Shown here: positions 1 through 64,000 of the stretch, piece by piece
Layout: every line of letters begins with the position of its first letter
Numbering within the stretch: the first letter of the stretch is position 1
Assembly: GCA_964035545.1 (NCBI GenBank)
Contig: OZ037766.1
Coordinates: 33,036,773 to 33,100,772 of the forward strand
From: Bugula neritina
Lineage: Eukaryota > Animalia > Bryozoa
Direction of reading: 5' to 3'
DNA: 64,000 bases
The notes under the pieces: model-generated
Seen by the model: the letters and a program-made list of their open reading frames with translations, nothing else
The model's database searches: none
Told to the model about the DNA's origin: nothing
Position numbers and translations under genes: made by a program

Positions 1-25300
<25,300 letters not shown>

Positions 25301-25314
<14 letters not shown>

Positions 25315-25620
25315 GCGTGTCTCACCAACTGGTAGGCGTGTCCCACCAACTTGTAGGCGTGTCCCACCAACTGGTAGGCGTGTCTCACCAACTGGTAGGT
25401 GTGTCTCACCAACTGGTAGGTGTGTCTCACCAACTGGTAGGCGTGTCTCACCGACTGGTAGGCGTGTCTCACCAACTGGTAGGCGTGTCTCACCAACTGG
25501 TAGGCGTGTCTCACCAACTGGTAGGTGTGTCTCACCAACTGGTAGGCGTGTCTCACCGACTGGTAGGCGTGTCTCACCAACTGGTAGGCGTGTCTCACCA
25601 ACTGGTAGGCGTGTCTCACC
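25301..25620. repeat. 21-nt minisatellite tcaccaactggtaggcgtgtc containing the kinase stop codon
   Basis: About 15 copies; the first overlaps the last codons. Confidence 0.95.
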
Positions 25621-26248
25621 ACGACCTCCTGCCATGACAGCGTGTCTCACTCAGCTGCGGTTCTCATCTCTCATTTCGTTTTTCTTTTCCCAGCTATCTT
25701 GTTGAGTGACGTCACCAGTTAGTGTTGTCATAGTTACGGCATATCAACACTCAGATGAAGTGGCCTTTTTATAAACTTTTAAATATTTTATGAATTCTTA
25801 ATTGTAGCAGATTTTTCTTATTTGAATATTCAATTAAGAAATTTTTCATTCATCTTTACAACTCTTTAGTTGCACTAATTTAATTAGTAAAATATGAAAA
25901 TATTTTCAAGTGTTGGTGTAATATTTGGCGTGGTTTTAATATGTTGGTGAAGATATCATAGTGAGCTCTTTATAGTGTATATATTATACAGCTAGACTTC
26001 ATTGTCTGGCAAGTCACGCTGAATGGTGCTTCCACTAGTTTTTGTTTTATTAGAGTTTGTTGTGTAGCAGGGCACTTGGTGGTGTTTATTGATATACTAT
26101 ATTATGTGTTTGTTTTACACACTACACTATTTAACTTGGAATAATATTATCAATTTTATTATAGTCATATTTTCTATTATTTTCTAAATACATTTTTATT
26201 GTAATTTTATTAACTGTGCAGCTTCATTACTTTCACAGCTTAAAAGAA

Positions 26249-26254
26249 AATAAA
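26249..26254 (+). other. Putative polyadenylation signal of the kinase gene
   Basis: AATAAA about 935 nt after the stop codon, at the end of an AT-rich 3' region. Confidence 0.45.
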
Positions 26255-26261
26255 TTCTGCC

Positions 26262-26525
26262 ACTGGCGTATTACAATAACTACTGGTATATATTACAATA
26301 ACTACTGGCATATTACAATAACTACTGGCATATTACAATAACTACTGGCGTATTACAATAACTACTGTTGTATTACAATAACTACTGGCGTATTACAATA
26401 ACTACTGGCGTATTACAATAACCACTGGCGTATTACAATAACCACTGGTATATATTACAATAACTACTGGTATATATTACAATAACTACTGGTATATTAC
26501 AATAGCCACTGTTGTATTACAATAG
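26262..26525. repeat. 20-nt minisatellite actggcgtattacaataact
   Basis: About 13 copies, directly after the AATAAA. Confidence 0.9.
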
Positions 26526-27654
26526 ATACTGAGGTTTACCCTCGTATAAATACCCTACTAGTACCCTCATATAAATCCCATAGAGTTGCTGCTCATTATT
26601 CACTATGTACCCTTGCTGGAAGTAAAAGGTAGACTTTGTATAATTCATTTCTCTGAAATTAGTATTCCTGAAATAAACTAATATACCTATGTATGTATGT
26701 ATACTATTGCATCATTTACTATAAAGAAGAGACAACTCTTATATTACTCATAAACTTCTACGCTAAAGAAATTGGGAAATCATTAATAAAATAATACCAC
26801 ATACCAAGAAGACTTGCAAAGCTTGCTTGAGGCACGCAGCTGGTAGTTTTATGCGTAGAGAAGCAGGCAAGAAGCCATAAACCAACAAATTTGAGATTAT
26901 ATTCACTTTGATTATCAGGAGTTGTCTACCCTTTTGGCATTAACTCATTACGTTGAAGCTTCACCTTTAGGTTGACATTCAGCTGTACATTTTCCGCTTA
27001 TTTCTAATAGCTTATTTTTATAAGACTGCTTTTACAAATAATAGTTATGCATAATGACTACTAATTTACTTATGTTTTTCTTTTAACTTGAACAAAGTTT
27101 GTAGGAAAGATGACTCCTTTTCTTGCAGATCATTAACTCGCACGGTAGGGTACCTACATTTTACAATATTATTGTAGTTGATTGTGCATTCAGGTAAGTG
27201 GAGAGTAAGTGGAGGGTAAGTAAGGGGGTGCAGGTAAGTACACTACAATACTAGCTTTGATTAGTCATGTGTAACTACAAGCTGAATGCTAAATATAGAT
27301 GGTAGAAGATAACTCTTATACAGGTTTGGAAAGCTTTTGAAATTATGAACCATTAGGAATTAGTAATCAACAATGAGCTGTTGTATTTCAGATTTTACCT
27401 GCAGTATGTAAAATATTGTAGGACATGGTGATAAGTTTTGTAAATAAAATATATTTTTCACCAATTATGTTTCAACACAAAACATTCCCAAATAAATGTA
27501 ATATATTAATTTCTTTTGTATAAAACTTGATACAATGTATTGTAGCATATAGAGTTAGATCTGGGTATGTTGTTAGATCCTCTTCCATGTCTTTATTATA
27601 TCACTCTTGTTCAGAGTATTTCTAATCAACTGTAGGATAGATTCATTCTACTGT

Positions 27655-30189
27655 CTAGTAGATAATAGGCTTTTTTATCCCCTTGCCATCCTTCCCTGGG
27701 TGTCCCTAAAATAAAATATAAACTAAAAATAGCAGTTGGAGAAAAAACTCTTTGACATCATTTGATACAATAAAAGTCACAGCATATTAAGATTCACTAC
27801 AGCGAAATACTTTAATCAATACTCTCTAATCAATACTCTCTAATCAATATTCTCTAATCAATACTCTCTAATTAATATTTTCTAATCAATACTTTATAAG
27901 GCTTTAGAGTTTAGACTTTAATTTCATGATCTATCGTGTAGCCAATATGTTTACCTTGTCTCCTTTCATGCCTTTTGGTCCTGGTTTGCCATCTTTTCCA
28001 TCTTTACCATCTTTTCCGGGATGCCCTTTAGCACCTGGCTTTCCATCTTTACCATCTACACCATCATCTCCATCTTTGCCTGGAGCTCCAGTTGCTCCCT
28101 TCATACCTTTAGGTCCAGTTTCACCCTTGACACCCATTTTCCCCTTGCTACCTGGTGCACCAGTATCTCCTTTCATTCCAGTTTCTCCATCTTTGCCATC
28201 TTTTCCATCTTTACCATCTTTACCATTAGCTCCAGTAGCACCAACAGGGCCTGGAGCACCTGTATCTCCTTTCGTTCCAGGTTTACCAGTTTGCCCCTTA
28301 GCACCAGTTGCCCCCTTCATTCCGGTTTCACCATCTTTACCATCTGCGCCATCTTTACCTGGTGCTCCAGTTTTTCCTTTCATGCCTTTTTCTCCAGGGG
28401 CACCTTTTTCTCCATCTTTACCATCTTTTCCAGGGGCTCCTGTATTTCCTTTCATTCCAGTTTCTCCTTGCTCACCCATCTTACCAGTCATTCCTGGTGC
28501 TCCAGTATCTCCTTTCTCTCCTGGTGATCCTGTTGCTCCATCAACTCCATCTTTACCGTCTTTGCCTGGAGCCCCAGTCTTTCCCTTCATTCCTGGTGCT
28601 CCAGTTTCTCCATCGGCTCCATCTTTTCCATCTTTACCTGGTGCTCCAGTTTTTCCTTTCATGCCTGTAGCGCCAGTATCACCTTTCATTCCAGTTTCTC
28701 CTGGAGCTCCCGTATTGCCCTTCATGCCTGTAGCACCAGTATTTCCTTGTGATCCAGTTTCTCCCATAGGCCCGGTTGCACCAACTTTACCCTTCATGCC
28801 ATCATTTCCATCAGATCCTGGTTTGCCAGTAGCTCCAGTTGCTCCGGTTTTTCCTGTGCTACCCATTTTTCCTTTGACACCAGTTGCACCTACACCTCCT
28901 GGTGTACCGTCAACTCCATTTTTTCCTGGTTCTCCCTTTTCACCCTTCATGCCTTGTGGACCTTGCTTGCCTTTGCTTCCTGGTTTACCATCCTTGCCGT
29001 CTTTACCATCTTTACCAGGGTGACCCTTGAGTCCAGCTTTGCCGGGTGGTCCAGTCTTACCAGTATCTCCCTGACAATAAAAATATGGTATTCCTTCAAA
29101 TGATTTAATCTCTTTTGAAAATTAATAGCAATAACTTAGATCAATGCAGTTAGTAAAATGAGACGCTTCTGTCAGCCTACCTTTGGTCCTGGAGGTCCAA
29201 CTGGACATTGGCATTTCTTCACGGGCTTGTAGCTTCTCTTTTCTCTCTAATAACAGAAAGCATTTTAACAATTAAGTGCACAGCTGATAATCTTTTAATA
29301 TTATTTGATGACACACTGGCAAAGCTTGCTATACTACTGGAATTCCCTATACAAAACTAACTACCTGCAGTACATCTGCAGATGTACTGCAGATGTACTG
29401 CAAATTGTACTGCAGATGTACTGCAGATGTACTGCAGATGTACTGCAGATGTACTGCAAATTGTACTGCAGATGTACTGCAGATGTACTGCAGATGTACT
29501 GCAGATGTACTGCAGATGTACTGCAGATGTACTGCAGATGTACTGCAGATGTACTGCAGATTGTATTGCAGATTGTATTGCAGATAGCTACTATATTACC
29601 TACCAGCTGGGCATCTGAGCTGTCGCTAGATAATCTGGCTAGACTCACTTTCAGCTCACCAATTTCCTGGCTTTCCTGAAAGTATATTATTCAGCCGTAT
29701 AGTTGATTGATCAAACAGATGTCACCCAAACCTGATCACTGTGCAGGTTCCTTTACACTTTAGCCTTCAGATTTACAATACACTAAGATAATAGTATATA
29801 AGTATGTTGATATTTTATTGCTCTCTAATGATTTTAATAAAGCCATATATTTGTGCCTAAATGTATAACTAAACTTTCAAATCATATACAAAAAAATTGA
29901 ATGACAATATTACTAAAATATATGAGTTCAATGATGAAGTTTATTAACTTAGAATACAAAAGTTTAACGAGTGAGAGAATCTTCTTATAGTGAGCTACAG
30001 TTCCTGCTAGATGGTATCACTATGTTATGTTAAACTCACCTGGTCAACTCTTTGGTAGATGTAGTTGTAGACGGCCACATTGGCTATGATACTACCTACA
30101 AGGAGGATAGCTAGTAGCCCAGTCGTGTAGCCATAGATCTTTAGTTTAGCTTTGTTAGCAGCCCCCAAGTTGTGGTCTGAACTTTCCAT
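27655..30189 (-). CDS. Type II transmembrane, furin-cleavable collagen A (MACIT/cuticle-collagen-like architecture)
   Basis: Exons: 30189-30040 (MESSDHN..KLKIYGYTTGLLAILLVGSIIANVAVYNYIYQRVDQ, TM), 29675-29604 (ESQEIGELKVSLARL, heptad-like), 29246-29181 (REKRSYKPVKKCQCPVGPPGPK), 29070-27955 (1116 nt, 124 Gly-X-Y), 27705-27655 (GHPGKDGKGIKKPIIY*). All junctions are phase 0. Minus-strand AATAAA at 27597-27592. Confidence 0.88.
29365..29590. repeat. 11-nt gtactgcagat array in a collagen A intron
   Basis: About 20 copies. Confidence 0.92.
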
Positions 30190-30243
30190 CTAAAAGTTCA
30201 ACAGAAGTGTTAAAATTACTGCTAAAATATTTAATACATTATC

Positions 30244-30403
30244 ACTACTCTTACAGCTATGGTAATTGGTGCAACACTACTCTTACAGCTATGGTAATTG
30301 GTGCAACACTACTCTTACAGCTATGGTAATTGGTGCAACACTACTCTTACAGCTATGGTAATTGGTGCAACACTACTCTTACAGCTATGGTAATTGGTGC
30401 AAC
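30244..30403. repeat. 32-nt minisatellite
   Basis: actactcttacagctatggtaattggtgcaac, 5 copies. Confidence 0.92.
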
Positions 30404-30487
30404 AGTTTAAAAGACCCTTTTAAAAGCAATCAATCAGAAAACGAACAAGTAAGAAATTATGAAAGAGAAGTTTCTTATGCAGGTTAC

Positions 30488-30597
30488 CTTGATATGTAAA
30501 ATGAAACGAGCTGGTGCCCTGGTAGATCTGAGTCAACTGAGTTCTGGAGAGACTGAAGCTGATCTGAACACCATCTCTTCTCCCACCTGTATTTATA
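30488..30597 (-). promoter_or_regulatory. TATA box and non-coding first exon of collagen A
   Basis: Minus-strand TATAAATA at 30597-30590 and AG|GTAACC donor at 30487. The same layout occurs in collagens B and C. Confidence 0.55.
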
Positions 30598-31258
30598 CAC
30601 TTTGCAGACATTATTTAGTCATTTGTCACCATCTTCCAGTTCCTGCATATCTAGTACCATTTCTGTGTTGGTCAATCACACACATGGCTGCTTTAATAAC
30701 GCCAATCCTTTCCGTATTATTCACTTTTTTGCTGCAAATTCTTAATTTCTTAAACTTTATGGTCTGGTGATAAATGCATAACACTTTGCACACCAATGTA
30801 CATGTTATAGTAATAGTTCAGGTTATTGTTTGTCAGCCCTAATAAATAATAAAAATCCCACAATAGCAGGTGAACAATTTTTAGAAAGGGATGTTGGATG
30901 TTTTGTATTGAATATGAAAGAGTTAAGAGTTAACTAACTTCTCAACAACTTGCAGCTACCTGCAGACACTAGAAGAACTTCTAGATAAGATAAACTTAGC
31001 TATAGCCTGGAGGTGTAAAGCTAAGCAGTGAACTAATTTCATGTTGCTGTTGCAATTGCATCTGCTCATATGATTGTTTATTCTAAATTATAAAACATCA
31101 TTTTCAAAGTTGGTGTTTAGTGACGCATACAATTGTTGATATATATTTATAGCATAGCATAGTATTTACCAAATATGTGGATTTTCATACAAATAGTAGT
31201 CCGTGTTATATTAAATTATATTTTTAAGCTGTAATGTATGTTTAATGGCTTCAATTAC

Positions 31259-31299
<41 letters not shown>

Positions 31300-33916
31300 G
31301 ATCTTCAAGTTAATAAAATAATCCATACTGTTCATTAGTTGATAATATATGGCAAAAAGGAAACAAATCTTGTGTTTATAGTTACATGTTTTTAGTATAT
31401 TTTAGTAGCTAGCACTTTATTAAAATATTATATAATATTATAATATTACAACATAGTATATTATATATGTTATAATGTAATACTATATTGAAATATTATG
31501 ATATATACTACCATATATTGCAATATAATAAAACTATATAATATACTATAGCGTTTTCAAGTATAATAATATGGTTTGTAGTTATCAAATATGTTCAATA
31601 GAAATATGCATTTCCTGTTTCTTTGCCAGCAAGTACGTAACACCTAGCCATTTACTTTAGGGTTCAAGTTTTGTAAGTCTAAGGTCTAATGTAACAACAT
31701 GTCTCAGCCTTTCTGGTAATACTAATAGTTGCAGGGATTATAGGATTATGGTATAACAGCCTTCCGCTCTCTCTCTCTACCTGTAAAGCTCCTTGCTCCA
31801 AACAAGCCAATCCTGGATCCAATAGCTTATGTCAAAGTCCACAGGCACTTCCTGTTCTGCTGCTAGATTTTACGTCCATCAAAATAATGATCTCATAACT
31901 GATGGAATTGTGCTGGTGCAGTTGTGGTGCTTGGTGGTATCTAATAGACTGTCAGGGTATTTAATAGTTCAGTGCAAGCTTGGACCAACTAGTGTAATAA
32001 AACACAATAATTATGATACTATGCGAAGTGTCTTCCTTATTATTATTGTTTTATGATGCTTTAAAATAAGGTATAGCAATATATTGTATAGAATATTATA
32101 TTGTGTAACTAACCTAGCAAACAATATATTACTATATAATCCATAGCAATATATTGTATAGAATACTATATCATGTGGCTAACCTAGCAAACACCCCATT
32201 ATTCTATGTTGCTATAGATGAACTACAAACTGCTGTAATCAAAAAGCAGTACCATGCAGCCGTAAAAGTAAAGCACTTTTCCTCCTCCATGTGTTTAGAT
32301 GACTCATTGCGATGTAGAACTATAGACAAGGAAAGCTTTCTGCACAGAATAGCATCATGACTCCATAGCAGAAGAAGGTCTGAGATAAAGCACTGCAGGT
32401 ATATTCCCATACGCCAGGTAACTGCACTTTCTCATATAATAAGAGACAGAAATGTGTTATAAAGGCAGTACAAGGTACACTTATGATATGCTGTACTTTT
32501 ATGTTATTATAATCAGTTACAACTTTTATATCAGAAAAAGATATTTTTAAACAAAAAATAATGAATGGGCACATCTTCAGCGACTAGATTTGTAAAATTT
32601 TAGAATTTCTATGGAGTGGAAACTTTCAGTTTTAAAAGTTGTCATGGCAACAGAGTGTAACTTTCACAACATTTCCAATGATTGTGTTAAGCAAAGATAG
32701 ATTTTTTATCCAATCAATAAGAACAGCATTGTTGAAATGAAATCATAATCTGTACGAGCAAAGTTCTGTTAGATATTCGGCTGTTTGACATGAAAAAACA
32801 AGTCATTCTAGTGTAGCTGAATGGCATCTTTTGCAATGGAGACAAGAATCAGCAATGACATAACCTACTATACTCTAGTAAACTTCAATTTATAACAAAA
32901 TTAGTTCAATCATCTATCCTAGCTTCCATTAAATTCCAGATAATTACAAGCATCTTAAATATTCATATAATTTTCCTTTAAACTATTAAGTCATTACCAT
33001 GCAGGATTAAAACAAGTTGGCAGCTATTTTTATTTGAACGAATTATTATTAAGCCCATAATTTTATGCACCATGAAATAACTTACTTTGTTATTACCTTA
33101 TTCTTTTTTAAAAATAAGAAAACCAACATAGAGCAGCTCTGGGATTTGGAGTCTGAAAAATTAAATTTAGCAAAACTCAAATCAGAGAGAGTGAAGTGAA
33201 AGCAACGTGGAACATTGACCTAAACTAAACCAATATTAACCACGTTTGTTCATGCTATAATGAGGAGATAACATGGATTGTTTTTGTGGCCAGCAGAGTT
33301 AAAGGGATGGTTGACTTGGTGTTGTGTTTTTTTAGAGGAGCAAAATTTTGTACTGATTGTCCATTGAAATGTATAGTTTTATATTCAAATCCTTATAATG
33401 TAGTTGAGTTACTAGTCACTGGCCTTAAAAATTTGAATGTATATTTTGACTTCGTTTTATCCAGTAGTATTTTTTACTAAAAACATTTCAGTTGTCTCCT
33501 GTAAGTTTACCAAAAAAAGAAAATAAATAAACGTAGCTGCAAAAATAATATTTGCCTACCTAAGCAATGTGGTAACATTTACCAGAAGCTAGGGGATGTA
33601 AATTACATGCAGTAAACTACCTAAGCAGTCTGGTAACATTTACCAGAAGCTAGGGGATGTAAACAAAGTCATCAATGAAATGTTCCAAAGAGTTCTTAGA
33701 CATTCTTGCTCATGATTTCCATTTACAAAAAAGTGTAATCAGGCAAAAACTTTGGCCACTGGTGTCTGTTGGTGCTAATCCGTGTTGTGAGTGAGATTAG
33801 CTACTGATACAGACATTTCATCTAATGGAGATTGACTGCTTTTTAATAACGCAGTAGTAGCCAGGAAATCCCTGAAAGTTTGCAAGCCTACGCCTGGCAC
33901 ACTTCCATTACCTCAG

Positions 33917-34067
33917 CCAATCAGCTTCTTTTGGCACTCTCCCAAAGGATCTGTTTAACCAACCAGCTGTGAGTGACCCGGAGATGGTTCTTCTATATAA
34001 AGAAAGTAAAGTTTTTACTCTGCGCAGATTTTATCTTTCCATCTGATTTGTCTGTCTAAAGAAAAAT
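33917..34067 (+). promoter_or_regulatory. CCAAT/TATA promoter and non-coding first exon of collagen B
   Basis: CCAAT at 33917, TATATAAA at 33994, GTAAGT donor at 34068. Confidence 0.55.
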
Positions 34068-34443
34068 GTAAGTTGTTATATTTGTTTACATAATATATTT
34101 CAGTTACAAGTATGTTATTGACTTTTCTTATAAAACCAAGTTAAAATAAATACGTTACAAGATCTTATATATTGTGAAATATTGTTTCATGCAGGTTTTC
34201 TTGTATTAGTTTTATATATAAAGTGCAACGATGAAGTTATAATATAATTATAACTCTATACGTGCTGCTACTTAATACAAACCATAAACATCCATGTTGT
34301 TATAGTGATATAAATTTATAACATGCTCCAATATAGCTGCATGTGACGTTTATATCAGACTCTGTTATTGGCCACATGAGACGCCTCAGTAAGTATAACA
34401 GCTAGCTAATAGGTTCTCTAAACCCTTAAAACTTCTTCTGTAG

Positions 34444-37400
34444 ATGGACGAGAAATACTCATTGGTTGATGCTGAAACTACCAAAGCTAAGCTAAAGGCT
34501 TATGGGTATACCACTGGCTTCCTCACCATCTTGCTTGTAGGAAGCTTCGTAACAAATGCTATAATATGTTTCCACATGTACCAGCGAGTCACACAAGTAA
34601 GTCATAGCTGTCTTCAAACCATCTTGATAAGTTTTAAATTTGGTGAAAACAAGTATTTGATATAATGTAAGAGAAAACATGTTGAAGATTCTGCACCTAC
34701 ACCATAGTCTAAGTTTACTCTATGTCACAGTCTAAGTTTACTCTATATCACAGTTTAAGTTTACTCTATATTACAGTCTAAGTTTACTCTATATCATAGT
34801 CTAAGTTTACTCTACACCACAGTCTAAGTTTACTCTATATCACAGTCTAAGTTTACTCTATACCACAGTCTAAGTTTACTCTATATCATAGTCTAAGTTT
34901 ACTCTATACCACAGTCTAAGTTTACTCTATACCACAGTCTAAGTTTACTCTACACCATAGTCTAAGTTTACTCTATATCACAGTCTAAGTTTACTCTATA
35001 TCACAGTCTAAGTTTACTCTATATCATAGTCTAAGTTTACTCTATATCATAGTCTAAGTTTACTCTATATCACAGTCTAAGTTTACTCTACACCATAGTC
35101 TAAGTTTACTCTATACCACAGTCTAAGATTACTCTATATCACAGTCTAAGTTTAGTCTATATCACAGTCTAAGTTTACTCTATATCATAGTCTAAGTTTA
35201 CTCTACACCACAGTCTAAGATTACTCTATATCACAGTCTAAGTTTACTCTATACCACAGTCTAAGTTTACTCTATACCATAGTCTAAGTTTACTCTATAT
35301 CACAGTCTAAGTTTACTCTATATCATAGTCTAAGTTTACTCTATATCACAGTCTAAGTTTACTCTATACCATAGTCTAAGTTTACTCTATATCATAGTCT
35401 AAGTTTATACCTACATGCACAGCTTAGACTGTGATCTGAAACAAGTTTATATTATAGTCTGATATTCTAGGAAAGCTCAGAAGTTGACAGTTTGAAGGCT
35501 GCCATTGCACAGTTGGAAACCGCAAACTCAGATGAAGTGATAGTAAGTACAGAAAGAGAATTCCTGGCATATCTATACTAAATCCCACCATATCTATGCT
35601 GAATCCCACCATCTCTATACTGAATCCCACCATCTCTATACTGAATCCCACCATATCTATGCTGAATCTCACCATATCTATACTGAATCCCACCATATCT
35701 ACACTGAATCCCACCATATCTATGCTGAATCCCACCATATCTATACTGAATCCCACCATATCTATGCTGAATCCCACCATCTCTATACTGAATCCCACCA
35801 TCTCTATACTGAATCCCACCATATCTATGCTGAATCTCACCATATCTATACTGAATCCCACCATATCTACACTGAATCCCACCATATCTATGCTGAATCC
35901 CACCATATCTATACTGAATCTCACCATACCTATACTGAATCCCACCATATTTACACTGAATCTCACCATATCTACACTGAATCCCACCATATCTACATCA
36001 ATTATGTAAATAACTATGCGCTACATCAGTGAGTATATTTTAGAGAACAAAGAGAACAGCTTACTTTGATGCTAGCAACTGCTACTGTAAAGCCAAGCCA
36101 GGACCCAAGGTGAGTCATCTATAACCTGTAAGCAATATTTTAGCTTATATAGCATTTTATTTAGAAACATATTGTTACACTGGAAAAGCCTACATAAATA
36201 ATTATTTTTCTAATGTTTATACATTTTTTGATTTGCAAGGCTACATTTTGAGAATTATCAAGGTCTTACAGTAGTTCCTATGCAGTGTAAGTTGGAGTTG
36301 TCTGCTATGTAAATTAGTTGAAATGCTTTGACCTTTCTAGGGACCACCTGGAGATGTTGGAAAACAAGGCAAAATGGGATCAAAAGGAAAACCCGGACAT
36401 CCAGGCAAAGATGGGCTAGACGGTAAACCTGGTATTAAAGGGAAGGTGGGTAAACCTGGGACAAAAGGAATGAAAGGAGAGCCAGGAGATGACGGAGCAG
36501 ATGGAGTTAATGGTGATCCTGGTGCAACGGGTGCCACTGGAATGACTGGAAAAGATGGAGCTAAAGGCGTGTCTGGTGCTACAGGTGTGATGGGGGCTTC
36601 AGGAAAGGATGGATCAAAGGGTATGATGGGAGCCACTGGTGTTATGGGCAAACCTGGAGATGCAGGAGTTGATGGAGAAACTGGAGCTAAAGGAATGACT
36701 GGTAGCAAAGGAGCTCCAGGTAAAAAGGGAGCTAAAGGTGACACTGGTGCTAAGGGCATGGTCGGAGAGCAAGGACCTGATGGCAAGGATGGTGTTGATG
36801 GAGCAAAGGGTGCTATGGGGGCGAAGGGTATGACAGGTGCAACAGGAAAGCCTGGAAATGATGGTGCTGATGGCAAAGACGGTGTAGCTGGTGCCAAGGG
36901 TGCAGTAGGAGATCAAGGAACAAAGGGTAAAACTGGAAAATCAGGCATTAAAGGAGAAAAAGGAATGACAGGTGAACCCGGTGCAAATGGAAAAGATGGA
37001 GATGTTGGTATGACTGGAGCTACTGGTGCTAAAGGCATGATGGGTAAACCCGGTGTAGATGGAAAAGATGGAGCTGATGGAGCTAAGGGAGCAAAGGGCA
37101 TGGCTGGAGCTACTGGCAAAACAGGTGACATGGGTGCCAAAGGTGAAGTAGGGAAACCTGGCCCTGCAGGTGCAACAGGTGCTGCTGGTAAAGATGGCGT
37201 TGATGGAGCTGATGGGAAAGATGGTGCCAAGGGTGCCAAAGGAATGATTGGAGCAACTGGTGCTAAAGGCATGGTAGGGAAACCTGGTGCAACTGGTGAG
37301 CCAGGAGCAAAGGGAGATACTGGAGACAAAGGTACAGATGGTAAAGATGGCTTAGATGGCAAAAATGGTGTTGATGGACCAAAGGGTTCGCCTGGTCATC

Positions 37401-38003
37401 CTGGAAACGATGGTAAAGATGGGAAGCCAGGACCAGCTGGGCCAAAGGGAATGAAGGTATGACTAACAGTATGACTAGCAGTATCACTATCAGTATGACT
37501 ATCAGTATGACTAACAGTATGACTAAAAGTATGACTATCAGTATGACTATCAGTATGACTATAAGCAGTACGACTATTAGTATGACTAACAGTATAACCA
37601 ACAGTATGACTCGCAGTATGACTAACAGTATGACTAACAGTATGACTAACAGTATGACTAACAATATGACTAGCAGTATGACAGGAGTTGCAATAGTTGA
37701 CACTGCTTTGTAAAGTTTAAAAGGTAACATAACATAATTTATATGCTATCTGCTGTGTGTACGTCTGCTGTGTGTATGTCTGCTGTGTGTACGTCTGCTG
37801 TGTGTACGTCTGCTGTGTGTACGTCTGCTGTGTGTACGTCTGCTGTGTGTACGTCTGCTTTATGTATGTCGTCTGCTGCATGCTGTCTGCGTACACTCAG
37901 CCATACTCTGTGTTTGTAGGGGGAGAAAGGACACCCTGGAAAGAGTGGATACTACCAATCTGGAGATTACAAGGGGTCATACGATGATAAGTACGATGAG
38001 TAA
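34444..38003 (+). CDS. Type II transmembrane, furin-cleavable collagen B (paralogue of A)
   Basis: Exons: 34444-34596 (MDEKY..KLKAYGYTTGFLTILLVGSFVTNAIICFHMYQRVTQ), 35471-35542 (ESSEVDSLKAAIAQL), 36044-36109 (RTKRTAYFDASNCYCKAKPGPK), 36341-37456 (1116 nt Gly-X-Y), 37920-38003 (GEKGHPGKSGYYQSGDYKGSYDDKYDE*). Confidence 0.88.
34700..35410. repeat. 23-nt minisatellite agtctaagtttactctatatcac
   Basis: About 30 copies in a collagen B intron. Confidence 0.95.
35570..35998. repeat. 21-nt minisatellite atactgaatcccaccatatct
   Basis: About 20 copies. Confidence 0.95.
37457..37683. repeat. 12-nt gtatgactaaca array beginning at the splice donor
   Basis: About 19 copies; the first unit is the donor GTATGA. 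Confidence 0.92.
37750..37860. repeat. 15-nt tctgctgtgtgtacg array
   Basis: About 7 copies. Confidence 0.88.
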
Positions 38004-40179
38004 CCTAGACAACCAGCCAACTAGTAGAGACAGAATTACTTTTGTACCTTTACTAGCCAAAGAGTTTATTATCTCAAAACATCACCTCTTTTAGTCTTGT
38101 ATAATTTGTATGATGTTCTTTAAGAAAAAGTTATATATTTTTATGCTATTTTAAACTGAAAGTGGTATTACAACTGAAATACAATTGGCTAACAAGTATA
38201 GTAACCATGGCAATTTATGGCAAACATTTCCTGTAACTGGTAAATGCATAAAGATTGTCAATTTTATAAGTGCAACTATGTTGAATGCATTGGAAGTTGT
38301 TTTCTCATTTTATAAAATAAAACTGGGGATTTATATTGGTTTAAATTCAAGGCTTTGTGCATTCCCTTATGGTCCTATCAATGATAGTTAGTATCACCTC
38401 TCTCTTATGGTCTGGTATAGACTGATATGGTATGATATAATATGATACATAATGTGATATGATATAATATAATATATGATATATAATGTGATATATGATA
38501 TAATATGGTATATCATATAATATGGTATGGTATGTTTATTATGAGTGTAGACCAATATCAGGTGACCAAAGGGGAGGACGTCAAACTTGAGTTATGTTGT
38601 AATTATGGAAAATTTACTTTCTGCCCTGTTTAAATCTGCTCATGTTTCTTTTACCTGTAAAGTATCTCAGTTGTTTTTTTACCTGTAAATTATCTCAGTT
38701 AAAATGCTGAAAAAACTATAAGAATTGCTTTCAAAGCAGTGAAAGAAAACTGGATACAGTTGGTTGCTTTGAGCGAGTGAAATATTTCCATCAGTTAAAA
38801 AGTTGATAAACTTCTAAAATTAGTTATCACCTCGAATATTATGTGAGTAATATTCTATTTCTTTCCAGAAGATAAATCAGGCAACAGATTGGTAAATATG
38901 AGGCTACATCATCACTAGATGGTACCAAAGGCTCACTAATGCAGTAAGAATGTCTGGTAACATGGATACGCAGTGAATGTTGGATATTATTTCATGTAAA
39001 ACATGAAATTGCTCCTTAAGTTGCGTAATCAACCACCACTCAAGTACTAGTGGTTGCCAATTGGCAATGTGTAGGGGATAAATAACAGTATCATTACATT
39101 TCATTTGCTCTAATAACTGATATTTGTTAGAGATTGTAATAAAGTCACAAATTTTAACATTAATTCGCAATTTTATCTGAAACTTCTTCCAACAAAGCTA
39201 TTTTATATTCGACTATTCCCGTCATGATGGCAGCCATTTTGTCTATTAGATAACTTTACCTCCCTAGAACCATTCAGCTGTCTCTGAAGACATGATTTAT
39301 TTTGCTAATCTATCTTAATCTGCTGCTATGCGCTAATCACCATTGAGTTCTAAGGGTGCAATGGTCTCTGTGTTCGGACACTGCACTAGTTACTCCTGCA
39401 GTTAGTCTCGGGTGATGCATGAATATTTGAGGCTAAGAAGTAATAATCCAAGCATTCATTGTTCGGAAGTTTGTGAAGCAACTCTTCGTTATAGAGTCAT
39501 GTGATGTGATGGGACCTCTGTGATGTAACATAAGTGGTGTGACCTCTGTGGTGTAACCTCTGTGGTGTGATCTCTGTGATGTGATCTCTGTGGTGTGACC
39601 TCTGTGGTATGACATCTGTGATGTGACGTGTGGTTGTGGTGCTGAGCATGAAGCTGTTGCCAAGTTTTGACTTTACGCTGCTTCTGCTTCCTGACTCTAC
39701 AATAGAGTAGATGATAGACAGGGGGGGGGGGGTGGGTATTCAGTGGTGGATGAATATAGATTCTTGGGGAGATACTCAGTGCTGGGTGGTTTTAGTATGA
39801 GTTTAGCCTCTGTACTGTACTTATCATAAATTTACATGTAGTGCAGGATTTATAAAAGGTAGGTTGCATTTGAAGATTTTAGCATAAAAAAATTGAAGAT
39901 TATTTTAGTATTTTGGCGGTAAATTCATTAGGAAATAGCTGGCTTGGCAGCTATTTATTTAAGTAGATTTCATCTTTATAATTACTTGTCTAATTATTAT
40001 TAACGAAAATTATAAAACTCTAAGGTAATTAAGCTAAAGCTAGACTTTAAAAGTAAGAATTGTAGTCGGGATATTTATGGGTGGAGTAGTTTGTAATCTA
40101 TATATCATGAGTCTAGCTGGCCACTAGTAGCTTCTAACTGAAGAGACTTTAATAGACTAAACATTAATTTTAATTTAAA

Positions 40180-40311
<132 letters not shown>

Positions 40312-43300
40312 ATATCTATTGATTACAAAAAAGCAGAAATTTATGGGTCCTACTGTTAAATATTGAACAACATATTGTTACTAAAGTTCATACCCAAAAA
40401 TACACGGCCATGTTGTATCAGTTACACAGGCATTGGAAGCAGTAAAGTCATACCTTTTCAATAAAACATTTCACTGACAAATGAATATTCCATCAGAGTG
40501 AAATACCTTGCTATGTGAACTAATGAAATGTTTTCATGTAAGAGTGGAATATCTCCTTAGTGAGCTAATAATATGTTATCATATGGCATTCATCAAGTTG
40601 CTAATCCGACTTTGATGGCCTATGCAATGCACCATCTAACGCAATATGGCGGTCTTGTGGAAGCCAACCCCATTGTCTCAGTGCAGAAGTAGAATCAACC
40701 TTAGCATAGCTTGGTTATTCACAAGGAAAAAGAGAAAATAATTGTGCAACTTTTGTAATGTTTTTTACATGATTTAACATTTCTATGAACAGCAGGATAA
40801 CATGCAAACTAGGTTAGCTAGTTCAACTTCAGGTTCCATCAGAAAGGCGATACAGAAATAATTCTATAGGAGGTAAATAATAGAAGTAGTCCTGGGTTTA
40901 TTATACCGAGTACTTTAGTCTGTATCCACTAGGATCCCATGAGTGAGGAGACAAAACACCTTACCAGCTGCACATCAGACACTCGCCATTTGCATATAAA
41001 GCCGGAAATACAAGCATAGCTACCAATTTGTCATTAAGAGAACATCACCACTCAACAGTTTCAATTTGCTAGGTCATTGTTTCAAAATTAGTTATAAAGC
41101 GAAGCTAACGCGTGGATTTATTACATTAGCTAGGCATAGGAACATAGATAGTGTAGTGGTTTGTGATTGGTCCACTAACGACCACACAAGCAACGAGAGG
41201 TTGAAGAATCACTGATGTTTTGTAGAATGTAGTTTAAATTTATTGATAAACATTTTAGTTCCACAAGCAACACCATGAAGTCTAAAATTCATAAAATTTA
41301 TGCAGTTACAATATATAAAATAAAAATGGTATATAATTATGTAATATAATATAACAAATTAAAAACATAAGAAGTAAAAGCAAGTAAGAATATTATGTAA
41401 GAATTATTCAAGTGGTAAGGTGATAAAGTAACAACTAACACTGCAGCTACTGAACTTTTTGTTTCGCTCTATATGTTGCTTGATAATGATACTTTATATT
41501 AGTATAATATTAAAACATAATACAGAAGTAAGGCCTATAAAAATCTTTCTGAATATAATAATGCCTTTCTTCTCTTTACAAGATAAAAACCTCTCTAATA
41601 ACTGAACAGAAAAGGCAGCATTTTACACCAGGAATATTAAACAGGATGTTTTCTAACGCCTCTCATTGGCTATAGCACACTTTTGCAACAAAATCCGGCC
41701 AATCACATTGTGGCGCATTGCCCCCACCCGACAGGACCATTTTCTGACAAGCATCCAGGTGGCTGTCCCCAGCCTTCTGATTGGGACACTATTGTATACC
41801 CTAAGAATGAGTTATCGTGCTATAAAAATGTCATTACCTTGCTGCTATGATTGTATATAAGTGAGTTCAGTCAGTTATTTAATAATGACCTTTGGTTGCT
41901 GTCGTGTGTAGTTCATTACAAATTGCTTTTCATAATTTTAAACTTATTTATTAAACTACTTTTTTCAACAATTTCTAATAGCGTAAAACTTTTCAAAAAA
42001 TATAATGATTAGAGAAAAAAGTTAAAAATGAAAGTGTCACATGACGTAGTAAGAGAGTAACTACTATGCACGCCTACTACAGTCACTTCTATAATCTCCT
42101 AGACTTATTAATTACAATAAAAAACATAACTTAGTTTGGATGAACCTCGGTGGGCTCAGCTGCTTGTTGATGGCTGATGGGTCTACAGAAAGTGAAACTT
42201 TTCAGCTTTGAAGCACGGAATGAACTCTGGGTAATTTAAACCTACAAGTATAAAATAAGTGGAATGTTATTATAGGATTTAGAAGATTCAGTATAAGAAA
42301 ACAAAGTAGTATGGATGGGAAATTGTTTAGATAGATGTGTTCTTCCTTATCTTGTGTCACAAGTGGTTGGTTTTCACCACTCAATTACACAAAGTATCAT
42401 ACTTGAATAGCTGTTGGGTAGCGTTAGATGCAAGTGAGTGCAAGCTGTGTCGGGTTAGAGTTGATCATTTGAGCAAAGGATTTTAAAAGATTTATATTCT
42501 TGAGTGATGGCATGTTACTATTAATATAATCTATTAGGCACTATACTCCATTTTATCCATCTCCCGGTCAGGTGACTTGCATAAGATTGAACGAGTAAAT
42601 AAGGCAGCAGATTGCTGACCTAACTTGTATAATGACTTCATTTATTTTATTTATTCTAAACATAAATTTGCAATAATATACTACAAACAACAACTTATAG
42701 CTATTGTTATTAGTACATTTATAGCTACTAATACAATTATTCTATGCTATCTTGTGTCTGGTAATGAGGTGTGTCTTATGGATCATTAAAACCCGCCTTT
42801 GTAGCTGCCTTAGAGTACCTGAGTGAAGTATACACTTCCACAACTTCCTTTATAGACTGGCACATAGGCGCGGAACAATGGCAAGGCAGAACTGTGATCT
42901 TGATATGCAATGCTTGTAGCGTAGTATAATTACCAAATAGTACAGGAGCCAAATATACAGTACACCAGCGTGATGATAGTTTATATTGAAATAGCTAGAA
43001 TAAGCTTGAAAGAAATTTATTTCCATTTTTGTGACATATTTTGTAGAATAGCTTCAATCTTTTGTTTTCAAATGAAGTTTCACTGAAGAACTGAGATTGA
43101 AGATACAGCAAAACTCAAGAAAAATTTAAAGAAAAATAAGGAAGTGAAAAAAGTTAACCAATCTGTAGTAAAATTTTTTCTGGTGCAAACTGGTGGTTTA
43201 TTGCTAATCTGTCAGAGTTACCGATGATTCTGTAATTTAGATCACTGCTAGATGGACATATCTCATACTCAATAACAATTTTGCAACTAAGAGAAATTTT

Positions 43301-43719
43301 TGCTAATCACTGGCTTCAGGTTGCAACCTCTAAAGTTTGCTGAGAATTCTTTTCTCGTGTTATCATATTGATCCTGGTGACTCAGCTTACCGCAAACAGG
43401 AGTGAGGCTTTTCTAATCCTCTACACAATCACAAGCTTATAAGAACCTAAATTTAGCTTCTCCAACTTTACCATCCCACCTGCGCCAGAAGAGAACCGAC
43501 ACAACAGCTACGCAAGCCAGCATGATTCAAAGCAATCAATTAATATTGAAATTTTTCTGTAAGACAAGTTATGAAAATTATTACTCATTAATAGAGAGAA
43601 TAACGTGAGAGTTTAGTGGATGATTTACTGTTGCATCCTGTGACGGGTTTGATTGATGGCTGTGAGAGGTGATCATGTATGACGTAGGAGTGTATTCTGT
43701 GTCTCCAGCTGTTGAAGAG

Positions 43720-43836
43720 TATAAATGCTAGGAGCTATGATGATCACACCACACTCGGGTTTGATACCTGGTCAGGACTGCACTCTAAACGTTCTTCTTT
43801 ATTATATTTACTAAGCAGTCTGTCTCATCATTGAAG
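43720..43836 (+). promoter_or_regulatory. TATA box and non-coding first exon of collagen C
   Basis: TATAAAT at 43720 and AG|GTAAGT donor at 43837. Confidence 0.55.
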
Positions 43837-43871
43837 GTAAGTTGAGCACAACGACTTCATACATTAGAGTA

Positions 43872-44076
43872 TGTGTATGTTTATAGTTCTTACATTCATA
43901 CAGTGTGTATGCTTATAGTTCTTACATTCATACAGTGTGTATGCTTATAGTTCTTACATTCATACAGTGTGTATGCTTATAGTTCTTACATTCATACAGT
44001 GTGTATGCTTATAGTTCTTACATTCATACAGTGTGTATGCTTATAGTTCTTACATTCATACAGTGTGTATGCTTAT
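43872..44076. repeat. 32-nt minisatellite in the first intron of collagen C
   Basis: tgtatgcttatagttcttacattcatacagtg, about 6 copies. Confidence 0.92.
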
Positions 44077-44331
44077 ACTGCAATTGATTGACAGCATTTC
44101 ACTAGATATATATGAATACTAACAGTATAATATATGACTTACTGAGGGAAATAATACTTTTTAAATTAATACAAAATTGCATATTTTAATGGTTGAGAGA
44201 ATCTATTAGAGTATTTCTGAACTCTTCCAATACAGTGATGTAGCAACACTGAAACAGTTATTACTTAATTATAAATTTATAGTTAAAAGTGGAGTAGTTG
44301 TCATCATAGCCTTATTTCTTCACTTGTGTAG

Positions 44332-47300
44332 ATGGATGAGAAAGGAGAGCTCAGATGCTCCAGCCGGTCTGTGGTAAGAGCTCATAGTTTTGGAATAATC
44401 TCCCTTTCCGTGTTCTTTATTGGACTGACTATAGTCAACGTCATTGTCTACCATCAACAGCATACGGTAAGCTTTAAATTATTGCATTTCAAAATAATAT
44501 ACAATCAAAACGTAATGCTTTTACTGAAGCAAATTGACTTTATTTTTACATTGGATTTTGATATAAATTTTTATATAGTGTTTCTTTTTATAGTATTTCT
44601 CAAACAGCAATTTTTTATTAAAACTAATTTATTTTAATTGTGTGAAAAATCTATAATCTTCATATCAGAGATTTAAAATATTTTTCTGCAGGAAATAGAT
44701 GAGTTACGAAGTTCCTTAAACAGTCTGAAATCACTCTACGCAGGGAACAACATGGTGAGTAACTATTCAGGAAGTTGATATGGTAACCATGGTAATGCAC
44801 ATTGCAATAGATATTAATGACTCACAAATGGACTACTTAGGCTTTAAACTTCTCTCACCTTGTAACCAAGGAAGAGTTGAGAGTTTAAAGAGCAAATTAA
44901 GTTTATCTTTTCTTCTATGTTCATAGAAATCCAAACAACTGTCACCAGCTTTTCATGTCAAGGTGTTTCAAAACAATTCCTTACAAGCTATGCATCTTTG
45001 AAATCTTAAAAAATTTGAATTATCTTTCTTTAGCTATTGCTAGCACTTCGAGTGCTCTTAATTTTTGGAAAGAAGCCAACATATTCCTCAATAAAAGAAA
45101 AGATGTTTCAGATTAGAAGCTTATAGAATACCATTGTTATTCATATGGTAATATTTCATGTGTAGTATTTATATTAGCAGAGAGTAAAGAGAAGTGCTAC
45201 AGGGTATGGTTACGCTGGTAGCAGATATGGCACAACCCAAGCACCTGCATGCACCTGCCCACCAGGTCCAAGGGGCTTCCAAGGACTCCCTGGACCTAAA
45301 GGAGAGAAGGGAGATACTGGAACTGCAGGTTATGGGTATCCTGGCGCAAAGGGAGATAAAGGAGATACTGGTCTTCCAGGTTTGAATGGAGTTGATGGAC
45401 ATCCAGGGTCTGTGGGAGCAACTGGAGTAGCTGGACAACGAGGTAAAGCTGGATACACTGGAGCTACTGGTGCTACAGGTGTTACTGGAGACGATGGCGT
45501 AGATGGTACACCAGGTATGAAGGGAATGAAAGGACAAGTTGGTGCAGTTGGTTATCCTGGAGCTCCAGGTAAAGATGGACATAATGGTGTAAAGGGAGAT
45601 TCAGGAGAAACTGGTGCACCAGGAGCAACTGGAATGAAGGGAGAAAAGGGAGAAATTGGACATTCTGGCTATGCTGGTCAAGATGGGTACAATGGCAAAG
45701 ATGGAGCACCGGGTGCACCTGGACTTGATGGGGCACCAGGTTTACCTGGAAAAGATGGCACACCTGGTATGAAGGGAGATCGTGGTGAAAGAGGATATAT
45801 GGGAGAAACCGGAGAACAAGGGTTACCAGGCGAAGCTGGCTATTCTGGAGCACCAGGTGCGAAAGGCGAACCGGGTCAGATGGGTGATAGAGGTTACAAT
45901 GGACAACCAGGAGAGCCAGGGCTTCCAGGTGCACCTGGTCTTGATGGAGCTGACGGTAAAGATGGATACAATGGTGCTCCAGGAATTAAAGGTGAACAGG
46001 GAGAGCCAGGACAAAGCGGAGAGCCTGGCAAAGATGGTTATAACGGAGAACCTGGTGAGCGAGGTGAGCCTGGATACCCTGGATCTATGGGTGCTACAGG
46101 TGCACCCGGTGCTAGTGGAGCACCTGGATTGCCAGGTGAAACAGGAGCTCCTGGAAAAGATGGCTATAACGGTTTACCCGGTGCCGATGGGACACCAGGT
46201 GAAGATGGCACACCTGGATACCCAGGAAAAGATGGGGAAGCTGGCGCTACCGGACCCAGAGGATATGCTGGTGAAAAAGGTGCTTCCGGTATGAATGGAC
46301 TGCCAGGTGCACCAGGTCTTAATGGGAAAGACGGTCTTCCTGGAGCTCCAGGTATGAAGGGAGAATCAGGAGCAGCTGGAGTACCAGGAGAGACTGGACA
46401 ACAAGGCGCGAATGGCTACAATGGACTCGATGGTAAAACTGGAGCCCCAGGTGAACGAGGAGAGCCCGGTTACCCTGGAGCTGATGGACAACCAGGGGCA
46501 CCAGGTATGAAAGGAGAGAGAGGTGAAAATGGCTACAACGGACTGCCAGGTGAAAATGGCTACAATGGTGCTAAGGGAGAAGCTGGAGCCTCAGGAAAAG
46601 ACGGCACTCCAGGTATACCTGGTTTAGATGGAGCTCCTGGTCTGAATGGTGAGAAAGGAGACAAGGGAGATGTCGGAACACCCGGCCGAGATGGATATGA
46701 TGGGCGAGATGGTGAAACTGGTGCCCCCGGAGCAAATGGGGAACCCGGAAAAGATGGTGCTACTGGACCATCCGGAATGACTGGAAGACCAGGAATGAAT
46801 GGAAAAGATGGGGCTCCAGGAATGAAAGGAGATGCTGGTATGCCAGGTGAAAAAGGTGCATCTGGGTCACCTGGTCAAAATGGTTACAATGGAGAGGATG
46901 GAGAGCCAGGTTTACCTGGAGTAGATGGGCGTCCTGGTGCAACTGGAGAGAAGGGAGAGCCAGGTCCGAGAGGATACACTGGTGCTCCTGGGGAGTCGGG
47001 AGTCAATGGCTATGACGGATCAGATGGTAGCCCAGGTTACAATGGCAAAGATGGAGCACCAGGCATGAAGGGAGATACTGGAGCACCTGGACCTAAAGGT
47101 TTACCAGGAGCTCCAGGAAGAGACGGTAAAGATGGTGAAATGGGTGCTCCAGGGTACAACGGAGCACCAGGATCACCAGGAATGAAAGGAGAAGCTGGAT
47201 ACCCAGGATCTCCTGGATTACCTGGAGCTCCAGGTGAAACTGGTGCACCTGGTGCTCCTGGGTACAACGGTTTACCAGGAAATAATGGTGCCACCGGATT

Positions 47301-48045
47301 ACCTGGAATACAGGGTCCAAAGGTGAGTTATCACTTTATGGTGTATTCATGGGAACCAGATTTTAGTAACCAAAACACAGATTTGAGCAACAAAACTACA
47401 GAATGATATAATCAACAAGTAATAATAGTATAATAATATTATCACTCATTACAAATAGTATATGTCTTTGAAGTTATCATTCTGCTATTTATTTAAGGGT
47501 GAGCCAGGGCAAGTGGGTGCAACAGGATACTCAGGCTTACCTGGTGCACCAGGAGCTCCTGGAAAAGATGGTAAAATGGGAGCCCCAGGCTACAACGGAG
47601 CACCAGGAATGAAAGGAGACTCTGGACATCCAGGAGCTCCAGGTGAAACTGGTGCAACTGGTAAGCCAGGATACAACGGGTTACCAGGAACTGATGGTGC
47701 AACCGGACATCCAGGCGCACAGGGACCAAAGGTGAGTTTCAACAATATCCTGCTTGCTTAAACCACACAATGTGTTTTGTTGCAATAAGTGGATCGTTGT
47801 GTAGCTGTTACTAATAAAGTCGTTGTTGTATTTTATTGTTACATTATGATATTGTAATACTGCTGTTACTTAATTAGGGAGCACCAGGCTCACCCGGAGC
47901 ACCCGGAGCACCAGGAGCAACGGTAGCACCCGGCTCTGGTACACTAAAAGGAAGCACAACTCCCAACACAGGGTATGGCTATAAGTACAGTAGAATGTAC
48001 GGGAATTACTGGGTACCAACTCCCTCTAACAACTATGGCTACTAG
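44332..48045 (+). CDS. Type II transmembrane, furin-cleavable long Tyr-rich collagen C
   Basis: Exons: 44332-44466 ([30 protein letters not shown]), 44692-44754 ([12 protein letters not shown]), 45181-47322 ([18 protein letters not shown] then Gly-X-Y; TAGCAG tandem acceptor), 47498-47731 (26 triplets), 47878-48045 (..[24 protein letters not shown]). Confidence 0.88.
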
Positions 48046-48889
48046 CAACAGGCAACTAGCTACTAGCTACTAGCAGTTAGCAACTAGCTACTAGATATTA
48101 GCAACTAGCTACTATAAGTACTAGCTACTGGATACTATCAACAGTAGTGAAATACAACTTATAAGTGTATTTTATGCAAGTTTAGATATATGTACATAAT
48201 TACTCTGTTTCAATCAGCTGGTCTGTAAATTCTTATTTTACTCCATCATCAGTTCCGAATCATATCGTGATTATGCAACTTTTGCTACAAGCTGGGAACT
48301 TTACCATGTAGAAATTATCACAGATCTAATAATTTTTTATAAAATATTTTAATAAAAGAAAAAACAGCTTTTTATATTCCTCAATATTACTAAAATATTT
48401 TGGTCATTTTGATTCTATTTTTTAAAGAATTGCTTTGTGAAATATTTGAATTGATAAAAATGAGGAAGTTATATTTTATTTAAGACAAGCATTAATGCCA
48501 TTGCACTGTCTTTTCTTTTATTATGTTGGTTTGTTATGTTTATATTGTAAGCCAAATTTTGCCTTAATCAAATGCTCAATCATGTTACATTAAACATTGC
48601 TAATGCTACACCATTATCATCGTCATTTATGACAGGGATGTTAAATAAATAATTATAATATTATACTTTTCTGCTCAGTTTTATCAAACTCACAGCTGCT
48701 AAGCTCTTATGATAGATTGGTAATAGAAAAGCGTTCACTTAGCTAACATGAAATCATGTTGATGTGGGTGTTATTTTGGAACTAAAAGTAACAATTATTA
48801 CGGCAGAATTTAATCAATATGTAAGTCATAGCAATAGGAGAGCAAAATGACTCGTTAATGTCTGCTAGAGACCACATGATACTAGTAGA

Positions 48890-49843
48890 AGTCACATGAT
48901 GCTAGTAGAAGTCACATGATGCTAGTAGAAGTCACATGATACTAGTAGAAGTCACATGATGCTAGTAGAAGTCACATGATACTAGTAGAAGTCACATGAT
49001 ACTAGTAGAAGTCACATGATACTAGTAGAAGTCACATGATACTAGTAGAAGTCACATGATGCTAGTAGAAGTCACATGATACTAGTAGAAGTCACATGAT
49101 GCTAGTAGAAGTCACATGATACTAGTAGAAGTCACATGATACTAGTAGAAGTCACATGATGCTAGTAGAAGTCACATGATGCTAGTAGAAGTTACATGAT
49201 GCTAGTAGAAGTCACATGATGCTAGTAGAAGTCACATGATGCTAGTAGAAGTCACATGATGCTAGTAGAAGTCACATGATACTAGTAGAAGTCACATGAT
49301 ACTAGTAGAAGTCACATGATACTAGTAGAAGTCACATGATACTAGTAGAAGTCACATGATACTAGTAGAAGTCACATGATACTAGTAGAAGTCACATGAT
49401 GCTAGTAGAAGTCACATGATACTAGTAGAAGTCACATGATGCTAGCAGAAGTCACATGATACTAGTAGAAGTCACATGATGCTATAGTAGAAGTCACATG
49501 ATACTAGTAGAAGTCACATGATGCTAGGAGAAGTCACATGATACTAGCAGAAGTCACATGATGCTAGTGGAAGTCACATGATGCTAGGAGAAGTCACATG
49601 ATATTAGTAGAAGTCACATGATACTAGTAGAAGTCACATGATGCTAGTAGAAGTCACATGATACTAGTAGAAGTCACATAATACTAGTAGAAGTCACATG
49701 ATACTAGTAGAAGTCACATGATGCTAGTAGAAGTCACATGGTACTAGTAGAAGTCACATGATGCTAGCAGAAGTCACATGATACTAGTAGAAGTCACATG
49801 ATGCTATAGTAGAAGTCACATGATACTAGTAGAGTCACATGAC
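48890..49843. repeat. 20-nt minisatellite gtcacatgatRctagtagaa
   Basis: About 47 copies. Confidence 0.97.
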
Positions 49844-50097
49844 AAAAATAATACTCAGATATGCTGATATTGAGGTAACCATTGGTTAGCTCAAGGATAG
49901 ACACTATACAGAAATGAATTAAAACTTTCTAGTTGGTATTATAGGTGTATAGTTATATAATTATATAGTTATATAGGTATATAGTGATAGTTTAATGCTA
50001 CACATGCAGTTCAAACTTTTAAAATGGATTTCAGTACATATACAAAAAGTTATGATTTAAAGCTTTGAACTGCATAGGACTATCTAAAGCTCTATAG

Positions 50098-51400
50098 TCT
50101 ATACCCTATATCTTATACCCTATACCCTATATCCTATATCCTACGTATATCCTATATCCTATACCCTATAGGCCTATATCCTATAACCTATACCCTGTAC
50201 CCTATACCCTATACCCTATACCCTATACCTTATACCCTATATCCTATACCCTATATCCTATATCCTATACCCTATACCCTATATCCTATGGCCTATATCT
50301 TATACTCTATACCCTATATCCTATATCCTATACCCTATACCCTATATCCTATACCCTATACCCTATATCCTATACCCTATATCCTATACCCTATACCCTG
50401 TACCCTATACCCTATATCCTATACCCTATACCCTGTACCCTATACCTTATACCCTATACCCTATACCCTGTACCCTATATCCTTTACCCTATATCCTATA
50501 TCCTTTACCCTATATCCTATATCCTATACCCTATACCCTATATCCTATGGCCTATATCTTATACTCTATACCCTATATCCTATATCCTATATCCTGTACT
50601 CTATATCCTGTATCCTATACCCTATATCCTATATCCTATACCCTATATCCTATACCCTATACCCTGTACCCTATACCCTATATCCTGTACCCTATACCCT
50701 ATATCCTATACCCTATACCCTATACCCTGTACCCTATACCCTATATCCTATACCCTGTACCCTATATCCTATACCCTGTACCCTATATCCTGTATCCTAT
50801 ACCCTATACCCTGTATCCTATACCCTGTATCCTATACTCTATACCCTATACCCTATATCCTGTACCCTATACCCTATATCCTATACCCTATACCCTATAC
50901 CCTGTACCCTATACCCTATATCCTATACCCTGTACCCTATATCCTATATCCTATATCCTATACCCTGTATCCTATACCCTATATCCTATACCCTGTACCC
51001 TATATCCTATACCCTGTACCCTATATCCTGTATCCTATACCCTATACCCTATACCCTATATCCTGTACACTATACCCTATACCCTATATCCTGTACCCTA
51101 TATCCTATACCCTATATCCTATATCCTATATTCTATACCCTATACCCTGTATCCTATACCCTATATCCTATACCCTATACCCTATATCCTTTACCCTATA
51201 TCCTATATCCTATAACCTATACCCTATATCCTATACCCCATATCCTATACCCTATACCCTATATCCTATATCCTATACCCTATACCCTATATCCTATACC
51301 CTATACCCTATATTCTATACCCTATACCCTATATCCTATATCCTATATCCTGTACTCTATATACCCTATACCCTATATCCTATACCCTATACCCTGTACA
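50098..51400. repeat. 7-nt ctatacc/ctatatc satellite
   Basis: About 1.3 kb and G-poor on the + strand. Confidence 0.97.
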
Positions 51401-52154
51401 TCATAAAGTGTTTTCCATTAGTTTATATATACAGTTTCAAGACTGTGGCTGTATAATGATTGATTGGTTCATTTAGTATAAAAAATTATCTAATTTATTA
51501 AATCTTCTGAAAATTTAAAATATTAGCAGAATTAAAATTTGAAGATTTAAAATGTTTAATTGATGATTATAGCAACTTTCAATCATGAGACATGAAATTT
51601 TTATCACTTTGATTATAGCTGAAGGCTTACATGCGGTATTATATATGAAAGTATAGTGCATTGGTTGATGGTCAAATGACTAACCAATCACCATTTTGCA
51701 ACAACTGGTTGCATTTAAGCACAATTCTAATTGGCTAGTATAAGTTGAATAGGTGCCAAATACACTTTTTATTGGTTAATATGATTTGAAAAAGCAACAT
51801 TTAAATTTTATTATTGGATATGGATGAGTGGAAAATTAATTGACTTTAAAATGTTTTAAAAAATTATGGTGGGACAAGTGTATTTCAATTTGAATTAGCA
51901 ATTTTGAAATTTGGATTGAGATTTTCAGAGTGCCACTATATTACTCTGCTATGTATTCTGCTACCCACTTCGTCATCCAAATTATTTTTCTCATATGCCA
52001 CTGTTGTTTAAGCTGTTCATCATGTTCTTAAATGTATATTTAGGTGAGCCGCTAAACTTACTAGGTAAGGAGATAAATATTTCCATATCACACTGTCTGT
52101 GTTTTATTGTATACTCTTGTTTAGTGAAACAGCAAAGCATAACCATGCAATGTA

Positions 52155-52370
52155 TTACGTATAGTAATATAAAGTATATTAGCTGATATATCATATATAT
52201 GTATATAGTAATATAAAGTATATTAGCTGATATATCATATATATGTATATAGTAATATAAAGTATATTAGCTGATATATTATATACGTATAGTAATGTAA
52301 AGTATATTAGCTGATATATATCATATATACGTATAGTAATATAAAGTATATTAGCTGATCTATCATATGT
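52155..52370. repeat. ~44-nt AT-rich minisatellite
   Basis: gtatagtaatataaagtatattagctgatatatcatatat, about 5 copies. Confidence 0.85.
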
Positions 52371-52469
52371 GGATAGTTAGCTACAGAGGTCATTGGCAGA
52401 GCTGTATCTAGCTACAGAGGTCATTGGCAGAGTTGTATCTAGCTACAGAGGTCATTGGCAGAGTTGTAT

Positions 52470-55400
52470 CTAGCTACAGAGGTCATTGGCAGAGTTGTAT
52501 CTCAGTGTTTTATCAGCACATGTAGAGAACAGTAGAAAGTGTATTCTCTCTCCTCTGGTATTTGGTCTAGCTTCAACAGTCCTGGAAAATATACACAGTA
52601 AATGCTTATATAGCAAACTATACTATATACTAACAGTGACAACTAAAATCTAATATTATACATTCTCGCAGAATTGTATTACTTTATTTTTTTAACTTAA
52701 TTGTGTATTTTACTATAAAATTATTAGCTGTTCAACAAAACTATAGAGAAAAACATTACCTGTGTAACTTCATAAATGGACACTTTAAGAAACAGGCAAC
52801 TCACCTATTTCTGGGTGCCTGAAACTTAACATTTGAGTATTCTGTCTCGTGACCAACCAGTCTCTCTCAGTTCATCTCTTAGTTTATCAGGAACTTCCTT
52901 AGTGGCTACAGAGAAGGTCTTGTCAGTTGGCCAATAGACTGTCAGTTCATTATTCTTACACGTATACCAAGTTTCTATCTCAGAAGACATGTTGCATTCT
53001 AAATAAAATACAAAAATATTCTATTTTAAATGCTGATGACATTATTTTTGTTTCTTTACAAATAATAATACAACAACAATAAAGTTACCATGAGCACAGA
53101 TTGTTTGAAGGTGTCTCTTTTGCTGAGATATGGAAGGTATCAGGAACTCTCTGTTGTATGCATTCTTCACAAGCTGACAAAAAACATCATATCTACTCAC
53201 AAACATCAGTCTCCTTACTATCGGTGACTCTGTATGTAAATATAAATAAAACACAGGATATAATGTGATCTTTGTTTATAATGCAAATAGGAAGTATTTT
53301 ACTTTAATTTGAATGACCATGCATGACCATATACAGCATAATCAAAATCCCAAGTATATAACAGCATGAACTTATATAGTTAAAACTAATAATATGCTAA
53401 TAAATATATTAACATTGTACCACATGATTACTCAATTCTTCATCTTAGCAGAAGTTCTATAATGATGACCTTTATTTGGGTTTTTCTCAGATATGTTTGT
53501 TGAATTGACCAAATAGGTAAAGTAAATTAAGCTATAAAGTTGAGGAAAATACATTTTCATTTAAGTTTATTAAAATCATGACTTACTCAAAACATTGATG
53601 TCGTAGACAGAACACTGTATAAAGAACTTGTGACTTCCTTCAGAAAGATATGCTGTGGAGGAACATCCTGGTAAAGTGTAGTTAGTCTTACTCTGTCCTG
53701 GATCCAAGTATACGGTCACATTATGTGGCCCGCAGATACCCGAACCTGTATGTTGAAAATAATTTCCTGACTATAGTTCTAATGTGACATAATTTGCAAA
53801 CATTTAGATGTAGCTGTGATTGATTATAAAATGATTTAGTATGTATTCTATTTATAAGTATATGTATTCTATGTATATGTATTCTATGTATACGTATTCT
53901 ATATATGTATATTTAGTCTATGTATATGTCTTCTATATTCTCACCACTCAACTTGTAGATACCTTTACTCCCCATACCAACATACACATCCTCTCCTACT
54001 TTCAGTATAGACACTGGATTGTCTGGTAATTGAGAGCTGATTGTACAGGAAGTCTCTTCATCAAAACACACAGGACCTACTTGTTTACTATTCAAATCTA
54101 ATAGTCTGAGTACCTTATTATGATAATCAGCAACAAGATACATGTTGTACCCAACTCTTGTTATTCCTGAAGGATAATAAAACCTCGATGTATTGAAACT
54201 TCCATCAATATAACCATGAGATAATGAACCTGCTAGTTTAATGTTTATAACAGATCCATCGTCACCCCAACTGACCTGAGATATATAATTAGTATTAATC
54301 ACTAGTAACTTGTTGTCAGCCCAAACTACATACTTAGGCTGTCTGAAACCTGAGTTAATAACAGTACTCAGTTCTCCTGTATGAAGGTCTACAGATCTCA
54401 GTGCATGGTTATTGTTATCAGTAACTAACAACCTGTCTGGGCTTCTAACATCTATCTCAATACCATGAGGGTAATACAGTCTACCAGTACCTACTCCACC
54501 CTCAACATACCCTCTACTACCACATGTCCCTGCTAAGGTACGTAAGCTGTTATCTACTCTGTTTAACATCTTAATACAATGCTGGGAAGAACCTGCTACA
54601 GCTACATGAGTTTTATTCACTTGTTTAAACCCTGCAATATAACTTGACAGAATAGTTGCTAGAGTTGTAGGAGTTGTCCCATCTGTAGTTAGAAGGTATT
54701 TCCAGGTACTAAACATGATACTCCCATCATCTCTGTACAGGTCCAGCTCCATGTGGAGAATGATCTTATCTGTGTTAAGGAATAGTTCTGGTTTGTTGAA
54801 TGAAACACTAAAAGTAAGTTAAACTGGTTCAACCATTTCTGAGTAGGAATGTTTTATTTTTGACTAAAATTTATTCAAACAAAATATAATATAAAGTGTT
54901 GTTATTCAAGATCACTCAATACCCTAATTTGCACTAAATGTGTGTATCAAGTGTGTCAATTAGTCTGATTATTATCTTAGTGTTTTATAAAAGAATTACG
55001 ACCTTCTTTGTCTAACTTAAACTTTATGCTTTGCTTCATTTCCAGCCAAAAATGTTATAACATCCAAAAATATATATAAATTTACTTCTATTTAAATTTA
55101 TACTATCTAAATTGCTTTGCTTATAGTGCATGTTTATAAATTTAAGCATTTAAAAATGTGTTACATTAAAACTGTAATCATACGCAGTAAATTTAAGTCA
55201 ATAAACTTGGGCTCAGGAGTTGACTGTAGAAGAAACAGGGATGGAAGGGAAAGAGATGGGGGGGGGGGAGATAGAGGTTAACAAAGTTGAAAAATCACAG
55301 AGCAAACAAAAGGTGACTTTACCTTGAGGTCTGACAATCCATCAGTTTGAGTAGTGCTACTAGAATCTACAATATAAAGTGATGTGATCTGATCACAAAT

Positions 55401-56753
55401 AAATGTCTGCTTCACTTTTGTACACAGCAAGATACTGCAGGGAGCAATTACTCCACTGCTTTCTCAATAAAATATTTCATTATATTGTGTAACAATTATT
55501 TCTTCTAAATCTAATAACAGACACTTATAGTAGCCATAACAGGTGTATAATTATGTGATGTAATAATTAGTTATAATAATTAGTTATAATAATTAGTCAT
55601 ATATACTATAAATAAATACTTACAATCAATCCAGAGTAAGATGCCATTCTCATCTTCTGTTACTCTGTAGTCAACAAATATAAGATCCGTTTTACTTACT
55701 TCTGTGTGAAGCAGTTGGAGTTATATAAATCAGTATAAAATATCACTGACCCTTAGGGGAAAGGCAAGCTACTAGTACAGTGTGAGTACTAAGTTCAACT
55801 GCCACTTCTTATATATGAGATCCAAATCAGAACCACATGCAATAGTATCTATTATAGCTGACCAAGTATATCTGTTTTCCTGTGCATTTACAAATACTTA
55901 TATTCAATATTCAACAGGAATTGCCCTGCAAAATTCTTCAATAGCTTTTCCAACTAGAAAGAAATGTTATTAATACACAAAATTCCCATCTTTACTAATC
56001 TCATCACACAATGGTTATCCAACTCACAAGATATGTGGGGTAAACAAGGCACATGCAAGTATGTCTTTTAGCAGCTGCTGTTATTGTACGTGAGAGGTTT
56101 GTTGAGCTGTGAGGGGCAGACAACTTTAAATTAGAAATCTCACTTTAGAAATAATGTGTTTATTACTGGATTATATTATTTGTGTGTTGAACAACTGCAA
56201 CAGAAGTACCAAAAGTAACAATAATATTTCTGTATCATTTATTATGAAACTACATAATACAATGTAAACTACACAGTATATTGTATAGTGTGTATACATA
56301 TTATTATATAATACAATGTAAACTACACAGTATATTGTATAGTGTGTATACATATTATTATATAATACAATGTGAACTACATAGTATATTGTATAGTGTG
56401 TATACATATTACTATATAACACAGTGTAAACTACACAGTATATTGTATAGTGTGTATACATATTATTATATAACACAATGTAAACTACACAGTATATTGT
56501 ATAGTGTGTATATATTATTATATAATACAGTGTAAACTACACAGTATATTGTATAGTGTGTATACATATTATTATATAACGTAGTGTAAACTACACAGTA
56601 TATTGTATAGTGTATATACATAGTTTATTCATAAATTTAATATAAAGAATATATACTATAGGCTACTATATATAATATTTTAATATAGTATGAATAATAT
56701 CTCATGGTATGTATTCAGATACTCACAATAAAGTACAAATACTGTCCCATCAT
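52470..56753 (-). CDS. Secreted NHL-like beta-propeller protein, copy 1 (2-nt frameshift near the 3' end)
   Basis: Exon 1 is either 56753-56727 (MMGQYLYFI) or 55653-55624 (MRMASYSGLI). Then 55366-55323 (ILVALLKLMDCQTS, rest of signal peptide), 54807-53945 (NHL-like motifs LAGTCG..G.VEG, LYYPHGI..LLVTDNNNHALRSVD, FYYPSGI..YLVADYHNKVLRLLD), 53745-53587, 53229-53089, 52998-52805, 52581-52470. As read, a premature TAA falls at 52828-52826. Confidence 0.75.
56250..56622. repeat. ~55-nt minisatellite (also at 62410-62700)
   Basis: tgtaaactacacagtatattgtatagtgtgtatacatattattatataa units in both duplicate copies. Confidence 0.9.
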
Positions 56754-59146
56754 CTCCTTCTGTTATTATGTAATACTGTTTTTATTCCTGCTACTCTTAC
56801 TCAATATACTGAAATAAAGTTTATACTTCCTATATACTTCTCATATGTGTGATATGTTTATATAGAAACCAGTCACATGACAATTGATCAACTCAATACA
56901 TGATAAACAGAGCAGATATTTACAGAACCAGAGATATTAGGAGCAGGAAACAGAGTCCTGGATACAAATGTGTTTTAGTTGGGTGTCTGACATGCTGTCT
57001 GGCGGTATGTCAGCATGTTAGTATGTTAGTATGTTAGTATGTTAGTATGTCAGTATGTCAGTATGTCAGCATGTCAGCATGTTAGTATCTTGTGTGTTTA
57101 TCATATTGTGACTTTTAAAGTAAGATTTGCAAGCAAATATTTATATAATTTTAAACTTATATATTTATTTTATATAATCAGAAGCTGACCAAAGGTTTGC
57201 TGACAGTAAACCTAGACCTGAGAAGACATGGACTAAGCTACAACATCTGGTACTGAGTATGTTATGTAGAAAGTAGGGAAGGAATTTGTGTTGTGATTGA
57301 ATTACGTACGCTGATTGAAGACAGACTCTGTGTCAGATTTCTAGTTATGGTGAAACACATCACCTGATAATAAACTTATGTTGACCTTGACATGTGAAAG
57401 ATAGAGTATAGAGGACTTACTCATATAATATAATCTGTATTCAGGAGGCATATAATTTATCTAGTAGTGAATTTAGTGCAGATGTACTGGCATATATAAC
57501 ATACAGTGTATAGTATACATCCACAGAATATTAACTATTGTAACAATGTTAAAATGCAGAGATGTAACTTGTTAATATTATCCCCAGGAATGATTGTTGA
57601 TAACTTAATTAAATCAGAGCACCTGGATTATCACTGTATTTATACATGTTTAGTTTATTAAGGTAAAGGTGTCAAATATTTATTCAATCATGTGCAGGTA
57701 TAAATAATTTGATTCAATTTGACTCCAAAATGTTCCAATAATTATCAGAATTTATCACAGCTGAGACTTGTTAGACTACCATGTTGCAATAACTTGGTAA
57801 ATAAATATACTGTGTATGACAGCTACAATATGTTATTCAATGTTCTTTAGCTATTAGTTCCTATATATAGTCATTTATGTATACAAGATGGCTGTGTGTA
57901 TATTATATGATGTAATGTATACAACATGGCTGTGTGTATATTATATGATGTAATGTAATTTGATGTGAGAATAAAGTTTCTGATAGATCAAAGGATAAGA
58001 TAAATATTTTCTACTTTATCAGAAATATCCCCGTTTTAAACAGGATTCATGTCATGTGACAGACAGAGCTTGTGTTCTATCATCTTATTAAAGACAGGCA
58101 TAGCCTGTGTTCTATCATCTTATTAAAGAAAAATACAATAGCAGCTGTAGGCATCATTTCTATGTCATTAGAACACAGTTTATATCTGTGACTCCCAAAT
58201 GTTTATAGTGCAATGTTTTTATGTATAAACTTTAATACTGCTTGTTTATTTTATTGAAAACTCAAATTTCAACTCTTAAATATTTAACAGAAAGATGTCA
58301 TGCCAGATGCTTCTCTGTTTACTGCAGTGTCACTCAAAACAGTTTGATTTCCAGCCCCCCTCCCCCTTTACTACTACAAAGTATATCAATATTATGTAAC
58401 TCTACTATCTGTAATTGCCTGTGGATGTAGTATATTTAATTCAGTTTTAGTTTGTTAGAAAGTAATACTTTCTTAAACTAATCAGATATTGATATTTTAT
58501 AACTAGTCAGTATCATTAAGATATAAACTGAAACAAAGAAGTAGTTCAACAGGAAACTAGTGGAGTATTTTTAACACTGACATTCAGCAAAGGCAATTTA
58601 TTCATGATGGTAGTATCATGGGTATACAAACCAATGTTATTCTTTGACTCTTTATTGATTATCATATCAAAAACAAGTTCTGTGAAAAGCTACTATAGTA
58701 TTATACTAAGTCATAATATTCTAATTATATAGTAAACAATACAATATTTTTACAATAGTATAATTTGTTGTTAAAGCTAATTAAGTATGAAAACAAGCCT
58801 TCAATTTGAGTTATTTACATCGTCTACTTTCTCACATGCAGAGTAACTCACTTGAAATATTTACCGAGAATTGCAAAAAAAAGGAAAATAAGGTGAGTTT
58901 GATCTCGTTAAGGTATGCATTGTAATTTTGTTAGTATACATGCAGCTGCTAAAATGAACTCATACAATAGTAAAATATTTGGCAGAAAGCTTAGGGCTAT
59001 TTATTAAATGATTTAGTTTGTTTTTTATTTTAATCTTTTGCTGAATATATGTCAGCCATGTTAAACTGATGTCTCCAGTGAAAGTTAGTGACAGAGGTCA
59101 TTGGCAGAGTTGTATCTAGCTAAGGAGGTCATTGGCAGAGTTGTAT

Positions 59147-62100
59147 CTAGCTACAGAGGTCATTGGCAGAGTTGTATCTCAGTGTTTTATCAGCACATGT
59201 AGAGAACAGTAGAAAGCGTATTCTCTCTCCTCTGGTATTTGGTCTAGCTTCAACAGTCCTGGAAAATGTACACAGTAAAGGCTATAGCAAGCTGTACTAT
59301 ATATAGAAACAGTGACAACTCAAATCTAATACTTACATTCTTGCAGAATTTTATTACCTTATTTTTGTAACTTGATTGTGTATTTTATTATAAAATTATT
59401 AGCTGTTCAACAAAACTATAGAGAAAAACATTACCTGTGTAACTTCATAAAAGGAGACTTTAGGAAACAGGCAACTCACCTATTTCTGGGTGCCTGAAAC
59501 TTAACATTTGAGTATTCTGTCTCGTGACCAACCAGTCTCTCTCTCAGTTCATCTCTTAGTTTATCAGGAACTTCCTTAGTGACTACAGAGAAGGTCTTGT
59601 CAGTTGGCCAATAGACTGTCAGCTCATTATTCTTACACCTATACCAAGTTTCTATCTCAGCAGACATGTTGCAGTCTATAAACAAAATACAAAGATATTC
59701 TATTTTAAATGCTGATGACATTATTTTTGTTTATTTACAAACAATAATACAACAACAATAAATCTACCATGAGCACAGATTGTTTGAAGGTGACTCTTTT
59801 GCTGAGATATGGAAGGTATCAGGAACTCTCTGTTAAATGCATTCTTTACAAGCTGACAAGAAACATCATATCTACTCACAAACATCAGTCTCCTTACTAT
59901 CGGCGACTCTGTATGTAAATATAAATAAACATTGGATATAATGTGATCTTTGTTTATAACACAAATAGGAAGTATTCTACTCTACTTTGAATGACAATGC
60001 ATGACCATATACAGCATAATCAAAATCCCAAGTATATAACAGCATGAACTTGTATAATTAAAACTTATAATATGCTAATAAATGTATTAACATTGTACCA
60101 CATGATTACTCAATTCTTCATCTTAGCAGAAGTTCTATTATGCTGACCTTTATTTGGTTTCTCCTCAAATATATTTGTTGAATTGACCAAATAGGTAAAG
60201 TAAATTAAGCTATATAAAGTTGAGGAAAATACATTTTCATTTAAGTTTATTAAAATTAAAAAGTCATGACATACTCAAAACATTGATGTTGTAGACAGAA
60301 CACTGTATAAAGAACTTGTAACTTCCTTCAGAAAGATATGCTGTGGCATAGGAACATCCTGGTAAGGCGTATGTGGTTGTACTCTGTCCTGGATCCAAGT
60401 ATACAGTCACATTATGTGGCCCACAGATATCTAAACCTGTTTGTTGAAAATAATTTCCTGACTATAATAAACTTACTTAGAAGTTGACATAGATAATATT
60501 CATAAATTGGTCTTTGGATAAACTTAGTTAGCAGATACAGTGTGTTCTCATGCAAATATTTACAATACAGTAGCTAAGTTCTAATGTGACATAATTTACA
60601 GACATTTAGATGTAGCTGTGATTGATTTTGAAATGATTATTAGTATGTATTCTATGTATACGTATTCTATGTATATGTTTTCTATGTACTTACCACTCAA
60701 CTTGTAGATACCTTTACTCCACATACCAACATACACATCCTCTCCTACTTTCAGTAGAGACACTGGATTGTCTGGTAATTGAAAGCTGATTGTACAGGAA
60801 GTCTCTTCATCAAAACACACAGGACCTACTTGTTTAATATTCAAATCTAACAGTCTGAGTACCTTATTATGATCAGCAACAAGATACATGTTGTACCCAA
60901 CTCTTGTTATTCCTCTAGGCCAGAAAAACCTGGATGTATTGAAACTTCCATCAACATAACCAGGAGATACTGAACCTGCTAGTTTAATGTTTGTAACAGA
61001 TCCATCGGCACCCCAACTGACCTGGGATATGTAATGGCTATTACTCACTAGTAACTTGTTGTCAGCCCAAACTATATTCCTAGGATATCTGAAACCTGAG
61101 TTAATAACAGTACTCAGTTCTCCTGTGTGAAGGTCTACAGATCTCAATGCATGATTAAATTCATCAGTAACTAACAACCTGTCTGGGTTTCTAACATCTA
61201 TCTCAATACTATCAGGTTTATTTAGTCTACCGGTACCTACTCCACCCTCAACATACCCTGTACTACCACATGTCCCTGCTAAAGTACGTAAGCTGTTATC
61301 TACTCTGTTTAACATTTTAATACAATGCTGGGAATAATATACTACAGCTACATGAGTTTTATTCACTTGTTTGAACCCTGCAAAAAAAATTGACTGAATA
61401 GTTGCTAGAGTTGTAGGAGTTGTCCCATTTGTAGTTTGAAGGTATTTCCAGGTTCTAAACATAATACTCCCATCATCTCTGTACAGGTCCAACTCCATGT
61501 GGTAAATAGGCTTTTCAGTGTTAAGGAATAGTTCTGGTTTGTTGAATGAAACACTGAAAGTAATTTAAACTGGTTAAACCATTACTGAGTGGGAAATTTA
61601 ATTTTTGACTAAAATTCATTCAAACAAAATATAATATACTGTATTGTTTATTCAAGATCACTTTATACCTTAATTTGCAATAAATGTATTTTCTGCCATA
61701 TATTCTACTCATTACGTTATAGAAGATTATTCTCTTAGTGTTTTATAAAAGAATTACGGCCTTCTTCATTTAATTATGTTTTATGCTTTATGCTTCATTT
61801 TCAGCCAAAAATGTTTTAGAATCCAAACTGGCAAAAATATAAATAAATTTGCTTATTCTATAAAAAATTTATAATCTCTAAATTGCTTTGCTTATAGTGC
61901 ATGTTTATAAATTTAAGCGCTTAAAAGTGTGTTACATTAAAACTGTAATCAACTGTAGATCAACTGAAAATTTAAGTCAATAAACTTGGGGTCAGAGGTC
62001 GATTGTAGAATAACAGGGGTGGAAGGGAAGGAGATGGGTGGAGGGAGATGGAGTTTGACAAAGTTGAGTAATCACAGAGCAAACAAAAAGTGACTTTACC

Positions 62101-62875
62101 TTGAGGTGTGACAATCCATCAGTTTAAAGAGTGCTACTAGAATCTACAATATAAAGTGATGTCATCTGATCCCAAATAAATGTTTACTTCACTTTTGTAC
62201 ACAGCAAGATACAGGAAGTAAGGACTCCACTGCTTTCTCAACAAAATATTTCATTATATTGTGTAACAATTATTTCTTCTAAATCTAATAACAGACACTT
62301 ATAGTAGTCATAACATGTATAATTATGTGATGTAATAATTAGTTATAATAATCAGTTATATATACTATAAATAAATACTTACAATCAATCTAACGCTCTT
62401 TTATAATAATATAGTGTGTATATATATTATTACCTATATAACACAGTGTAAACTACACAGTATATTGTATAGTGTGTATATATATTATTATATGACACAA
62501 TGTGAACTACATAGTATATTGTATAGTGTGTATACATATTATTATATAATACAGTGTAAACTACATAGTATATTGTATAGTGTGTATACATATTATTATA
62601 TAACACAATGTAAACTACATAGTATATTGTATAGTGTGTATACATATTATTATATAACACAATGTAAACTACATAGTATATTGTATAGTGTGTATACATA
62701 GTTTATTCATAAATTTAATATAAAGAATATATACTATAGGCTACTATATATAATATCTTAATAGAATCTAAAATACTGATAGGTATAAATTACCTTCTAC
62801 CTAAATATAGTATGAATAATATCTCATGGTATGTATTCAGATACTCACAATAATGTACAAATACTGTCCCATCAT
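59147..62875 (-). CDS. Secreted NHL-like beta-propeller protein, copy 2 (intact reading frame)
   Basis: Exons: 62875-62849 (MMGQYLYII), 62143-62100, 61553-60694, 60436-60275, 59908-59768, 59675-59480, 59258-59147 (..RYNSANDLCS*). Phases are consistent throughout. Confidence 0.78.
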
Positions 62876-64000
62876 CTCCTTCTGTTATTATGTAATACTA
62901 TTGTTATTCCTGCTACTCTTACTCAATATACTGAAATAAAGTTTATACTTCTTATATATACTTCTCATATGTGTGATATGTTTATATAGAAACCAGTCAC
63001 ATGACAATTGATAAACTCAAGACATGATAAACAGAGCAGATATTTACAGAAACAGATATTAGGAGCAGGAAACAGAGTCCTGGATACAAATGTGTTTTAG
63101 TTGGGTGTCTGACATGCTGTCTGGCAGTGTGTTAGTATGTCAGCATGTTAGTATGTTAGTATGTTAGTATGTTAGTATGTCAGTATGTCAGTATGTCAGC
63201 ATGTCAGCATGTTAGTATCTTGTGTGTTTATCATATTGTGACTTTTAAAGTAAGATTTGCAAGCAAATATTTATATAATTTTAAACTTATATATTTATTT
63301 TATATAATCAGAAGCTGACCAAAGGTTTGCTGACAGTAAACCTAGACCTGAGAAGACATGGACTAAGCTACAACATCTGGTACTGAGTATGTTATGTAGA
63401 AAGTAGGGAAGGAATTTGTGTTGTGATTGAATTACGTACGCTGATTGAAGACAGACTCTGTGTCAGATTTCTAGTTATGGTGAAACACATCACCTGATAA
63501 TAAACTTATGTTGACCTTGACATGTGAAAGATAGAGTATAGAGGACTTACTCATATAATATAATCTGTATTCAGGAGGCATATAATTTATCTAGTAGTGA
63601 ATTTAGTGCAGATGTACTGGCATATATAACATACAGTGTATAGTATACATCCACAGAATATTAACTATTGTAACAATGTTAAAATGCAGAGTTGTAACTT
63701 GTTAATATTATCCCCAGGAATGATTGTTGATAACTTAATTAAATCAGAGCACCTGGATTATCACTGTATTTATACATGTTTAGTTTATTAAGGTAAAGGT
63801 GTCAAATATTTATTCAATCATGTGCAGGTATAAATAATTTGATTCAATTTAACTCCAAAATGTTCCAATCTATCACAGAATCTATCAAAGCTGAGACTTG
63901 AAAGACTACCATGTTGCAATAACTTGGTAAATAAATATTCTGTGTATAACAGCTACAATGTGTTATTTAATGTTCTTTAGCTACTTGTTCTTATATAGTC

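Follow-up and report, generated by a model that had tools for sequence, protein, structure and literature searches.

Why do the proteins of two neighbouring genes, built on the same fold, differ chiefly on one face of that fold? The two genes, copies A and B, both lie on the minus strand of chromosome 2 of Bugula neritina (tzBugNeri2.1), within a window (the whole stretch of DNA analysed) of 64,000 nucleotides. The first-pass annotation described them as a duplicated pair of secreted NHL-like propellers. The pair is real, but it forms only the end of a larger tandem array in a family of at least 70 genes, whose plan comprises a putative signal peptide, a six-bladed NHL propeller, an unassigned Cys-rich tail and no membrane anchor. 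The features of the two copies are as follows.

52470..52581, minus strand: copy A last exon, frame lost through the exon 6 lesion
52805..52998, minus strand: copy A exon 6, 194 bp, frameshifted, 2 bp shorter than in intact copies
53089..53229, minus strand: copy A exon 5, start of the six-Cys tail domain
53587..53745, minus strand: copy A exon 4, short linker module with Cys
53945..54807, minus strand: copy A exon 3, encoding the whole six-bladed NHL propeller in 287 open codons
55323..55366, minus strand: copy A exon 2, remainder of the signal peptide
55600..56260, minus strand: copy A intron 1 insert, about 660 bp, absent from copy B, 95% match in array member L006
56727..56753, minus strand: copy A exon 1, putative signal peptide start, 94-98% conserved in L003, L007, L008 and L037
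57010..57720, minus strand: copy A upstream tract, differing from that of copy B at 1 position in 711 bp, probable gene-conversion tract
59147..59258, minus strand: copy B last exon with stop, frame kept in distant paralogues and in transcript-derived P0063
59480..59675, minus strand: copy B exon 6, intact at 196 bp
59768..59908, minus strand: copy B exon 5, six-Cys tail domain
60275..60436, minus strand: copy B exon 4, linker module without Pfam match
60694..61553, minus strand: copy B exon 3, encoding the NHL propeller in 286 open codons
62100..62143, minus strand: copy B exon 2
62849..62875, minus strand: copy B exon 1, putative signal peptide start
63140..63850, minus strand: copy B upstream tract, partner of that of copy A; other array members 92-96%

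The propeller exons have AG/GT borders in both copies, and their coordinates are exact. The full copy B model encodes 513 aa without a transmembrane segment. An alternative first exon of copy A (55664-55624) is unsupported, sitting in the insert confined to copy A and L006.

Across 287 aligned columns, the two propellers show 40 residue differences and a single codon indel, close to the roughly 38 of about 270 counted at first, and all the clusters of change reported then were found. These changes are indeed concentrated on the top face, with 26 differing positions among the 60 top-face positions set by the first-pass annotation's own rule (Fisher p = 2e-10). Over the whole exon, dS is 0.094 and dN is 0.079 (dN/dS 0.83). 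The near-identity of the upstream block is likewise real, but the block is unfit as a neutral baseline because it is probably a recent conversion tract and other non-coding DNA of the duplication differs by 1-13% (intron 2, 13%; intron 3, 8%; 5' flank, 13%). It had been proposed that the block might prove to be a transposon or a conversion tract, undermining the case for selection. The transposon is rejected, since full-length matches occur only upstream of array members; a recent gene-conversion tract is probable from the sequence comparison, and the selection signal survives simulated-conversion nulls.

The propeller has 80 matches at E<1e-40, four of them broken, and the tail exon is also present at 69 loci; the family is estimated at about 70-95 genes, and at least 70, on chromosomes 2, 7 and others rather than at one locus. 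Counting all 135 matches as family was rejected, as those on chromosome 8 show 22-30% identity and lack a match to the tail exon. Copies exchange segments (PHI p=0.0005), and a spliced full-length relative, P0063, is present in the transcript-derived SRR4125604. Copies in the JGI Bugula sample were rejected as alleles: they are 81-84% identical at an orthologous locus, and the sample therefore represents another lineage rather than another allele set. A scan of metagenome contigs found no match, a literature search found nothing on bryozoan NHL proteins or on the Bugula secreted propeller family, and the family is apparently undescribed so far.

Its propeller is predicted to be a six-bladed NHL type of the SOQ1/NHLRC2 kind. 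The structural model contains 24 strands (pLDDT 95) arranged as six four-stranded blades, and matches SOQ1 (7djl, Z 29.5) and human NHLRC2 (6g7w, Z 29.2) with an rmsd of 2.3-2.4 over about 265 residues. The family profile matches SOQ1 (E 1e-21), NHLRC2 (E 1e-15) and also TRIM71, and an Atlas structure search returned NHL/TEN_NHL clusters at TM 0.82-0.84. With Pfam, one NHL repeat (PF01436 clan) was detected in copy A (22.5 bits, cut-off 20) and none in copy B at E<=1. SOQ1 and NHLRC2, both single conserved genes, have the same fold with long Gly-rich d-a loops, whereas the Bugula family is 16-18% identical to them, is probably secreted, comprises many selected copies and has no thioredoxin-like domain ahead of the propeller. 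The TRIM-NHL proteins Brat, TRIM71 and TRIM2 also share the fold (Z 21-26), with the top face as ligand face (PMC4015489), but the Bugula proteins are probably extracellular, and their top face is variable rather than conserved. No RING, B-box or coiled coil precedes the propeller in copy A, copy B or P0063, where only a 24-residue hydrophobic leader is found, and teneurin features (membrane span, EGF repeats, YD shell) are missing from the 513-520 aa protein.

Selection was analysed in the 30 best-matching paralogues, with top and bottom faces assigned from secondary-structure order rather than from coordinates. Positive selection at top-face sites, suggested at first from the A/B comparison, is borne out by the site-wise dN/dS check with M1a/M2a, which gave LRT values of 155, 292 and 214 in three sets, with omega2 of 7.3, 8.0 and 11.8 for about 10% of codons. 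One of these sets is an independent subfamily, about 54% identical, with 11 selected sites in common (p 2e-9). Instead of being scattered over the fold, selected sites are enriched on the top face (p 2e-6 to 8e-12) and none falls in the bottom loops; Tyr makes up 19% of residues at selected sites against 3% elsewhere. The top face is thus very probably a selected recognition surface. Alternatively, relaxed constraint on exposed loops, together with gene conversion or local hypermutability, could have made the clusters, a reading with which the whole-exon dN/dS of 0.77-1.0, the broken copy A, the reality of conversion, the raised counted dS of top-face codons (0.17-0.25) and the better fit of models with double-nucleotide changes all agree. 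However, the bottom loops are as exposed as the top and have dN/dS of 0.3-0.6, and identical sites are selected in the independent subfamily. Omega>1 also survives double/triple-hit models (LRT still 88-165), a neutral-hotspot class (rejected at p 1e-5 to 2e-8, with no rise in its synonymous rate) and conversion-null simulations (LRT at most 20 in 42 runs against 154 observed). The explanation without selection is therefore largely refuted and highly improbable.

Selection on the top face might also reflect changing substrate pockets in a diversified family of secreted enzymes (lactonase, lyase or strictosidine-synthase-like propellers). Enzymes of this kind have the same fold (Z 22-27), and the active site of PAL lies on the top face (PMC4015489). 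However, among 98 family sequences, the top-face positions conserved at >=85% are the NHL consensus P, D, N and F only, with no invariant catalytic or metal-type residue and no conserved His/Glu or other non-consensus polar residue, and the best fold and profile matches remain SOQ1/NHLRC2, which leaves an enzyme family very unlikely.

The initial description of the propellers as secreted is supported by a signal peptide recognised by inspection. The 513-520 aa protein has a hydrophobic leader, six N-glycosylation sequons, 14 Cys and no membrane span; its highest 19-residue hydropathy past the leader is 0.8, and neither a membrane span nor a hydrophobic C-terminal tail was found in copy B or P0063. 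From these features, the family proteins are probably secreted. Searches of PDB sequences, Pfam, Atlas and the protein database found no relatives of the tail. Its assignment to Fasciclin (FAS1, PF02469) was rejected at 13.4 bits, below the cut-off of 22, with 3 of 15 members at E 0.045-0.09, and a single-sequence model (pLDDT 39, best Z 6.7) was uninformative. Among close copies, the tail has dN/dS near 1 (0.049/0.050, 88 codons), indicating that it is homogenised there rather than shown to be constrained.

On the best reading, the family is a germline-inherited collection of secreted proteins diversified for recognition. Each gene would yield a soluble protein in which a rigid six-bladed NHL propeller, followed by the small Cys-rich tail common to the family, offers its top face as a binding surface; this face probably binds ligand, as does the top face of Brat (PMC4015489). 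Tandem duplication would raise gene number, gene conversion would homogenise the frame and reshuffle loop segments, and positive selection would alter some 20-25 top-face residues, with Tyr/Trp/His as frequent replacements, giving copies whose ligands differ or change. The ligand may be microbial (pathogen, fouling or symbiotic bacteria), and the protein would then act as a pattern-recognition protein, agglutinin or opsonin. Microbe recognition is, on balance, the favoured driver of diversification. No NF-kB-type sites were found above chance.

An identical selection signature would be expected if the proteins were secreted effectors or binders whose targets are not infecting microbes but different organisms or substrates (competitors, predators, food particles, biofilm cues or the settlement surface). 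Effector and venom-like families, too, are typically large, secreted and under selection, and the probably secreted Bugula proteins come from a sessile suspension feeder with substrate-choosing larvae. In contrast, no toxin or enzyme domain was found in the family, and the top face carries no invariant catalytic-type residues beyond the NHL consensus; this role is possible but rather unlikely. Slightly less probable still is allorecognition, kin or gamete recognition, in which the variable face would label or read conspecific identity when colonies meet, when larvae settle or at fertilisation. Loci of this kind typically show positive selection on one surface. Bryozoans show allorecognition, and a 2011 review (PMC3342096) lists its genes as unknown. 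However, the family has no membrane anchor, its members are spread over several chromosomes, and the measured variation is between paralogues; being soluble and encoded at many loci, it looks more like a microbe-recognition family than like a classical locus for allorecognition or gamete recognition.

Snail FREPs, bivalve C1qDC proteins, amphioxus VCBPs and horseshoe crab tachylectins, the last being secreted beta-propeller lectins, are invertebrate recognition proteins that are secreted, expanded or variable and bind via FBG, C1q, Ig-V and tectonin-type propeller domains, respectively; somatic diversification is known of FREPs. No sequence match of the Bugula family to these proteins was found, but it shares with immune families of the SpTransformer, FREP and C1qDC type the tandem expansion, the selected binding surface and the exchange between copies. 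SpTransformer (Sp185/333) in particular has the same clustered multigene layout, near-identical flanks, segment sharing and some pairs with dN/dS above 1 (PMC8634487). The SpTransformer proteins are unrelated in sequence and have been shown to be immune-induced and pathogen-binding (PMC8634487), whereas the Bugula family combines a folded propeller with site-specific omega of 7-12. Hydractinia Alr1/Alr2 and Botryllus fuhc/fester are likewise hypervariable extracellular proteins of colonial invertebrates encoded in tandem arrays, but they are mostly membrane proteins encoded at a single complex and were defined through crosses and the polymorphism of their alleles, whereas the Bugula proteins are soluble and encoded on several chromosomes.

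The NHL propeller is best known as a conserved module that binds RNA or proteins inside the cell, and the present family suggests that it can also serve as a secreted variable binding scaffold, following a logic well known from other invertebrate families (tandem array, conversion and selected binding face). A more speculative and rather doubtful extension is that cheilostomes base non-self recognition on the NHL propeller in place of Ig, LRR or lectin domains, with a secreted and an intracellular TRIM-NHL arm that both vary on one and the same face; specificity for microbes, including the bryostatin-making symbiont, would lie with the secreted arm, or this arm would constitute the bryozoan allorecognition system. 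The family provides a concrete candidate set for bryozoan recognition (70 or more genes, with about 25 selected residues mapped on one face), and the alternate haplotype already deposited (GCA_964035465.1) offers material for a first polymorphism test.

Copy A itself is broken in exon 6, where 2 bp are missing from a GA run (52857-52873); the resulting frameshift leads to a stop at 52826-52828, and the protein ends at 468 aa. Intact exon 6 measures 196 bp. The lesion recurs only in L002, the next-but-one copy, whose intron 2 is 97% identical to that of copy A. An assembly error is unlikely because the HiFi assembly has a QV of 53.7 (PMC11480708) and the identical lesion is present in L002.

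Copies A and B are minus-strand genes of seven coding exons, and their propeller exons (54807-53945 and 61553-60694, both open) lie where the first-pass annotation placed them. The copy B model of 513 aa is organized as follows:

Exons 1-2, minus strand: hydrophobic leader, 24 residues
Exon 3 alone, minus strand: propeller
Exon 4, minus strand: linker module, 53 residues
Exons 5-7, minus strand: six-Cys tail

No second hydrophobic segment occurs in this 513-aa model. Independent confirmation of the architecture comes from P0063, a full-length database relative (520 aa; propeller 91% identical to a chromosome 7 member) that aligns with copy B through to the last Cys. P0063 is full-length and comes from a contig of run SRR4125604 that has no introns, so transcription and splicing of at least one family member are evident in a Bugula sample. 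Database queries were single exons or P0063, and models joined from coordinates served for frame checks and one pairwise alignment. No fold could be assigned to the tail, which, as a guess, may oligomerise the propeller or tie it to a cell. In copy A, 2 bp are missing from a GA run in exon 6 (52857-52873), giving a stop at 468 aa; this lesion is present in two of nine local copies, A and L002 (the next-but-one copy), the propeller exons of both being open. Copy A may still work as a shortened protein, or it may be decaying and serve as a donor of loop variants. Linker modules differ between close copies, four loci (L005, L008, L012, and L038) having a second, longer type of exon 4, and intron 3 is long at locus L004.

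Against the genome, the propeller exon gave 80 matches at E<1e-40 (three with stops, one split) and tail exon 6 matched at 69 loci; from such matches we estimate a family of about 70-95 genes, chiefly on chromosomes 2 and 7. Copies A and B lie on chromosome 2 at the end of an array: four or more additional copies follow within 35 kb and another three close copies within 180 kb; the nine local copies are 80-88% identical in the propeller and 89-100% in exon 6. A more distant tandem subfamily (propeller identity 30-37%) with the same tail exon lies on chromosome 2 at 24.67-24.85 Mb. On chromosome 8 at 7.63-8.73 Mb the propeller has about 35 matches; these are weak (22-30% identity), lack the tail exon, and were excluded from the family. 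The JGI Bugula sample represents a second lineage, 81-84% identical at an orthologous locus, in which both recent expansions are represented by separate copies; these share 83-87% identity with the local clade, and none is a one-to-one orthologue. Remoter relatives (25-50% identity) were found on marine metagenome contigs, and the remainder of the wide search consisted of bacterial multi-repeat NHL proteins, whose matches reflect repeat similarity and are not evidence of transfer.

The duplicated stretches (~52400-57870 and ~59090-64000) are 86-93% identical in tzBugNeri2.1, a HiFi assembly of QV 53.7 (PMC11480708). Divergence between A and B is uneven, at 13% in intron 2 and the 5' flank, 8% in intron 3, and 6% in intron 4, and is low at the 3' end (exon 6, 3%; last exon, 1%). 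The propellers differ at 40 residues plus one codon indel over 287 columns, and the near-identical upstream block at 1 position in 711 bp, close to the earlier counts of about 38 of ~270 and about two. Since the full-length block was seen solely 5' of array members, at 92-96% identity except in the A/B pair, it is part of the gene itself, its 5' region; the recent homogenisation between A and B is most simply put down to gene conversion. The first-pass annotation was thus wrong to treat it as a neutral baseline. The whole propeller exon has a dN/dS of 0.83 (dN 0.079, dS 0.094); of the annotation's own counter-scenario, a conversion tract with otherwise neutral divergence, the tract was found, whereas the site models detect selection. 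Recombination was significant by PHI (p 0.0005), a result that held when selected codons were removed and when third positions were used, and there were four significant identical tracts between copies; in the chromosome 7 set the signal is weak. An insert in intron 1 of copy A (55600-56260, minus strand) is shared at 95% with array member L006 and has a 76% match on chromosome 8; it contains short pieces resembling exons, which may be a captured gene fragment, and at its end lies a possible alternative first exon (55664-55624).

The protein belongs to the NHL propeller fold family. In an AlphaFold model based on 30 paralogues (pLDDT 95), the six blades contain 24 strands in all, and the closest structural matches are SOQ1 and NHLRC2 (Z 29; profile E 1e-21 and 1e-15); membership in TRIM-NHL, NHLRC2/SOQ1, teneurin, and propeller enzymes was rejected. 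The b-c and d-a loops define the top face, where Brat binds its ligand and PAL has its active site (PMC4015489); an enzymatic role here is very unlikely. The top set comprised 60 positions under the first-pass rule (P-3 to P+2 at six P-x-G motifs, D to D+3 after strand b), and the bottom-loop set 46 positions taken from the model's strands.

Codon site models were written for this analysis (M0 lnL -3318.57, against -3318.61 in IQ-TREE), with site posteriors by naive empirical Bayes. A class with omega >1 was found in three sets: M1a versus M2a gave LRT 155 (omega2 7.3, 10.8% of sites) for nine local copies, 292 (8.0) with five JGI copies added, and 214 (11.8) for nine chromosome 7 copies (~54% identical to A), with M7/M8 and M8a/M8 in agreement. 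Sites at posterior ≥0.95 fell in the top set in 12 of 16, 17 of 21, and 18 of 20 cases, respectively (p 2e-6, 1e-9, 8e-12), and none in the bottom loops, so that the predicted grouping of changes on the top face appears borne out by a site-to-face mapping that rests on topology, not coordinates. Selected sites outside the top set were 53, 98, and 197 (d-a loops) and 39 (strand), and eleven sites (15, 74, 98, 112, 131, 197, 210, 213, 229, 263, and 265) are common to both subfamilies (p 2e-9). Up to 15 different residues occur at selected sites among 30 paralogues, with Tyr at 19% versus 3% and aromatics at 33% versus 10%.

Tree-free counts gave a top-face dN of 0.29-0.41, or 2.3-4.1 times whole-exon dS (bootstrap intervals >1.5), against 0.3-0.6 at non-top positions; for A versus B alone the top-face ratio was 3.0 (1.6-5.9). 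Because the ratio over the top codons' own counted dS was lower (1.2-2.2), multi-hit and hotspot models were run. With double and triple changes allowed, LRT was still 88-165; a mutation hotspot, modelled as a fast neutral class, was rejected (p 1e-5, 8e-7, 2e-8), the fast class needing no raised synonymous rate. Conversion as the source of the signal was likewise rejected, 42 selection-free simulations giving LRT ≤20 versus 154 observed with the same pipeline. Neutral divergence is thus highly improbable, the omega >1 class having withstood all three tests.

These many genes are mostly intact, with conserved frame and exchanged segments, and one face has been repeatedly selected in separate subfamilies; the top face probably binds a diverse or changing ligand. 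The usual cause of such change is a changing living partner. We hold with modest confidence that microbe recognition is the driver, which fits better than allorecognition or gamete recognition because the protein is soluble and encoded at many loci; the latter two are accordingly unlikely, and other ecological targets rather unlikely. In the way it appears to work, the family is comparable to diversified invertebrate recognition families such as SpTrf (PMC8634487), which count as immune by induction and binding; the Bugula family is a candidate for that class. The original observation is real, and a literature search found no paper on this family.

Elsewhere in the window, plus-strand exons at 144-25640 (Pkinase match at 144-446) form a protein kinase gene, its introns packed with short tandem repeats; as translated, these exons probably encode a kinase of the MAP4K4/MINK/TNIK (misshapen) type whose C-terminal part is a CNH region. 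Next to the NHL array, three long single-exon Gly-X-Y stretches (PF01391) make up a small cluster of collagen genes:

27931-28950, minus strand: collagen stretch, 339 aa
36374-37462, plus strand: collagen stretch, 362 aa
45382-47406, plus strand: collagen stretch, 674 aa

Between the collagen and NHL genes lies a tandem array of ~16 units of 60 bp (48873-49842). In addition, a MITE-like 420-bp repeat with inverted ends, seen at L032:3670-4100, has dozens of copies in the assembly.
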